Source: an uncultured Methylomirabilota bacterium (GTDB lineage Bacteria > Methylomirabilota > Methylomirabilia > Methylomirabilales > 2-02-FULL-66-22). From it: a DNA stretch of 64,000 nucleotides. The notes beneath the pieces were generated by a model. That model saw only the letters and a program-made list of their open reading frames with translations. It did no database searches and was not told where the DNA came from. Position 1 is the first letter of the stretch. Each line of letters starts with the position of its first letter. This document shows positions 1 through 64,000 of the stretch, piece after piece. The stretch spans positions 2,528,001-2,592,000 of the forward strand of contig OY970067.1 in the NCBI GenBank assembly GCA_963705305.1, read 5' to 3'. A program made the translations under genes and the position numbers.

Positions 1-1
1 G

Positions 2-718
2 CTGAACGACGAGGCCGGGCTCGCCGGGATTCTGGGACACGAGATGACCCACGTGAACTCCCGCCACGGGGCCAAGCTGCTGACCCAGGCTCTAGGGGCC
101 CAGCTCGCCACGCTCATCGGGGTGGGGGCCGCCGCTGCCGCGGGCTCCGGCTCTGCCGCGAGCGGCATCGCCTTGATCTCCAACCACCTCACCAACTACA
201 TGCTCCTGGGATACGGTCGGGAGTTCGAGCAGGAGGCGGATGAGGGCGGCCTGCACTACTCCTACCAGGCTGGCTACGATCCACGCCGGATGGCGGTATT
301 CCTGCGAGATATGCGACGCATGGAGATCCTCACCGGCCAGACCCTGTATCACGGTTTCGAGGGGACCCACCCCGACACCAATATCCGGGTCGCCAAGGCG
401 GACACCATGGCGCGGCTCCTGGCGTCGCGGGGCGGGTCTATGGAGATCAAGGCCGACATGTACAAAGCCCACATGGAGGGGCTGAAATACGGTGACCCGG
501 AGGATGGCAAGCGCCTGAGGATCTACACAGTTCGGGCCGGGGATACCCTGGAGAGCATCGCGCGGGACCAGCTCCAGGATGCGGGGAGGCGGTTCGATCT
601 GGCCAGCCTCAACGGCCTCAGGGACGGCGCCGCTCTGCAGCCCGGTTCTCGCCTGAAACTGGTCGTGTCCAAGCGCGAGTATGATCAGGGGCTGAATCTC
701 CGCCTGAAGAAGGATTAG
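2..718 (+). CDS. M48 family metalloprotease with C-terminal LysM domain (5' partial)
   Basis: Frame open from base 2: LNDEAGLAGILGHEMTH (HExxH), then EQEADE and THP motifs; C-terminal YTVRAGDTLESIA...LNGL LysM pattern. Confidence 0.85.
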   Translation: MNDEAGLAGILGHEMTHVNSRHGAKLLTQALGAQLATLIGVGAAAAAGSGSAASGIALISNHLTNYMLLGYGREFEQEADEGGLHYSYQAGYDPRRMAVFLRDMRRMEILTGQTLYHGFEGTHPDTNIRVAKADTMARLLASRGGSMEIKADMYKAHMEGLKYGDPEDGKRLRIYTVRAGDTLESIARDQLQDAGRRFDLASLNGLRDGAALQPGSRLKLVVSKREYDQGLNLRLKKD

Positions 719-857
719 TCCTCTCGGCCCGGCTCGGTTCCCCGCGTCGCCCGCGGGGGCCGGGACCAAGAGTGGCACCGCCGGGTGGCGCCCTCATCCT
801 CGCTGTCCACCCAGAGATGGCTGCCGTCCTGCCCTTTCATGGAGGCCTCCGGCGATC

Positions 858-1568
858 GTGAGAAGCGTGACCGATGAGCCGGGGGCGGCGATCGAGCGGA
901 TGTTCTCGGCCATCGCCCCCCGCTACGACCTCCTGAACCGCTTACTGAGCGCAGGACGGGATCGTGTGTGGCGGCGTAGGGCGATCCGGGCCACCGATCT
1001 TCCCGCGCAGGGCCGGCTGCTGGATGTGTGCGCCGGGACGGCCGATATGGTGCTGGAGGCGGGCCGGCAGTTTCCCAAGGCGCGAATCCACGGGGTGGAC
1101 TTCAGCCGTCCCATGCTGGCGCGGGGGCTGGCCAAGGTCCAGGCCGCGGGGCTGGGGGGACGGGCGGCCCTGGAGGAGGCCCGGGCCGAGGCCCTGCCAT
1201 TTCCGGACGAGGCCTTTGACGCGGCGACGGTGGCCTTCGGCCTGCGGAACGTGCCGGATCGCCGGCGGGCGCTGACCGAGATGCAACGGGTGCTGCGTCC
1301 CGGCGGGCGGGCCGTCGTCCTGGATTTTGTCACGCCGCCGGGTCGGATCTTTCGCGGGGCGTATCTCTGGTACTTCCAGCGCGTCCTGCCGCGGATTGGC
1401 CGGTGGGTCTCGGGGCATCCCTCCGCCTACGCCTACCTCCCGGCTTCGGTGGCCGACTTTCCCGCTCCGGTAAAGCTGGCCGCCTTGATGCGGGAGGTCG
1501 GCTTCGTCGAGGTGACCCACACGCTCTATACCGGAGGGATCGTCGCCGTGCATGTCGGCGTGAAATGA
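858..1568 (+). CDS. ubiE: Demethylmenaquinone methyltransferase UbiE/MenG
   Basis: MFSAIAPRYDLLNRLLS, LDVCAGTAD SAM motif, AFGLRNV, AYAYLPASV. Confidence 0.9.
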   Translation: MRSVTDEPGAAIERMFSAIAPRYDLLNRLLSAGRDRVWRRRAIRATDLPAQGRLLDVCAGTADMVLEAGRQFPKARIHGVDFSRPMLARGLAKVQAAGLGGRAALEEARAEALPFPDEAFDAATVAFGLRNVPDRRRALTEMQRVLRPGGRAVVLDFVTPPGRIFRGAYLWYFQRVLPRIGRWVSGHPSAYAYLPASVADFPAPVKLAALMREVGFVEVTHTLYTGGIVAVHVGVK

Positions 1569-1639
1569 ACAGCCTGGGGGAAAGCGGGTTCTTCGGCACC
1601 CTTTAGCTCTCAGCGGGCAGCCTGCGCCGAGTGCATCGG

Positions 1640-1662
1640 GCTGACCGCTGACTGCTGACTGC
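1640..1662 (+). repeat. Short GCTGAC(C/T) heptamer tandem repeat
   Basis: GCTGACC GCTGACT GCTGACT GC between ubiE and the prenyltransferase gene. Confidence 0.45.
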
Positions 1663-1677
1663 CGTGAGCGGTGAGGA

Positions 1678-2535
1678 ATGCTCCAGAAGCTGCGAACGTA
1701 CCTCGAGATGATCCGCTTCTCGCACACGGTCTTCGCCCTGCCGTTCGCCCTCATGGGGGCGGTGCTGGCGGCGGGGGGGATCCCCGCGGGGCGGGCGCTC
1801 TCCTGGATCCTGGTGGCCATGGTGGGGGCCAGGAGCGGCGCCATGGGGATGAACCGGATCGCCGACCGCCATCTGGACGCCATGAATCCCCGCACGCGGA
1901 GGCGGGCCATCCCGCAGGGACGCATTGCGGCCGGCGAGGCGCTCGCGTTCGTGCTGGTCTCGTTCGGGATCTTCCTGCTGGCGGCGTGGATGCTCAACCC
2001 GCTCTGCTTCACCCTGGCCCCTGGGGCCATCGTGGTCCTCGCCGGGTACTCCTACACGAAGCGCTTCACCGTCCTGTCCCACGTCATCCTAGGGCTGTCC
2101 CTGGGGCTGGCGCCCCTGGGCGCGTGGATCGCCGTCACCGGCGCCATTGCCCTGGCTCCGCTGGTTCTCGGCGCGGCGGTCCTGTTCTGGGTGGCGGGCT
2201 TCGATGTCGTCTATGCGCTGCTGGATGTTGAATTCGACCGGCAGACCGGCCTGTTTTCCCTGCCTGCGCGCTTCGGCGAGCAGCGCGGCCTGGCCGTGGC
2301 GCGGCTCTTCCACGGTCTCACCGTCCTCTGCCTGGGCCTGCTGATCCCGCTGCTGGATCTGGGGAGGGTGTATGCGGCGGGCCTGGTGCTGGCGGCAGGC
2401 CTCCTGGTCTACCAGCACATCCTGCTGCGCCGGCATGGATTGACCAAGGTCGAGGTCGCCTGCTTCAACGTCAACGCCATCCTGAGCCTGGGGATGCTGG
2501 CCTGCACCCTGGGCGATCTCCTGCTGTCAAAATAG
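1678..2535 (+). CDS. UbiA-family prenyltransferase (MqnP/UbiA-like)
   Basis: HTVFALPFA, NRIADRHLDAMNPRT, YSYTKRFT, GFDVVYALLDVEFD; multiple hydrophobic helices. Confidence 0.88.
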   Translation: MLQKLRTYLEMIRFSHTVFALPFALMGAVLAAGGIPAGRALSWILVAMVGARSGAMGMNRIADRHLDAMNPRTRRRAIPQGRIAAGEALAFVLVSFGIFLLAAWMLNPLCFTLAPGAIVVLAGYSYTKRFTVLSHVILGLSLGLAPLGAWIAVTGAIALAPLVLGAAVLFWVAGFDVVYALLDVEFDRQTGLFSLPARFGEQRGLAVARLFHGLTVLCLGLLIPLLDLGRVYAAGLVLAAGLLVYQHILLRRHGLTKVEVACFNVNAILSLGMLACTLGDLLLSK

Positions 2536-2600
2536 AGGACCGGCCTAGCTGACAGCCAGGCCGGTCTCCCCGCAGGGCTTTCGCGATCCGGAGACGCCGC

Positions 2601-3665
2601 CTACTTGGCTCCCAGCTTCTGGATGATGCGGCGGTAGTTCAGGCGGTCGTGCAGCAGCTCCCGAGCGCGGGCAACCTTCTTGGTCTCGCGGATTCGGATG
2701 CGGCCGAGCACGGCCTCCAGCCTCTCCACCGTGGTGAGGGTGTCGTAGCGGGCGATGATCATCGGGACCCCCAGCTCTTGGGCACGCCCGATGATGACGG
2801 CGTTGGGCATCTGATCGCCGGTCAGGACCAGGCACTTGGTGGAGGTCTCCAGGGCGGCCAGCTGGATGTCCGCATGGCTTCCCCCGGTGATGACGGCCTT
2901 GTTGGGCAGCTTCTGGAAGTACCCCAGGGCGTGCTCCACATCCATGGCGCCGACGCTGAACCGCTCCACGAACTCGTCCAGCTTGTCCTCGCAACAGATC
3001 ACCTTGCCGTCCAGGGTGTCCACGATCTGGCGAACGGTGATGGCGTCCAGCAGCCGGTCCAGGGGCAGGACCCCCAGGACCTCGATCCCCTTGGTCCCGA
3101 GGAAGGGAACGATCATCTGCTCGACCTCGGGCAGCCCCTGCGGCGGGACGCGGTTCAGGATGACCCCGACAAGCTGGTCCCCCAGAAGCTCCTTGGCCAT
3201 GAGGATGCAATCCGCACACACCTCGTTGACGTAGGGATCGACCAGCAGCACGGGGGCCTTGAACTGTCTGGCCAGCCAGGGTCCCGAGATCCCCAGGAAA
3301 GCTCCATCCCACAAGGTGCCTGCGCCGCCGATGAGGACGACGTCTTTCCCCTGGGAGACGGCCTCAAATGCCCGCTGGATCCTCGGCCAGATGTCCTCCA
3401 CCTCGCCGCGCAGCCCCCGGGCCACCAGATCCTGCGTCAGGACCACCGGACAGATCTGCTCCAGGGGCTCGGACAGGCCGAGGGCCTCGCGGAGGAACTG
3501 GGCGTCGGCGTCCACGACCTTGCCCTTGACGGTCGTCGGCTGCTTGCCCAGCGGCTTCAGGTAGCCCACCGAGTAGCCGTTCTCCTGGAGGGCCGGCGCC
3601 AGGCCGATGCTGATCATCGTCTTCCCGGAATTCTCGTGGGTCGACCCTATGAATAAGGTCCGCAT
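2601..3665 (-). CDS. Phosphotransacetylase-family protein (BioD-like P-loop plus DRTGG domain, no catalytic Pta domain)
   Basis: Start MRTLFIGSTHENSGKT, GYLKPLG, VGAM and ITGG motifs; only the last 354 aa of the 1039 aa ORF look real. Confidence 0.8.
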   Translation of the reverse strand: MRTLFIGSTHENSGKTMISIGLAPALQENGYSVGYLKPLGKQPTTVKGKVVDADAQFLREALGLSEPLEQICPVVLTQDLVARGLRGEVEDIWPRIQRAFEAVSQGKDVVLIGGAGTLWDGAFLGISGPWLARQFKAPVLLVDPYVNEVCADCILMAKELLGDQLVGVILNRVPPQGLPEVEQMIVPFLGTKGIEVLGVLPLDRLLDAITVRQIVDTLDGKVICCEDKLDEFVERFSVGAMDVEHALGYFQKLPNKAVITGGSHADIQLAALETSTKCLVLTGDQMPNAVIIGRAQELGVPMIIARYDTLTTVERLEAVLGRIRIRETKKVARARELLHDRLNYRRIIQKLGAK

Positions 3666-3787
3666 CGCATGTCTCCCTTCTTGCGGAAGGGACGCCCGAC
3701 CCCGGAGGGCCGGCGTTGCCCTCGATGTCGAAGTCCGCTTTACCGCGTGCGGCGGGCCGGGGGCCCGTCCCGGCCGCCGGGCGCCGC

Positions 3788-5881
3788 TCAGCCGGCCAAG
3801 GCCAGGCGGGCGTCGATGGCCACGCCGCCGCCGCCTTCGGGCTTGACCAGCAGGGGGTTGATATCCAGCTCCAGGATCTCGGGGAAATCCAGACAAAGCT
3901 GCGAGAGTCTCCCCAGGGCGTCCACGATCGCGGCCAGGTCCGAGGGCTTCTCCCCGCGGACCCCGCCCAGCAAGGGGAAGGAGCGGATCTCGCGGATCAT
4001 GGCGTTGGCCTCGTCGGGCCCGATGGGGGCCACACGGAACGCCACGTCCTTGAGCACCTCGACGTAGATCCCCCCCAGCCCGAACATCAGCAGCGGTCCG
4101 AACTGGGGATCCCGGGTCATGCCCAGGATGACTTCCTTGCCTCCCACCACCATCTCCTGGATGGCGATCCCATGAATGGCCGCATTGGGGAAGAGACGCC
4201 GGACGTTGGCGTCGATGGCGGCAAAGCCCTCGGCGACGGACGCCGCGTCCGCCAGTCCCAGGCGGACGCCGCCCACGTCGGTCTTGTGCAGAATGTCGGG
4301 GGACACGATCTTGAGGGCCACCGGGAAGCCAATCCGTTCTGCCGCGGCCGCGGCCTCGTCCACGGTGCGGGTCACCACGTTCTGCGGCAGGCGGAAGCCG
4401 TAGGCGGCGATGACCTCGCGGGCCTCCCGCTCGCCGAGCTGCGTCCGGCCCTGCCGGCGGGACTCCCGGAACACCGCCGCCACCCGCTCCCGGTCCACGG
4501 GATACTCGCGCGGCGGCGCGAGCTTGGTGTCCAGCCACTGGCGGTACTTGACCATGGCTTCGAAGGTCCGGACCGCGGGCTCCGGGTACGGGTACTGCGG
4601 CACGCCGTAGTTCCGGAGGATCACCCGGGCCTTGGGCAGGCTGGCCTCGCCCATGAAGGCGGTGAAGAACGGCTTGCCGACCTGCTTGGACGTCAGGCCG
4701 ACCACCTCGGCGAACTTCTCGTTGTCCGTCATGGCCTGGGGGGTAGACAGGGCCAGGACGCCGTCCACGTTGGGATCGGCGGCGACGATCTCCAGGGCCG
4801 CCTTGTAGCGATCCTCCCTGGCGTCCCCGATGACGTCCACCGGGTTGTAGAACGCCGCGGTGGGCGGCAGGACGGCCCGCAGTCGCTCGACGGTCGCGGG
4901 AGTCAGGCTGGCCATATTGGCCACGGAGCGCTCCACCGCGTCGGCGGCGATGATCCCGGGACCGCCGGCGTTGGTCACGATGCAGAGGTGCGGCCCTTTG
5001 GGCAGCGGCTGGTAGGCGAAGGCCCGGGCGAAGTTGAACAGCTCCTCGATGCTCTCGGCCCGGAGGACGCCGGATTGATGGAAGGCGGCAGTGAAGGCCT
5101 TCTCGGAGCCGGCGAGGGTGCCGGTGTGCGAGGAGGCGGCGCGGGCACCCGCGGCCGTGCCGCCCGACTTCACGATGATGAGCGGCTTGTTCCGGCTGGC
5201 GACCTTGGCGGCCTCCATGAAGCGGCGGCCGTCCTCGACCCCCTCGATGTAGCCGATCACCACGCGGGTCTCCGGATCCGCACCCAGGGCTTCGATGAAG
5301 TCCACCTCGGAGGTGTCGGCCTTGTTTCCCAGGCTGATGAACTTGGAGAATCCCACGTCGTTGCCGATGGCCCAGTCCAGGATGGCCGTGCAGAGGGCGC
5401 CCGACTGGGAAAGGAAGGCGATCTCGCCCACCGGGGGCATGCCGGCGGCGAAGGTGGCGTTGAGCCGGCTCTTGGTGTCGATGATCCCGAGACAGTTCGG
5501 GCCCACCACCCGCACCCCCAGTTCTCGCACCCGCGTCCGCAGGGCCCGCTCGAGCTCGGCCCCCTCGCCGCCGACCTCCTTGAAACCGGCCGAGATCACC
5601 ACGGCATGGCGGATGCCGCGGGCCGCGCAGGCCTCCAGCGCCGGCAGGCAGGCTTTGGGAGGAATGACCAGGACAGCCAGGTCGGCGTCGGGCGGCACGT
5701 CGCCGAGGTCCGGGACGCACTTCAGACCGAGAATCTCGCTGGCCTTAGGATTGACGGGGTAGATGGGGCCCGGAAAGCCGCCCCGGACGAGGTTGAGGAC
5801 GATGCTGAAGCCGACCTTCCCCTCCTCCCGAGAGGCTCCAATGACCGTCACGGCCTTGGGTTTGAAAAATCCATCGAGCAT
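3788..5881 (-). CDS. ADP-forming acyl-CoA synthetase, alpha-beta fused (CoA-binding domain first, ATP-grasp last)
   Basis: VIGAS, GPNCLG, SQSGA, ASSHTG phospho-His motif, NPVD, ILHKTDVGGV, DPQFGP, LDINP. Confidence 0.9.
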   Translation of the reverse strand: MLDGFFKPKAVTVIGASREEGKVGFSIVLNLVRGGFPGPIYPVNPKASEILGLKCVPDLGDVPPDADLAVLVIPPKACLPALEACAARGIRHAVVISAGFKEVGGEGAELERALRTRVRELGVRVVGPNCLGIIDTKSRLNATFAAGMPPVGEIAFLSQSGALCTAILDWAIGNDVGFSKFISLGNKADTSEVDFIEALGADPETRVVIGYIEGVEDGRRFMEAAKVASRNKPLIIVKSGGTAAGARAASSHTGTLAGSEKAFTAAFHQSGVLRAESIEELFNFARAFAYQPLPKGPHLCIVTNAGGPGIIAADAVERSVANMASLTPATVERLRAVLPPTAAFYNPVDVIGDAREDRYKAALEIVAADPNVDGVLALSTPQAMTDNEKFAEVVGLTSKQVGKPFFTAFMGEASLPKARVILRNYGVPQYPYPEPAVRTFEAMVKYRQWLDTKLAPPREYPVDRERVAAVFRESRRQGRTQLGEREAREVIAAYGFRLPQNVVTRTVDEAAAAAERIGFPVALKIVSPDILHKTDVGGVRLGLADAASVAEGFAAIDANVRRLFPNAAIHGIAIQEMVVGGKEVILGMTRDPQFGPLLMFGLGGIYVEVLKDVAFRVAPIGPDEANAMIREIRSFPLLGGVRGEKPSDLAAIVDALGRLSQLCLDFPEILELDINPLLVKPEGGGGVAIDARLALAG

Positions 5882-6000
5882 CACGGTATCCTCTCTGACC
5901 TTCACCGGTGGAGACAATGGGATTGGACAGGGAGGCGCCCGGAAGAGATCCGGTTCACACCCCGACAGTGGGCGAGAACGGCAGGCGGCAGCGTGCGGCC

Positions 6001-7065
6001 TCAGCCCTCCCTCCCGACAAGCTTGAGGGCCTCACGCACGAGCTCGTCGGGGCTCATGACCATGCCGCCCACCCGGCCGTAAAAGGCCACAGGGGGGCCG
6101 CCCGCGACGTGATAGCGCACGTCCTCCAGCATCTGGCCGCAGGAGAGCTCGGAGACCAGGATGTGCGGCGTTTTCCCGGCCGCCCGGGCCAGCGCCTCGC
6201 CCGGGTAGGGGAACAGCGTGATCGGCCGGAACAGCCCCGCCCTCACCCCGCGCGCCTTGAGGGCCTCGATGGCGCTCTTGCAGATGCGGGCCACGGTGCC
6301 GTAGGCCACGAAGAGGACGTCCACGGCTCCGTCCAGGTTCCATTCCTCGTGGCGGCATTCGTGCTCCGCCATGGCGGCGTACTTTGCGGCGAGCTTCCAA
6401 TTGTGGGCTTCCAGCTTCTCGGGATCCAGGTACAGGGAGTTGACGATGTTGGGCGCGCGGCCTGCGGCCCCCGTAGTGGCCCAGGGCTTGGGGGGGAGAT
6501 CCTGGGGGTCGACCGATTTGGAGAACTCCACCGGCTCCATCATCTGGCCGATGAGACCGTCGCCCAGAACCATGACCGGGTTCCGGTAGGTGTCGGCCAG
6601 CTCGAAGGCCTCCTGCACCAGATCCGCCGCCTCCTGAACGGTGGAGGGGGCGAGGACCAGGCAGCGGTAATCTCCGTGGCCGCCGCCCTTGACCGCCTGC
6701 AGGTAGTCCGACTGGGAGGGGAGGATGCCGCCCAGGCCGGGGCCGCCCCGCATGATGTTGACGATCACCACCGGCAGCTCAGCGCCCGCGATGTAGGAGA
6801 CCCCTTCCATCATGAGGCTGATGCCGGGACCGGAGGAGGAGGTGAAGCAGCGGCAGCCGGCCCCCGCGGCCCCGTAGAGCATGTTGCTGGCCGCCACCTC
6901 GCTCTCGGCCTGCACGAAGGTCCCGCCAACCTGGGGCAGGCGCGCGGCCAGGTATTCGGGGATCTCGTTCTGGGGGGTGATGGGATAGCCGAAAAAGAGA
7001 CGGCAGCCCGCCTGGATCGCCGCCTCGCCGATCGCCTCACATCCCTTCATGAGCTTCTTGGCCAT
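6001..7065 (-). CDS. vorB: 2-oxoacid:ferredoxin oxidoreductase alpha subunit (VorB-like)
   Basis: MKGCEAIGEAA, GYPITPQ, QAESE, SSSGPG, RGGPGLG, GGGHGDY. Confidence 0.85.
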   Translation of the reverse strand: MAKKLMKGCEAIGEAAIQAGCRLFFGYPITPQNEIPEYLAARLPQVGGTFVQAESEVAASNMLYGAAGAGCRCFTSSSGPGISLMMEGVSYIAGAELPVVIVNIMRGGPGLGGILPSQSDYLQAVKGGGHGDYRCLVLAPSTVQEAADLVQEAFELADTYRNPVMVLGDGLIGQMMEPVEFSKSVDPQDLPPKPWATTGAAGRAPNIVNSLYLDPEKLEAHNWKLAAKYAAMAEHECRHEEWNLDGAVDVLFVAYGTVARICKSAIEALKARGVRAGLFRPITLFPYPGEALARAAGKTPHILVSELSCGQMLEDVRYHVAGGPPVAFYGRVGGMVMSPDELVREALKLVGREG

Positions 7066-7075
7066 GGACCGCTCC

Positions 7076-7636
7076 TTACGACGCGGCGACAACCGCGGCC
7101 TTCTCCCGTCCGAGGGCGAAGCCGCGGGAGAGGGCCTCGTGGTTGACTGCCACCAGCGCGGGTTTGGCGGCAAAGGACTCGGCCACGATGGCCTTCACCT
7201 GCTCCAGCTCGGCGACGCCGCTGGCCCCCACGTAGGCACCCAGGGCCACCATGTTTGCCGCCAGGGGGCTGCCGCACTGGATAGCCAGCTCGTTGGCCGG
7301 CACGGCGACCACCGCCACATCCGTCCGACTGGGCAGACGGTTGATCAGAGAGGTGTTGACCACAACGATGCCTCCCGGTCGCACCGCGTCCTCGAACTTG
7401 TCGAGCGACGGCAGATTCAGGGCGATGAGGCCGTGGGGGGATTTGCTGATCGGCGAGCCGATCGGCCGGTCGGAGAGCACCACCGTGCAGTTGCAGGTCC
7501 CGCCCCGCATCTCCGGGCCGTACGCGGGCATCCAGGTGACCTCGCGTCCCGCCCGCATGCCGGCGTAGGCCAACACCTTGCCGATGAGGAGAACGCCCTG
7601 CCCCCCGAATCCCGCCAGCACAATCTCGGTATGCAT
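7076..7636 (-). CDS. 2-oxoacid:acceptor oxidoreductase gamma subunit
   Basis: LAGFGGQGV, YGPEMRGG, NMVALGA. Confidence 0.88.
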   Translation of the reverse strand: MHTEIVLAGFGGQGVLLIGKVLAYAGMRAGREVTWMPAYGPEMRGGTCNCTVVLSDRPIGSPISKSPHGLIALNLPSLDKFEDAVRPGGIVVVNTSLINRLPSRTDVAVVAVPANELAIQCGSPLAANMVALGAYVGASGVAELEQVKAIVAESFAAKPALVAVNHEALSRGFALGREKAAVVAAS

Positions 7637-7638
7637 GG

Positions 7639-8604
7639 CTATCGCTCCGTCTCCTTGACTACCCCCTGCGCGGGGGTCTTGAACTCCCCGAGCGGGTAGT
7701 ACGGGATCATGTGCTCCGCCAGCCATCCGGCAGCCGCGTGGGGCTGCAATCCCCACCCCGTGGGACAGGTGGACAGGACCTCCACCAACGAGAAGCAGGT
7801 GCCGTCGGCCTGAAGCTGAAAGGCCGTCCTGATCACCTTGCGCGCCTGGAGGATGGCCTTCGGCTCGTGGACCGAAACGCGCGCCAGGTAGGCCGGAGTC
7901 TTCAACTCCTTCAGCAGCTCGACCACGCGGATGGGGTAGCCCGCCAGCGCCACATCACGGCCGTGCGGGCTGGTAGAGGCCGCCTGGCCGGGAAGGGTGG
8001 TGGGAGCCATCTGGCCGCCCGTCATGCCGTAGATGGCATTGTTCACAAAGATGACCGTGATCTTCTCCCCGCGGTTGGCGGTGTGGACGGTCTCGGCCAT
8101 GCCGATGGAGGCCAGGTCGCCGTCCCCCTGGTAGGTGAAGACGATCAGGCCGGGCCGGCCGCGCTTGATGCCCGTGGCCACGGCCATGGCGCGGCCGTGG
8201 GCGGCCTCCTGCATGTCGCAATTGAGATAGTCATAGGCGAGCACGGAACAGCCCACCGGGGCCACGCCGACCGTGCGCTCTCGCACGCCCAGCGCGTCGA
8301 TGGCCTCGGCCACCAGCCGGTGGATGACGCCGTGGGTACAGCCCGGGCAGTAGTGCATGGGGATGTCGGCGAGCGCCGCGGGACGTGTGGTGGCCTTTCC
8401 CTTGTGCTCCACCTGGATGGCCACGTCCGGGCAGACCAGCGCGCAATGGCGGCAGGCGTTGCAGTCATCGGGATGCTCGACTATGGGAAAGAAATAGCCT
8501 CGCGCGTTGATCTCGTGGGACATGGCCAGGACGTGAGACTGGCAAGCGCTCACGCAGAGCCCGCACCCCTTGCACCGATCCTTCTCCACGAGGACGGTCG
8601 GCAT
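7639..8604 (-). CDS. Fused 2x[4Fe-4S] ferredoxin (delta) plus TPP-binding beta subunit of 2-oxoacid oxidoreductase
   Basis: [11 protein letters not shown] and [12 protein letters not shown], then [29 protein letters not shown]. Confidence 0.88.
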
Positions 8605-8628
8605 ACGCCACTCCTTCTCCGAACCCAG

Positions 8629-9405
8629 TCACACCACGCTCGGCCGCCGGGGCACCCCTGGCGGCGGCGGCATGAACGGGGCGACGATGTACCGCTCCAG
8701 CGGCAGGATCGGCAGGCCGTCGGCCTCCCCTCCCGATCCGCTGACCCCACGGACCAGCCCGGCGAGCATGGCGCAGAAGCGGAGCGGGATGCCTGTCGCC
8801 GCCGCCAGCTCCCGTGCCGCGCAGATCCCCGCCATGACGATCTCCACCGTCGTTTCCTGCATCAGGTGCGTGTTGGCCACCAGGCCGGTCACCGGCATCC
8901 GGGCGGCGGCCTGCACATCGAGCAGCATGGCGCGCCGGGACGCCAGATCCTCCGCGAACGGCCGCCTGCCGTTCACCACGAAGAGCAGGTCCGTGGAGAC
9001 CGGATCCAGCAGATCCCCGAAGCTCCCCAGCACCCGGGCGCCGAGATCGCTACCCCCCACATCGTAGATGACCCGGCCATCCTTCCCATCACGGCCAGCC
9101 GCTCGCGCTTCGGGGACGAGGATGGGCAGGTCGGAGTAGAAGCGGTCGCCCCCGGGGGCCACCAGCCGAATTCCCCGGGCCTCCAACTCGTCTTTCGCCA
9201 GCCGGCAGCGGAAGTACGGCTTAACCAGGTCCAGGTCCACGAGGGTCACGGCGGCGCCGCCCTGGCGCAGGCCGAGGGCGAGGTTGATGGCGATCTCGGT
9301 CTTTCCGCTGCCGGCATGCCCCACCAGGATCGTGCTCGAACGCAACGGCAAGTCCAGGGCCGACCCGCCGGGTGCGTCGCCGACACCGACCGCATTCCTC
9401 TGCAC
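8629..9405 (-). CDS. P-loop ATP-binding protein associated with the Vor-type operon
   Basis: GHAGSGKT Walker A, DLDLVKPYFR, DVGG, NTHL; GTG start chosen from upstream purine-rich RBS. Confidence 0.7.
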   Translation of the reverse strand: MQRNAVGVGDAPGGSALDLPLRSSTILVGHAGSGKTEIAINLALGLRQGGAAVTLVDLDLVKPYFRCRLAKDELEARGIRLVAPGGDRFYSDLPILVPEARAAGRDGKDGRVIYDVGGSDLGARVLGSFGDLLDPVSTDLLFVVNGRRPFAEDLASRRAMLLDVQAAARMPVTGLVANTHLMQETTVEIVMAGICAARELAAATGIPLRFCAMLAGLVRGVSGSGGEADGLPILPLERYIVAPFMPPPPGVPRRPSVV

Positions 9406-9484
9406 GCTCCATCCCCTCGACTTCGCCCTCCGCCCGGTCGGCGACGAGCAGGCCTCGGACTGCCGCACGAATCCTCCACGCATA

Positions 9485-9513
9485 ACATTAGGATGAGGTC
9501 CGGCCGAAGTCAA
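9485..9513 (-). promoter_or_regulatory. Putative sigma70 promoter of the ATPase-vor-acd operon
   Basis: Minus strand TTGACT-N17-TAATGT. Confidence 0.55.
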
Positions 9514-9540
9514 GCGCGGTCCCTGCGTGCCTGCGGCGTG

Positions 9541-9945
9541 TCACTCCCTGGCGCCGCCCGCGCCGAAGAAATTCGCATCGCCGTAGAGGCCCGCATTCTC
9601 GCCGTAGGCCCGGACGTGCTCCTTCGTCACGAGGTAGGTGGCGTGCTCACCGTACCTGCGGGAGAAGTAGACGCGACCCTTGGTGCCGTCTTCGAGCCGG
9701 AACCCGATCTCCGCCAGGTGTTCGCTGGTCTCGCTCCGCAGGCGGGCCCCGCAGGCCGGGCAGAGGAACTCCACCTCTTCGCCGGGCCGCAGCTTCACAT
9801 CCCCCGGCAGGATCATGCTGTAGTCCCCCACCCGGGGGCTGAGGAGGATGAGGCAGCGGCGCCGCTGCCTCTCCAGGGTGAGGATGATCTTCACGTTCGG
9901 GTTGAGTGTTGCGCGGCACGTCAGACAGAAGAAGGTGCGCCTCAT
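9541..9945 (-). CDS. Hypothetical protein with two CxxC motifs (Zn-binding?)
   Basis: FCLTC and LCPAC motifs, FSRRYGEHATY; start overlaps stop of upstream gene (TGATG). Confidence 0.7.
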   Translation of the reverse strand: MRRTFFCLTCRATLNPNVKIILTLERQRRRCLILLSPRVGDYSMILPGDVKLRPGEEVEFLCPACGARLRSETSEHLAEIGFRLEDGTKGRVYFSRRYGEHATYLVTKEHVRAYGENAGLYGDANFFGAGGARE

Positions 9946-12125
9946 CACGCGTCTCGCTTTCTCCATGCCCCGGTTACGGTGCGCGGCAGCGCGACCGGCT
10001 TCGCGGACTCGCTGGTGAAATCGAGGTCGTATCGCCTCCAGATGTCCAGGGCGATGGCCAGCGGTTTGACCATCGGGACCGTATACGTCCGCAGGTCGTG
10101 CTGGGCGAGGTACTCGGTCGTATTCTGGACGTAGTGCGAGTACCCCCGCGGGGAGATGATGAGCGGCTTGCGCATCTCCCGCATGAGCTCGGCCAGCCGC
10201 TCCGCGATGTATTCGGACAGGTACGGGATCTGGAGGTAGAGGCCCACGACGATGACATCGGTATTGGGATCGTCGTTGAGGATTCGGATGGCCTCGAGCA
10301 GCCGGTCGTCGTCCGCATCGCCGAACAGGTCGAGGGGATTGGAGGCCACCCGCTCCGCAATGCGGGCCCGCTCGGAGTCGTTGGCGGCGCGAATCTTGGC
10401 GTCGAGCAGCCGCGAGAGCGCGGCCCGCGAGCCGTCGGAGAATACCGACAGCTGCATGCGGTTCGAGGTGATCTGATCGGCCAGCAGGATGCCGGCCCCG
10501 CCGCCCACACTCACGACGGCCACCCGGTTGTTCCGGGCCGGCTTCTGCGTCGTGAGGATCGAGAGCACGTTGATCAGAATCTTCGGGTCCTCGGTCAATT
10601 CTTCGATCAGGTACAAGCCGGCCTGATGGCAGGCGGCCTTGAACGCCTGAAACGAGCCGGCCAGCGACGCGGTGTGGGACAGGGTGGCGGCCGCCCCGCC
10701 GGCCATGCCCCCCTTGATGATGATCACGGGCTTCCGCTGGGCGACCTTGCGCCCGACCTCCATGAACTGGAGGCCGTTGCGCAGCCCCTCCACGTAGACG
10801 GCGATGACCCGGATGCGCGGGTCGTCGCCCATATGCGCCAGCAGCTCGGGGATGGAAATGCCGCTGGCATTCCCGCAGGAGACCCACTTGCCGATGGCCA
10901 GGTTGTCGGCCGCCGCCATCTCCAGCAGCTCGAGGCCGACCCCGCCGCTTTGCGAGATGACGCCCACCAGCCCCGGCCTCGTGCTGACGTTCAGCCGCCG
11001 CATCGGCAGGAACAACGTGTTGAGGCCGGAGAAGTTGTCGAAGACCCCGAGGCAGTTCGGGCCGATGTAGACCACGCCGTGCTTCTCCGAGATGGCGCGG
11101 AGCTCGTCTTCCAGGTCGGTCCGCCCGATCTCGGCAAAGCCGTCGCTCACCAGGATGGCGCCCTTCCCTCCGGCCTCGCAGAACTTCCGGAAGCTGGCGA
11201 TCGTCGTCTCCGGCGCCACGGCAAACACGGCGACGTCCGCGGGGCGCGGGAGATCCGCGAAGTCCTTGTAGCACTTGATCCCCATCAGGGTCTCGCGCTT
11301 GGGGTTGATGGGGTACAGCCGCCGCACGCGGCTGGAATTCTTCAGAATGATTCCGCCGATGGAGCCGGGGCGCGACGCGCCCACCACCGCGACACTGTCC
11401 GCCTCGAAGATCGCCTCCAGGCTTTGCAGCCGGGCCTCGGATAGGTCGGTGGCCCGGGGGTGGATGATGGGCGCCCCGACGATCACGCGGGCGTCCACGA
11501 TGCAGCATCCCTTCGGATACAGGATCACCGGATTCAGATCGAGCTCGGTGACCTCCGGTCGTGCCTCCATCAGCTGGGAGACGCGGATGGCCAGATCGAT
11601 GGCGGCATCCTTGTCGAGCGCGGGGCCCCGGAACCCCTCGATCACCCGCGAGGCCAGGGTCTCCGACAGCATCCGCTCGACGTCGCCTCGCCTCAGCACC
11701 CCGATCCCCGGGGCCACATCCTTGAACAGTTCAACGAGGCGTCCCCCGTAGCCGATCATGGTCACGGGCCCGAAGGTCGGGTCCTGGCGCGCGCCCACCA
11801 GCAGCTCGAACCCTCGCTTGGCCTGCTTCTGCACCAGGATCCCGTCGATGCGCTGGGCGCCCGCGCGGCGCGCATTGGCCAGGATGGTGTCGTAGCTGTC
11901 GCCTGCCGCAGGGGCGCCGTCGATGTCCAGGATTACGACGCCGGCGTCCGTCTTGTGAATGACGTTGGGGGAGACAAGCTTCATGACGCAGGGGAAGCCC
12001 GCCTCCACGGCGGTCGCCACGGCTTCTTCGCGGGTGCGGGCCAAGGTGCCGCTGATGGAAATTCCGACGGACGCGAGCAGCTCCTTGGTCGCGGTGAAGT
12101 CGGCCTGGGTGCCGTTCATGGTCAT
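9945..12125 (-). CDS. ADP-forming acyl-CoA synthetase, swapped beta-alpha order (ATP-grasp first)
   Basis: VIHKTDAG, DPTFGP, ELDLNP precede VVGAS, GPNCLG, SQSGG, LSHTASLAG, NPLD; start uncertain (12119-12134). Confidence 0.85.
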   Translation of the reverse strand: MTMNGTQADFTATKELLASVGISISGTLARTREEAVATAVEAGFPCVMKLVSPNVIHKTDAGVVILDIDGAPAAGDSYDTILANARRAGAQRIDGILVQKQAKRGFELLVGARQDPTFGPVTMIGYGGRLVELFKDVAPGIGVLRRGDVERMLSETLASRVIEGFRGPALDKDAAIDLAIRVSQLMEARPEVTELDLNPVILYPKGCCIVDARVIVGAPIIHPRATDLSEARLQSLEAIFEADSVAVVGASRPGSIGGIILKNSSRVRRLYPINPKRETLMGIKCYKDFADLPRPADVAVFAVAPETTIASFRKFCEAGGKGAILVSDGFAEIGRTDLEDELRAISEKHGVVYIGPNCLGVFDNFSGLNTLFLPMRRLNVSTRPGLVGVISQSGGVGLELLEMAAADNLAIGKWVSCGNASGISIPELLAHMGDDPRIRVIAVYVEGLRNGLQFMEVGRKVAQRKPVIIIKGGMAGGAAATLSHTASLAGSFQAFKAACHQAGLYLIEELTEDPKILINVLSILTTQKPARNNRVAVVSVGGGAGILLADQITSNRMQLSVFSDGSRAALSRLLDAKIRAANDSERARIAERVASNPLDLFGDADDDRLLEAIRILNDDPNTDVIVVGLYLQIPYLSEYIAERLAELMREMRKPLIISPRGYSHYVQNTTEYLAQHDLRTYTVPMVKPLAIALDIWRRYDLDFTSESAKPVALPRTVTGAWRKRDA

Positions 12126-12296
12126 CTCTTCCATCCGGCGCTCTTCGGGGCTGATGCCGCCGCCTCCAGCGCCCGCGGGGCCCGCTCGCACAGCCCGCGA
12201 GCGGGCGCGATTATGTCGCCCGGGATGGCGTCGGATTCGCCCGGGACCCCGCCGGGCCATGCGCGGAGGGGCCGCCCCGTCTCGCCCGACGCCTTC

Positions 12297-12941
12297 CTAC
12301 CTCCCGGTCGAAAGAACGGTGTGACCGGCTGCCTCCAAGTGCGCAACCAGGGGGTCGACCCGTACGCCCTCCAGGCGAAGGATGACCACGCGCTTCTCTT
12401 GACCCTGATGGGTGGCGGTTCCGGTGACGAGGCCGGCGATGTCGCCTCCCTGCTCCTGGATGATCCGGCAGATGTCCAGGAACGCCCCCGGCCGGTCCTC
12501 CAGGACCAGCTCCAATCGCGCCTGCTCGTTCAGGAGGCCCGTCAGCTCCACGAAAGCGCGCAGGATATCGGTGCGGGTAATGATGCCTCTCAGGGACCCT
12601 GCCTGCAGCACGGGGAGGCAACCGATCCCGTGCTCGAGCATCAGGCGCGCCGCCTCCTCGATGGGCGTATCGGGGGCGACGGTGTACAGCTTGACCGCCA
12701 TGATCTCACGCACCTGGACCTTGTCCAGCAGATAATGCAGCTCGTGCATCTCGAGGCTGGTGGCGGGCGAAGGCGAGGCCTGGCGCAAATCCCGGTCGGT
12801 GACGAGGCCGACCAGGCGGCCGGCCTCGACCACGGGCAGATGGTGGATGCCCCGCTCCCGAATGAGCGCGGTGGCGTGCTGGAGGGTGTCCAGAGGGCTC
12901 ACCGAGATCGGATGCGTTGTCATGCGCTTCTCGACCAGCAT
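12297..12941 (-). CDS. CBS-pair plus ACT domain protein (AcuB-like)
   Basis: HHLPVV..LVGLVTDRDLR, IGCLPV..GIITRTD, C-terminal EDRPG ACT motif. Confidence 0.85.
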   Translation of the reverse strand: MLVEKRMTTHPISVSPLDTLQHATALIRERGIHHLPVVEAGRLVGLVTDRDLRQASPSPATSLEMHELHYLLDKVQVREIMAVKLYTVAPDTPIEEAARLMLEHGIGCLPVLQAGSLRGIITRTDILRAFVELTGLLNEQARLELVLEDRPGAFLDICRIIQEQGGDIAGLVTGTATHQGQEKRVVILRLEGVRVDPLVAHLEAAGHTVLSTGR

Positions 12942-13008
12942 GGGAATCCTCCCCAGGGCCCAGGCCGGCCTAGACGAGCGGCCAGCGGGGGCCTGACGCC
13001 GGGCCGGA

Positions 13009-13272
13009 TCAGGTCCCGGCGTATATGCCGATGTGGCGGATCGGGGGCGCGGGACGGTCCGGCCCGAGGGGGAGCCGGTGAGCGGCTGGCAGCGGCGCCT
13101 CCCGGAATGGCGGGGCCGCCGTCCCCTCGCCGGACAGCAGCAGATCCGAAATGCGGGAGGGGCGGGAGGGGACCGGCTCGGACCCGCACCGCCCGGCCGG
13201 ATCGATCACCGGGGAGAGAATCGATTCCGCCAGCGCAGACCCGTCCGGCGGAATCAAAATGCGCGAGAGCAT
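13009..13272 (-). pseudogene. Remnant of a second universal stress protein
   Basis: MLSRILIPPDGSALAESIL resembles the USP N-terminus (ILVPLDGSxxAE) with a GGAGG RBS, then similarity is lost. Confidence 0.5.
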
Positions 13273-13295
13273 CGGCGCCCCCTCCAACCCGCGCG

Positions 13296-13760
13296 CTACG
13301 GCATCTCGAGCTTCATGGCCGGATGTTTGATGATCAGCACCGGACACGGGGATTTGCGCACAACCTTCTCGGCGACGCTCCCCAGCAAGGCGTGGGCCAG
13401 CCCCGTCCGCCCGTGGGTGGCCATGATGATCAGGTCGATCTCGTGGGTGCGTGCATACTCGATGATCTCACGGAAGTCCACCCCCGCCACCACGTCGGCA
13501 TGGCACACCAGATCCTTTTCCTTGGCGGCCTGGATGAGCCGGTCCAGGGATACCTTGGCCTCGTCGGTGAGCGCTTGGGCAACCTTATCGGCGTCAAACT
13601 GGACGGCATAGGCTTCGGTCAGGCGGGGGGGCGGGGTGAGGACGTGGAGGAGGTGCACCTCGGCGTCGAACTCGGCGGCGAAGGGCAGGGCATAGGACCA
13701 AGCGTAGTCGGCGTATTCCGAGAAATCGGTGGGGAACAGGATGCGTCCGATCTTCAGCAT
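13296..13760 (-). CDS. Universal stress protein
   Basis: ILFPTDFS, DLIIMATHGRTG..LLGSVAEKVVRKSPCPVL. Confidence 0.92.
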   Translation of the reverse strand: MLKIGRILFPTDFSEYADYAWSYALPFAAEFDAEVHLLHVLTPPPRLTEAYAVQFDADKVAQALTDEAKVSLDRLIQAAKEKDLVCHADVVAGVDFREIIEYARTHEIDLIIMATHGRTGLAHALLGSVAEKVVRKSPCPVLIIKHPAMKLEMP

Positions 13761-13795
13761 AGCGGCACCCTCCCTCCGAACGACGATCCCGGCAG

Positions 13796-14188
13796 TCAGG
13801 ACGAGGTGATGGCCCCACGTTTTGCCAGCGCGGTATGCACCGCGGCGACCAGTTCGGCCATCTTCAGGGGCTTGCTGATGAACGCGGCTGCCCCCAGCTG
13901 CAGGGCCTTGCTGTAGCTCTGCCAATCTCCGAAGGCGGTGACGATGATGACGGGTACGCCAGGGTGGCTGCGGCGGAGGAAATCGAGGAGTTCCAGGCCG
14001 CCGTCGCGGGGCATCAACATATCGGTGATGACGAGGTCGAAACGACCGCCGCCGGCCAGCGCGGCGGCTTCGTGCCCGTCGGCGGCTACGGACACGCGGT
14101 ACCCTTCCTTTTCCAGGACCTTCCGCAGGAGATCCCGCATCTCCGGGTCATCGTCAACGATCAGCAGATGCCCGCTCAAGATCTCCAT
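13796..14188 (-). CDS. Stand-alone response regulator receiver
   Basis: LIVDDD, DLVITDMLMP, TAFG, ISKP. Confidence 0.9.
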   Translation of the reverse strand: MEILSGHLLIVDDDPEMRDLLRKVLEKEGYRVSVAADGHEAAALAGGGRFDLVITDMLMPRDGGLELLDFLRRSHPGVPVIIVTAFGDWQSYSKALQLGAAAFISKPLKMAELVAAVHTALAKRGAITSS

Positions 14189-14235
14189 GTCCGCGTCCCC
14201 GCTCAGCCCCCCCGTTCAACCCTCAACCTGGGTGG

Positions 14236-14251
14236 TGCAATCCCAGTGCCA
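14236..14251 (-). promoter_or_regulatory. sigma54 (-24/-12) promoter
   Basis: Minus strand TGGCAC-TGGGA-TTGCA, ~50 bp upstream of the receiver gene. Confidence 0.75.
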
Positions 14252-14638
14252 TGGGCTCCACCCGTGTGGAGGAGCAAGGACGACACTGCGCTGATCGAGG
14301 AGGGCCCCAATCTATCTAGAAACACCGAGTTCTCGGCGACGAAAACCCTCTCGGTGGAGCGATGCTGTCGAGCAATATGCTACCGGCCTCGTCTTGCTTC
14401 CGACTCTGTCGCAGTCCTGTGAAAGGGTGAGACCCTTTGTCTCAGGCATTCGCGCATACTTGACGGCCGCACACAGGCATCACCGCCGCGGGTCGAATGC
14501 CTGCGCCGGCGGCCAAGCCGACGCGGGCGGCCTCGGTCCGCTTCGCATAAAGGGGTCCAGGGGGGAGAACGGGGAAGCGTGGCAGTCTTCCCGGAGAAGC
14601 CCGAATCGGGAGGGGGCGGGATGCGCCGGGCCTCGGGG

Positions 14639-15064
14639 CTACGTGACCAGGATGCTCACGCTCTCCCCGTACTTGGCTTTCAGTCCGCCGGCCAGGGCCT
14701 CGGCCTGCTCCCCTTTCACCCGGATGACAACGTCACGATACCCGGGGCGCGCGTGGAGCGGGTAGGTCATCAGGCTGCGGACGTCCATCTCGAAATCCTG
14801 GAGGAACCGCACCAACTCGCGCCAGGCGTCAGGGCGGTCAGGCATCTCGGAGGCAATGCGTGTGCCGTGCTCTTTGTAGCCGAGAATCTCGACGATGGCC
14901 CGCAGCAGGTCGGTCTCGGTGATCAGACCCACCAGCATTCCTGCATCGTCCACAACCGGCAGACAGCCGATCTTGCGATCGTGCATGAGGAGCGCCGCCT
15001 TCTCCACGCTGTTGGACGGCTTGATCGTGATGGGAGCGCGCTTGATGAGATCGCGGAGCGTCAA
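14639..15064 (-). CDS. AcuB-like protein with a single CBS repeat plus ACT (possibly 5'-truncated)
   Basis: IGCLPVVD..GLITETDLL, MPDRP; in-frame stop shortly upstream of the TTG start. Confidence 0.6.
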   Translation of the reverse strand: MTLRDLIKRAPITIKPSNSVEKAALLMHDRKIGCLPVVDDAGMLVGLITETDLLRAIVEILGYKEHGTRIASEMPDRPDAWRELVRFLQDFEMDVRSLMTYPLHARPGYRDVVIRVKGEQAEALAGGLKAKYGESVSILVT

Positions 15065-15211
15065 CCCGAGAAGAAGTCATCTTGGCGGCGGCCTTACCGA
15101 CTGGAAGCGGCACCGCAGAAGACTACACGGGATTTGGCAAGCTGCGAGATTCCGCGGGAAGGCCGGGATTGGAGAGGCCGACGGCGCGCTGCTCGGGCCG
15201 GGGGCGGTAGA

Positions 15212-15754
15212 TCACTCGGCGCCGGTCAGCGCGAAGCCCGCCGCCAAGGCGCGACGGTTCAATTCTTCGGTCCCCTTGGGAACGCGGGCCAGCACCGCTC
15301 GCTCGATGGCCTGGCGCGAGACCACCTTGGAGAGCCCGACGATGACCCCGAGGGAGACGATGTTGGCCACCATCGCCTTCCCCACGGTCTCCTTGGCGGT
15401 CTCGATGATGGGCAGGTGCCGGACGACGAACTGGCCGGCGGGTAGCTGGGGGACGCGGAAGGAATCGGCCACGAGGATTCCTGACGGCTTCAGGTCGTGG
15501 ACATACTTGTCGGCGGCCGCCTGCGTGAGGGCCAGCAACAGGTCCACTGCCATGGCCTTGGGGTAGTCGATCTCCTCCTCGCTGATGATGACCTCGGCCT
15601 TGCTGGCCCCGCCGCGCGATTCGGGACCGTACACCTGGGTCTGGGTGGCGTTCTTTCCCTCGTAGATGGCCGCCGCCTCGGCCAGGATCACTCCGGCGAG
15701 GACAATCCCCTGGCCACCTTCGCCGCTAAGCCGGATCTCGCACCGACCGATCAT
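15212..15754 (-). CDS. korC: 2-oxoacid:ferredoxin oxidoreductase gamma subunit (KorC-like)
   Basis: LSGEGGQG, YGPESRGG, ANIVSLG. Confidence 0.85.
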   Translation of the reverse strand: MIGRCEIRLSGEGGQGIVLAGVILAEAAAIYEGKNATQTQVYGPESRGGASKAEVIISEEEIDYPKAMAVDLLLALTQAAADKYVHDLKPSGILVADSFRVPQLPAGQFVVRHLPIIETAKETVGKAMVANIVSLGVIVGLSKVVSRQAIERAVLARVPKGTEELNRRALAAGFALTGAE

Positions 15755-15785
15755 GGGCTGGACTCCCTCGCATGCCCGACGGGGG

Positions 15786-16604
15786 CTAGACTGCGGCCTT
15801 GGCCCGCTCGCGGGCGATCAGGTCTTCGTATTGCGCCGTGTATTCGGGCCGATCCATCTCGTGGAGAAGGCCGGTGAGGATCTTTCCCTGCAGCTGCTCA
15901 GGGGTCATGCGCTCGGCGGCTTTGACGTTCACCGTGTTGCTCTTCTCCCAGTCCAGCAGGTCAAGTAGGCTGATCTTATTGGGCCGCCCGTAGTAGGTAT
16001 TGCAGTTCTCCAGGATCTCGATGAGGGCGAAGCCCTTGTGCCGGATGCCGCCCTCGATCAGCCGGTCCAGCTGCTGGGTGTGGTAGGAGGTCCCACGCGC
16101 GACGTAAGTGGCCCCGGCGGCGACGGCCAGCTTGCAGGCGTCGAAGGGGGGGTCGATGCTGCCCTGCCGAGCGGTGCTGGCCACCTTGCCGGTCGGCGTG
16201 GTGGGCGCGAGCTGGCCCCCGGTCATTCCGTAGATGCCGTTGTTGAACAGGAGCACCGTGAGATCGATATTCCGCCGGGCGGCGTGGATGAAGTGGTTCC
16301 CTCCGATGGCCAGCGCGTCTCCGTCCCCGGTGATAACGATGACGGACAAGGACGGCTTGGCGAGCTTCACCCCCGTGGCGAAGGCGATGGGCCGGCCGTG
16401 GGTGGTGTGGAGGGTGTTGAAGTCGACGTATCCGGTGAGGCGGCTGGAGCAGCCGATTCCAGACACCATGCACACCGCGTCCTGCGACAGCCCGACGCGA
16501 TCGACGGCGCGGATGAGGCTCTTCATGACGATGCCACAGCCGCAGCCCGAGCACCAGATATGCGGGAACATCTCCAGCCGCAGGTATTTCTCGTAGTCGA
16601 ACAC
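15786..16604 (-). CDS. korB: 2-oxoacid:ferredoxin oxidoreductase beta subunit (KorB-like)
   Basis: [33 protein letters not shown]. Confidence 0.88.
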   Translation of the reverse strand: MFDYEKYLRLEMFPHIWCSGCGCGIVMKSLIRAVDRVGLSQDAVCMVSGIGCSSRLTGYVDFNTLHTTHGRPIAFATGVKLAKPSLSVIVITGDGDALAIGGNHFIHAARRNIDLTVLLFNNGIYGMTGGQLAPTTPTGKVASTARQGSIDPPFDACKLAVAAGATYVARGTSYHTQQLDRLIEGGIRHKGFALIEILENCNTYYGRPNKISLLDLLDWEKSNTVNVKAAERMTPEQLQGKILTGLLHEMDRPEYTAQYEDLIARERAKAAV

Positions 16605-16626
16605 GCGGATCCTCCTGCCCCGCCGA

Positions 16627-17784
16627 TCAGCCGCGGGCCAGCTCTTCGATCTTCTCCAGGATCTGTTGGGGAGGGATGGGCTCGCCCGTCACGCGGTTCA
16701 CACGGTGGACGGGACACAGATGCCGCGCCACCCTCTCGACCTCCAGCACCATCTGGCCCAGGTTCATCTCGACCACGACGAGGTGGTGCATGCGCTTGGC
16801 CAGATCCTCGACCGGCCCTTCGGGGAACGGCCAGAGGGTGACGGGCCGGAACAGCCCCACCGGGATCCCCTTGTTGCGGGCCAGCCGGACCGCGGCCTTG
16901 GCCGAGCGGGCGGAGGCGCCGAAGGCGATGATGGCCAGCTTGGTGTCGCGGAAGGCCAGCGAGGTGAGCTCATATTTCTGGATATCGGTCAGGCCCAGCT
17001 CGATCTTGCGCATGAGGCGCCGCTGGAGATGATCCACCACCTCGGGGCTGTCTTTCGGGAGACCCCGCACGTCGTGGTAGAGGCCCGTGACATGGTAGCG
17101 GTAGCCTTCCCCGAAGGGGGCCATGGGAGGAACCCCCGAGGGCGTATCGCCGTACGGGAGGTACTGTTCCGGCGGCCCCGTGGGCCGCGGGCGCTCCCAG
17201 AGGATGATGTCCTTGGTGTCGGGGACCACGACCCGCTCGCGCATGTGGCCGATGATCTCGTCGATGAGGAGCGTCACGGGGATGCGGAAGCGCTCGGCGA
17301 TGTTGAACGCCCGGACGGTCTCGTCGTACACCTCGCGGACCGACGCGGGCACCAGGGCCACCGCCGGGTGATCCCCGTGGGTCCCCCAGCGAGCCTGCAT
17401 CACGTCCGACTGGGCCGGCATCGTCGGCAGGCCGGTGCTGGGTCCGCCCCGCATGATATTCACGATCACGCAGGGGATCTCGGCCATCACGGCGTACCCG
17501 ATGTTCTCCTGCTTGAGCGAGTAGCCGGGGCCGCTGGTCGCCGTCATGGTCTTGGCGCCCGTCATGGCGGCCCCCAGGATCGCGCCCATGGCGGCGATCT
17601 CGTCCTCCATCTGGATGAATTTTCCGCCCACCCGGGGGAGGAGGACGGACATGTTCTCGGCGATCTCCGACGAGGGCGAGATGGGGTAGCCGCCGAAAAA
17701 GCGGCAGCCGGCCGCGATGGCGGCCAGGGCACACGCCTCGTTACCCTGGAGGAGCTTCACTTGCGGTGCTGTCTGTGAGCTCAC
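16627..17784 (-). CDS. korA: 2-oxoacid:ferredoxin oxidoreductase alpha subunit (KorA-like)
   Basis: QGNEA, GYPISPS, QMEDE, TSGPG, RGGPSTG, EMNLGQ. Confidence 0.88.
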   Translation of the reverse strand: MSSQTAPQVKLLQGNEACALAAIAAGCRFFGGYPISPSSEIAENMSVLLPRVGGKFIQMEDEIAAMGAILGAAMTGAKTMTATSGPGYSLKQENIGYAVMAEIPCVIVNIMRGGPSTGLPTMPAQSDVMQARWGTHGDHPAVALVPASVREVYDETVRAFNIAERFRIPVTLLIDEIIGHMRERVVVPDTKDIILWERPRPTGPPEQYLPYGDTPSGVPPMAPFGEGYRYHVTGLYHDVRGLPKDSPEVVDHLQRRLMRKIELGLTDIQKYELTSLAFRDTKLAIIAFGASARSAKAAVRLARNKGIPVGLFRPVTLWPFPEGPVEDLAKRMHHLVVVEMNLGQMVLEVERVARHLCPVHRVNRVTGEPIPPQQILEKIEELARG

Positions 17785-17862
17785 GCATCCTCCCATTCCC
17801 GGACCGGCCGCCCAGGCGTCCGGCGGCACGCCGGGAAAAGTCCTCTGCCGCGGCCGCTTCGC

Positions 17863-18141
17863 TCAGGCCTTGGGTTTGCCTGGCTCGCCGTAAACGACGA
17901 TGGCAAAATCCGGGCACAATTGCTCGCATCGCAGACACTTGGTGCACGCCTCCAGGGCTTTGACCTCCACCTTGTCCAGCGGAGTCATCTGGAGAACATC
18001 TTTGGGACAGAATTCGACACAGATGCCGCACCCTTTGCACCAGGCATCGTTGATCTCAATGGTTACGGCGGCGCTGACATATGTCTTGGTGGCTTCACGA
18101 GCCAAGGCGAGGACGTCCTCGCGAGTCCGGAGCGCTATCAT
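17863..18141 (-). CDS. korD: 2x[4Fe-4S] ferredoxin, delta subunit (KorD-like)
   Basis: WCKGCGICVEFCP and CTKCLRCEQLCPDFAI. Confidence 0.85.
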   Translation of the reverse strand: MIALRTREDVLALAREATKTYVSAAVTIEINDAWCKGCGICVEFCPKDVLQMTPLDKVEVKALEACTKCLRCEQLCPDFAIVVYGEPGKPKA

Positions 18142-18316
18142 GATCGTCCTGCCTCTTGATGGTGTGTTGACAAACGGCCCCCGCCCCGATTTCCTCCCGG
18201 GGCCCGCGCGGCCTGTAGTCCTTCGCGACCGATTAGCTGTCGGTTGCCGGGTCGGGCGTATCAGCCCGGGCAACTTTCGCCCCGGCCGGTTGACACACAA
18301 CCCCTCTAAGAGAAAA

Positions 18317-18332
18317 AGCAATGCCTGTGCCA
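18317..18332 (-). promoter_or_regulatory. sigma54 (-24/-12) promoter of korDABC
   Basis: Minus strand TGGCAC-AGGCA-TTGCT. Confidence 0.78.
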
Positions 18333-18718
18333 CATGGAAAACCCCCTATCTTCCCCCAGACAGCCGACGAAGATTTACGAGTGATGTCAAGAAGGGTCGA
18401 TAGTTGCGCGCGAATGACGGCCGCTGCGCCGACAAGCGGATCTCAGGAAAGGTCATTCTGATTCGTAGGATTCCGGACTTCGGATTGTGCGATATGCCGC
18501 AGTTCTCGACAGGAAAAAATCAGAGAGGCAATATCCTGATTTCTGCCTCATTCTTGTTGCCGGATAAACGCACGTGCCCGCCAAAACCGGCGAATCCTCG
18601 AAGCACCTTCTGGATCGAAGCCTATGGAGACCGGAAGGGCACTCGATCGAGCTTTCCGGCCCCGTGGGTTTTAGGTGCGGACACGGTCCGATCGAGAAAG
18701 AGAAGGCAGGTGATTCGG

Positions 18719-18904
18719 GTGCCCCTCTTCGAGTACGAGTGCCAGAGGTGCGGACATGTCTTCGAGATCATGCGTCAGCGCGCCGCGCCGGACAATCCTC
18801 CGGCCTGCCCGGAGTGCGAGGCCAGGGAGGTCGAGCGCATCTGGTCGCCCGTCGCCGGGCGGACGAGTGGCGGCTGCAGCTCCAATTTTTCGGGATTCGG
18901 CTGA
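18719..18904 (+). CDS. FmdB-family zinc ribbon protein
   Basis: GTG start; PLFEYECQRCGHVFE...CPEC. Confidence 0.8.
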   Translation: MPLFEYECQRCGHVFEIMRQRAAPDNPPACPECEAREVERIWSPVAGRTSGGCSSNFSGFG

Positions 18905-19059
18905 GGGCGATCACGGCGGGACCGGTGGTCCCGGAGTGCGGGCTTGGCCGGATAGCCTTGCATCGAACGGAGCACGGAAACGACAGGAGGCTGCATTGCC
19001 AGGCCGTCTCCGTGCATCGCACTACCTGAAAGAGGAAACTGGAAAAGGAGGCCGATGCG

Positions 19060-19413
19060 ATGGGAACGAAGGAGACTGCCACGGCGGGCCCGCTGGAGGT
19101 CAGCGACGCGACGTTCACGCAGGAGGTTCTGCAGTCCTCGACCCCGGTCCTGCTGGATTGCTGGGCGCCATGGTGCGGGCCGTGCCGGATGATGGCTCCG
19201 GTGATGGAGGAGCTCGCCGGCAGCCTGGCTGGCCGGGTGAAAGTGGCGAAGCTGAACGTGGACGATAACCCGACGGTCGCGCGGCAGCTCGGCATCATGA
19301 GCATCCCGACGCTCCTGCTCTTCAAGAATGGCCAGACCATCGGCAAGATGGTTGGGGCCGCCCCCCGGGTCCGCATCGAGGCCGAGCTGAACAGGCGGCT
19401 GCGCGACCAGTAA
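19060..19413 (+). CDS. trxA: Thioredoxin
   Basis: WAPWCGPC, MSIPTL; AGGAGG RBS. Confidence 0.92.
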   Translation: MGTKETATAGPLEVSDATFTQEVLQSSTPVLLDCWAPWCGPCRMMAPVMEELAGSLAGRVKVAKLNVDDNPTVARQLGIMSIPTLLLFKNGQTIGKMVGAAPRVRIEAELNRRLRDQ

Positions 19414-19554
19414 TTCCGGACCGTCCCGCGCCGGCTCGACCGGCGGGAAAACTCTCCGGCGGCACGGGGCCCCCGGGCCGCGGCGCCGCCGGAGAGTCTG
19501 CTTTCCGATTCCGCCCCCGCCTGCCGGTATTCTCGCCTCGCGGAGGAGCAATCC

Positions 19555-21453
<1,899 letters not shown>

Positions 21454-21509
21454 TTACCCCTTTCGTCCGGGGTTTTCAAGCCAAATCGATGCCCCGGCTG
21501 CGCGTCTGT

Positions 21510-21623
21510 TGTGGGAGCGGGCGCGAGGCGACCTTACGCGTACGTCGCAGCGTCGCGAGAGCGCGGGGGGTACCCATCCGAAGGATGGGTCTCGGCAGAG
21601 GGCCTTTTTCAGCAGCCTGCTAG
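21510..21623 (-). repeat. Partial copy of CTAG-bounded MITE/REP-like element
   Basis: Minus strand CTAG-CAGGCTGCTGAAAAAGGCCCTCTGC..CGCTGCGACGTAC resembles the left end of the element at 25970; distal boundary approximate. Confidence 0.6.
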
Positions 21624-22408
21624 GGGTGCTTCAGCTTTCCCGTGAAGTGGCACGAGCGGCAGTCCATCATGCCGCGACTGTCTTCGACGGCCCCCCCTTG
21701 GTCGTGACAGCCCCGACACGACTGCACCTGCGCGGCGAGAAGGTGGGCGGCCTTGAAGCTTCCTTCCATGTGGCTGTTCAAGAGCTCCACGCTGTATCGC
21801 GCCACGGATGCGGCCAGCCAGGCGCACCTGTCGGCCCGTTCCTTTGAGAAGGACTTGAAGCCGGTGGCCTTGCACCATCGGCTCACCGACACATGACACA
21901 GCGGGGAATGGGCGACGGAGGGTTTGATCTCGAATCTGGGATTCTTGGGCCGGTAGTCGGGAAGCTCCTCCTGCTCATACCAGTTGAAGAGCTCGTGGAT
22001 AAGGGCGTAGGCCTGCTGTTTCTTCTGCGGGTCCAGCCCGCCGGCCACCAGAAAAATTGCCATGGAGGCCCCGTTCAACGCTCCGCAAAGCGAGGCAATG
22101 CCCGCCACGCCCCCCTCCCCGAATACCATCATCTCCATGGGAAAGAGGGTATAGGGATGCCCCACCGCCTCGCGAAGCCCCCCGATGATCCCGTCAAATG
22201 CCGCGTAGCAGCACGCTCCCTTATAGTAGCCTGCATATCCCCGCTCTGCGGCGGCCTGGGGATCCAGTTTCTGGTAGGGCCACGGAAGGGTGGGGGAGGT
22301 CTCGGCGTCCTGGACGGCCCGGGCATTTCGGGCTGCGGCCGGGGTGAGGGCGATCGCCCCGGTGGCCATGGCCAGCATCTTCAGCACATCTCTCCGTTGA
22401 CCGTTCAT
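21620..22408 (-). CDS. Split-Soret cytochrome c-like protein (C-GCAxxG-C-C family), Tat signal, diheme
   Basis: QRRDVLK twin-Arg, GACCY, LCGALNG, LCHVSV..WC, RC, C-terminal CRGCH and CRSCH. Confidence 0.8.
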   Translation of the reverse strand: MNGQRRDVLKMLAMATGAIALTPAAARNARAVQDAETSPTLPWPYQKLDPQAAAERGYAGYYKGACCYAAFDGIIGGLREAVGHPYTLFPMEMMVFGEGGVAGIASLCGALNGASMAIFLVAGGLDPQKKQQAYALIHELFNWYEQEELPDYRPKNPRFEIKPSVAHSPLCHVSVSRWCKATGFKSFSKERADRCAWLAASVARYSVELLNSHMEGSFKAAHLLAAQVQSCRGCHDQGGAVEDSRGMMDCRSCHFTGKLKHP

Positions 22409-22604
22409 TTCTTTCTCCTTGCTGTGACTCGTTTTCCCCCACGATCTGCGAGGCCGGGATTCCGTTGCCGCCCGGGTTCGCCGCTGCAGTCCCTGACCTT
22501 CGCGTCCGGTCCGTCGCGGACCTGAACCCCATGTCCCGGAAGAATTGTCACCGGTGAGCCGACGAGATGCCGTCGAGGTGAGGTTCTGAAGTTCGGGGTG
22601 TGGG

Positions 22605-24443
22605 TCAGAACGCGCCGAACTCGCTGGGCAGCGGCTGCACCTCCTCCTGGTAGATCTTCTCCGATTTGGTTCCTTCGTTGTGGCACCCGCCGCAGTAGCC
22701 CAGGTCGGGGCGCTTGAGCGCCGGATCGGCCGCTCTTTTCACATGGCAGGGAATGCACATCTTGTGCATGGCGTCCCGGTAGCTGGGCGCCCACGGGCTG
22801 TCGAATGTCTTGACGACGGGATTGACCGCCATCATGTCCTTCCGATGGCACTCTTCGCAGGTTGTGGTCGCCGCCACCCGCAACGGCCTCTCTTCGCCGT
22901 GGCATTTGACGCAGGAGAGGTTTCCCTCAAGATCCGCCACGTGGGCCTCGTGATTGAAAATGTCGGTGGCGGTGTACATGGAGCGGTGGCACTCGCTGCA
23001 CGGCGTTCCAACGTCCCCCGCCTTGTGGAGGTGGTGGCAGAGTCCGCAGGCCTTTTCCCCTCCAAGGTCCTTCTGGTGCTGCGTGTGGTCGAAGTACACA
23101 TACTGGGGTGCGTCGCCCATCCTGAGGACGTCGCTGCCGCGGGCACGCTGCGCCGCCAGCTGGACGAACGGCTCAGTCTTGGGTGCCAGGGTCAGGCCCA
23201 GGCTCATGGGCAGCACGAACAGCATGGAGTACACCTTGGCGGCCTTTCGCCAGTCTTCGCCCAACCAGACCTGGGTGAAGGGGGCAAACCGGGGGAGGGC
23301 CTCTGCGGCGGCCTCGCGCTCCCGTTCGATCTTTCCCAGCGCCTCGGGGTCGACCGGGAAGTGCTCCTGAATGAAGAAGAACAGCAGGCCACAGGCGGAG
23401 ACGATGCCAATGCTGATGGCGAACTCCGGCCAGGCGGGAAAATAGAAAACGCGCGTCGCCCAGACTTGGCTCAGTCCTGACACATTGACCCGGTTCAGCA
23501 CGAAGCCCAGCACGGCGCAGCAGGAGACGAGCCAGACCCCCGGAGGGGACCGCCGCACGCCCGAAATGGCGTACAGCCCGATGGGGATGACCGCGGACAG
23601 GAGCATCTCGAGGATGAACAGGTTGCTCTCCCAGGTCCCCGCGGCGATCAGCCCCAGCTTGTGGTGGATCGTCAGATCCGTCATCTTGAAGGCGAGGTAA
23701 AAGAGAAGGGCCCAGGCGGAGACCTTGGCCAGCCCGCTCAGGACGGCCGGCTCGGGCGTTCGCCTGTAGACCCAGGAGATGGCGGAGTAGACGAAGATCA
23801 TCAGGTTGAGACCCATGCAGATCGAGGAGACAAAGAACAGCTCGGGCAGCAGGGGGCTGTACCAGAGCGGATGGACCCTGAAGGCCATGATGAGCAGGAG
23901 GGTGCCGAGGGTGGACTGGTGCAGGGTGGAGATCATGATGCCCAGGATCACGATGGGCAGCGACAGGGACGCCAGGAAGCGACGGACGCGCTGGAAGGGC
24001 GTGCGCTCGAGAATCACGGGCGCCACCTCGAGGGTGAGCACCGTGAGGTACAGCATGACGCACCACGAGATCTCGAAGAGGGGGGAGTGGATGTTCCAGT
24101 ACAGGATGGGGTGCCAAATATGCCACGGGAGCCCCAACTCGAAGAGGAGCCCGGTGGCCGCAGCACCGTACCCCAGAAAGCCCGTCAGGATGGCATACCG
24201 CGCCACGACGTGGTATTTCTCGCGGTGGAAGATATGCACCACCGCGGCCACGGTGAACGCCACGGCCGAGAGGGCGATGACGCCCATCTCGTTGAAGCCG
24301 ACCCACAGCCCCCAGGGGGTCGTGTCGGAGAGGGCGGTGGAGACGCCCAGGCCCATGGTGAACCGGTTGATGGCCGCGGCGGCCCCCAGGCCGGCGAGGA
24401 ACCAGAGGACTCCCTTGAACGCGAAGATCCGGCTATGGCTCAT
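22605..24443 (-). CDS. NrfD/HybB/HmcC-family membrane protein fused to hexaheme class III cytochrome c
   Basis: PWGLW, SPLFE, STLHQSTLG, HPLWYSP; C-terminal FDH..H and six CXXCH motifs. Confidence 0.85.
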   Translation of the reverse strand: MSHSRIFAFKGVLWFLAGLGAAAAINRFTMGLGVSTALSDTTPWGLWVGFNEMGVIALSAVAFTVAAVVHIFHREKYHVVARYAILTGFLGYGAAATGLLFELGLPWHIWHPILYWNIHSPLFEISWCVMLYLTVLTLEVAPVILERTPFQRVRRFLASLSLPIVILGIMISTLHQSTLGTLLLIMAFRVHPLWYSPLLPELFFVSSICMGLNLMIFVYSAISWVYRRTPEPAVLSGLAKVSAWALLFYLAFKMTDLTIHHKLGLIAAGTWESNLFILEMLLSAVIPIGLYAISGVRRSPPGVWLVSCCAVLGFVLNRVNVSGLSQVWATRVFYFPAWPEFAISIGIVSACGLLFFFIQEHFPVDPEALGKIEREREAAAEALPRFAPFTQVWLGEDWRKAAKVYSMLFVLPMSLGLTLAPKTEPFVQLAAQRARGSDVLRMGDAPQYVYFDHTQHQKDLGGEKACGLCHHLHKAGDVGTPCSECHRSMYTATDIFNHEAHVADLEGNLSCVKCHGEERPLRVAATTTCEECHRKDMMAVNPVVKTFDSPWAPSYRDAMHKMCIPCHVKRAADPALKRPDLGYCGGCHNEGTKSEKIYQEEVQPLPSEFGAF

Positions 24444-25251
24444 GCTCGGTCTCGTGTGTGTCCGCCGTGCCGCCCGAGTTGGGCTGCTCTCCCCCTGCCA
24501 GCTTCTGTCGTCGCTCGATGATCCAGCACAAGGCGCCTACCAGGACACCCATACCCACAAACTCCGCCGGCACCAACTTGAGCGCCTCCCATGTCTTCTC
24601 CGGCAGCGGCTCGTCGTCGAGGTACCGGCTGTCCTGCCAGCCTAGGAAATCGAGGGAGATATCGGAGACGTAGAGCACGGAGGTCCCGCCCACCTGCTTT
24701 TCCCCCCAGACGCGCTGAAGGTACTTTGTGGGCTCTGCGGCGAGGCGCCGCTTGGCCTCCCGCAGCATATCGGCGCGGGAGCCGAAGATGCTGGCTTTCG
24801 TCGGGCACACGGTCACGCAGGCCGGCGCCGGAACCTTGCCCGCCAGCAGGGACGGATAACACAGAATGCATTTCCGGACGGACGGGGACAAGGAAGTCCA
24901 CTGGTAGTGGGGGATCCCGTACGGGCATGCCAGCATGCAATACCGGCAGCCCATGCAGAGGCTCTTGTCGTAAATCACCGGCCCCGTAGAGGTCTTCTGG
25001 AGTGCCCCCACCGGGCAGACCGAGACACACGCCGGGTGGAGGCAGTGGCGGCAGTGCTTGCGCACGAAGTGATTGGCCGGCCGCCGAATGATCGATGTCC
25101 AGCGGGTGGCGGAGAGCCCATCCGCCGTTGCCCCCTTCCGCGGCGGGACGTCCGCCTCCGGCAGGCCGTTGATCTTCTTGCAGGCCGTCACGCACTCCTC
25201 GCAGCCGATGCACTTGGTGACATCGGTCAGGATGGCGGGGGTCTCGATCAT
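24433..25251 (-). CDS. HybA/HmcB-like 4x[4Fe-4S] protein with C-terminal membrane anchor
   Basis: CIGCEECVTAC, CRHCLHPACVSVCP, CMGCRYCMLACP, KCILC..PACVTVCP, VGGTSVLY. Confidence 0.88.
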   Translation of the reverse strand: MIETPAILTDVTKCIGCEECVTACKKINGLPEADVPPRKGATADGLSATRWTSIIRRPANHFVRKHCRHCLHPACVSVCPVGALQKTSTGPVIYDKSLCMGCRYCMLACPYGIPHYQWTSLSPSVRKCILCYPSLLAGKVPAPACVTVCPTKASIFGSRADMLREAKRRLAAEPTKYLQRVWGEKQVGGTSVLYVSDISLDFLGWQDSRYLDDEPLPEKTWEALKLVPAEFVGMGVLVGALCWIIERRQKLAGGEQPNSGGTADTHETEHEP

Positions 25252-25952
25252 ACGGGCTCGCCCTCCTTTCCCAGGGCGATCCGCACCCTGTCCCCGGCCC
25301 CGGGGACGAAATGCCAGCCCAGCTCCCAGGAGAGCCTGGTGAACGGGAACAGGACCACGTGCGCCAGCTTGGTGAAGGGCGTGAGAATCATCAGCAGCTC
25401 GGCACTCAACAGGTGCACGAGGTACATGAGGCGGAAGGGGAGTGGATTCAGGGCGGGATGAGCCACCCAGTATCCCGACGCGAACGGCACCAGGCACAGG
25501 ATCAGCAGGAACCAGTCCTGGAAGGTGCTCAGGACGCGAGATCCCCGGTTCGCCAGCCGAAGAGCCAGCAGCGCCAGCAAGGCGGCCACCGTCGTCCAGG
25601 TGAGGACATCGGCGGGAAGGCCGCCCAACGACGGCCACGCCAGCCCGATGCCTTGCCGGATGAGGCGGACGTGGCCCGCGAGGAAGACGGGCAGCAGGAT
25701 GATGCCCAGGTGAAATACCAACGAGGCCAGCGTGTACGGAATCCGGGTCCCGCGCAGGGCGTTGACGGGGATGATCCAGCCCCAGCCCTGCCGGAGGAGG
25801 AGCCGGTACGGGATGGCCTGGTCGCCGGCCTTCCGGTAGGCCCGCACCAGCTCCGCGATGGTCAGGCCGAGCTGCCGGGCCAGGCCTGCGAACAGCACCA
25901 TGAATGAAAGATACAGCAGCGGCCCTCTGGCGAACCACATGAGCGAGTCCAT
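25248..25952 (-). CDS. NarI/HmcE/TmcC-like cytochrome b
   Basis: ARGPL, FHLG..LAGH, LVHLLS..PFTKLAH heme b His pairs. Confidence 0.8.
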   Translation of the reverse strand: MDSLMWFARGPLLYLSFMVLFAGLARQLGLTIAELVRAYRKAGDQAIPYRLLLRQGWGWIIPVNALRGTRIPYTLASLVFHLGIILLPVFLAGHVRLIRQGIGLAWPSLGGLPADVLTWTTVAALLALLALRLANRGSRVLSTFQDWFLLILCLVPFASGYWVAHPALNPLPFRLMYLVHLLSAELLMILTPFTKLAHVVLFPFTRLSWELGWHFVPGAGDRVRIALGKEGEPV

Positions 25953-25969
25953 GCGCCTGCTCCGAACAC

Positions 25970-26130
25970 CTAGCAGGCCGCTGAAAAAAGGCCCATCTGC
26001 GGCGTTGGCCCGCTCGGACACTCGCTGCGGCGTACCGGAAGTACGCCTCACTCGGCCCTTTGCGGGCCGCCTAGCATCTGGGCCCTTTTGAGCAGCCTGC
26101 CGCAAAGTGAGTTCTTCAGCATCCTGCTAG
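25970..26130. mobile_element. ~153 bp non-autonomous MITE-like element with terminal inverted repeats, flanked by CTAG
   Basis: CTAG-CAGGCCGCTGAAAAA...TTCTTCAGCATCCTG-CTAG; internal inverted repeat GGCCCTTTTGAGCAGCCTG. Confidence 0.7.
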
Positions 26131-27578
26131 AGAACGAGGGCTTTGTAGATCAGATCATGGAGGCCCACCACCTGGACCCCGTCCAGTCCGTGGTCCTCGC
26201 AGACCTCCCGCAGCTGCTTCTTGCAGTTGGCGCAGGGCGCCACTACGAGTTGAGCGCCGGTTGCCCGGATCTGGTCGGCCTTCAGCTTGCCCGTGACCTT
26301 GGTCCGGTACGGGCGGATCTCGTCCACGGAGACGGTCCCGCCGCCCCCGCCGCAGCAGAAGTTCTTGGGGCCGCGGGGCTCCATATCCACGTAGTCCCGG
26401 CAGCAGGTCTTCAGGATGCGCCGGGGCTGGTCCACGATCCACCCCGTCCTGGCGATGTTGCAGGGGTCGTGGTAGGTGACCCGCTCTCGGATGGCGCCGG
26501 GGTCCAGCCGGATCTTTCCCGACTCGAGCGCCTGGAGCGTGTATTCCATGATGTTCGTCACGGGCAGGGCGCCCCGGCCGCCGCCGAACGTGGGGACAAA
26601 GAGCTTTGCGCTGCGCGAGGCATGCCCACACTCGCCGATGAGGATGGACCTGCCGCGCAGGCGCGTCGTTTCGGCAATGAGCTTCTGGACGATCCGTTCG
26701 GCGCACCAGTCGCTGTAGAATAGACCGTAGTTGATGCCGTCGTAGTACCCCGTGCCGATGGTCCAGCGGTCGGATTCTCCCGCTGCGTGGAACGTGAGCG
26801 CGATCCCCTTGAGGACGTCGGGCTCGAGGAGAAAATCGCTCACCGCGGGGAAGAACACGAAGTCCCGCCCTTCCTGATCGGTGGGGAAGGACACCTCCAG
26901 GCCCTTCTCCTCCTTGATCTCGTCCGCCAGGAATTCCAGCGTATCCAGCAGGGCGGGAACCGGGATGCCGGAGGTGTTTCCGGCCTCCCCTTCCAGCTGC
27001 TCGCGCGAGGCGACCACCAGGGCCTTGGGCACCACGTCCATCTCGCTCAGGATGTAGCGCGACAGGTGGGTGACCAGCCCGTGATCGATCCCCATGGGGC
27101 ACTCGAAGGAGCAGCGCCGACAGCCGGTGCAATGATAGACTGACTCGGCCAGCTCCCGGATGCGCTCGTCCGTCAGGTAGATCGTGCCTGCCAGCTTGCT
27201 CTGGAGGAGGCCGCGCAGGGTGAAGTGGCGGCGGTAGACCTCCAGGAGAAGCTCGGTCCGGTAGCAGGGGATGTCCTTGGGGTCCCGGGTGGCCAGGTAG
27301 ATCTGGCATGCCGCGGCGCAGTGGGCGCAGCGGGCACCCACCCGCGCGTAGGTGTCGATCAGCTGGGCGTAGTTGCTGTGCTGGAGGACTGCGGCGAAGA
27401 TTTCGAGAAAACGCTTGACCCGGTCGCCCGAATAGAGGCGCTCCATGTAGTAGCTGAGGCCCAGCACCTGGTGGGGCCGGGGCGCCGGGACGGCCTTCCC
27501 GGCGGCGGCCGGCGCGGCAACGCCTCCCGTCCCCTTCGCGCTTCCGTCGCCATCCCTCGAACGTTCCGCCTGCGGCAT
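26127..27578 (-). CDS. DsrK/HmcF/TmcB-like (Fe-S)-binding CCG protein (second DsrK paralogue)
   Basis: CTGCRRCSFECP, GECGH, YHDPC..FCCGGGGG..PCANC; start could be 27629. Confidence 0.85.
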   Translation of the reverse strand: MPQAERSRDGDGSAKGTGGVAAPAAAGKAVPAPRPHQVLGLSYYMERLYSGDRVKRFLEIFAAVLQHSNYAQLIDTYARVGARCAHCAAACQIYLATRDPKDIPCYRTELLLEVYRRHFTLRGLLQSKLAGTIYLTDERIRELAESVYHCTGCRRCSFECPMGIDHGLVTHLSRYILSEMDVVPKALVVASREQLEGEAGNTSGIPVPALLDTLEFLADEIKEEKGLEVSFPTDQEGRDFVFFPAVSDFLLEPDVLKGIALTFHAAGESDRWTIGTGYYDGINYGLFYSDWCAERIVQKLIAETTRLRGRSILIGECGHASRSAKLFVPTFGGGRGALPVTNIMEYTLQALESGKIRLDPGAIRERVTYHDPCNIARTGWIVDQPRRILKTCCRDYVDMEPRGPKNFCCGGGGGTVSVDEIRPYRTKVTGKLKADQIRATGAQLVVAPCANCKKQLREVCEDHGLDGVQVVGLHDLIYKALVL

Positions 27579-27645
27579 CTCGTCTTCCTGCGGACGCCGC
27601 AGCCGGCGTGGCGTCCGCCCTGCATCCATCGATTCCCGAAGACCC

Positions 27646-28812
27646 CTACGACTCGGCCAGCTCCTCCCGGACGGACAGGCTGATCTTGTAGAAGATCGTG
27701 ATCATCGCGCAGCCCACGGCCCAGATAGCCAAGGTGATCGCCACCTCCGGAACCGTGGGGACGTAGCGGGTCACCTGGCTCAGCGGCGAAGGGGTGAACC
27801 CGCCCACGATCAGGTCGAGGCCCTTATCGATCCACAGCGACACGAAGACCATGGCGGCGGCCGTCGCAAGACACCGCTCGTTCTTCCGGTAGCGCGGGGT
27901 GATGAGCAGGATCAGCGAAGCTGCGGCCAGGATCACCGAGGCCCAGCTCCAGGGCACCAGCGCACTCTCCCCCTGCAGCCCCAGGTACAGGAATTCGAAG
28001 TGCGCCATGTCTTCCGGAATATGGCTGTAGAAAACGGTGAAGACCTCCATGAGGATGAAGAACGTGTTGATGATCATGGCGTAGGTCACGATGAGCCCCA
28101 GCCCCTGGATGGCCTCTCGGCCGGCGTCGAATCGTGTCAGCCTGCGGATGGCCAACGCCAGCAGGATGAGCAGGGAAGGTCCCGAGGCAAAGGCGGAGGC
28201 CAGAAAGCGGGGGGCCAGAAGCGCCGTCAGCCAGAAGCTGCGTCCCGGCAATCCGCTGTATAGAAACGCCGTGACGGTGTGGATGCTGATCGCCCACGGG
28301 ATGGACAGGACGATGACAAACTTGACCCATCGCGGGGGGACGACGCCCCCCGCCTCGGCGCGCAGGCTCGCCAGAGAGATCGCCACGTTGAGCAGGAGGT
28401 ACCCGCCCAGCGAGATCATGTCCCAGAACATGATGGAGTTGGGTGTGGGGTAGAGCAGGACATTCAGCAGTCGCATGGGCTGGCCCATGTCGACGAAGAT
28501 GAAGAGCATGCACATACTGACGGCGGAGATGGCCAAGAACTCTCCCAGGATGGTGATCTTGCCAAAGGCCTTGTAATTGTGAAGGTAGTAGGGGAGAACG
28601 ACCATGACCGCCGAGGCCGCCACCCCCACGAAGAAGGTGAACTGGGCGATGTACAGGCCCCAGCTCACGTCCCGGCTCATTCCCGTGATGCCCAGACCGA
28701 TCTGGAGCTGCCGCAGGTAGCACAGGAAGCCCATGAGGATAATGACCGCCAGGATCCCCAACCAGGTCCAGTACCTGCGGCTGCCGGTCACCGCCCGCTC
28801 GAACATAAACAT
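27646..28812 (-). CDS. dsrP: DsrP (NrfD family)
   Basis: TGMSRDVSWGLYI, VGVAASAV, WAISIHTVTAF; follows dsrO. Confidence 0.9.
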   Translation of the reverse strand: MFMFERAVTGSRRYWTWLGILAVIILMGFLCYLRQLQIGLGITGMSRDVSWGLYIAQFTFFVGVAASAVMVVLPYYLHNYKAFGKITILGEFLAISAVSMCMLFIFVDMGQPMRLLNVLLYPTPNSIMFWDMISLGGYLLLNVAISLASLRAEAGGVVPPRWVKFVIVLSIPWAISIHTVTAFLYSGLPGRSFWLTALLAPRFLASAFASGPSLLILLALAIRRLTRFDAGREAIQGLGLIVTYAMIINTFFILMEVFTVFYSHIPEDMAHFEFLYLGLQGESALVPWSWASVILAAASLILLITPRYRKNERCLATAAAMVFVSLWIDKGLDLIVGGFTPSPLSQVTRYVPTVPEVAITLAIWAVGCAMITIFYKISLSVREELAES

Positions 28813-28821
28813 GGAAACACC

Positions 28822-29589
28822 CTACACGAGGTAATAGAGCGCCGGCTGCGTCCCCAGCTCGGGCCTCCGCCGGATGGCGTACCGGGCGCGCAGGATCTCG
28901 CGCGCATCCGAGGCAGGGTCCGCCAAATTCCCGAAGACCAGGGCCTTCTCCTTGCACGCGTCCACGCAGGCCGGCCGCTCGCCTTTGGCCAGCCGCTCCT
29001 CACAGAAATTGCACTTTTCCACGACGCCCTTGGTGCGTGTGGGGAAGCCCAGGTTGAGCGCTGTGATATGGGGTCGTGGGTCTAGCCAGTTGAAGCTGCG
29101 CGAGCCGTAAGGACAGGCGGCCATGCAGTACCGGCAGCCGATGCAGCGGTGCCAGTCCATCATGACAATCCCGTCCTGTCGTCTCCAGGTGGCCTGCGTC
29201 GGGCAGACCCGGACGCAGGGGGGATTGTCGCAGTGATTGCAGAAGAGCAGAACGGGCTGGCCTCGCAGGGCCGCCGCCGTGTACGGGTCATCCCGGTCGG
29301 GGAACACGTCCTCGAAGGGCTCTTTCCAGATCCACTTGACCTCGTGGGCATGGTCGGCGAAGTGGGGAATGTTGTGGGCCCGGTCGCAGGCGGCGATGCA
29401 GTCGGTACAACCCCGGTCCTTCAGGCACTTCAGCGGGTCGATCACCATACCCCAGCGGGTGGCCGGCCGGGCGGCGGGCCCGGCCTCGGGCTGGGCCGCG
29501 GCAGCCAGCCGATCGAGAGAGAACCTCCCGGCGACCGCCAGCGCGGAGAGCCCTGCCGCGCCCAGGAACGCCCTCCTGTCCATGCTCAT
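28822..29589 (-). CDS. dsrO: DsrO, Tat-exported FeS protein
   Basis: DRRAFL, CNHCDNPPCVRVCP, CIGCRYCMAACPYG, KGVVEKCNFC. Confidence 0.92.
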   Translation of the reverse strand: MSMDRRAFLGAAGLSALAVAGRFSLDRLAAAAQPEAGPAARPATRWGMVIDPLKCLKDRGCTDCIAACDRAHNIPHFADHAHEVKWIWKEPFEDVFPDRDDPYTAAALRGQPVLLFCNHCDNPPCVRVCPTQATWRRQDGIVMMDWHRCIGCRYCMAACPYGSRSFNWLDPRPHITALNLGFPTRTKGVVEKCNFCEERLAKGERPACVDACKEKALVFGNLADPASDAREILRARYAIRRRPELGTQPALYYLV

Positions 29590-29981
29590 GCGCTGCCCCC
29601 CTGGACGAGCTTGGGGTCGATATGGCACTCCCAGCAGGTGGGTGTGACGCCCGCGTAGCCGTGGCAGCGGTCGCAAAAATCGGCCTTGCTGGCGTGGCAC
29701 TTCAGACAGGTCTGGCTGAGACCGATGGTGTAGGTCTTGCCGTCGAAGGCCGTGAAGGTCCGCTGGTCTTGCCGAACCACCTGATCCCGCCAGGTCATCA
29801 AGAGTTTCATGTGGGAGGTGCGCATGTATTCGACCGGCGCCACGCAGTCCTTCTCCTGGACGGGCAACTTGGGCTCGGGGCCCTTGGGGGTCGTGCCCGC
29901 GGCCAGGTTGTACCAGACGGGAGCGGTGAGAACGACCAAGAAGAGGACGAGTCCCCCCAGGATCCTGCCCCGATCAGACAT
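29586..29981 (-). CDS. dsrJ: DsrJ triheme cytochrome c
   Basis: MRTSHM..WRD, CLKCH, CDRCH, CWECH. Confidence 0.92.
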   Translation of the reverse strand: MSDRGRILGGLVLFLVVLTAPVWYNLAAGTTPKGPEPKLPVQEKDCVAPVEYMRTSHMKLLMTWRDQVVRQDQRTFTAFDGKTYTIGLSQTCLKCHASKADFCDRCHGYAGVTPTCWECHIDPKLVQGGSA

Positions 29982-31593
29982 GGGCGGGCTCCACTCCGGG
30001 TGCCAGGGGCTGGCCGCGCAGGTCGGCCGTTCGGGCCCTCTCCCCCGGGACGACCAGGGCATTGCCGAGCAGCTCGTGTACGCCGGCGACCTCCACCCCC
30101 GGCACCCAGTATTCCAGGAGCGTCGGCAGGGTCGCCTTATCGATGGCGCAGATGCAGGCCAGCAGATTCACGTTGTGCCGCTCGTGAACGTAGCGCACCG
30201 CGTTGGCGCGGGGGAGCCCGCCGCGCAGGCGCATCTCCAGGTTCTCATCGGTTCCCAGGCCGGAGCCGCTTCCGCAGCAGAAGGTCTGCTCACGGATGGT
30301 GTTCTCGGGCATCTCGTGGAACCGGTTCAGGACCTGCCGGAGGATGAAGCGGGGCTCTTCGAACAGCCCCATGGCCCGGGCGGGGTTGCAGGAGTCGTGG
30401 AAGGTCACGGTCCAGTGGTCGTTGCGCGAGCGGTCAAGCCTCAGCTTCCCGTGATGGATCAGGTCGGCGGTGAACTCGCAGATATGCACCGCTTTGGTGG
30501 CCCGGGCATGGTCGAAGCGCGTCCCCGTGACGGGCGAAACGGGCACCTCCAGGAAGTCGGCGGGCCCGTTCAGGGTGTCCATGTATTGATGGAAGACCCG
30601 CCACATGTGACCGCACTCCCCTCCCAGGATCCACTTGACCCCCAGCCGCCTGGCCTCCGCGTAGATCTTGGCGTTCAGCCGCTTCATCATCTCGTGGGAG
30701 GAGAACAGGCCGAAGTTGCCCCCTTCGGAGGCGTAGGCGCTGAAGGTGTAATTCAATCCGATGGTGTGAAACAGGAGGAGGTACCCGAGAAGGGTGTAGT
30801 AATGGGGCGTGGCGAAGTAGTCGGCCGACGGCACGACGAAGAGGACTTCGGCCCCCTTCCGATTGATGGGGGCCTCCACGCGGATGCCCGTCAGCTCCGC
30901 CAGCTCGTCCACGGCGAAGTCGAGGCTGTCCTTGAACCCGTGGGGCTGGATGCCCAGGTGATTCCCGATGCGGTAGCAGTTCGCCACCGGCTCCAGCACC
31001 CAGTTGATGTTGCATCCCACCAGGTTCAGCAGCTCGCGGCCGATCATGGTGATCTCGGCTGTGTCGATCCCGTAAGGGCAGAAGACCGAGCAGCGGCGGC
31101 ACTCCGTACACTGGTAGAAGTAGTAGAACCACTCCTTGAGCACTGCCTCGGTGAGATCGCGACCGCCGGCTAGTCTCCCGAAGAGGCGGCCCGCCGTCGT
31201 GAAGTAGCGTCGATACACCGACCGGATCAGCTCGGCCCGCAGGACGGGCATGTTCTTGGGGTCGCCCGATCCGATGTAGAAATGGCACTTGTCGGCGCAG
31301 GCCCCGCAGCGGACGCAGATATCCATGAAGAGACGGAATGAGCGGAAGCGCTCCAGGCGATCCTTCAGGCCCGCCAGGATGATGGCTTGCCAGTTGGGAG
31401 GGAGCTTCCAGTCCTCGTCCGTGGGGGACCACTTCCGGGGATTGGGGAGGCCGAGGTATTCCAGGTGCTTGGGGGCGGCCGGATAGCAGAACACCCCCTT
31501 GCGGAAGGTGACGGATGGATCCTGCCACTCCCTCGCCGGGAGGCGGTAATCGATCTGGGCCAGCTCTGCCCGGGCCGGAGCGTCGTCCGCCAT
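29974..31593 (-). CDS. dsrK: DsrK
   Basis: CVRCGACADKC, GDPKNMP, CTECRRCSVFCPYGID, ECGHMWR, HDSCN, FCCGSG. Confidence 0.95.
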   Translation of the reverse strand: MADDAPARAELAQIDYRLPAREWQDPSVTFRKGVFCYPAAPKHLEYLGLPNPRKWSPTDEDWKLPPNWQAIILAGLKDRLERFRSFRLFMDICVRCGACADKCHFYIGSGDPKNMPVLRAELIRSVYRRYFTTAGRLFGRLAGGRDLTEAVLKEWFYYFYQCTECRRCSVFCPYGIDTAEITMIGRELLNLVGCNINWVLEPVANCYRIGNHLGIQPHGFKDSLDFAVDELAELTGIRVEAPINRKGAEVLFVVPSADYFATPHYYTLLGYLLLFHTIGLNYTFSAYASEGGNFGLFSSHEMMKRLNAKIYAEARRLGVKWILGGECGHMWRVFHQYMDTLNGPADFLEVPVSPVTGTRFDHARATKAVHICEFTADLIHHGKLRLDRSRNDHWTVTFHDSCNPARAMGLFEEPRFILRQVLNRFHEMPENTIREQTFCCGSGSGLGTDENLEMRLRGGLPRANAVRYVHERHNVNLLACICAIDKATLPTLLEYWVPGVEVAGVHELLGNALVVPGERARTADLRGQPLAPGVEPAHV

Positions 31594-31596
31594 GGG

Positions 31597-32589
31597 CTAT
31601 TCCCGTTCCAGCGGCAGGCCCGCCGCGGCGATCTTGTCCCGGAACTCCTCTTCCCACTCGTCGTAGGTGTGGACCGCGACCGGGGGGTTCCAGGGGTTCA
31701 CGTGACGCCTCTCCCGGTTGATGTTGGCCAGGTTCCTGGTCGGGCTGAGGAAGATTCCGGCCATGTGCATCAGCTTGCTGAAGGGAAACCAGGCGGCCAG
31801 CAGGCTGACCAGAAAGATGTGGGTGAAGAAGAGCGGCCCCACCTCTTTCGGGATGACAGGCGAGAAGGTCACCAGGCCGAGGGCGAACTGCTTCACGGCC
31901 ACCGTGTCGATCCGGGCGACGTACCGCATCAGGATTCCCGTGCCTGTCACTCCCAACAGCAGGAAGAGGATGAAGTAGTCGGAAAAGAGCGAGATGTATG
32001 CCACCTGGCCGTTGCGCAACCGCCGGAGCAGGAGGTAGCCCAGGGCCGCCAGGATGAGGAGATCGGACACGTAGAGGTCGGGCGTGCTGATCTGGAAGAA
32101 GGCGTCAACGCTCGCCAGGTGGGTGACGAGGGACGGGATCGGCTCCAGGAAGAACCGGAGGTGACGGAGGAAGATGACCAGGAAGGTCCAGTGGAAGACA
32201 AGGGCGGCCAGCCACAAGAGCTTGTCCTCGCCGTAGGTCAGCCGGACGCCCTCCCGGAGCTGCACCCGGATATTGCGGAAGAGCGATCGGAACAGCCCGA
32301 TCTCCAAAGCCATGCGGGCAGCCACGCCGGCGCCGGAATACGGGCTCTCCAGCCAGCCGGCCTTGATCCAGGGAAGGGATTTCTGCTGTCCACAGGTGGT
32401 GGGGATGCGAAAGGGGACCGGCGCGCGGGACCAGACCAGGACCCGGTAGGTCAGGCCCGCCAGCAGGGTCAGGAGGGCCGCGTACGGCACGACGATCCCG
32501 AAGAGGACACGCAGCCCCTCCGTCTGCCCGCTCAGAAAGGCCAGGGCCGCCAGAAGGACTACCGCGACAAGTGCCGTCAGTGCGCGCAC
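31597..32589 (-). CDS. dsrM: DsrM cytochrome b
   Basis: PVPFRIPTTCGQQKSL, FHW..RHLR, PFSKLMH, SPTRN. Confidence 0.95.
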   Translation of the reverse strand: MRALTALVAVVLLAALAFLSGQTEGLRVLFGIVVPYAALLTLLAGLTYRVLVWSRAPVPFRIPTTCGQQKSLPWIKAGWLESPYSGAGVAARMALEIGLFRSLFRNIRVQLREGVRLTYGEDKLLWLAALVFHWTFLVIFLRHLRFFLEPIPSLVTHLASVDAFFQISTPDLYVSDLLILAALGYLLLRRLRNGQVAYISLFSDYFILFLLLGVTGTGILMRYVARIDTVAVKQFALGLVTFSPVIPKEVGPLFFTHIFLVSLLAAWFPFSKLMHMAGIFLSPTRNLANINRERRHVNPWNPPVAVHTYDEWEEEFRDKIAAAGLPLERE

Positions 32590-32595
32590 CGCCGC

Positions 32596-33171
32596 TCACC
32601 CCGCCCGGCGCCGCTCGTCCCCAGTGGGACGGGCGGCGCCGGGGGCCGTGGCGACCGGCGGCCGCTCGTCTGAATTGATCCGCGCCAGGCCGGACAAGCT
32701 CCGCCTGGCCTCGTTCACCCTGAGCATATAGATGCGCTCCCGGTACCGGACGAAGCAATCGAAGGCCAGCAGCATGAGGTCGTCGATCCGCGCCTCCAGG
32801 ATCGTCAGGGCCTGCTCCCCGGGCGACGGCTGGCCGGCGACCGTCTCCCGGATGACTTTCTTCAGCAGCGGGAGGAAGGCCAGGGCCTGGCCGGGGGTGA
32901 AATCCTGCACGGCCCTGATTTGGACGATCGGGTCCAGCACTCCGGCCAGCCGGGCCGGGTCCATCCCTGCGACGAGTTCATCGAAGAGGGCGGGGAGGCC
33001 GTGCCGCAGGGCGTCCCCGACGGGATTTCGGAAGGGATCCTTTTCGCGCCCGAAGAAATGCGCCGTCTGCGGGGCATACGTGTCCAGGGTTCGCGCGAGC
33101 CAGGCCCCGACGATCCGGCTCCGGCTCGTCGCGAACATCTCCGCCAGCGAAGGCACGTCACCCCCGTTCAT
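32596..33171 (-). CDS. dsrT: DsrT (RsbRD N-terminal domain)
   Basis: DPFRNPVG, IRAVQDFTPGQA, LAFD; immediately upstream of dsrM. Confidence 0.85.
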   Translation of the reverse strand: MNGGDVPSLAEMFATSRSRIVGAWLARTLDTYAPQTAHFFGREKDPFRNPVGDALRHGLPALFDELVAGMDPARLAGVLDPIVQIRAVQDFTPGQALAFLPLLKKVIRETVAGQPSPGEQALTILEARIDDLMLLAFDCFVRYRERIYMLRVNEARRSLSGLARINSDERPPVATAPGAARPTGDERRRAG

Positions 33172-33183
33172 GGACCTGCCTTG

Positions 33184-33504
33184 CTAGACGCAGCCGGTCG
33201 GCTTGGGAAGACCGGCTACCTTGCAGGCCCCCTTCGCCGGCCCCGAGGGGAACAGCGCGTAGATCTCTTTCAGGTCGAACCCGGTTTCCTTGCACACCTT
33301 GCGGACCATGGGGGCAATCTTGAACTTCGTGTAATAGTCGCGGAGGTACTTGACCACCTTCCAGTGGGCCTCCGTCATCTCCTGGATGCCCTCTTGATCC
33401 CTGGCCAGCTCGGCCGCCAGGCTTTCATCCCACACATCTGGGTCCTGGATGAACCCATCCTCGTCCACCTCTATTTGCCTGCCGGCATAGACGACGGTTG
33501 CCAT
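33184..33504 (-). CDS. dsrC: DsrC sulfur carrier
   Basis: DEDGF, LFPSGPAKGACKVAGLPKPTGCV with both C-terminal Cys (CX10C). Confidence 0.96.
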   Translation of the reverse strand: MATVVYAGRQIEVDEDGFIQDPDVWDESLAAELARDQEGIQEMTEAHWKVVKYLRDYYTKFKIAPMVRKVCKETGFDLKEIYALFPSGPAKGACKVAGLPKPTGCV

Positions 33505-33579
33505 AGTCTATCCTCTCCTCTCCTGCGCGTGATCGTCCTGCCGCCGGCCTCGCAGGCCGCGGCGTTGGTTGGGGAAGGC

Positions 33580-35076
33580 TCACACGGGAGCCGACATTCC
33601 TAATCCCTTTCCGGCCAGGGCCGTCTCCACGGGCCTGGCGGCCTTTGTCTGCAGCCCTCCGGCGGCCGCCAGGCGCCTGGCCGCGTGCTGGCGGGCTTGC
33701 CGGATCAATGCGGGTGCCCACTCGGGGGTGCCGGCGGCATGAAAATGCACGAAGGAGGCCAGGACATTTCGATGGGTCAGGCCGTCGTGCGCGCCATCGA
33801 ATCCGGTGCCCCGCTCCACCCGGAAGGCCAAGCGCAGATCCTCCGACCGGGCGGACCGGACATACGAGTAGCGGAACTCGTGCCCCCGAAGCTTCGTCCC
33901 GCAGGGGAAGAAGGGGTTGGGTCCGCTCACCTCGATCACCGCATAGCCGTGGCCCCAGGGCCGCCTGCCGAGCTCGAAGGTGACGGGGAACACGCCCACC
34001 ATGGGATAGGCGGTCCCGTTGATCTGTATCGCCTCGCCGAGATAGATCAGCCCGCCGCACTCGGCGATTACGGGCAGCCCCGCCCCGATCTCCCGACGCA
34101 GCGCATCCCGGAAGCTGCGGTTGGCGGCCAGGGCGGCCGCGTGCGTTTCCGGATAGCCGCCGCCGATATAGAGGGCGTCGACGGGGGGCAGATCGGGGTC
34201 GCCGAGCGCGTTGACCTCCACGATCTCTGCGCCCAGCCGTTGCAGCTGTTCCAGGTTCTCGGGATAGTAAAACGTAAAGGCGCTGTCCCGGACCACGCCG
34301 ATCCGTACGCCGCCCGCCACCGCCTGCGACTCGCTCTCCCCTGACCAGTGGAGCGGGGGGGCGGACGCCGCCAGCCGGAGGATCCCGTCCAGGTCGACGT
34401 GCTCCCCCACCACCCGACGGGCGATGCGGATGGGCTCCGCCACCGAGGGGTGCTCCGCCGGGGTGAGCAGGCCCAGATGCCGCTCGGGGAATTCCAGGTC
34501 GGCAAGCCGTGGCAGGCTGCCCAGGATGGGCAAACCGCAGACTTGTTCCACGGCGGATCGGATCGCCCGCTCCTGGCGGGGCGTGGCCACGCGGTTCAGC
34601 AGGACCCCGGCCAGACGCAGCTCCGGATCCATGTGCTGGCAGCCCAGCACCATGGCGGCCACGGTCCGAGTCGTCTTGGTGCAATCGACGATCAGGACGG
34701 CCGGCGCCTGGAGAAGCTTGGCCAGCTCCGCCGAGCTGGCCGCCGCCTCGGCCCCCACCCCATCGAACAGGCCATGATTGGCCTCGAGGAGGGTCACGTC
34801 GGCCAGGTGCCCATGCTCACCGACCGAGCGGCGAATGTGCTCCTCGCTCATCAGGAACGTATCCAGGTTGCGGCAGGGGCGCCCGCCCGCCCGCGTGTGC
34901 CAGGCGGCGTCGATGTAGTCCGGCCCTTTCTTGAACGGCGCGACGGCGAGCCCCCGCGCCTCCCAGGCGCCGATCAGCCCCAGGGCGATCAGGGTCTTGC
35001 CGGTGCTCCCGCGAAGGCCGCAGAGCATCACCCGGGGGCACGCCGCACTCATCATGCCTTCTGGGTCTCCCATCAT
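33580..35076 (-). CDS. dsrN: DsrN, cobyrinate a,c-diamide synthase-like (siroheme amidase)
   Basis: GKT, FKKGPDYID, PERHLGL, FYYPEN, AECGG, GHEFRY; inside the dsr cluster. Confidence 0.88.
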   Translation of the reverse strand: MMGDPEGMMSAACPRVMLCGLRGSTGKTLIALGLIGAWEARGLAVAPFKKGPDYIDAAWHTRAGGRPCRNLDTFLMSEEHIRRSVGEHGHLADVTLLEANHGLFDGVGAEAAASSAELAKLLQAPAVLIVDCTKTTRTVAAMVLGCQHMDPELRLAGVLLNRVATPRQERAIRSAVEQVCGLPILGSLPRLADLEFPERHLGLLTPAEHPSVAEPIRIARRVVGEHVDLDGILRLAASAPPLHWSGESESQAVAGGVRIGVVRDSAFTFYYPENLEQLQRLGAEIVEVNALGDPDLPPVDALYIGGGYPETHAAALAANRSFRDALRREIGAGLPVIAECGGLIYLGEAIQINGTAYPMVGVFPVTFELGRRPWGHGYAVIEVSGPNPFFPCGTKLRGHEFRYSYVRSARSEDLRLAFRVERGTGFDGAHDGLTHRNVLASFVHFHAAGTPEWAPALIRQARQHAARRLAAAGGLQTKAARPVETALAGKGLGMSAPV

Positions 35077-35092
35077 CCCTCTCGCGAATCCC

Positions 35093-35350
35093 TCAATCGC
35101 CCGAGCCCTTGTCCTGCTGCGAGGGAAGCTCGACGTAGCTCCCGTCGTAGAAGGTGTAGACGCAGCGGCCCGCGTCCGTCAGATGACGCAGCGCCTCCTT
35201 GCAGGCGTCCCGGTTGCAGCGGTCTGCGCCGAAGCGCTCGATCATCGCCTTGGTCAGCTCCGTCGGGCGCAACCGGCGGCTCCCGGTGCTTTCCTTGACC
35301 ATCTGATACATTGCTTCAGCCAGCTCGTCGACGGTCACTGGGTCGGCCAT
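35093..35350 (-). CDS. dsrD: DsrD-family protein
   Basis: 85 aa directly after dsrB; CKEALRHL..GRCVYTFYDGSY resembles the DsrD C-terminal pattern. Confidence 0.7.
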   Translation of the reverse strand: MADPVTVDELAEAMYQMVKESTGSRRLRPTELTKAMIERFGADRCNRDACKEALRHLTDAGRCVYTFYDGSYVELPSQQDKGSGD

Positions 35351-35360
35351 GGAAGCCTCC

Positions 35361-36443
35361 TCACCCCTTGAAGTACAGGGAGCGCTGAAAACTCGTCTCG
35401 GCGTGGCGGTAGTCGTCGATGTGCTGCTTGGTGAACGGGATGCCCGTCTTCTGGAAGAAGCGGGGCCAGCCGATGCGCTCGATCCATTCGCCGATCCGCT
35501 CGTACTTCCGGGCGTCCGCCGCCCAGACATCCACGATGTTCTTCACGGCGGCCACGACCTCGGGCCAGCGCGGCGGATTGTTGGGCAGATAGGGCACGGC
35601 CAGTTTCGAGAACATGGGGGCATGCCGCGCGTGGCTGACCTTGCCCCCCACCCAGATGGAAACGCCGTCGTTCAGCGCGTTGTTGATGGGGAGCGCCGGA
35701 CACACCGTGTAGCAGTTTGCGCAGAACATGCACTTCTCTTCGAGGATCTCCACCGTCTCCTTGCCGTCGATCCGGGTGGGACGGATGGCCGCGGTCGGGC
35801 AGGAGGCGACCACGTTGGGAATCTCGCAGACCTTGGGGAGCCGCTCGTGATCGACCTTCGGCGGTCGACGGTGAACGCCCAGGATGGCGATGTCGGAGCA
35901 GTGGACGGCGCCGCACATGTTCAGGCAGCAGGCCAGCGCCAGGCGAATCTTGGCCGGCAGCGTGAGCGTCGTGAAGTGCTCGATCAGCTCGTCCATCACG
36001 GCCTTCACGATGCCGGAGGCGTCGGTGGCCGCGGTGTGGCAGTGGATCCAGCCCTGCGTGTGGACGATGCTGGAGATGCTGTTGCCCATCCCGCCCACCG
36101 GGAAGCCCTTCGTCTTGAGATCGGCAATCAGGGGCTCGATCCGGCCGGGATCCGTGAGGAGAAACTCGATGTTGTGCCGGCTGGTGAAGCGGACGTAGCC
36201 GCCGCTATACGTGTCGGCCAAGTCGCACAGCTCCCGGATCGTCTGGATGCTCAGAAGGCGGGGCGTCCCCGCCCGCACGGTGTACAGCTTGTCGCCCGAG
36301 GCTGCCACGTGCACCATGACGCCGGGCTTGAGGATCTCGTGGCACTGCCATTGTCCATAGTTCTTCTTGATGATGGGGGGCAGATACTTCTGATAATGCG
36401 GGGGCCCGATATCGGTCTTCCGCTGGACAGTGGTCTCGGCCAT
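35361..36443 (-). CDS. dsrB: Dissimilatory sulfite reductase beta subunit
   Basis: [40 protein letters not shown]. Confidence 0.97.
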
Positions 36444-36500
36444 GGGTGGATTCTCCCCTGTGAGGGCGCCGCGTCCGCCGGGGGGGGCGCCGGATCATGC

Positions 36501-37706
36501 CTAGGCCTGGGTCGGCTCCTCTTCCAAATATTCCTCGTAGAAGACGTACGGATTCTCGCGCGGATGGGCCACCATCTCGGGCTGGGGCTCGACCCCGATG
36601 GCCTCCAGGAAGTTCCCCAGGCCGACCCGCTGGATGAACTCGCCCACGCGCTCGCGGTTCTTGCCCTCCTCGGACCACACATCGATGATCTTGTCCGCCA
36701 GTTTCTTGATCTCGGTGTAGGGGGGCTCCATCTTCATGAAGGGCACCAGGACGGACGAGAGCATGGCGCCCTGCAGGATCGGCGCCTTGGCGCCGATGAG
36801 CAGGGTGGCGCCGCGCTCCGGACCCGGGCGCAGGGCCTTGGGCATCACGTTGATGCAGTGCATACACTTGACACACCACTCGTTGTCGATGAACAGTTCT
36901 TTGCCGTCCCAGGCCATGCACTTGCTGGGGCACTGCGCGATCACCTCGGCCTGGATGTCGATCCCGTCGGTGGCGTACTGCCGGACGGCTGCCGGATCGA
37001 TCTGGATGGGCCCGCGCCAAGTGCCGATGATGCTCATGTCGGCGCGGGCGATGGCCGCCACGCAGTCGTTGGCGCAGCCGGAGGCCTTGAACTTGAACTT
37101 GTAGGGGAACGAGGGGCGGTGCATCGAGTCCTGGTAGTACATGGTCAGGTCATAGATGCATTGCAGCGTGTCGAAGCAGGCCCATTCGCAGCGAGCCGGC
37201 CCCACACAGCAGCTGGGGGTTCGGACCACCGAGCCGGACCCTCCCAGGTCGAACCCGTTCTGGGTGAGATCGCTGAATGTCGGCTCCAGCTCTTCCGTGC
37301 GCGTCCCCAGCAGGATGATGTCGCCCGTGGACCCGTGCATATTGGTGAGGCCGGAGCCGTGCCGCTCCCACAGGTCGCAGACGGCGCGCAACGCCTCCGT
37401 CGTGTAAAACCAGGCGGCCGGATGGTTCACCCGCAGGGTGTGGAAGTGCGCCACGTGGGGAAACTGCTCGGGGAGATCGCAGTACCGCCCGATGACCCCG
37501 CCGCCATATCCGCGAACCCCGACGATCCCGCCGTGCTTCCAATGCCCGATCTTCTGAGCGTAGGAGAGTTCCAGCAGGCCGAGGACGTCGCGGGACATGG
37601 CGTTGCTTTCGGCGGCGCGCTTGATCTCCTTGACGAAACTGGGCCAGGGCCCCGATTCCAACTGATCCAGCTGTGGTGTCTTGGGCAGCGACGTGTCATC
37701 GGCCAT
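36501..37706 (-). CDS. dsrA: Dissimilatory sulfite reductase alpha subunit
   Basis: [29 protein letters not shown]5C (CVGPARC) and CX3C (CANDC), YKFKFK. Confidence 0.97.
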
Positions 37707-37745
37707 GAGTCAGCACCTCCCTCGTTGGTGACCCGAACCTGGCGT

Positions 37746-39398
37746 TCAGCGCATCTCGATGTACCCGCAGGGACACTGCTCCGCGCACTTCTTGCAACCC
37801 GTGCAGAACTCCAGCTTGATCCGGTAGGGCTGGCCGGCCTCCGCCGGCTTTTGGATGGCCCGCTCCTGGCAGTACTGCCAGCAGGTATCGCACTCGAAGC
37901 ACATGCCGCAGCTCAGGCAGCGCTTGGCCTCGGCCAGCGCCTGGTCCTCGGCGAGGCCGATGGTCACCTCGCGGTCCGGATCGGCGAACCGCTCCTCCAC
38001 CGGGATCGTCGCCGCGACGGACCGCGGCGCCTTGGGGTAGAATTCCGGTCGCAGCGTCTCCTTGGTGGCCACGGGCGGGGGTGCCGGCTCGGGCTCTTGG
38101 ATGCCGCGGAGCCGCCGATGAATGGTCTCGGCGACGCGACGACCCCGGAAGACGGCCGTGCTCACGATCCCCAGATCCAGGTCGTCCGGCGCGGCGAACG
38201 TGCCGGGGACGGCCGTCTCCCCGTGCGCGTCGGTGGAGACAGATCCTCCCTCGCCCCGTAGGGACTCCAGGCCGACCGTGTCCCGCTCGGCCTTGCCCGC
38301 CACGATGATCGTGCTGGCCGGCAGGAAGAGCTCTGCTTCGGCCCCCCGGGGCTGTCCCGCGTCGGCAACGCGTCGGCAGGTAAGGCCGGTTGCTCGCCCT
38401 GCTTCCATGCGAACGGCCGAAGGAACCGCCTGGCCCTGGATGGCGACCCCCTCGCGCTTGGCCTCTTCGATCTCCTGCTTGCCGGCGGGCATGTCCTCCG
38501 CCTTGCGGCGCGATACGATCGTGACGTGCGCCCCCAGGCGGCGTGCCACGCGGGCCGCATCCAGGGCCGTATCGCCCCCCCCGACCACCAGAACCTCTGT
38601 TCCCACCTCCAGGGGCTCGCCGCCGTTCATGCGGTGCAGGAGCTCGGCCGCGGACAGGACGTTGGGGGCGTCCCCGCCGGGCAGATCCAGGACGACCCCG
38701 CGGTGCGCCCGGATGCCGACGAAAATTGCGGCGTACTCCTGGCGGAGGGCATCCAGTGTGATGTCCTTGCCGAGGGCGCTGTTGCATTGAAAGGCCACCC
38801 CGAGGGTTTCCAGGCGGGCAATCTCTCCGTCCAGCACCGGGCGGGGCAGGCGGAAGGCTGGGATCCCGTACCGCAGCATGCCGCCGAGCTTGGGGAAGGC
38901 CTCGAACACCGTGACCGGATAGCCGCGCCGCGCCAACTGGTAGGCACAGGAGAGGCCTGCAGGTCCGGAACCGATGACCGCGATTCGCTCGGTCTGTCGT
39001 TCCTCGGTGATCGAGCGCAGGGGGAGCTGCCGCTGGAGGGCGTAGTCCCCGACGGCCCGTTCGAGGCAGTTGATCGCGACCGGCTCGTCGACCTGTAGGC
39101 GGCTGCATTGCAACTCGCACTGGTGAGGGCAGGCGCGGCCGCAGCTCGCCGGCAGCGGGTTCTTGTCGGCGAGGAGATAGAACGCCTCCTCCATCGCCTG
39201 GGAGAGAGATTTTCCGTGCTTCTCCGCCAGGGCCAGCGTCATGATGACCGAGCGAATGTCCTGATGGTTGGGGCAGGCCTTGGAGCAGGCCGGGGTCCTC
39301 TCGCTGAAGTACGGGCGCATGGGCGAACCGCCCCGGTCGCTTGGTGGCTGGCCTCCCCCGGATCCGAGTTTGCGCACCTTCTTGACGACAACGGCCAC
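37746..39398 (-). CDS. dsrL: DsrL-type iron-sulfur flavoprotein (divergent)
   Basis: TPACSKACP, NPLPASCGRACPHQC, GSGPAGL, GGGDTA, RCLSCGMCFECDTC, CTGCKKCAEQCPCGYI; GTG start after AAGGAG; directly upstream of dsrA. Confidence 0.8.
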   Translation of the reverse strand: MAVVVKKVRKLGSGGGQPPSDRGGSPMRPYFSERTPACSKACPNHQDIRSVIMTLALAEKHGKSLSQAMEEAFYLLADKNPLPASCGRACPHQCELQCSRLQVDEPVAINCLERAVGDYALQRQLPLRSITEERQTERIAVIGSGPAGLSCAYQLARRGYPVTVFEAFPKLGGMLRYGIPAFRLPRPVLDGEIARLETLGVAFQCNSALGKDITLDALRQEYAAIFVGIRAHRGVVLDLPGGDAPNVLSAAELLHRMNGGEPLEVGTEVLVVGGGDTALDAARVARRLGAHVTIVSRRKAEDMPAGKQEIEEAKREGVAIQGQAVPSAVRMEAGRATGLTCRRVADAGQPRGAEAELFLPASTIIVAGKAERDTVGLESLRGEGGSVSTDAHGETAVPGTFAAPDDLDLGIVSTAVFRGRRVAETIHRRLRGIQEPEPAPPPVATKETLRPEFYPKAPRSVAATIPVEERFADPDREVTIGLAEDQALAEAKRCLSCGMCFECDTCWQYCQERAIQKPAEAGQPYRIKLEFCTGCKKCAEQCPCGYIEMR

Positions 39399-39477
39399 GC
39401 GTGGAGTCTCCTTTCCCCAGCTTTTCGCGTCCTTCCGTGGACGCGTAGAATACGGCTTTCCGCCATCAAGGATGGCA

Positions 39478-39493
39478 GGCAAGGCATTTGCCA
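39478..39493 (-). promoter_or_regulatory. sigma54 promoter of the dsr cluster
   Basis: Minus strand TGGCAA-ATGCC-TTGCC, 80 bp upstream of dsrL. Confidence 0.7.
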
Positions 39494-39558
39494 GGTCCGC
39501 CGAGGGCTGCAAAAGCTTGCGAAATGGACCTTGGGGGAAAGAAGCACAGACGGGGCAC

Positions 39559-39605
39559 GTTACCGAAAGGTAACGGGCGAGGCTGGCACGTTACCTTCCG
39601 GTAAC
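39559..39605. promoter_or_regulatory. Tandem palindromic upstream activator sites GTTACC-N4-GGTAAC
   Basis: GTTACCgaaaGGTAAC (39559-39574) and GTTACCttccGGTAAC (39590-39605), 31 bp apart. Confidence 0.8.
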
Positions 39606-39797
39606 ATGGACCGGCCAAGTAAGCCCGAGACGCTTCAACTTCTTCCACAGGGTCTTTCGGCTGATCCCTAGAATCTGTGCCGCCCGAGCCCGGTTCCCCT
39701 CGGTCAGTTGGAGCACAGAAACGATGTGCTCACGTTCTGCCTGTTCCCGCACCTTCTGGAGAGGCCGGCCCATTATCTCATGAACAACAGGCACCAC
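39591..39797 (-). CDS. Stand-alone Fis-type HTH protein
   Basis: AGGAG-N7-GTG start; [30 protein letters not shown]. Confidence 0.8.
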
Positions 39798-40108
39798 CCG
39801 AACACTCCTACATTCATCCCAGAGAAGACGCTATGCGGCGAGCCCTCGCACATCAATACCGGGCAGCCCCCGGCACGCCCCCCGGTCCGTGCCTCGCAGG
39901 GACAGACAAACCCACCACCCTCGAGGCTGCCGCCTCGATGCCTCAAAATGTGGGCGGCGCACCTCCTATCCGATATGCCAGGAGCGGACAACCAAGATCC
40001 GCCAGGACCCGCCTGCCTCCTCCCTACGGGGGTTCCGGCCGGATCCCCGGGCTCGCTCCACGGCGCGAACTCGGGAATCCGGCCTGGGCGGTTATCGGAC
40101 CCGGCGGG

Positions 40109-40282
40109 CTAGCCGGGGAAGATGGCGGTGCCGATAATCACGAGCACCACCAAGAGCACCAACCCGAGAACCAGGCTCCACGTGACCAGCTTGCGTTCGA
40201 CCGGCAAGAATGGCTCGTAGGAGATTTTTGCCATCTCTTCCGCGAGCTTTTCTCCCGTCGGAGCGGCGTGTGGTTGCGCCAT
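40109..40282 (-). CDS. Small single-TM protein downstream of the YeiH-family transporter
   Basis: GGAGG RBS; EPFLPVERKLVTWSLVLG then a hydrophobic helix. Confidence 0.7.
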   Translation of the reverse strand: MAQPHAAPTGEKLAEEMAKISYEPFLPVERKLVTWSLVLGLVLLVVLVIIGTAIFPG

Positions 40283-40349
40283 GGTGTTCCCTCCTGTCGT
40301 TGCTGAGAACCGCTCACGCCCCCGATCGTGCAGGGACGCCCTTGTCACG

Positions 40350-41792
40350 TCAGACGGTCGGCGGCACGATCCCGTGGAAGAAGACCCACGAGATCACCAG
40401 CCCGATCCAGATGATGAACCCGAACAGGCACACCAGGTACACGAGCGCCAGCTTGCCGATGCCCTCCTCCCACAGCTTCTTGAAGTTCGAGACGAGCCCG
40501 ATGGTGAAGAAGGTCATGGCGAAGAAGAGCACGCGGAACACGTTGCTCTCTCCGGTCGCCAGCTTGGCCGCACCCAGGATGCTCGGCACATTGAGGACCA
40601 GAAAGAGCATCACCAGGAACGTCAGGGCGTACCCGATCACGAACTTGGGGAAGCGCTCCCAGATCTGCCCCGCCGAGACGGTCTCGCCCGGCTTCTTGTC
40701 GATGGCGTAGCACCAGATCAGGGCCAGCACGAAGGCCCAGACGCCGATGAAGATGTCGATGAAGATCTTGATCGTGGTAGCCGTCATCAGGATCCAGCCT
40801 TCCTTGTAGTTCACCCCTGACGCGGCCAGAGCCTTGGCCCGGATCAGGGCATCCACGATCGCCCCGCTGGCCACCGCGGCGCCGTCCGTCTTGACGGCCA
40901 GACCCATCCAGGCCCCTGCGACCATGGGCTGATGGTACAGGAACGTCTCTGCGATGAACGGCAGGAACAGCAGTTCGACCACCGCGAAGAGGACCACCAG
41001 CGACGAGACCATTACGGGAATCATCGGGCGGGACTTGACCGCCGCGCCGGTGGCGATGGCTGCCGAGACGCCGCAGATGGAGATGCCGGACGCCAGGGGG
41101 ACGGCCCATTCCCGACTGAACCCGAAGGCCTTGCGGGCGATGAGATACACCAGGGACCAGAAGATCAGGTAGGCGACGACGATGGCCGAGAACCCGAGAA
41201 ATATGATCGCCTTGGCGAGGCCGGTGGCGCCCGCGGCGCTGACGCCCAGGGACGCCCCCAGGATCACGATGGCGGTCTTGATGTACCACTCGGGTCGGGT
41301 GGCCTCCTTGAGGGCCGCCGTGATTCCGGGAAAGAAGTTGCTCAGGATCAGGCCCACCAGGAGGGCCACGACATATCCGGACTCACCGGTCAACCCCAGG
41401 GCCCAGGAGATGTGGAAGGCCTTGAGCTGGTTGGGGGTGGCCGCAATGTAGGCCCAGCTGCCGACCAGCCAGCACAGATAGCTGACCCAGAAGATGACCG
41501 TGAAGCCGAGGGCGAATTCCCCGAAGTTGAACTTCAGCGCCTTGGCCCCCACCCCCATGATGACCAGCATGAAGATGTAAGTGCACACCAGGGAAAGGAT
41601 CCCCGGCATCCCGGCGTAGTTCTTCGACAGCGGGGCTATGGACTTGGTGATATCGGTCCACGTGTTGGTGGCCACGCTCCAGCCGAGGAGATCCACCCCC
41701 GCAAGAACACCCAGGCCCACCAGGAAGACGAAGAGCCCAATCCACAAGGACCACCAGTCTTCGTTGTTTCGGATGAACTTTGTCCTCTCCAT
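40350..41792 (-). CDS. YeiH/putative sulfate exporter family transporter
   Basis: NEDWW, RPEWYIKTAIV, ASGISICGVSAAIAT, WERFPKFV; many TM helices. Confidence 0.85.
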   Translation of the reverse strand: MERTKFIRNNEDWWSLWIGLFVFLVGLGVLAGVDLLGWSVATNTWTDITKSIAPLSKNYAGMPGILSLVCTYIFMLVIMGVGAKALKFNFGEFALGFTVIFWVSYLCWLVGSWAYIAATPNQLKAFHISWALGLTGESGYVVALLVGLILSNFFPGITAALKEATRPEWYIKTAIVILGASLGVSAAGATGLAKAIIFLGFSAIVVAYLIFWSLVYLIARKAFGFSREWAVPLASGISICGVSAAIATGAAVKSRPMIPVMVSSLVVLFAVVELLFLPFIAETFLYHQPMVAGAWMGLAVKTDGAAVASGAIVDALIRAKALAASGVNYKEGWILMTATTIKIFIDIFIGVWAFVLALIWCYAIDKKPGETVSAGQIWERFPKFVIGYALTFLVMLFLVLNVPSILGAAKLATGESNVFRVLFFAMTFFTIGLVSNFKKLWEEGIGKLALVYLVCLFGFIIWIGLVISWVFFHGIVPPTV

Positions 41793-41872
41793 TTTTCTAC
41801 CCCCCACTCGAGATGAACGAGTACGTCCGTTACGCAGAGGACCGCGCCCTTCCATTGTAAATGGAAAGAGGT

Positions 41873-41888
41873 AGCAAGGACCTTGCCG
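41873..41888 (-). promoter_or_regulatory. sigma54 promoter of the YeiH-family transporter
   Basis: Minus strand CGGCAA-GGTCC-TTGCT. Confidence 0.68.
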
Positions 41889-41951
41889 GGCCGGAGAGCC
41901 GAGGAAAATTGTATGGAAATCGTATGTTGCGAAAAAAGGGGGAAGGCCCGG

Positions 41952-41999
41952 GTTACCGCTTTGAAACGTCAGCGGGGATCGGCGTTACCGATCGGTAAC
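41952..41999. promoter_or_regulatory. Tandem GTTACC-N4-GGTAAC upstream activator sites
   Basis: GTTACCgcttTGAAAC (41952-41967, degenerate) and GTTACCgatcGGTAAC (41984-41999), 32 bp apart. Confidence 0.75.
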
Positions 42000-42013
42000 G
42001 CCGGGAGGGTTCA

Positions 42014-43114
42014 TCACAAGCCGTACAGTTTGTAACAGGTGCGGCAGGGTTCGGGGGGTGCCGTTCCAGGCTCGGATGCATCCCCGGAGAGGGCCGAAAG
42101 CCCCAGGGCACGCGTCCTTGCCTCGGAGAGGCGCGCCGCGAACTGCTGCCGGAACTGCTGATAGGCGGGACTGCTCCAGATCGCCATCAGGTCCCGATCC
42201 TTGATGTTGCCGAACCGGACCCGGGGCACGCTGAGGGATCGGCCTCCGAAATACCGCGGGATCTCGCTCTGGCCGGCCAGCCCCATGTACGTGCAGGGCG
42301 AGACCCATCCGTCGCAGGATACAAAGAGGATATCCAGGGGGTCGGCCTCGCACATTGCCGCCTCGTCGGGCTCCAGCGGGTATGACCGGAATGCCAGACC
42401 GGCCCGCTCCGCCCTCCTGCCGGCGAGCTCCACGCTCTGCGAGAAGGCCTCGCAGAGCGGCGGCGGACAATTGAAAGCCTTCAGGGCATCCTGCTCGGGG
42501 GTCACAACGTAATCGAGGTTGGTTGCGTACAGCTCGTCCGCGCCGAGGGATGCGGCTAACTCCACCGCCTGGGGCAATTCTTCCATGTTGGTTCTGGTCA
42601 TGAGATAGGAGAGTTCCACCTTGGGCGCGTCCCGCCCGTGGTCGCTGCGCAGGGCCAGGAGGCGGCGGATGTTCTCGAGGATCAGCGGGAGATCAGAGCC
42701 CACCCGAAGGCTCTCGTGCGTGCGCGGCGTGGCGCCGGCGATGGAGACCGCCAAGAGATCCAAGCGCAGGTCCACAAGTCGCCTCGCCGCGTCCGGGGTC
42801 AGCCGCATGCCGTTCGTGGTGAAGCCCACCCGGCACCCGGCGTCCTTGGCCACGGCGATCATGTCGAAGAGGCGGGGGTGGAGCAGCGGCTCGCCCCACC
42901 CCTGCAGGTGGACGTGCTTCACCCGGTCGAAGGCCCGAGCGATGCGCTGGAAAGCCTCCCACGGCAGATCCATCTCCCGCCACCGGTCCGCCAGGCCGAC
43001 CCGCGGGCACATCACGCAGCGGAGGTTGCAGCGGGAAGTTACCTCGACCTGGAAGGCCTTAAGGGTCCGCCCGCCCGTGCGATGCCGGAACCACTCGACG
43101 ACGCGCTTGACCAT
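42014..43114 (-). CDS. Radical SAM protein with SPASM/twitch domain
   Basis: CNLRCVMC, GWGEPLLHP, TTNG, C..DGWVSPC..FGNI..CRTC. Confidence 0.85.
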   Translation of the reverse strand: MVKRVVEWFRHRTGGRTLKAFQVEVTSRCNLRCVMCPRVGLADRWREMDLPWEAFQRIARAFDRVKHVHLQGWGEPLLHPRLFDMIAVAKDAGCRVGFTTNGMRLTPDAARRLVDLRLDLLAVSIAGATPRTHESLRVGSDLPLILENIRRLLALRSDHGRDAPKVELSYLMTRTNMEELPQAVELAASLGADELYATNLDYVVTPEQDALKAFNCPPPLCEAFSQSVELAGRRAERAGLAFRSYPLEPDEAAMCEADPLDILFVSCDGWVSPCTYMGLAGQSEIPRYFGGRSLSVPRVRFGNIKDRDLMAIWSSPAYQQFRQQFAARLSEARTRALGLSALSGDASEPGTAPPEPCRTCYKLYGL

Positions 43115-43244
43115 CCGCCACTCGTCCCTCGGCCCGCCATGCGCCCATGAAACGTGCACAGGATCGAGGGGTCTGCCGTTCGCCTTCCTGGACGTCCACG
43201 CGCGGGGGAGAAATGCTCGATCCCCTCCCGCCCCCATAGGCAAT

Positions 43245-44255
43245 TCAAGTGGCGTGCCAGTCCGGCGGGGTCTGGCGGAACCACGCGGCGGTCTCGGCCA
43301 CGCCGGTGGGGAAATCCACCGGGGGGACATATCCCAGCTCGTTCCGGATCCGGCTGATGTCCGGCTCGCTGTCCCGATACAGGGCGCACAGGCGCATCAG
43401 CGCCGCGCGCGATGGTCGAAAGTGGCCTTCGGAAGGCTCTGCCTCGGGGACGGCCATCAGGGCCAGGAGCGGCGCCACCAAGGCCTTGGGAATGCGGAGC
43501 CAGGGAACCGGCAAGTTCAGCGCCGTGGCCAGGGCCGTCAGGAACTTCCGGCAGACGACGCCGAACCCGTCGGCGACATTGTAGATCCGCCCCGTTGCCT
43601 CGGGGCGCGTCGCGGCCAGCCAGAGGGCGTACGCGACGTTGCGCGCATAGCTCAGATCCAGGGTGTTCCGGCCGTTGCCCACCATGAAGAAAAGGGGGGA
43701 TGCCAGGCGATGAATGAGGTGCGGGAGCAGCACGCGCTCGCCCGGTCCCCATCCCATGCCCGGCCGCAGGATGACCGTGGGCAGTCCGGTCTCGCGGGCG
43801 CGCTCCTCGACCAGCTCTTCGGCCTTGACCTTGCTCTCTTCGTAGGGGACGACGAACGCCGCGGCGCGCGGGGCGTCCTCGGTGAGGCCGCGGTGGTCAC
43901 GCTCGACCCCGTACACGACCGTGCTGCTCACGTACACGAATCGCTCGACGTGAGCCGCCAGACAGGCCTCGAGCACGGTGTGGGTCCCGCCGACATTGAT
44001 GTCCAGATGTCTCTCGCGGGGGGCGAACGGGGCCACGAGACCGGCCAGGTGAAAGACGGTGGCGGCGCCGGCACAGGCCTCGCGGACTGCCGTCAGATCG
44101 CGGATATCGCCCACCCGGTGTTCCACATCCGGCAGCGACACGCCGGGCGATGTGCCCGGCCGGAGGAGGACCCGGACCTCCATCCCGCGCTCGCGCAGCA
44201 TCTGCACCAGGTGCGATCCCAGAAACCCCGTTCCTCCCGTCACAAGCGCCACCAT
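43245..44255 (-). CDS. NAD-dependent epimerase/dehydratase (extended SDR)
   Basis: VTGGTGFLG, VFHLAG, YEESK (YxxxK). Confidence 0.88.
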   Translation of the reverse strand: MVALVTGGTGFLGSHLVQMLRERGMEVRVLLRPGTSPGVSLPDVEHRVGDIRDLTAVREACAGAATVFHLAGLVAPFAPRERHLDINVGGTHTVLEACLAAHVERFVYVSSTVVYGVERDHRGLTEDAPRAAAFVVPYEESKVKAEELVEERARETGLPTVILRPGMGWGPGERVLLPHLIHRLASPLFFMVGNGRNTLDLSYARNVAYALWLAATRPEATGRIYNVADGFGVVCRKFLTALATALNLPVPWLRIPKALVAPLLALMAVPEAEPSEGHFRPSRAALMRLCALYRDSEPDISRIRNELGYVPPVDFPTGVAETAAWFRQTPPDWHAT

Positions 44256-44321
44256 GGTCCACCTCGTGGCTTTCAGCGGCCGGCCGCCGGCAGCTAAACC
44301 TCGAACCGAAAAAACTGCTTA

Positions 44322-44469
44322 ACCGCCATGACGCCAAGGCATCGCGGTCTATAGAGTCCGGCGGTTTTGATTCGAGGGTAGTGGAACGCCCCCCAGGGGG
44401 CGTGGTGCGGTTCCAATCCTTTTGGCATGTTGCCTATTCCAGCCAGGGCATTCTTGGCGCCTTGGCGGT
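44322..44469. repeat. Intergenic imperfect inverted repeat pair (REP-like)
   Basis: ACCGCCATGACGCCAAG (44322-44338) versus CTTGGCGCCTTGGCGGT (44453-44469), 15/17 complementary. Confidence 0.5.
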
Positions 44470-44496
44470 GAGAGTTCTTCGGAATGGGGCTAAACG

Positions 44497-45840
44497 CTAG
44501 TCAAGGCCGAGCTGCTTCATCTTCTTCCAGAGTGTCTTCCGGCTGATGCCCAGGATCTCTGCCGCCTTCTGTCGCTGCCCGCCGACGCTGTGGAGGACCT
44601 CTTGAAGGTAGCGGCGCTCCGTCTCCCGGACGGCGCCTATCAGGGGCTGGGCTGCGAGGCTCCCCAGCTCCGCGGACACCGGAGCGGCCTCCGGGAAGAT
44701 ATCCTCTGCCGTGAGCACCGGGTTCTTGGTCAGCGTGACGGCGCGCTGGATGCTGGCCTCCAGCTCCCGGACGTTTCCGGGCCAGGCATAGGCGAGCAAC
44801 TGCCGGGAGGCCTCGGGAGCGATGCCATGGATGGTCTTGCCCAGCGGCCGCGCGTACTTTTCGAGAAAATGCTCTGCCAGGGGCAGGACGTCGTCTTTCC
44901 GTTCCCGCAAAGGCGGGAGCAGGATGGGGATCACCTTGAGGCGATAGAACAGATCTTCCCGCAGGCGCCCCGCCAGCACCTCGTCCTCCAGCCGCTTCCG
45001 CGTAGCCGAGAGCAGCCGGACATCCACCTTGATCGTCTGACTCCCGCCGATCCGCTCGAACTCCTTCTCCTGCAGGACCCGCAGGAGCTTGGCCTGGACG
45101 GCGGGCCCGAGATCCGCGACCTCGTCCAGGAACAGGGTGCCCCGATGGGCCAGCTCGAACCGCCCCTTCCGCTCCCGAATGGCGCCGGTGAAAGCGCCCT
45201 TCTCGTGCCCCAAGAGCTCCGCCTCGAGGAGTGTCTCCGGGATGGCGGCGCACGCCACCGACACCAGCGGGTAGGCCCGGCGCATACTGTGCTGATGGAT
45301 GGCCCGGGCGACGAGCTCTTTCCCCGTTCCCGTCTCGCCCTGGATGAGGACGGTGGCGTCACTCTTGGCCACGGTGGCGATGAGCTCGCAGATCCGCGCC
45401 ATCGCCTCGCTGACGTAGATGAGGTCGGCGAACCGCTGAACCTGTCCGGCCCCCGTCCGCTCGCGCGGAGCCCGGCCGGATTGGACCAGCAGGCCCCGCA
45501 GCAGCGTGAGCAGCTCCTCCGAAGGAAACGGCTTCAGCAGGTAATCCGTGGCTCCGGCTTTCATCGCCGCCACGGCCGACTGGATCGTGCCGAAGGCCGT
45601 CATCATAATGGCAAGGCCCTGGGGGTTCGCCGCCTTGAAGGTCTGCAGCAGCGTCAGGCCGTCCACCTTGGGGAGCTTGAGGTCAAAGAGCGCCACGTCG
45701 AAGCTCCGGGCCTGGATGAGGCGAAGGCCCTCCGCCCCATCGGAGCCGCTGGTGACCTCGAACCCTTCCTCGCCAAGGTCGTTCGCCAGTGTCAACCGGA
45801 GGATCGGCTCGTCCTCTACCAGCAGGATGGTCGGTCGCAT
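44497..45840 (-). CDS. NtrC-family sigma54-dependent response regulator
   Basis: Receiver domain, [42 protein letters not shown]. Confidence 0.95.
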   Translation of the reverse strand: MRPTILLVEDEPILRLTLANDLGEEGFEVTSGSDGAEGLRLIQARSFDVALFDLKLPKVDGLTLLQTFKAANPQGLAIMMTAFGTIQSAVAAMKAGATDYLLKPFPSEELLTLLRGLLVQSGRAPRERTGAGQVQRFADLIYVSEAMARICELIATVAKSDATVLIQGETGTGKELVARAIHQHSMRRAYPLVSVACAAIPETLLEAELLGHEKGAFTGAIRERKGRFELAHRGTLFLDEVADLGPAVQAKLLRVLQEKEFERIGGSQTIKVDVRLLSATRKRLEDEVLAGRLREDLFYRLKVIPILLPPLRERKDDVLPLAEHFLEKYARPLGKTIHGIAPEASRQLLAYAWPGNVRELEASIQRAVTLTKNPVLTAEDIFPEAAPVSAELGSLAAQPLIGAVRETERRYLQEVLHSVGGQRQKAAEILGISRKTLWKKMKQLGLD

Positions 45841-45847
45841 GGCTGCC

Positions 45848-47303
45848 TCAGTCTCCGCTGGCGGGGAGGGCCACGGTCACGGTGGTCCCCCTGCCGACTT
45901 CACTGTCCACGGCAATGGAGCCCCCGTGAGCCCTGACGATTCCGTAGGTTACGGAGAGGCCCAGCCCCGTTCCCTTCCCGACCTCCTTGGTGGTGAAGAA
46001 CGGATCGAAGATGCGCGGAAGGTTGTCGGGAGGGATGCCGATGCCGGTGTCGGCGACGCGGACCTCGACGAACGGTTTGATCGCCCTCCGGCAGAGGCTG
46101 CCGTCGATTGTGAGCGTTCCCCCCTCGGGCATGGCCTCGATGGCGTTCATCAGGATGTTGAGGAAGACCTGCTCGAGCTGGTGCGGATCCGCCAAAAGAC
46201 CGGGAGCCGCCCTCTCCATGGCCAGGGAGAAGGTGATCCGCCTGGCCGTGAGCTCGTGCTCGAGGAGGGTCAGGCAGCGCTGGAGCAGGGGGGTCAATTC
46301 CACGGGGAGAAGCCGCGGCTTGGCCTCCCGGGCGAAATTCAGGAGCTGCCCGACGGTCCGGCCGATCCGGTCCAATCCCTCCCGCAGCATCTCCAGGTAT
46401 TGCACCCGCTGCGCCTCGTCCCGCGCCCCTTTCAGGAGCGTCCGCACGCAGTTCTGCATCCCGGCGATGGGGTTGTTGATCTCATGGGCGATGCCCGCGG
46501 CCATCGTGCCCAGGGACGCCAGGCCCTGGGCCCGCCGGATCTCGTCCGCATGGCGGTCTTCCAGCTGTCGTCGGGCCTCCGCCAATCGAGCCACCATGGC
46601 GTTGAGGCTCTTGGCCAGAACGTCCCAGCTCGTCCCGGCTGTCGTCGGGAACGCGGGCGGTGAGATCGCCGGCCTCCACCAGGCTCATCGTCCGTGACAG
46701 GGTATGAATCCGCTGCCCGGCCACCAGGGAGAAGAACAGCCAGATCATTCCGCCGGCGGCGATGAGTCCCGCGACGCCGATGACGATCATGTACATCCAG
46801 TGGGGATCGGCCCACAAATCCGCCGAGGGAACATACACCTGCGCATTCAAGTAGCCGAGGACCGCGGTCTTGCGCTGGTGGCAGCGGGCGCAGCTAGGAC
46901 GATTCGGGATGGGGAGGAACACTCCCACGGTTCGCTCCCGGAGGTTCCAGACCGGCTCCGAGAAGGTTGCATCCTTGGGCAATTCTTCCGGCGAAAGAAC
47001 CTGCCCCTCCTCTTCCGGCTTGCTCGCGCGGAGGATGGTGCCGTCGGCGGCCACGATCCGAATGCCGGCCAGGACCGGCTGGCGCCCGATCCGGGTGAGA
47101 ATTGCCTGGACGACGTGCGTCTCTCCGCGCTCCATCGCCCGGGCCAGCGCCCGGACTGATACCTCGGCAATCAGATCGGCCTCTTGCCTGGCCATCAGCA
47201 TCAGACGATTCACCTGGATGCTCGAGGCGAGGATGGTGTAGACGAGGATGACCAGCAGGAGGACGGCCCCGATGCCGAGGATCATCTTCATCCGCAGCGA
47301 CAT
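45848..47303 (-). pseudogene. Sensor histidine kinase (periplasmic CXXCH, HAMP, HisKA, HATPase), frameshifted near 46620
   Basis: Two overlapping ORFs; removing one T restores [34 protein letters not shown]; may be a sequencing error. Confidence 0.8.
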
Positions 47304-47357
47304 GCATCAATCCTCATGCAGGCCTGCCGCCTCGCCGGTCACGGGGTCGGCAGGCGA

Positions 47358-47930
47358 CTAGCGAGCGGATGGTTCCCGGGATTCAATGTGCTCCTTGATG
47401 GCCTGCAGCCATGTCTCGAGCTCTCGCTGCATCCGGAATCGCAGGGAATCCGCGCGCTCGCGTGCGATGACCTCCCACGTCCCCTGGGCCATCTCCGGGA
47501 CGACGAAATGGAGGAGCTTGATGAACCTCCAGGCGCGCTCTGCGCGGGGGGTGGCGGGGAGGCCCTCCAGCATCTCTGGGCTCGCCTCGCACTGCTCGGA
47601 CTGCTTGAGGCGACTGCCGGTCGGCGTCTGCTCCACTTCCAGCCGGACCGTGAAGAGGATGGGAAGCTCGGCTCGGCTCTCGATCAGTCGATCCGGCTCG
47701 AAATGAGTGCACCGCATGCAGTACTCGAAGATCCGGGTTCCGTGCTGCATCCGGTAGAAGGTCACGCTGCCGACGCCGAGGGGTCCCGGCGTCTCCCGTT
47801 CGATCCGGATGACCTGGACCGAGCGGTTGAGACGTGCCTTGGCCTCGGCGTCGCTGATCAGTGCAAACACCCTGGCGGGGGGCGCCCCGATATCCACGCA
47901 TGCGGCGATCCGGATCGTGATGGCGTCCAT
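47358..47930 (-). CDS. SRPBCC/START-like protein
   Basis: IGAPPARVFALISD, GPLGVGS, FEPDRLI pattern. Confidence 0.65.
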   Translation of the reverse strand: MDAITIRIAACVDIGAPPARVFALISDAEAKARLNRSVQVIRIERETPGPLGVGSVTFYRMQHGTRIFEYCMRCTHFEPDRLIESRAELPILFTVRLEVEQTPTGSRLKQSEQCEASPEMLEGLPATPRAERAWRFIKLLHFVVPEMAQGTWEVIARERADSLRFRMQRELETWLQAIKEHIESREPSAR

Positions 47931-48323
47931 AGCGTTCGCTCATGCTTTCAGACCTTCGGGGGATGCCACGCAACCGGAAGGCCCGCCCCTGCGCCAACCG
48001 GCGGACCCACCGCGGCCGGGGGGGTCGCCGTCCGGGCCGGGCTGTAGGCAGGCGAGACGATTCATCAGACGGGTCCCACACTGTGAGAGCGTGAAGCAGG
48101 TTCCGCGGGCCGGGCAGGTTGGAAGGGGGGCGCCGGACGAATCTCGGGTTCCGACCGGGGGCGATCTGGTTCCTTTCTGCCAGGCTGGCTGGCGGGAGCC
48201 TCATGCCATTGGCGAGAACAGCAACGGGTATGCTCCCGATCACGAGCACCTCCAGCATCAGCGTTTCTGGTTTCCGCTCGATTCCGGGAATGTGTACCCT
48301 TGGGATGGCGGTGTCAAGTGGAA

Positions 48324-48339
48324 TGCAAAGCCTGTTCCA
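48324..48339 (-). promoter_or_regulatory. Putative sigma54 promoter
   Basis: Minus strand TGGAAC-AGGCT-TTGCA, ~400 bp upstream of the SRPBCC-kinase-regulator genes. Confidence 0.5.
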
Positions 48340-48473
48340 CACCTTCCCGAATGATGATCTTTGCCTGGGCCGTTCCGCAGTCGGAGGCAGGCAGTCGGAT
48401 CAGGGGACGGGGTCGATTGCGGGGGGGATGTGCTGGGAGATACCTGGGCAGAAATACATCCGACCCATGGCGG

Positions 48474-48515
48474 GGAAAGACAAACCCGGACCGCCCCACC
48501 AGGGCGGTCCGGGTT
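48474..48515 (-). terminator. Rho-independent terminator after the hemerythrin gene
   Basis: 14 bp perfect stem AACCCGGACCGCCC/GGGCGGTCCGGGTT followed by TGTCTTT on the minus strand. Confidence 0.7.
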
Positions 48516-48535
48516 GCGTATCCGCGTCCTGCCGA

Positions 48536-49045
48536 TCAATCCACTGCGGCGGGCTCTTCCAGTTCTTTCCCGGCCTCGCGGAGCAGGAGAACGTGGGCGC
48601 CCGCCTGCTCGAGGTGGGCCCGGCCCAGGCGGGTTTCGACCAGGGTGAAGCACACCTCCTCCTCCAGGAACATGTGATGGAGGAACTCCTTCACCAGGCC
48701 GATCCCCTTTTCCCGCACCAGAGGCGCGATCTCATCGGTGATGGGGCAGCGCGTGAGGGCCTTGAACTCGGCCAGCCGGGCCTCCAGGTCGCGGTGCTCC
48801 CGCGCCAGCTCGGCAGCGACGCCGGCTCCGTCCGGGCCGGTCTCCGCCAGCGGGGCGAAGAGCCAACGCTCCTCCGACCCGAGATACTCTCGGAGCTGGA
48901 TATCGAGGTAGGTGGCCACGTTCTTGGCCACGATGGCCCACTGGGAGGTCTGCATCAACAGGGCCTTGTCCAGGGCCACCAGGGCCTTCCGGATGATGTT
49001 ATGGTCCCTCTGGATGATCTCGGTTGCGGTCACCGTGCGCTGCAT
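48536..49045 (-). CDS. Hemerythrin/HHE domain protein
   Basis: RDH, SEERWLF, REH, HHMFLEEEVCF. Confidence 0.75.
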   Translation of the reverse strand: MQRTVTATEIIQRDHNIIRKALVALDKALLMQTSQWAIVAKNVATYLDIQLREYLGSEERWLFAPLAETGPDGAGVAAELAREHRDLEARLAEFKALTRCPITDEIAPLVREKGIGLVKEFLHHMFLEEEVCFTLVETRLGRAHLEQAGAHVLLLREAGKELEEPAAVD

Positions 49046-49077
49046 GCCCCCTCCTGACCCGGTCTCAGCCGGCTGCG

Positions 49078-51591
49078 TCAGGCCACCAGTCCCAGCTTTC
49101 CCTCGTAGATGAACGTCCGGGCGTTCTCGGCGATCACCTCGGGATCAACCTGCAGCCGGGCCACACCGGTCTCCATGGCGGCCGTGGCCACCGCCTTGGC
49201 GACGGCCACCGGCACGCGGAAGTCCAGCATGTAGGGCAGGATGTACTCCGGCTTCAGCTCCTTCGCGCTCACCAGGTTCGCGATGGCGTGGGCCGCCGCG
49301 ATCTTCATGGCGTCGTTGATCTCGCGGGCGCGGACATCCAGGGCGCCGCGGAAGATGCCCGGGAAGCCCAGGGAGTTGTTCACCTGGTTCTCGAAGTCCG
49401 ACCGGCCGGTGGCCACCACGGCGGCCCCGCCGGCCTTGGCCTCCTCCGGAAAGATCTCGGGGACGGGGTTCGCCATGGCGAAAATGATGGGGTCCTTCGC
49501 CATCGTCCGCACCATCTCCGGGGTCACCGCCTTGGCCACCGAGAGCCCGACGAACACGTCGGCCCCCACCAGGGCGTCGGCCAGCGCGCCGCTGCGGCGC
49601 TCCTTGTTCGTGATGCAGGCCATCTCGGCCTTGACCGGGTTCATCCCCTTGGGCCGCCCTTCGACCACGATCCCCTGGCTGTCGCACAGGATCAGGTCCT
49701 TCACGCCGACCTTCAGGAACAGCCGGGCCACGGCGATGGAGGCGGCCCCGGCCCCGTTCAGGACCACGCGGGCGTCGGCCACGCTCCGCCCGGTGATCTT
49801 CAGGGCGTTCAGGAGCGCTGCCAGCACGATGACCGCCGTCCCGTGCTGGTCGTCGTGCATGACCGGGATATCCAGCTCTTTCTTGAGCCGGTCCTCGACC
49901 GCGAAGCAGCGCGGTGCGGCAATGTCCTCCAGATTGATGCCGCCGAAGACCGGGGAGATGGCCTTGACCACCGCCACGATCTCCTCGACGTCCTGGGTGG
50001 CGATGCAGACCGGGAAGGCCTCCACGCCGCCGAAGGTCTTGAAGAGCACGGCCTTGCCCTCCATGACGGGCATGGCGGCCCGGGCGCCAATGTTGCCGAG
50101 ACCAAGGACCGCGCTCCCGTCCGAGACCACCGCCACCAGGTTCCCCTTGGCGGTGAGGTCGTAGACCTTGGCCGGGTCCTTCAGGATGGCCTCGGCGGGC
50201 AGCGTCGAGCCGGGGGGCAGGTACAGCAGGCTCAAGATGTTGGCGTCCCGGATGGGCACTTTGCTCACCACCTGGAGCTTCCCGCGGAAGCGGCGATGCA
50301 GGTCCAGGGCTTCCTCTTTTTGCGTGAGCGGCTTTCCGGCGGCTCGGGGCTCGACCGGGAAGCTGCCCTCGTAGATAAAGCGGCGCGTCCGCTCGGCAAT
50401 GCGCTCGGGGTCCATCTCTTTGCGGGCTTCTCCCGTGGCCATGGCAACCCGGGCCACCGCCGCGGCCAAGGTCGGCGCCACGCGAAAGTCGAACACCGCC
50501 GGCACGATCCGCTCGGCGGAGCATTCCGACTGGGGCACCAGCCCCGCCAGAGCGTCCGCGGCCGCCAGCAGCATCTGGGTGGTGACGTTGCGGGCCTGGA
50601 CGTCCAGCAGCCCGCGCAGCACCCCCGGGAAGACCAGCGCGATATCGAGCTGGTTCGGGTAGTCGCAGAGCGCCGTGGCCACGATCTTGGCGCCGGCCCG
50701 CTTGGCCTCAGCCGGCGAGATCTCCGGTGTGGGGACGGCGAGGGCGAAGAGGATGGGATCGGCCGCCATGCGCGACACCATCTCGGGCGTGAGAATCTGG
50801 GGGGCCGAGAGGCCGATGAAGACGTCCGCGCCTATGATCGCCTTGGCCAGCGGTCCATCCACGTTCTCCGGGTTGGTCTGGCGGGCGATCTCGGCCTTGA
50901 CCCAGTTCATATCGCTCGGCCGGTAGGTGTGGACGGCCCCCGCCCGGTCACAGACGACAATGTGGCGAGCCCCTGCCGCGAGCAGGAGTCGCACCACACC
51001 GACGCCAGCCGCACCCGCCCCGCAGACGACGATTCGCGCGTCCTCCAATCGCTTGCCCACCTGGGGCAGGGCATTCTTCAGACCGGCCAGGACCATGATG
51101 CCGGCCCCATGAGCATGATTGTGAAAGACGGGAACGTTCACGGCGCGCTGGAGGTGGTCCTCCAAGGAGAAACAGCGAGGAGAGACGATGTCCTCCAGGC
51201 AGAAGGCGCCGAAGGTCGGAGCCAGCATGGTGACGGCCTGGATCATGTCGTAGAGGGACTCGGCCTTCAGACACATGGGCAGGGCATCGATGCCGGCGAA
51301 CGTCTTGAAAATGACCGACTTTCCCTCCATGGCAGGGAGCGCGGCCTCGGGTCCGGCCTGCCCCAGGCCGAAGAGGGCCGAGCCATCGGTGATCAGCCCC
51401 ACGGTGTTGCCCCGGCAGGTGTACTCGAACGAGTTCTTGGGATCCCGGAAGATCTCCATGCAGGGCTCGGCGACTCCGGGTGTGTACACCAGACTGAGTG
51501 TGCCCCGGTCCTTGACAGGCACCTTGCTCTCCACCCCAATCAGGCCACGGTGTCGACGGCGGTACTCCAGCGCATCATTTTCTACGGTCAT
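49078..51591 (-). CDS. Malic enzyme, tandem duplication of two small-type ME units
   Basis: Two repeats of DGSA..GLG..MEGK..FK..LEDI..GAGAA; 837 aa; no Pta domain. Confidence 0.9.
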   Translation of the reverse strand: MTVENDALEYRRRHRGLIGVESKVPVKDRGTLSLVYTPGVAEPCMEIFRDPKNSFEYTCRGNTVGLITDGSALFGLGQAGPEAALPAMEGKSVIFKTFAGIDALPMCLKAESLYDMIQAVTMLAPTFGAFCLEDIVSPRCFSLEDHLQRAVNVPVFHNHAHGAGIMVLAGLKNALPQVGKRLEDARIVVCGAGAAGVGVVRLLLAAGARHIVVCDRAGAVHTYRPSDMNWVKAEIARQTNPENVDGPLAKAIIGADVFIGLSAPQILTPEMVSRMAADPILFALAVPTPEISPAEAKRAGAKIVATALCDYPNQLDIALVFPGVLRGLLDVQARNVTTQMLLAAADALAGLVPQSECSAERIVPAVFDFRVAPTLAAAVARVAMATGEARKEMDPERIAERTRRFIYEGSFPVEPRAAGKPLTQKEEALDLHRRFRGKLQVVSKVPIRDANILSLLYLPPGSTLPAEAILKDPAKVYDLTAKGNLVAVVSDGSAVLGLGNIGARAAMPVMEGKAVLFKTFGGVEAFPVCIATQDVEEIVAVVKAISPVFGGINLEDIAAPRCFAVEDRLKKELDIPVMHDDQHGTAVIVLAALLNALKITGRSVADARVVLNGAGAASIAVARLFLKVGVKDLILCDSQGIVVEGRPKGMNPVKAEMACITNKERRSGALADALVGADVFVGLSVAKAVTPEMVRTMAKDPIIFAMANPVPEIFPEEAKAGGAAVVATGRSDFENQVNNSLGFPGIFRGALDVRAREINDAMKIAAAHAIANLVSAKELKPEYILPYMLDFRVPVAVAKAVATAAMETGVARLQVDPEVIAENARTFIYEGKLGLVA

Positions 51592-52117
51592 CTTCGGCTC
51601 CTCCTGAGGAGGACGGCTCTTCCTGTGTCCTCCGCGATTCCATGGATCTCGGCTCCGCGGTGTATGGGCGAGACGGTCCCGCCCATTCTCCTGCCCGCGG
51701 TGACCACTGTCGGCCTTCTCCTATATGAAAAAAAGCAATCTCCCATCCTGCAGTATCTTATTCCCAGGTGAGAGAGGTGGGATACGCCAAACACGGCCAG
51801 TGGGAAATCGAACACACACGCATCCCCGATTGAAAATACCCGCAATTCCGATACCAAGGGGTTCGATGCTCCTCCAGAGATTTCGAGAGGGGGCGAAAGG
51901 GCCATCTGCAACCTTCATCTATCGAGACTTGCGAGCCCAGAAGGGAATCCGCCCCCGCGCGCGGGCGGGTTCGATCTGGATGAATTCTCCCGGGAGGACC
52001 CGCTGGCTGAGGCAAATTGGTCCAAATTTGGGCCACAACGCCTCGCAGAGCGCGGCCGGCCCCTGGCGATGCCCTGCAGATTCTGCTGACGACGGAGGGA
52101 GGAGAGGGAAGCGGACG

Positions 52118-52447
52118 TTATTTCTCCGCTTCCTGATCCGACGATTCGTCCAATGTGTCCGCCGTGTCTCGCGGCGTGTCACCGGACGGAGCAGCATCCG
52201 GGGGATCCGTATACGGGAGGAGCAGGAGCCCTTCCTGCAACTTTCGCAGGAGCTCGTCCGCCTCGGCTTGGGTGAAGGTGCTCTCCTGGACCGCCAGAAC
52301 AGCAATCTGATCCCAGGCCGGAGCGCTGCCCGACGAGTCGGCCTGTCCGGACATCCGGCGCCGGTCCTCCACCAATCGCTGGTACACCAGGTCTGCCAGC
52401 GAATCGGAGGCACGCTCGATGAGCTGTTTCAACAAGGCATCCGGCAT
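52118..52447 (-). CDS. Hypothetical protein
   Basis: Helical-looking 109 aa ORF; possible TTGACT-N16-TACATT promoter near 52630-52657. Confidence 0.35.
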   Translation of the reverse strand: MPDALLKQLIERASDSLADLVYQRLVEDRRRMSGQADSSGSAPAWDQIAVLAVQESTFTQAEADELLRKLQEGLLLLPYTDPPDAAPSGDTPRDTADTLDESSDQEAEK

Positions 52448-52768
52448 GGTCGCCCATTTCATGGAATGCGAATGCCGCGGTCCCCTAAAAACACAAACGC
52501 CTCAGCAACGGTCGCTGGCGACCGTCCTGAGGCCGCTGCCTCCTTCCGGAGGAGGCGACGTTAGGGGTCCGGCCCGGGGCCTCCCGACTGCCTCGCACAT
52601 GGGGAATCCTCGCTCAGCTCTCATACAGTAATGTAGGCTTCAGCGCCCCACAGTCAAGGCATACCGGCTCCCCGGCAGGGGGTCCACGGGATACGGGTGT
52701 GAGGGGGCCGGCGCCGCGGACGGGAAGGGGACAGCGTGCCCGCGGTGGCGGCCCTGCGGACCCGGGAC

Positions 52769-54133
52769 TCAGTCCTCGCCCAGCTTGATATGGTACCGGC
52801 GGATCTTGCGGTAGAGGGTCCGGCGGTCGATCCCCAGGATGGAGGCGGCGCGGATCTGATGCCCCTTGGTGCGCCGGAGAATCATGGCGATGTAATCCCT
52901 CTCCAGATCCTCCAGCGTGGCCTCTTTGGCCAGGGCGCGCTCCAGCGGATCGGTGCCGCCGGCCAGGTGGGGGGGGAGGTCGCCCGGCTGGATGGCGGGG
53001 TCGCGTCCCAGGGTCACCGCCCGCTCGATGATATTCTCCAGCTCGCGGACGTTGCCGGGCCAGCCGTAGCTCAGGAGGATGGCCATGGCCTCCTTGGAGA
53101 TCTCCCGGATATTGGGGTTGGATTCCTGCGAGAACTTCTGCATGAAGTGATTGGCCAGCAGCGGGATGTCCTCCTGCCGATCCTTGAGATCCGGCAGGGT
53201 GATGGGCACGACATTCAGCCGGTAGTACAGATCCTCCCGGAAGCTCCCCTCCTCCACGGCCTTCTTCAGGTCCCGGTTGGTGGCGGCGATGACCCGGACG
53301 TCGATCTTGATGGTCCGGGTCCCCCCCACCCGCTCGATCTCCCGCTCCTGGAGGGCGCGGAGGATCTTCGCCTGGAGGTCCAGGCGCATGGAGCCCACCT
53401 CGTCCAGGAACAGGCTCCCCCCGGTGGCGAGCTCGAACTTCCCCACCTTGGTGGCGATGGCCCCGGTGAAGGCCCCCTTCTCATGGCCGAACAGCTCCGA
53501 CTCCAGGAGCTCGGAGGGGATGGCGGCGCAGTTGACGGCGACGAAGGCCTTGGAAACCCGCGGGCTGTTGTAGTGGACGGCCTTGGCCACCAGCTCCTTT
53601 CCCGTCCCGCTCTTGCCGTAGACCATCACGGTGCTGCGGCTGCCCGCCACCTGCTCGATCAGGCCGAACACCTCCTGCATGGCGCGGCTCTTCCCGATCA
53701 GGTTCTCGAAATGGTAGCGCGTGCGGAGCTCCTGCCGCAGGCTGCTCACCTCGTGCCGCAGCCGCCGCTCCTCCAGGGCCTTGTCGATGGTCAGGAGCAT
53801 CTCGTCGATCTTGAAGGGCTTGTTGATGTAGTCGTATGCTCCTTCCTTCACGGCCTGCACCGCCTGGTCGATGGACCCGAAGGCCGTCATGATGATGACA
53901 ACGGTGTCCGGATTCAGCTCCTTGATGGCCTTCAGCGCGTCCATGCCGCTCATCCCCGGCATGCGGACGTCCGTCACGACCAGATCCATGGGCTCTTTCT
54001 CGAGCACGGCCAGGGCTTCCGCCCCGTCCCCGCAGGCCGCGACCTGATAGCCGCTCTTGTCCAGGACCTTGGCCAGCAGGCCCCGCATCTGCTCTTCGTC
54101 GTCCACAACCAGGATGCGCGCTTTCGTCGTCAT
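52769..54133 (-). CDS. NtrC/AtoC-family sigma54-dependent response regulator
   Basis: ILVVDDE, GKSGTGKE, GAFTGA, WPGNVREL, HTH ILGIDRRTLYRK. Confidence 0.95.
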   Translation of the reverse strand: MTTKARILVVDDEEQMRGLLAKVLDKSGYQVAACGDGAEALAVLEKEPMDLVVTDVRMPGMSGMDALKAIKELNPDTVVIIMTAFGSIDQAVQAVKEGAYDYINKPFKIDEMLLTIDKALEERRLRHEVSSLRQELRTRYHFENLIGKSRAMQEVFGLIEQVAGSRSTVMVYGKSGTGKELVAKAVHYNSPRVSKAFVAVNCAAIPSELLESELFGHEKGAFTGAIATKVGKFELATGGSLFLDEVGSMRLDLQAKILRALQEREIERVGGTRTIKIDVRVIAATNRDLKKAVEEGSFREDLYYRLNVVPITLPDLKDRQEDIPLLANHFMQKFSQESNPNIREISKEAMAILLSYGWPGNVRELENIIERAVTLGRDPAIQPGDLPPHLAGGTDPLERALAKEATLEDLERDYIAMILRRTKGHQIRAASILGIDRRTLYRKIRRYHIKLGED

Positions 54134-55959
54134 GCGATCTGTCCCTCGGCAGGCAGCCAAATAGTGAAGGTGGTCCCCCGACCGACCTGGCTGGACACCT
54201 CGACGCTCCCGTGGTGATCCTCCACGATGCGCCGGCTGATGGCCAGCCCCAGGCCGGTTCCCTTGCCGACCCCCTTGGTGCTGAAGAACGGGTCGAAGAT
54301 CCGCGGCAGGTGCTCGGCGGGAATGCCGGTGCCGGTATCGGCGATACTGATCTCCACGCCTCGCGGCGCGGGGCGGCCTCCGCGTCGGGGTCGATCTCCC
54401 GGGGGCGTGGCGCGGGTCGCCAGGGCCAGGCTGCCGCCGTCCGGCATGGCATGCCAGGCGTTGATGATGATGTTGAGAAACGCCTGCTCCAGCTGGTTGG
54501 TGTCGCCGATGATGGCGGGGAGATCGGACTGGAAATCGGTGCGGACCGCGATGTGGCCTTTGGCGATCTGGTGCTCGGTGAGGCCGAGGACCTCGTGAAG
54601 CAGGTCGTTCAACTTGACCGGCTCCAGCTCCATCCGCGCCGGGCGCGCGAAGTTGAGCAGCTGCTGGATCAGCTTGGTGATTCGGTCCGTCTGGGCAATG
54701 ATGATCTCCAGTTCCTGCGGGCGAGGCCGCTCGGCTCCCCACTCCATCATCAGGTACTCGGCGGAGCCGGAGATCACGTTCAACGGGGTGCCGATCTGGT
54801 GGGCGATCCCCGCCGCCAACTGCCCAACCACGGCCAGCTTCTCCGCCTGCTGCACCTCCTGGGCCAGCGATACGCGATCGGTCACGTCCTCGATGGCCAG
54901 CACGGCGCCGTCCGTCTCGCCTGCGGGACTCCGTAGGGCGCTGCCGCGGATGTTCAGGACCACCCGTCCGCGATGGAGTGTCTCGTGGTCGAAGTAACGC
55001 AGGGTGAACTCCCGAGTCTCGCCCCGCAAGAGCCGGTCGAGCTCCGCCCGGAGGCCCTCCCGCTCCAGGGCGGGGAAGGCCTCAAACAGGCCGCGGCCCA
55101 TCACGGCGGGCTCGGCGATGCCGTACCGCTCGGTCATGGCCCGATTCCAGGTTCGGATGCGGCAGTGGCGGTCCACACCGATGATGCCATCGGTGATGCC
55201 CTGGATCACGTTGTAGGCGTTGGCGCTCTCCTGGACCAGCCGCTGGCGCGCCTCTTCCAGGTGGACGGCGAGGAGGTTGAATTCTCTGGCCAGCCGCGCG
55301 ACCTCGTCCTGTCCCGGCACCTCGACTTCGGCGGGCACCTGGCCCCGGCCGAGGGTGGCCACGCGCTCCATCAGTCTTGCCAGCGGCGCCGTGACCGTGC
55401 GCCGGATGGTGAGGGTGATGAGCACGATCAGGGCTACGGAGATCACCGCCAGCAGGCCCAAAAAGTAGTTCCGCTCGCGGGCGAGACTGTCCTGGATCTC
55501 CTCGAGACTCACCGACACCTTGAGGCCGCCCAGGACGGCGCCATCGGCCGTCAAGGCCACCAGCTGGCTGCGAAGCGGGACGCCCCCCAGCTGCTCCACC
55601 ACGCCGGCCCCCCGGGGGACGCCGCTCACGGTGGTCAGCTCCCCGCGGCTGACGGGTGGGGCGTCGGCACTCAGTCCCCAGCGCAGGATGGGGCGGCCGG
55701 ACGCGTCGTAAACGACCAGGCCGAACCGGCCGGGCGCCAGGCTGGAGCGCTCGACGATGGTCAGGAAATCGGCCGCATTCTGACGGCGGAGGGCATCGGC
55801 GACGGGGATCGCCATGGTGTTGGCGATGCGCTCGGCCTCGCCCCAGATCTCCTGCTGCTGGAGGTGCTGAACGCGCTTCAAAGTGATAACCGAGAAGACG
55901 GCCAGGACCAGGAGGATCGGGATCAGGACCCAGAGCGTGACCTTGGCGCCGAGGCTCAT
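54130..55959 (-). CDS. Sensor histidine kinase (2 TM, HAMP, PAS, HisKA, HATPase)
   Basis: AHQIGTPL, NIIINA, DTGTG, DPFFSTK, GTGLGL; overlaps neighbouring genes by 4 bp. Confidence 0.9.
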   Translation of the reverse strand: MSLGAKVTLWVLIPILLVLAVFSVITLKRVQHLQQQEIWGEAERIANTMAIPVADALRRQNAADFLTIVERSSLAPGRFGLVVYDASGRPILRWGLSADAPPVSRGELTTVSGVPRGAGVVEQLGGVPLRSQLVALTADGAVLGGLKVSVSLEEIQDSLARERNYFLGLLAVISVALIVLITLTIRRTVTAPLARLMERVATLGRGQVPAEVEVPGQDEVARLAREFNLLAVHLEEARQRLVQESANAYNVIQGITDGIIGVDRHCRIRTWNRAMTERYGIAEPAVMGRGLFEAFPALEREGLRAELDRLLRGETREFTLRYFDHETLHRGRVVLNIRGSALRSPAGETDGAVLAIEDVTDRVSLAQEVQQAEKLAVVGQLAAGIAHQIGTPLNVISGSAEYLMMEWGAERPRPQELEIIIAQTDRITKLIQQLLNFARPARMELEPVKLNDLLHEVLGLTEHQIAKGHIAVRTDFQSDLPAIIGDTNQLEQAFLNIIINAWHAMPDGGSLALATRATPPGDRPRRGGRPAPRGVEISIADTGTGIPAEHLPRIFDPFFSTKGVGKGTGLGLAISRRIVEDHHGSVEVSSQVGRGTTFTIWLPAEGQIA

Positions 55960-56742
55960 GCCTGCCCTCCGGGGTCGGGGAGACCGAAGGCGCGGCAGGC
56001 GTTCCTGGCCGTGAGCTGTCCGACACGCTCCGGGCTCCATCCCCACGCGGCGGCCAAGGCCTCCGCGACGAGACGGAGAAAGGCGGGCTCGTTCCGCCGG
56101 CCGCGATGCGGGACCGGCGGCAGGTAGGGCGCGTCGGTTTCTATGAGGATCCGGTCTTTGGGCGCCTCTGCGGCCAACTGCCGCAGACCGTTGGCGGACG
56201 GGTAGGTGAGGGGGCCGGCCAGCGACGTGTAATAGCCCCGGGCCCACGCCTCGTGCGCGACGGCATGGTCTCCCTGGAAGCAATGCAGGATCACGGCGGG
56301 CAGCCCCGTTGCTTCCTGGCCGAGGAGCCGCAGGTTGTCCACGTGGGCGTCGCGCGTGTGGACCACCAGGGGGCGGCCCAGCTCCTTGGCCAGGCGGACC
56401 TGGGCCCGGAAGGCGGCTGCTTGCCTCTCGCGGGGCGCCAGGTCCCGGAAATAGTCCAAACCCGTCTCGCCGATGCCGACGACGCGGGGATGCGCCGCCA
56501 AGGTCTCCAGGACCTGCATGGCGTCCGGCTCGAACGTCCTGCGCGTGGTGCGGGTGGATGCCGACGCAGGCGAGAATCCCATCCTCCTGTTCGGCCAGCG
56601 AAACGGCCTGCCGGCTGGAGGCCAGATCATATCCGACGGCGATCACGCAAGAGACGCCGGCCGCCCTGGCCCGCGCCAGGACTTCCGGTCTGTCCCGGTC
56701 GAAGTCGGACATATAGGGGTGAGAATGTGAGTCAAAAAACAC
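55956..56742 (-). pseudogene. tatD: TatD family hydrolase, frameshifted near 56540
   Basis: DSHSH..GIHPH in one frame; GETGLDY, HTRDA, HCF, ETDAPYL in another; one extra base. Confidence 0.85.
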
Positions 56743-56768
56743 CGCAGGACCCCCCTTCATCTCGGAGC

Positions 56769-56797
56769 ACTATAGCCGATGTGTCCCACCGTCGCAA
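56769..56797 (-). promoter_or_regulatory. Putative sigma70 promoter of tatD-kinase-regulator
   Basis: Minus strand TTGCGA-N17-TATAGT. Confidence 0.5.
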
Positions 56798-57205
56798 CCG
56801 GCGGTGCAGGCGTGTCTCAAATTGGACATGATGCCCCATTCCCGGGCGGATGCCGGCCGAAGGATGCTGCGGGAATCTGGTGCAGAAGGGCGGCTGGTTT
56901 CGGAGGGAAATGCGGAGTGCAACGGGAGACGGCAAGACCGTGTCCGCGTCGGTTCGGGTTCGCGCTGGCGGGTGAGACCTGCTATACTCCCGCCGCACAC
57001 GCACTCGGACGGAGGCGCCCATGGGCGGTTGCCGCGGCTGTCGGTCGTGCCCGTGCCCACGGATCGGGCGCCTGATCGGAACGCTGGGCGGCCTGGCCTG
57101 AGGCCGATGGCGGGCAGGCCGGCGGCGCCCGGCGGGTCCGCTCCTGATCAATGGGCGGGCGAGCAGCACTCCGTCCGAAACCCCTGAAACCGGAGGATGC
57201 AGGCA

Positions 57206-58606
57206 ATGCAGGCGATTACCATGTCCGAGCTGGTCAGCGATCTGAAGACCCTGGGCCTGACACAGGGGAAATCCCCGCGCCTGCCGGAGGGCGCCCGGCC
57301 CCCCGCCGCCATGCTGGACGGCTGGGCGCAGGCCGCGGCCCTGGCCGAGCCGGAGGTCCGCCAAGCGGCCATCTGGGCCATCCGCGAGGCCGCGCACGCG
57401 GCCGGCGTGGTGCCCGCCTCGATCCAGGACCTGTACCGCGCGCGGGGACAGGGGCGGTGGGGGGACCGCACCGTGCCGGCCATGAATCTGCGCGGGTGGA
57501 CCTACCAGACCTGCCGAGCCGCCTTTCGGGCGGCGCGCAAAATGGACGCGTCCCTCCTGGTCTTCGAGCAGGCTCTGGCCGAGGCGATCTATGCGGCGCA
57601 GCCGCCTGCAGAGTACACCGCCGGCGTGCTAGCCGCCGCGCTCCGCGAGGGACACCAGGGGCCGGTCTTCCTTCAGGCGGACCACGACCAGGTCAACGCC
57701 ACACGCTACGCGCAGGACCCTCGGGCGGAGACGCAGCGCCTGGCGGATGTGATTCGGGAGCAAGTTGCCGCCAGTTTTTTCAACATCGACGTCGACGCCT
57801 CCACCGTGGTGGACCTCGCCTTGCCGACGTTGGTGGAGCAGCAGCGGCTGAACGCCGAGCTCACGGCGCGGTTCACCCGGCTGGTGCGCGAGCTGGAGCC
57901 GCCGGGAGTGACGATCTCCGTGGGGGCCGAGATCGGCGAGGTGGGGGCGCACAACACCACGCCGGACGAGCTGAGGGCCTTCATGGCCACCTACCCGACG
58001 GCGCTGGCGGCCGCCGGCGGCGGGGCCGGGATCACCAAGGTCAGCGTGAACTCGGGCACCCACCACGGCGGCAAGGTCCTGCCGGACGGGAGCCTAGCCC
58101 GGGTAAACGTGGCCTTCGACACCCTCCGTGAGATCTCCCGGGTCGGTCGGGAGGAGTTCGGCTTGGCCGGGGCGGTGCAGCACGGGGCCTCGACCCTTCC
58201 CATGGAGACCTTCAGCAAATTCCCGGAGACCGGGACGGTGGAGATCCACCTGGCGCTAGGCTTCAACAACCTGATCTTCGATCATCCGCGGCTGCCCCAA
58301 GAGGTCAAGGATGAGATCCGGGCCTACATCTTCGCCCGCCACGCGGGGGAGCGGTCGCCCGGCCAGACCGAAGCCCAGTTCATCTACACGACCCGGAAGA
58401 AAGCCTGGGCGGGGATGAGGGCGCGCTTCTGGGGCTTGCCGGCCGATATCCAGGAGGCCATCATGGCCTCCCTGGAAGCGATGTTCGGCGAGATGTTTCA
58501 GCGGATGAAGGTCGGGGGGACCAACGAGTTGGTCGGGCGGCTCACGCCGGCGGTGCCGGTGCCCGTCCCCGTCCCACCGGCACTGGCCCAGGCGCTGGGC
58601 CGGTGA
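57206..58606 (+). CDS. Class II fructose-bisphosphate aldolase-like protein (long type)
   Basis: TVPAMN, FLQADH, NIDVDAS, GAEIGEVG, GTHHGG, VQHGAS; TGcTATACT extended -10 at 56980. Confidence 0.82.
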   Translation: MQAITMSELVSDLKTLGLTQGKSPRLPEGARPPAAMLDGWAQAAALAEPEVRQAAIWAIREAAHAAGVVPASIQDLYRARGQGRWGDRTVPAMNLRGWTYQTCRAAFRAARKMDASLLVFEQALAEAIYAAQPPAEYTAGVLAAALREGHQGPVFLQADHDQVNATRYAQDPRAETQRLADVIREQVAASFFNIDVDASTVVDLALPTLVEQQRLNAELTARFTRLVRELEPPGVTISVGAEIGEVGAHNTTPDELRAFMATYPTALAAAGGGAGITKVSVNSGTHHGGKVLPDGSLARVNVAFDTLREISRVGREEFGLAGAVQHGASTLPMETFSKFPETGTVEIHLALGFNNLIFDHPRLPQEVKDEIRAYIFARHAGERSPGQTEAQFIYTTRKKAWAGMRARFWGLPADIQEAIMASLEAMFGEMFQRMKVGGTNELVGRLTPAVPVPVPVPPALAQALGR

Positions 58607-58783
58607 ACGCCCTCCGGGTGCGGCCGCCGGCATCTCTTTCCATGCGTTCCGAGGCCGAAGTTCGGGTACGCCCCCGCCCGAGGCGGCGAATATGCCTCTG
58701 ATCCGGCCTGCCGTGAGCGCCGGGCACGTCCGCCGCGCGGGGGGGCACATCGACCAAGGCAAAACGGGCACGCTGGGGGATCC

Positions 58784-59020
58784 GGCCTGTACACGTTCCT
58801 GCTGGCCTGGAACGAGCTCCTGTTCGCGGTGGTGCTGATCGAATCCTGGGAGAAGCGGGTCATCACCATGGCGATTTACAGCCTGCTGGCGGAGTTCGTC
58901 ACGGAATGGAATGTGATGATGGCGTTCTCCGTCCTCGCCAGCGCCCTGCTGGTCGTTGCCTTCATCTTCCTCCAGCGGTACGTGGTCGCCGGCATGACGG
59001 CCGGAGCGATCAAGGCATGA
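58784..59020 (+). pseudogene. C-terminal fragment of a carbohydrate ABC transporter permease
   Basis: YTFLLAWNELLFA..WNVMMA..FLQRYVVAGMTAGAIK matches a MalG-type C-terminus; N-terminal part absent. Confidence 0.75.
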
Positions 59021-59967
59021 CCCCGGTCGATCCGCACCCCCGGCCCTTCGACGTGGTCGGACTGGGCACCAACGCCCTGGATCTCATCGCCATCATCGAG
59101 GGCTACCCGCAGCCCGACACCAAGGCGCAGTTCCGGGAGTTTGACGTGCAGGGAGGCGGGGTAGTGGCCACGGCCATGGCGGCCTGCGCGCGCTTGGGCC
59201 TCCGCGCCCGCTACGTCGGCAAGGTGGGAACCGACTTCTGGTCGCGGGCGTCGCTCAAGACGCTCACCCGCGAGGGGATCGACGTCCGCCACGTCATCCG
59301 GGCGAAGGGCAGCCCCGGCCATGTCAGTCTGGTGCTGGCGGATCGGGCCACCGGCGCGCGCACGCTCTTCTTCCGGCGGCCGCCGGCCTACGCCATCCGG
59401 CCGGAGGAACTGAGCCGAGAGGCGATCACGGCCGGTCGCCTCCTGCACGTGGACGGGATCGACGCGGCGGCGGCCCTCCAGGCCGTCCGCTGGGCCCGCG
59501 AGGCCGGCATGCTCGTGACCATGGATGGCGAGCGGATCGTTCCCGGCATCGAGGAGGTCTGGCCCCGGACGGATCTGTTGGTCTGCAATCCGCGCTTTCT
59601 GGGAGCGGTCACCCGGGAAGGCGGGCTGGAGGACGGCCTCCGTTCTCTGACCGATCGCGGCCCCTCCCGCGTGGCGGTCACCCTGGCGGCGGACGGGGTG
59701 ATGGGCTACAGCGAAGGGCGGGTCGTGCGTGTCCCTGGATTTCCGGTCAAGCCGGTGGACAGCAACGGCGCCGGGGACGTCTTTCACGGGGCCTGTGCGG
59801 TGGGAGAGCTCAGGGCGTGGCCGCTGGAATGGACGCTCGCGTTCGCCAACGCCGTGGCTGCCATGAAGTGCCGGTTTCTGGGGGGCCGGCGCGGCATCCC
59901 CCGCCTGCCCGAGGTGGCGGAGTTCCTGCGCGCGCACGGTCGGCCGGACATCGCCGCCGCCATCTAG
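59017..59967 (+). CDS. PfkB-family carbohydrate kinase
   Basis: GGGVVATA, VGKVGTD, VDSNGAGDVFHG, ANAVAA. Confidence 0.9.
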   Translation: MTPVDPHPRPFDVVGLGTNALDLIAIIEGYPQPDTKAQFREFDVQGGGVVATAMAACARLGLRARYVGKVGTDFWSRASLKTLTREGIDVRHVIRAKGSPGHVSLVLADRATGARTLFFRRPPAYAIRPEELSREAITAGRLLHVDGIDAAAALQAVRWAREAGMLVTMDGERIVPGIEEVWPRTDLLVCNPRFLGAVTREGGLEDGLRSLTDRGPSRVAVTLAADGVMGYSEGRVVRVPGFPVKPVDSNGAGDVFHGACAVGELRAWPLEWTLAFANAVAAMKCRFLGGRRGIPRLPEVAEFLRAHGRPDIAAAI

Positions 59968-59987
59968 CGTCCCTCCGCCTCCGGGGC

Positions 59988-61607
59988 TCACACGGTCACG
60001 GTGACCGACTGATACCCGGTGGCGCCGTCCGGGTACGGATCGTGGAGGGTCTCGACCTGAAGGGCGCCCGTGCCGTCCGTGGCCCGCACCCGGAAGGTGT
60101 GTCGGCCGGGGAGCTTGGGCCAATCATAGCGCCACTGGACCCAGGCGAGCGGACTCAGGGGCGGCGTCCGCAAGACCGCCTCGATCCACGGGCCGCCGTT
60201 CACCTGGATCTCCACCTTGCGAATGCCCCGATCGCCCGCCCAGGCGATGCCCCCCACCGGGATCCGGTCGTCGCGCAGGTCGCCGACGGCGACTGTGTCG
60301 ATCACCGAGATGACTTGCGGGATGGCCTGCTTGCTCCAGTCCCGGTCCTCCCAGTACCCGCCCTCGGTGCGGTCGATGGCCTTGATGGAGGCGATCCACT
60401 TGGGTTGCTTCATTCCGTACCGGTTCGGAATGTAAATCCGGAGGGGGAACCCGTGTGCCGGGGGAAGCGTCTCCCCGTTCATCCCGTAGACCAGGAGCGT
60501 GCGGGGGTCGGACATGTCCTGCAGCGTCACGCGCTCGAAGAACCCGTCGACGGCATCCACTTGGAGGGCTCGGGCCTCGGGGCGCAGCCCCAGATGCTGG
60601 AGAAGGTCGCGCAGCCGGACCCCGGTGTAGTAGGTGGTGCCGACGAGGTCCCCGCCCACGGGATTGGAGATGCAGCACAGCGTGATGGCCTGGGTGACGG
60701 CGGGAAACGCCTGCAGGTCCGCCAGGCGGAGCGGTCGGGGCCTCTCGAACAGGCCGCCCACCCTGAGAACCCAGTTGGCTTCGTCGATGACCGGCGAACG
60801 GGCGTCGATGTCGACCCGGTAGAAGCGGGCCGTGGGCGTGACCTCCGGCCGCGTCCCCGGGGCCGGTGGGATCCGGCCGCGCAGGGCGGCCGCGGTCTCA
60901 CCGCCGGCCGATCTCATGAGGGACTCCGAATTACCCGCCGGTCGCAGAAGCGGCCGGCCTGCCCCCGTGATCGAAGCGGACCCGCCGATCAGGCGGCCGA
61001 TCCCCCACGCCGCCAAGGCCAGACCGATCGAGCCGCCGGCCAGCTTGGCCAACAGGGTGCGGCGGGAGACGCGCGGCGCCTCGGAGGCTCTGGACACGGC
61101 ACCGTCTGCCCCCAGGGCGGCCAGCCCCATCCCCAGCACAATCGGCCAGCTCAGGATCAGCATCGCCAGCCACAGCACCGCCCCCACCGGACGGCTGCCC
61201 AGGGAAGTCCCCAGAGCGGCCTCCACCGACACCACCAGAGCGAAGAGCACCAGGCCGACACGCGTGCCCACGCGGACTCCCGACAGGCTGGTGTGCCGCA
61301 GGCTGAGGGCCTGGATGGCCCCCACGACCATGGTGCCCGCCACCACCAGCAAAATCGCCAGGAATTGTTCGATCTGCTTGGCCGCGATGCTGGTGGGCCC
61401 CAGGTGAAGGACGGTGACGAGCCGCACGATGAGATCGATGGTCGTTCGCAGGATGACGCCTGGGAGGACGCGGGCCAGCCAATCGAAGATGTCGAACGGG
61501 ACGAAGGGGAGTCCCGCCCACTGCCCGCCCAGGTAGGACAGGGCGATAAGGGGGAGGCCGGTCAGCCCGCCCAGCAGCGCGCCGAGCAGCAGCCATGATC
61601 GTCGCAT
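59988..61607 (-). CDS. Sulfite oxidase-family molybdopterin oxidoreductase with polytopic N-terminus and internal twin-Arg motif
   Basis: FYRVD, TLCCISN Mo-ligand Cys, YGMNGE.LP.AHGFP.R, YGMKQPKW, GYWE, VRATDG; SRRTLL before the last TM. Confidence 0.88.
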   Translation of the reverse strand: MRRSWLLLGALLGGLTGLPLIALSYLGGQWAGLPFVPFDIFDWLARVLPGVILRTTIDLIVRLVTVLHLGPTSIAAKQIEQFLAILLVVAGTMVVGAIQALSLRHTSLSGVRVGTRVGLVLFALVVSVEAALGTSLGSRPVGAVLWLAMLILSWPIVLGMGLAALGADGAVSRASEAPRVSRRTLLAKLAGGSIGLALAAWGIGRLIGGSASITGAGRPLLRPAGNSESLMRSAGGETAAALRGRIPPAPGTRPEVTPTARFYRVDIDARSPVIDEANWVLRVGGLFERPRPLRLADLQAFPAVTQAITLCCISNPVGGDLVGTTYYTGVRLRDLLQHLGLRPEARALQVDAVDGFFERVTLQDMSDPRTLLVYGMNGETLPPAHGFPLRIYIPNRYGMKQPKWIASIKAIDRTEGGYWEDRDWSKQAIPQVISVIDTVAVGDLRDDRIPVGGIAWAGDRGIRKVEIQVNGGPWIEAVLRTPPLSPLAWVQWRYDWPKLPGRHTFRVRATDGTGALQVETLHDPYPDGATGYQSVTVTV

Positions 61608-61792
61608 GCTCGAGTCCGACCCTCTAGCCGGTCACGCATCGGGTGCGCAGCCGCTTCCGTATCTATGGGAGGCCCTGCGGGAATCATAACCGTTCAAGGC
61701 GTTCCTGGCGAGGGAGTGCGGGTCCCCCTCGGTCGGCCTCCCGGACCGGGGACGGGGTTGTCCGATCGAGCGCCAATGATCCATCGACCGGC

Positions 61793-61821
61793 TTGCCTGG
61801 AGGTCGGTCTTCGGCTATCAT
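61793..61821 (+). promoter_or_regulatory. Putative sigma70 promoter of the sdh operon
   Basis: TTGCCT-N17-TATCAT. Confidence 0.55.
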
Positions 61822-61870
61822 GCCAACCGCCTTTGCCGCCGATTCGACCCGAACGAACAGGGAGCGGTCC

Positions 61871-62527
61871 ATGACACGCGCGATTGCGTTCTACCAGAGC
61901 CTCGTCGGGAAAAAGATCCTGATGGCCGTCACCGGCCTCATGCTGTTCGGGTTCGTCGTCGTGCACCTCCTGGGGAACCTGCAGATCTTCCTCGGCCCCG
62001 ACCAGCTGAACGCTTACGCGGCCTTCCTGAAGCGCACGGCGGAGCTGCTCTGGCCCGCGCGGGTGGTCCTGCTGGCCGCACTGGTGCTGCATCTGCTGAC
62101 CGCCTACCAGGTGACGGTGGCCAGCTGGCGGGCCCGGCCGGTGAACTACACGGTGCGCCAGGACGAGGCCACCAACTATGCCGCGCGCACCATGATCGTC
62201 ACCGGTCCGCTGATCTTCCTGTACGTGATCTACCACCTGATGATGTTCACCTTTCTCAGCACCGGGCCCGGGTACAGCCAGACGGATGTCTATCGCAACG
62301 TGGTGTCGGCCTTCCAGGTTCCGGCTATCGCCGGGGTGTACATTCTGGCCATGCTGGTCCTGGGCATCCATCTCTACCATGCCGCATGGAGCATGCTCCA
62401 GACGCTGGGCATCACCTACCCCACCCGGGAAGGCCTGCGCCGCCTCCTGATCCCCGTGGTGGCCGTGCTCATCGCGGGGGGTTACATCCTCATTCCCGTG
62501 GCGGTCCTCACCGGCATCGTCCGGTGA
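61871..62527 (+). CDS. sdhC: Succinate dehydrogenase/fumarate reductase cytochrome b subunit
   Basis: [31 protein letters not shown]. Confidence 0.9.
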
Positions 62528-62544
62528 CCGCCGAGGTCCGCGCC

Positions 62545-64000
<1,456 letters not shown>

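Follow-up and report, generated by a model that had tools for sequence, protein, structure and literature searches.

Enhancers of the glnAp2 type, activated by NtrC, have two sites for activator dimers, spaced by about three helical turns and placed some 100-140 bp upstream of a -24/-12 promoter. To our knowledge, little has been established on how the genes for dissimilatory sulfite reductase (dsr) are switched on, especially in uncultured lineages, which are now believed to account for a large part of the hidden sulfur cycle of soils and sediments. The window analyzed here, which is the whole 64,000-nt stretch of DNA from an uncultured Methylomirabilota bacterium, contains a dsr operon with an upstream region that resembles the NtrC/glnAp2 arrangement, namely a pair of dyad sites, 30-32 bp apart and at approximately -100/-130, together with a -24/-12 element. 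Unlike the NtrC system, the site here is GTTACC-N4-GGTAAC and the targets are the dsr operon and a transporter. Half-sites of CbrB resemble GTTAC. A literature search returned no description of GTTACC-N4-GGTAAC for dsr, and searching for the motif as text gave noise such as primers. The sigma-54 regulome of Desulfovibrio vulgaris Hildenborough, a sulfate/sulfite reducer, includes many enhancer-binding proteins with sites predicted by comparative genomics (Kazakov et al., 2015; PMC4641369), and the main text of that paper contains none of the words dsr, sulfite, thiosulfate, or GTTAC. DsrV and DsrWa from peatland Acidobacteria were considered as dsr-linked regulators and set aside, as their published description relates them to siroheme instead.

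The dsr promoter region comprises the following features:
To about 27646, minus strand: dsr operon, dsrL-A-B-N-C-T-M-K-O-P, led by dsrL
37746-39398, minus strand: dsrL, first gene of the operon (Pfam domains; NCBIfam PRK12771, 506 bits; conserved GTG and ribosome site)
39493-39479, minus strand: -24/-12 element of sigma-54 type for the dsr operon, TGGCAAATGCCTTGC
39559-39574, no strand: predicted proximal enhancer site, perfect palindrome GTTACCGAAAGGTAAC (GTTACC-N4-GGTAAC)
39590-39605, no strand: predicted distal enhancer site, perfect palindrome GTTACCTTCCGGTAAC

The -24/-12 element has GG and GC doublets at the canonical sigma-54 spacing (TGGCA-N6-TTGC) and is properly oriented upstream of dsrL. 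The first-pass annotation had placed this element 80 bp upstream of dsrL and described two perfect palindromes 31 bp apart, and both are present in the sequence, with the C of the -12 GC (39479) located 81 bp from the dsrL GTG start (39398). The centers of the palindromes are 87.5 and 118.5 bp from the -12 C and would be at about -100/-130 relative to a predicted transcription start near 39467, which agrees with the positions given originally. All nine dsrL loci (the locus in the window and those of eight relatives) share a GAAAGGAGA ribosome site and a V-x-V-V-V-K-K N-terminus, which fix the GTG as the start of dsrL. A consensus scan for sigma-70-like sites between 39300 and 42100 gave no matches (0.5 expected).

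The palindrome is far more frequent in the window than chance would predict, with four matches at two or fewer mismatches against 0.40 expected (none of 100 shuffles reached four). A scan of the 5.65 Mb genome, which had been proposed together with the motif, identified three perfect copies, all at this locus (0.17 expected under a mononucleotide model), no copies with one mismatch, and 53 with two mismatches. The -24/-12 string alone at one mismatch or fewer occurs 17 times in the window versus 13.0 expected, a count reached by 18 of 100 shuffles; the significance of the element derives from its position and conservation, namely its fixed distance from the palindromes and its occurrence in 9/9 dsrL loci. 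The composite pattern of sites plus -24/-12 element has a single occurrence in the window against 0.00 expected, and a site-pair scan of the whole genome identified only the dsr promoter and a second promoter upstream of a YeiH-like gene, each with a -24/-12 element 63-65 nt downstream. The genome encodes one copy of rpoN (Sigma54_DBD match, E 2e-61; open frame of 483 aa) and four HU/IHF-family genes. Some 16 nt upstream of the -24 element of the dsrL promoter, a partly conserved CAAGC-TTTGC patch was considered as an IHF site and set aside, as it fits the IHF core loosely and is absent at the yeiH promoter.

The second promoter and the genes downstream of it, toward the dsr operon, are arranged as follows:
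41984-41999, no strand: distal site of this promoter, GTTACCGATCGGTAAC, a perfect palindrome and the last of the three perfect copies in the genome
41952-41967, no strand: proximal site of the second promoter, minus-strand GTTTCA-N4-GGTAAC (two mismatches, degenerate left half)
41888-41874, minus strand: second -24/-12 element of sigma-54 type, CGGCAAGGTCCTTGC, before the YeiH-like gene
40350-41855, minus strand: YeiH-family (PF03601) membrane protein gene (Pfam E 4.5e-21)
40109-40348, minus strand: orf79, located between yeiH and the small HTH gene and encoding 79 aa (membrane helix at the C-terminus)
39591-39797, minus strand: small gene of HTH_8 (Fis/NtrC-tail) type, encoding 68 aa from GTG 39797 or 60 aa from ATG 39773

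The second promoter has the same layout as the dsr promoter, with a site-to-site spacing of 32 bp. Its -24/-12 element is near-invariant as CGGCAAGGTCCTTGCTA in 9/9 yeiH loci of relatives, and in relatives the proximal site is kept in the form GTTYCC-N4-GGTAAC, a systematic asymmetry. The YeiH-like protein scores 75.5 bits against Pfam PF03601 (cut-off 24.5) and 33.8 bits against the putative sulfate exporter model TIGR00698 of NCBIfam, which is under the cut-off of 232.6 bits; the true start of its gene is probably the ATG near 41793, judging from an alignment of the starts. The product of orf79 matched no family in Pfam or NCBIfam, and homologues are found in two related genomes (G019 and G020) and some metagenome loci. 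A radical SAM gene upstream of the sites of the second promoter ends at 42014. A third promoter, present before the epimerase gene in the related genome G017, was discounted for this genome, where the corresponding region (gene at 44256-44496) has no sites.

Both promoters are kept in all eight related genomes with a dsrL orthologue, whereas the intervening DNA is not conserved. Across the nine dsrL and nine yeiH loci, conservation is limited to the sites, the -24/-12 element, and the ribosome site; in the dsrL promoters, YGGCA-N6-TTGC is found at this position in 9/9 loci, and the half-sites of the palindrome are conserved with a variable N4. The palindrome is present in exactly 9 of 21 genomes of the genus, which are those with dsrL, and absent from the 12 without it (a reversed control gave 0-1 matches per genome). 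Within the phylum, 9 of 251 genomes contain the composite pattern and none contains the control, and at least 15 metagenome contigs have this promoter layout with dsrL downstream. Together with the single rpoN, these dyad sites and -24/-12 elements bear out the earlier reading of an enhancer-dependent promoter, and the motif does recur in homologous dsr loci. Among 47 distinct promoters, which are related and therefore of limited independence, the site spacing is always 30-32 bp (31 bp in 33, 32 bp in 11, and 30 bp in 3), and the distances from enhancer to -12 C fall into bands of 84.5-88.5, 94.5-97.5, and 107.5-108.5 bp, about one helical turn apart. In 67 distinct sites with 51 different N4 loops, the 38 deviating stem positions consist of 31 unpaired, 7 G-T, and 0 compensated, a count taken from sites chosen at three or fewer mismatches, which disfavors double (compensated) changes. 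The palindromes appear to be conserved by sequence and not by pairing.

A two-component system is encoded upstream of both promoters:
44497-45840, minus strand: NtrC-type response regulator/enhancer-binding protein and predicted activator (REC, Sigma54_activat, and HTH_8)
45848-47303, minus strand: sensor histidine kinase (two TM segments, periplasmic CxxCH domain, HAMP, HisKA, and HATPase)

Like NtrC, the regulator consists of REC, AAA+ (GAFTGA), and Fis-type HTH domains and has an adjacent kinase, and the domain order of the regulator and kinase core is also that of AtoSC and ZraSR. The key motifs are intact (D53, Walker A GETGTGKE, Walker B LFLDEV, and GAFTGA). AtoSC provides the top NCBIfam models (AtoC, 444.5 bits for the regulator; AtoS, 248.3 bits for the kinase), but these scores are far under the equivalog cut-offs (714 and 646 bits), and the regulator is likewise under those of NtrC (404.8 versus 558.6 bits), ZraR (380 versus 760 bits), and NtrX (341.3 versus 600 bits). 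Unlike in AtoSC and ZraSR, the sensor here has a periplasmic domain of about 135 aa, and the targets differ. This domain contains NxPxCxxCH, which is invariant in 7/7 orthologues, with hydrophobic segments on both sides, and because of the invariant periplasmic CxxCH the kinase is predicted to bind haem c. In this assembly, the reading frame of the kinase gene is broken by one base near 46619. An assembly error is suggested by one low-depth contig of run X1, which has one base fewer at 46619, although this run is perhaps not independent of the assembly.

The first-pass annotation had proposed the regulator at 44497-45840 as the probable driver of the dsr operon, and several observations point the same way. 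Its recognition helix, SRKTLW, occurs in only one of the 28 activators of this genome, and orthologues are present in 8/9 dsrL genomes versus 3/12 other genomes of the genus. Among loci selected by DNA pattern alone, 47 of 82 encode an SRKxLW helix, and this helix accompanies the palindrome in three further activator lineages in metagenomes, two of them at 37-41% identity. In G004, 70 bp separate the regulator orthologue from a twin site that precedes a sigma-54 promoter, and this interval lacks a small HTH gene; the regulator and sites are also syntenic in G016, G017, and the class B loci. The orthologue is not syntenic with the dsr locus in G020 (48 kb away) and G006 (on another contig), and was not found in G008, a 76% complete genome that has the dsr promoters; the orthologue is present in G001 and G018, which have neither dsrL nor a perfect palindrome. 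The regulator is therefore the best candidate reader of the sites, a role supported indirectly by co-occurrence and by helix-site covariation drawn from related sequences.

The small HTH gene has no counterpart in the NtrC system, in that an additional gene encoding only a DNA-binding domain overlaps the enhancer: the distal palindrome (39590-39605) doubles as its final codons and TAA stop. The sole domain of its product is HTH_8 (Pfam E 1.2e-15), the recognition helix is common to this protein and the regulator, and in a phylogenetic tree it groups with the DNA-binding domain of the regulator (support 97/94). The gene has a dN/dS of 0.14 and is present in 9/9 loci of the genus and 26/26 twin-site loci elsewhere, and the family comprises at least 127 protein clusters with generic names. 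The small HTH protein is a DNA-binding-domain-only paralogue of the regulator and is predicted to bind the same palindromes. Morett and Bork are said to have proposed in 1998 that the C-terminal domain of an NtrC-type protein gave rise to Fis, and the small HTH protein is, like Fis, a stand-alone HTH_8 domain of the activator type. The closest solved structures by sequence are the C-terminal domain of NtrX (5m7n, E 5.8e-06) and Fis (E 7e-06 to 1e-04). Identification as Fis itself was rejected since the protein scores 37.5 bits against an NCBIfam cut-off of 99 and the conserved N-terminal region is absent; conservation begins at the helix before the HTH, with a variable N-terminus and no conserved arm region. 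As it is encoded beside one specific activator and shares a helix with it, the small HTH protein has the appearance of a local paralogue, as opposed to a global nucleoid protein. A predicted complex of two copies scored 0.25 (mark, 0.42), a value that speaks neither for nor against binding. A separate promoter for the gene was also rejected, there being no conserved element in the gap of about 310 bp between orf79 and the HTH gene.

The explanation that probably holds for this locus is that the two sigma-54-type promoters, each with twin Y-GTTACC-N4-GGTAAC-R sites, are activated by the regulator at 44497-45840, with the small protein perhaps competing for the sites. The membrane kinase, with its probable haem c periplasmic domain, would phosphorylate the regulator, dimers of which would occupy both sites, three helical turns apart on the same face of the DNA, and assemble an active ring. 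A DNA loop would then form, ATP hydrolysis would open the sigma-54 closed complex, and dsrLABNCTMK(J)OP and the transporter would be switched on together. The small HTH gene would be the last of the putatively co-transcribed transporter operon, and its product is predicted to bind the same palindromes and may, by competing there, damp or reset the enhancer in a feedback loop. NifL, PspA, FleN, and HrpV are described as protein anti-activators of enhancer-binding proteins, and they likewise modulate activator output, often by a feedback loop. They contact the AAA+ domain; the small HTH protein, being a DNA-binding domain only, would have to act on the enhancer DNA or the DNA-binding domain of the activator. 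Feedback competition is the least certain step of the proposed circuit, and a competitor, a co-factor, or a heterodimer would fit the data equally well.

The possibility that the small protein is a co-factor, forming mixed dimers with the DNA-binding domain of the regulator or occupying one of the sites and so being needed for, or tuning, ring assembly, is unlikely. The two domains are mutually closest relatives with a common helix, the class B loci have adjacent genes in the order HK-RR-small HTH-sites, and the asymmetric yeiH proximal site (GTTYCC...GGTAAC) could favor a mixed occupant. However, the G004 locus and two other SRKxLW activator lineages (groups A and B), which adjoin single copies of the palindrome, presumably function without the small gene. 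These same loci also weigh against a still less probable reading, in which the small HTH protein is the sole reader of the palindromes, as a repressor or Fis-like architectural protein, while a different activator binds elsewhere or acts from solution. The small HTH gene is the only DNA-binding gene invariably beside the sites in the genus and at twin-site loci elsewhere, and the regulator is non-syntenic in G020 and G006 and was not found in G008. In G004, though, the regulator orthologue is directly before the twin site with no room for a small gene, the group A and B activators adjoin palindromes without one, no other conserved upstream element is available as an alternative enhancer in the dsrL and yeiH loci, and the helix of the regulator is unique among the activators of the genome. 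It is highly improbable that the palindromes act as RNA or ssDNA hairpins (terminators or stability elements at the 3' ends of the upstream genes, here the small HTH gene and the radical SAM gene), as although both pairs overlap the upstream stop codon or start no more than about 15 nt from it, and each palindrome could fold into a 6-bp stem closed by a 4-nt loop, the stem sequence is near-invariant without compensated changes, neither pair is followed by a T-run, a terminator scan was empty there, comparison with Rfam gave one chance match (E 0.68) and no family, and the fixed spacing with helical-turn banding would be pointless for a terminator.

The preferred circuit, with the regulator activating both promoters, extends beyond the first-pass annotation in the second promoter, the small HTH gene over the distal site, and the non-sulfur targets found elsewhere. 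In other genomes, the cassette precedes genes for formate dehydrogenase and ArrA-like enzymes, and judging by these neighborhoods it is not dsr-specific. The signal accordingly need not be sulfite, and the idea of a dedicated sulfite switch is weakened. Tentatively, and with more doubt than confidence, a three-part cassette of haem-type kinase, sigma-54 activator, and DNA-binding-domain-only copy may travel with anaerobic respiratory operons across phyla, the copy serving as an ‘enhancer decoy’ in competition with the activator at the twin sites. Protein names suggest that the cassette may accompany the dsr island into Acidobacteriota, Chloroflexota, and Desulfobacterota. We know of no description of anti-activation at enhancer DNA by a decoy in sigma-54 systems. 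The operons concerned are those of dsr, formate dehydrogenase, and ArrA-like reductases, and the gene for the mini-protein ends within the enhancer.

The locus provides a concrete and testable circuit, consisting of a 16-18 bp site, a promoter type, a candidate activator and kinase, and a regulon of two promoters through which a transporter would be coupled to the dsr operon. In metagenomes, regulon membership can be predicted from the site and the helix, which indicates where dsr is run as an inducible pathway. More broadly, a paralogue that retains only the DNA-binding domain may be a general means of tuning enhancers.

The dsr operon of the source genome (dsrL, dsrA, dsrB, dsrN, dsrC, dsrT, dsrM, dsrK, dsrO, and dsrP, with dsrL first) lies downstream of a sigma-54 type promoter with two palindromic sites, and a second promoter of the same design precedes yeiH, which encodes a YeiH-like membrane protein. 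On the minus strand, a sensor kinase gene (45848-47303), an NtrC-type response regulator gene (44497-45840), an SDR epimerase-like gene, and a radical SAM/SPASM gene are followed by the yeiH promoter region, yeiH (40350-41855), a 79-aa membrane ORF, a small HTH_8 gene (39591-39797), the dsrL promoter region, and the dsr genes.

Elements of the dsrL and yeiH promoters
39493-39479, minus strand: -24/-12 element TGGCAAATGCCTTGC ahead of dsrL, from sequence inspection
39559-39574: proximal palindrome GTTACCGAAAGGTAAC, perfect, upstream of the -24/-12 element
39590-39605: distal palindrome GTTACCTTCCGGTAAC, perfect, 31 bp from the proximal palindrome
41888-41874: -24/-12 element CGGCAAGGTCCTTGC ahead of yeiH
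41952-41967: proximal site of the yeiH promoter, degenerate, 32 bp from its distal partner
41984-41999: distal site of the yeiH promoter, the third perfect palindrome of the genome

The first-pass annotation had described the dsrL -24/-12 element and its twin palindromes, and its coordinates and geometry match those found by sequence inspection. dsrL begins with a GTG at 39398, a start fixed by a conserved ribosome site (GAAAGGAGA) and a conserved N-terminus in nine aligned loci. Measured from the C of the -12 GC (the -12 C), this start is 81 bp downstream and the centres of the two palindromes are 87.5 and 118.5 bp upstream, or at about -100 and -130 relative to the predicted transcription start near 39467; the corresponding distance for the proximal site of the yeiH promoter is 85.5 bp. 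A search of the promoter region for a T-run, a terminator, an Rfam family, or a sigma-70-like promoter found none that accounts for it. A partly conserved CAAGC-TTTGC patch (39505-39525, minus strand), loosely resembling an IHF core, lies about 16 nt 5' of the dsrL -24 element and at the same position in the related loci L003-L008, and is absent from the yeiH promoter.

With up to two mismatches, the palindrome occurs four times in the window versus 0.40 expected. The 5.65-Mb genome contains three perfect copies, all at the dsr locus, and 53 copies with two mismatches, but no copy with a single one. By itself, the -24/-12 string does not exceed chance in the window (17 matches versus 13.0 expected), and the weight of this element derives from its position and conservation. 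A genome scan for site pairs 29-33 bp apart with at most four summed mismatches returned only the dsrL and yeiH promoters, in both of which a -24/-12 element follows after 63-65 nt, so that the regulon in the source genome appears to comprise two transcription units.

Searching 41 related genomes, including the source genome, with the DsrL N-terminus identified orthologues in eight genomes of the genus (58-76% identity). At all eight loci, the two palindromes are spaced by 30-31 bp, and YGGCA-N6-TTGC follows 79-81 bp downstream from the start of the proximal site. In the alignment of dsrL promoters, conservation is confined to the half-sites, the -24/-12 element, a short patch 5' of it, the ribosome site, and the start codon; the N4 loops and spacer DNA are variable. 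The yeiH promoter of relatives is likewise conserved, with a systematically degenerate left half of the proximal site. Perfect palindromes occur in exactly those 9 of 21 genus genomes that have a dsrL orthologue, and a reversed control pattern occurs 0-1 times per genome. A composite pattern (palindrome, 58-72 nt, GGCA-N6-TTGC) was present in 9 of 251 genomes of the phylum (seven in the genus and two in other families; no control matches) and in 84 metagenome contigs, 80 of which were retrieved.

Among 47 distinct twin-site promoters, which include many related loci and are not independent events, the sites are spaced by 31 bp (33 promoters), 32 bp (11), or 30 bp (3). Measured from the -12 C, the proximal centres form three bands, at 84.5-88.5 (34 promoters), 94.5-97.5 (9), and 107.5-108.5 bp (4), with empty gaps between them. 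The step from band to band is about one helical turn, as face-of-helix looping predicts. The extended site consensus is Y-GTTACC-N4-GGTAAC-R. The set of 67 distinct paired sites includes 32 perfect ones; in the others, 38 stem positions deviate, of which 31 are unpaired, seven form G-T, and none is compensated. With 51 different loops as well, the sites look conserved as sequence for a protein and not as a pairing hairpin, although the limit of three mismatches used to select them disfavours double changes.

The source genome has one rpoN and 28 full-length enhancer-binding proteins. The first-pass annotation had proposed the regulator at 44497-45840 as the activator, and helix-site covariation and co-occurrence single it out as the best candidate for both promoters. 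Its D53, Walker A and B motifs, and GAFTGA loop are all intact, and it is AtoC/ZraR-like yet scores under each equivalog cut-off. An orthologue of the regulator (70-81% identity) is encoded by 8 of the 9 dsrL genomes, all but the 76% complete G008, and by 3 of 12 others. It adjoins a twin site in G016 and G017, is 48 kb from the locus in G020, and is on a separate contig in G006, where no Sigma54_activat family member was found within the roughly 16-19 kb examined upstream. In G004, which has no dsrL (locus L051; G004:C189, 7118-13874), a degenerate twin site and sigma-54 element come no more than 70 bp past the orthologue, without an intervening small HTH gene, and stand ahead of a selenocysteine-type formate dehydrogenase operon. 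This operon encodes an FdnG-type formate dehydrogenase, an HmcB/HybA-like protein, and an HmcC-like protein, and the FdnG-type gene is split into 213 + 811 aa, as expected for a selenocysteine TGA.

The metagenome loci were picked by DNA pattern alone, and the association of helix and site in them lends independent support to the putative link between regulator and palindrome. An SRKxLW helix is encoded within the flanks examined in 47 of 82 loci. In 11 of these (group A: L083, L092, L097, L099, L106, L120, L134, L141, L143, L145, and L149), a single palindrome alongside a sigma-54 element accompanies an activator with a GAFTDA loop replacing GAFTGA and the helix LGISRKNLWEKRKK; the activator gene ends 13-14 bp before the palindrome in 10 of these, the frame being broken in L120. 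Also included is group B, 13 loci in which the divergent pair of kinase and regulator lies about 2.4 kb away, and the helix LGISRK[NSG]LWE[KR]M[KR]R is visible in 10 of them within the available flanking DNA. Both groups share just 37-41% identity with the regulator at 44497-45840. The window also contains another enhancer-binding protein gene (53201-53701, minus strand; AAA+ match in a 770-aa open frame), which was rejected as a palindrome reader because its HTH helix differs (ILGIDRRTLYRKIRR).

The small HTH gene encodes an HTH_8 domain and nothing else, and its product is by its sequence an unnoticed third component, a DNA-binding-domain-only paralogue of the regulator. Compared with the C-termini of the 28 activators, its top match is the neighbouring regulator, and a 10-residue stretch is common to these two only. 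In a tree of 48 columns, which loses resolution at deeper nodes and places one long-branch domain inside this group, the small proteins and regulator DNA-binding domains form one group (support 97/94), with the regulator domains as a tight clade (100/100) and those of groups A and B as the neighbouring group (99/94). All 26 twin-site loci (among 82) have a small non-AAA+ ORF with a conserved 12-residue stretch followed by [LM]K, and its helix starts 109 nt before the proximal site in 20 of them and 106-116 nt before it in the others. The N-terminal 20-30 residues vary, the conserved part opens with a 14-residue stretch, and purifying selection acts on the core (median dN/dS 0.14; 432 pairs, 30 sequences). 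The distal palindrome (39591-39605 here) is also coding: the small protein's terminal V-T-x-x and its TAA stop are read from it, as is common across homologous loci. Relatives with solved structures are the NtrX C-terminal domain and Fis, and the protein scores under the Fis model cut-off. Homologues of 53-116 aa form at least 127 clusters with generic names, whose few named sources are MAGs of Methylomirabilales, Chloroflexi, Syntrophobacteria, and Ca. Sulfotelmatobacter. The anti-activators of enhancer-binding proteins found in the literature search (NifL, PspA, FleN, HrpV) are of other kinds. At one related locus (L022; G020:C2:811000-830000), the small HTH gene with its twin palindromes is present in two copies, separated by a block (1160-5830) with a pair of DDE transposase genes and an altronate dehydratase-like gene; the regulatory unit 5' of dsrL looks to have been duplicated through insertion sequences.

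The kinase gene is split between two frames by a one-base break near 46619 (within 46560-46680; residue 229, HAMP region) in this assembly, and its relatives are intact (484-490 aa). The break is probably an assembly indel or strain variant, because an otherwise matching contig from the DNA run X1, which is perhaps not independent of the assembly, has one base fewer at 46619 (depth 4.8). Two membrane segments flank a domain of about 135 aa in the N-terminal half (about 46800-47200). This periplasmic domain carries NxPxCxxCH, a c-type haem attachment motif invariant in 7/7 orthologues (including L048, L049, L051, L113, L117, and L136), which suggests covalently bound haem as the sensor; the kinase may be a haem-based redox or ligand sensor. 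The 79-aa ORF (40109-40348) has one C-terminal membrane helix and homologues in G019, G020, L105, L112, L119, L129, and L146; it accompanies one yeiH subtype, and the other (G002, G006, G007, G008, and G016) has a longer C-terminus and no such ORF.

In the open-access text searched, no paper was found on dsrL together with sigma-54, and nothing relevant on dsrAB with an enhancer-binding protein, sigma54, a transcriptional regulator, or dsrT. The main text of the D. vulgaris sigma-54 regulome, in the passages searched, contains no dsr, sulfite, or GTTAC (Kazakov et al., 2015; PMC4641369), sigma and promoters are absent from the passages searched of a peatland Acidobacteria paper and a 2023 review of dsrAB diversity, and the sole mention of sulfite reductase in a 2025 cross-phylum sigma-54 survey is an assimilatory subunit.

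Judging from gene content, the cassette is portable. dsrL is directly downstream in 15 of the 26 twin-site loci, with dsrA also visible in four of those within the available DNA. In five loci, L068 (G051), L069 (G221), L113, L117, and L136, a kinase gene is followed by that of a regulator orthologue (71-76% identity), by a separate small HTH gene, and by the twin site; the gene downstream is ArrA-like in L117 (1146.6 bits against a cut-off of 1600), and reading of the sequence places a twin-arginine signal at its start in L068 and L136. An iron-sulfur and molybdoenzyme pair follows in L072, L133, and L147, and the sequence is too short to assign the downstream gene in the remaining three. G017 has a third such promoter ahead of an SDR, radical SAM, and GlcD operon. 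We infer regulator binding, the start site, the signal, and the action of the small HTH protein. The sigma-54 layout that had been annotated ahead of dsr is real, and this well-conserved, enhancer-dependent promoter pair is predicted to control both dsr and the transporter.

Follow-up and report, generated by a model that had tools for sequence, protein, structure and literature searches.

The window, i.e., the whole stretch of 64,000 nucleotides that was analysed, harbors a dsr gene cluster, in front of which a short gene encodes a stand-alone helix-turn-helix (HTH) protein (here referred to as the mini-gene and the mini-protein, respectively; Table 1). Upstream of the mini-gene are found, in this order, genes for a small membrane protein and a transporter, a radical SAM gene, an epimerase-like gene and the genes for an NtrC-family activator and a sensor kinase. 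Names of the dsr genes were assigned from Pfam domains together with the gene order, and dsrD was labelled by its position, the winged-helix match being weak. The extra base that splits the kinase frame near position 46619 is absent in one contig of run X1 (the only run with this stretch; depth 4.8) and the frame aligns through in the relatives inspected, so the split is probably an assembly error. In a 2023 survey, Methylomirabilota are reported to be without dsrD and dsrL (PMC10591310), and the dsr cluster of the window is therefore not the one described there.

Table 1. Coordinates of the mini-gene, its regulatory elements and neighboring genes in the window
Feature	Position	Strand	Remarks
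Stand-alone Fis-type HTH_8 mini-protein	39591..39797	-	68 aa, GTG start; without receiver or AAA+ domain
Shine-Dalgarno-like AGGAG	39805..39809	-	GTG 7 nt further on
Recognition-helix codons S-R-K-T-L-W-K-K	39639..39662	-	same residues as in the 44497 activator
Distal palindrome GTTACC-N4-GGTAAC	39590..39605		centre at ~-130 from the inferred start site; carries the last codons and stop of the mini-gene
Proximal palindrome	39559..39574		31 bp from the distal palindrome; centre at ~-100
Sigma-54 -24/-12 promoter of the dsr operon	39479..39493	-	predicted element; one RpoN-box ORF in the genome
CAA-N4-TT element, IHF-like (weak)	39510..39519	-	between enhancer and promoter
Second palindrome pair	41952..41967 and 41984..41999		centres at ~-98 and ~-130 from the transporter promoter
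Sigma-54 promoter of the transporter unit	41874..41888	-	-24/-12 element
dsrL-like flavoprotein	37746..39398	-	first gene of the dsrL-A-B-(D)-N-C-T-M-K-J-O-P cluster (to 27646)
Small membrane protein	40109..40282	-	behind the transporter; conserved beside one transporter type
YeiH-like putative sulfur-oxyanion transporter	40350..41855	-	PF03601; TIGR00698 below cut-off; upstream of the mini-gene, co-oriented
Likely cognate NtrC-family activator (REC-AAA+-HTH_8)	44497..45840	-	HTH intact
Cognate sensor kinase (HAMP-HisKA-HATPase)	45848..47303	-	split by one extra base near 46619

The slot before the mini-gene is occupied in different loci by YeiH-like transporters of two types, ~33% and ~80% identical to that of the window (40350-41855); both types are found under a palindrome pair, and the small membrane gene accompanies one type only. 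A G+C-rich hairpin without a U-tract lies at 40028-40047, between the small membrane gene and the mini-gene.

The sequence-only reading of this DNA had described a 68-residue reading frame with its own AGGAG ribosome-binding site that is nothing but a Fis-type HTH, and this description holds: the AGGAG is found at 7 nt, and HTH_8 (PF02954) is the sole Pfam family in the chain, where it covers residues 17-57 (E 1.6e-15; 57 bits against a gathering cut-off of 22). The AAA+ sigma-54 interaction domain is absent both from the chain, according to Pfam, and from the upstream DNA. The structure model, with a pLDDT of 82-87 over residues 21-50 and a mean of 71, has predicted helices at residues 13-31, 36-43 and 47-57 in a three-helix bundle with a C-terminal recognition helix, while residues 1-11 are unstructured and of low confidence; the N-terminus is also variable across the family. 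Of the solved structures, Fis and the DNA-binding domains of activators, among them NtrC4 and NtrC1, come nearest to the predicted structure, and a Foldseek search with the model gave no match at E 0.001. The product of the mini-gene is an HTH_8 protein that is neither a sigma-54 activator nor Fis. A 12-residue helix segment is, as had also been noticed, identical in the mini-protein and the 44497 activator and differs in the regulator at 52769, which reads ILGIDRRTLYRK. Among the HTH matches listed for the 29 AAA+ activator reading frames found in the genome, the recognition helix of the mini-protein occurs only in 44497.

A search for DsrL in 61 genomes, which defined a set picked independently of the mini-gene, yielded eight orthologues from the same genus with 55-74% identity. 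The mini-gene and the palindrome pair precede dsrL at all eight of these loci and are absent at two paralogues of 40% identity (11 loci examined). The intact short reading frame to be looked for in relatives is thus present in 8/8, and a full-length protein is found at this place in none of them. A protein search that was word-seeded, and by this biased, gave 132 matches among 132 candidates of 37-119 residues; the 120 matches listed from this word-seeded search are 53-116 residues long (median 75) and keep SRKTLWKK in 115 cases. Two scans of sequence collections, with patterns that included the recognition helix, gave at least 34 and at least 68 loci. The host records include ones labelled Rokubacteria, Chloroflexi, Tectomicrobia, Deltaproteobacteria, Nitrospirae, Syntrophobacteria and Sulfotelmatobacter, and some of these labels may reflect transfer or binning.

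Drawn from the window, the scans and three relative regions, the set used below comprises 41 copies that are distinct and stand alone, contain all 45 core codons and reach a profile score of at least 77 (loci outside the window are given L numbers, genomes G numbers); identical copies, the contig-cut L100, L103 and L124, the copy with a helix loss (L112) and low-scoring activator tails were left out. Over the 45 codons, which lie outside the palindrome, the median dN/dS is 0.157 (481 usable of 820 pairs), compared to 0.143 for the activator domain (29 orthologue domains; 349 usable of 406 pairs). The nine copies found through dsrL gave 0.167 (35 of 36 pairs), and the codons outside the search patterns 0.26 and 0.23. 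Column conservation by codon position is 0.89/0.93/0.69. None of the 41 cores contains a stop, whereas breaks are common in the other frames. The A, E and I residues of the long helix are invariant in 41/41 copies. The search pattern accounts in part for the invariance of the recognition helix among these copies; the invariant residues of the helix display synonymous codon variation. The dN/dS check proposed for the short reading frame therefore returned a median (~0.16) near that of the activator domain (0.14), and, on the codon statistics, the 41 copies are under purifying selection and do not represent a decaying remnant. An in-frame start is found within 26 codons in 40 of 40 copies with upstream sequence, with a Shine-Dalgarno match of at least 4 nt in 18 of these; a Shine-Dalgarno-backed start at the codon used in the window (-12/-13) is common to 11 of the 40. 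Near the upstream start of the family (-19 codon), an out-of-frame ATG in 39773-39813 opens a 14-codon frame, the stop of which overlaps an internal ATG of the mini-gene, either by possible translational coupling or by chance.

As first reported, the mini-gene ends within the distal palindrome, its TAA stop being at 39591-39593. Four palindrome matches with at most two mismatches are found in the window against 0.40 expected, a number reached in 0 of 100 shuffles, and the genome (5.6 Mb) contains two palindrome pairs, both within this island. The centres upstream of dsrL are placed like the NtrC sites at glnA, which are located ~90 and ~140 bp upstream of the gene (PMC7408454). In the set of 41 copies, the palindrome pair is found in 34, a single site in six and none in one; the stop lies inside the first site in 27 and a downstream sigma-54 promoter is present in 32, and the distance from the recognition-helix Arg codon to the start of the first site is mostly 54 nt. 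The tail of the mini-protein, Val/Ala-Thr-x-Gly/Arg-stop, is the palindrome read in frame (an earlier stop is seen in four copies), and because these codons are fixed as DNA, the overlap of gene and enhancer is a product of position rather than a feature of the protein. Between the sites and the promoter, a CAA-N4-TT motif occurs in 14 of 31 copies against 1.8 in shuffles, and the strict IHF consensus in 0/31; the element of the window likewise departs from the full IHF consensus. An IHF site is a possible identity of this element.

In a tree of 77 domains, which is rough at 45 columns, 36 of 37 distinct mini-protein cores fall into one clade (98/93), apart from the activator orthologues. The mini-protein of the window shares 23 of 45 core residues with 44497 compared to a median of 35.5 with other mini-proteins, which together with the separate clade rules out a recent duplication of the 3' end of 44497; in the long helix, where mini-proteins and activators have fixed differences, 5/21 residues are identical. 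A search for longer proteins (20 matches among 116 candidates) gave three HTH_8-only forms of 121-128 residues, below which all matches were full activators with scores of at most 61 bits; as a sign of absence, this search counts for little. One full-length activator, P0124, has a different recognition helix and a long helix identical to that of the mini-protein at 13/21 positions. Because of this mini-like helix, and because Geomonas activators end in the same palindrome, an ancient origin of the mini-gene by truncation of a P0124-like activator is plausible. Decayed AAA+ sequence was also looked for upstream, in 39798-40110, and none was found: with 29 queries, the matches (best E 0.003) either did not fall in the AAA+ region or were in the wrong orientation. 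The suggestion that the gene is, in its present state, the remnant of a deleted activator consequently does not stand, given the short frame in 8/8 relatives, the dN/dS of ~0.16 and the lack of an AAA+ remnant. A split activator was considered when tblastn alignments of the activator ended at residue 434 in L035, L036 and L060, and was rejected, the proteins at these loci having whole HTHs. A partner activator without its own HTH, of the CtcC/FlgR/FleT type, was not seen among the seven orthologues inspected; each of them has this helix in an intact C-terminal HTH.

The mini-gene is found in two layouts. In layout A, that of the window, it lies behind the transporter unit, and a site pair and a sigma-54 element belong to this unit as well. 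Between transporter, mini-gene and dsrL in the window, terminator candidates were not convincing (three weak matches against 2.0 expected), and a sigma-54 promoter belonging to the mini-gene itself was not found. A conserved sigma-70 promoter for the mini-gene in this layout was discarded as a candidate, the matches among those listed being scattered and the promoter scan of the window giving none. In layout B (six loci), the mini-gene is located directly after the activator, and the cassette fronts arsenate-, thiosulfate- and tetrathionate-reductase-like operons with ArrA-like (L035, L036), PhsA-like (L038) and TtrB/TtrA-like (L092, L098) targets, all below NCBIfam cut-offs; L086 ends before the target gene. 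Here, five of the six mini-genes (all except that of L036) have their own -24/-12 element, the position of which is fixed (-88 in four, -86 in one) and which in four loci would start the transcript ~5 nt before a start codon, and the variable N-terminal stretch of the mini-protein keeps its length. Upstream of this promoter no good palindrome is found (best 3-5 mismatches), and the centre of the enhancer is located ~225 bp downstream, from which it would appear that one enhancer drives both promoters of layout B. Other activators, such as FlrC, FleQ and FlbD, are known to work from sites downstream of a promoter. Nothing on downstream enhancers was found in PMC10696123. In either layout, production of the mini-protein would have to await an active activator.

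Of 16 full-length activators with the helix of the mini-protein that were looked at, 11 are followed by the palindrome at no more than ~100 nt from the stop, among them Geomonas and Geobacter activators before nitrite-reductase-like genes, and three of the 11 end inside the palindrome as the mini-gene does; it is missing behind the other five, from Polyangia, Caldimicrobium and one Acidobacteriota record. The identical recognition helix and the co-conservation of helix and palindrome fit a mini-protein that likely shares the sites of the activator. Among 251 genomes of the phylum, for which some candidates were scored per genome, 12 have the mini-gene, 15 an activator orthologue (at least 70%) and 11 both. 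The sole genome with only the mini-gene is 76% complete, and an activator without a mini-gene was found in G001, G004, G018 and G136 (90-100% complete; four of the 15 activator genomes). In G004, G018, L105, L106, L113 and L119, the activator is directly followed by the site pair and promoter, without a mini-gene; the cassette of L119 fronts formate dehydrogenase N. Because the activator orthologues have a whole HTH and loci without the mini-gene exist, the activator needs no mini-protein for DNA binding, and the mini-protein is probably an accessory to it, as these genome comparisons suggest. At L049-L051:10123-10168, Geomonas/Geomesophilobacter activators with the same helix end in the palindrome above a sigma-54-like element and nrfH/nrfA-like genes, i.e., a predicted activator site in cultured, tractable strains.

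Some loci depart from this arrangement. At L077, L078, L093, L091, L094, L097 and L124, the mini-gene is intact and one palindrome is left, while the distal palindrome and the dsr sigma-54 promoter are lost; in the last four, an extended -10-like element was read by eye ~50-60 nt behind the remaining site. Six copies in which the sigma-54 promoter of dsr is gone together with at least one palindrome have a dN/dS of 0.154 (11 of 15 pairs), and competition at the dsr enhancer can therefore not be the only role of the mini-protein. The transporter promoter retains its site pair and sigma-54 box in L077, L094 and L102, such that in these lineages the mini-protein may act at the transporter promoter or have a role independent of sigma-54. 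A switch of sigma factor or a fusion of the transporter and dsr operons are possible accounts of the lineage without the promoter. At L079:8075-8290, an inverted-repeat element with the look of a miniature mobile element takes the place of the enhancer and promoter of dsrL, the mini-gene being intact. From the mini-gene at L112:4206-4398, the recognition helix is cleanly missing in frame, either by a real deletion or as an assembly artefact; otherwise this copy equals L098 at the protein level.

The reading that we favor, with a probability of roughly 55%, is that the mini-protein is an activator-induced competitor, which likely binds the paired palindromes of 44497 and, having no ATPase, would damp the dsr and transporter promoters in a negative feedback. 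This model is based on the intact, selected reading frame, the identical helix, the fixed position at the enhancer, the co-occurrence with the activator and the activator loci without a mini-gene. The kinase would phosphorylate the activator, which in turn would fire both sigma-54 promoters, and only thereafter would the mini-gene be transcribed, in the window on the transporter transcript from a promoter 2 kb upstream and in layout B from its own sigma-54 promoter, driven by the palindromes downstream. The mini-protein would then dimerise through its long helix and compete for the palindromes; by holding the sites without an ATPase it would limit further activation, i.e., cap or time the expression of the respiratory operon. 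Activator loci without the mini-gene would be as expected of a modulator. A putative mini-protein that shares the sites could equally help the activator, which concerns the sign of the effect, and a lone domain without the Fis helix A may dimerise and bind too weakly to displace the full activator.

If the effect were positive, the mini-protein would be an architectural helper that holds one palindrome and bends DNA as Fis does, or that helps to load the activator on the adjoining site. The likeness to Fis in addition to activator domains, the rigid 31-bp spacing of the two sites, which leaves room for mixed occupancy, and an activator-driven induction that would suit positive feedback as well are in line with such a helper; we nevertheless consider it unlikely, as the same activator, site pair and promoter occur without the mini-gene at L105, L106, L113, L119, L176 and L177, an IHF-like element is already found between enhancer and promoter (14/31 vs 1.8), and a helix that matches that of the activator is expected at the activator's own sites rather than at helper sites. 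A role independent of sigma-54 ranks below the helper: the mini-protein would either shield dsr from read-through by blocking the way of the polymerase or regulate, in the manner of Fis and from one site, a sigma-70 promoter. It draws on the seven loci that keep the gene and one palindrome after loss of the sigma-54 promoter, on the -10-like elements seen by eye in four of them and on the lack of a convincing terminator from the transporter to dsrL in the window, but the state without the promoter is that of a minority (6/41), and with the transporter promoter intact in L077, L094 and L102 the mini-gene may simply act there.

Lower again is our estimate for an inhibitor acting by protein contact, where mixed dimers with the DNA-binding domain of the activator would be unable to build a full ATPase ring. 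The strong conservation of the long helix would agree with this mechanism, and mixed dimers also need a shared recognition helix; yet the long helix is consistently unlike that of the activator (5/21 in the window), which suits self-pairing better. Very improbable is the reading that the mini-gene has no function and is what is left of a deleted activator, retained solely for its overlap with the enhancer: the long helix of P0124 (13/21) and the ends of the Geomonas activators (L049-L051) make an origin by truncation plausible, and the last five codons are set by the palindrome rather than by the protein, but the dN/dS of 0.16 over 45 codons outside the palindrome, the 0.89/0.93/0.69 pattern, the 41/41 cores without a stop, the own promoter in 5/6 loci and the absence of an AAA+ remnant upstream are at odds with it.

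The solved C-terminal DNA-binding domains of sigma-54 activators (NtrC4, 3e7l/4fth; NtrC1, 4l5e; ZraR, 1ojl; NtrX, 5m7n) are parts of full activators, whereas the mini-protein has a gene and a start codon to itself and, in many loci, a promoter as well. Fis, which arose from an NtrC-type domain, is a stand-alone small protein with the same HTH and the best PDB sequence match to the mini-protein (E 9.5e-8). At 68 residues compared to the 98 of Fis, however, the mini-protein is without the N-terminal arm and helix A of the four-helix dimer core, and the alignment covers Fis 53-97 only; it reaches 37.5 bits with the NCBIfam Fis model PRK00430 (cut-off 99) and 33.4 with PRK01905 (cut-off 122). Unlike Fis, a global nucleoid protein, the mini-gene is tied to one palindrome and one activator and is found in 12/251 genomes of the phylum.

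Among negative regulators of sigma-54 activators, PspA and FleN act by protein contact, while TurA and PprA are, by family assignment, host regulators unrelated to the domain of the activator. The microProtein idea from eukaryotes is close to the design of a DNA-binding-only paralog. NifL acts by protein contact (PMC10084136), MphX is a 293-residue protein of another kind (PMC3063778), and TurA and PprA interfere with activator binding at the XylR-dependent sigma-54 promoter Pu (PMC3253710). NifL, PspA, FleN and MphX resemble the modelled mini-protein in being dedicated negative partners of sigma-54 activators, and none of them is known to be an HTH_8-only protein; the mini-protein would work as TurA and PprA do at Pu, but as a dedicated paralog encoded on the enhancer. 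A survey of activator architectures (PMC3162934) includes forms without a DNA-binding domain, and among the architectures considered from it none consists of this domain alone. Our literature search gave no description of a DNA-binding-domain-only paralog of a sigma-54 activator, nor of sigma-54 control of dsr; the main text of PMC4641369, whose motifs are in figures and supplements, contains no "GTTAC", "dsr" or "sulfite", and that of PMC12316311 no "dsr".

In the literature found, sigma-54 activators are switched off via sensor domains or anti-activators acting by protein contact, and a DNA-binding-only paralog with the helix of the activator would be a different, simple route to feedback. 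The data point to a two-component, sigma-54-dependent switch on dsr genes, and to reuse of the same switch for other anaerobic respirations. Because the 68-residue protein, the 16-bp site and the complete promoter can be rebuilt in E. coli, the model is testable despite the uncultured host. More tentatively, and with clearly less confidence than in the competitor model, we consider it possible that the arrangement is a portable, self-limiting sigma-54 cassette, in which a palindrome pair would drive both a respiratory operon and a DNA-binding-only paralog of the activator, the latter from a position ~225 bp downstream of the promoter of the paralog, which would then occupy the enhancer. Such a cassette would have moved before sulfite-, arsenate-, thiosulfate- and tetrathionate-reductase-like operons across several phyla, and in one lineage without the sigma-54 promoter the mini-protein would now be a free-standing Fis-like regulator, replaying the origin of Fis.

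Further observations concern the flanks of individual loci. At L061 (G020:C2:812194-817015), two near-identical copies of the mini-gene and palindrome pair flank decayed IS4-type transposases and a suyAB-like SAF/altronate-dehydratase-family pair. The first copy of L061 is without a sigma-54 element, and similar flanks are found in L087, L088, L100 and L103. Behind the first copy of L087 come genes for a transposase and a GntR regulator and aldehyde and alcohol dehydrogenase-like genes, and the flank of L103 contains, as read by eye, an apparent glycyl-radical enzyme. At L119:1829-4915 and in L105, L106 and L113, an in-frame stop ~200 codons in, presumably the one expected for selenocysteine, divides the gene for the alpha subunit of formate dehydrogenase, which is under the same activator.
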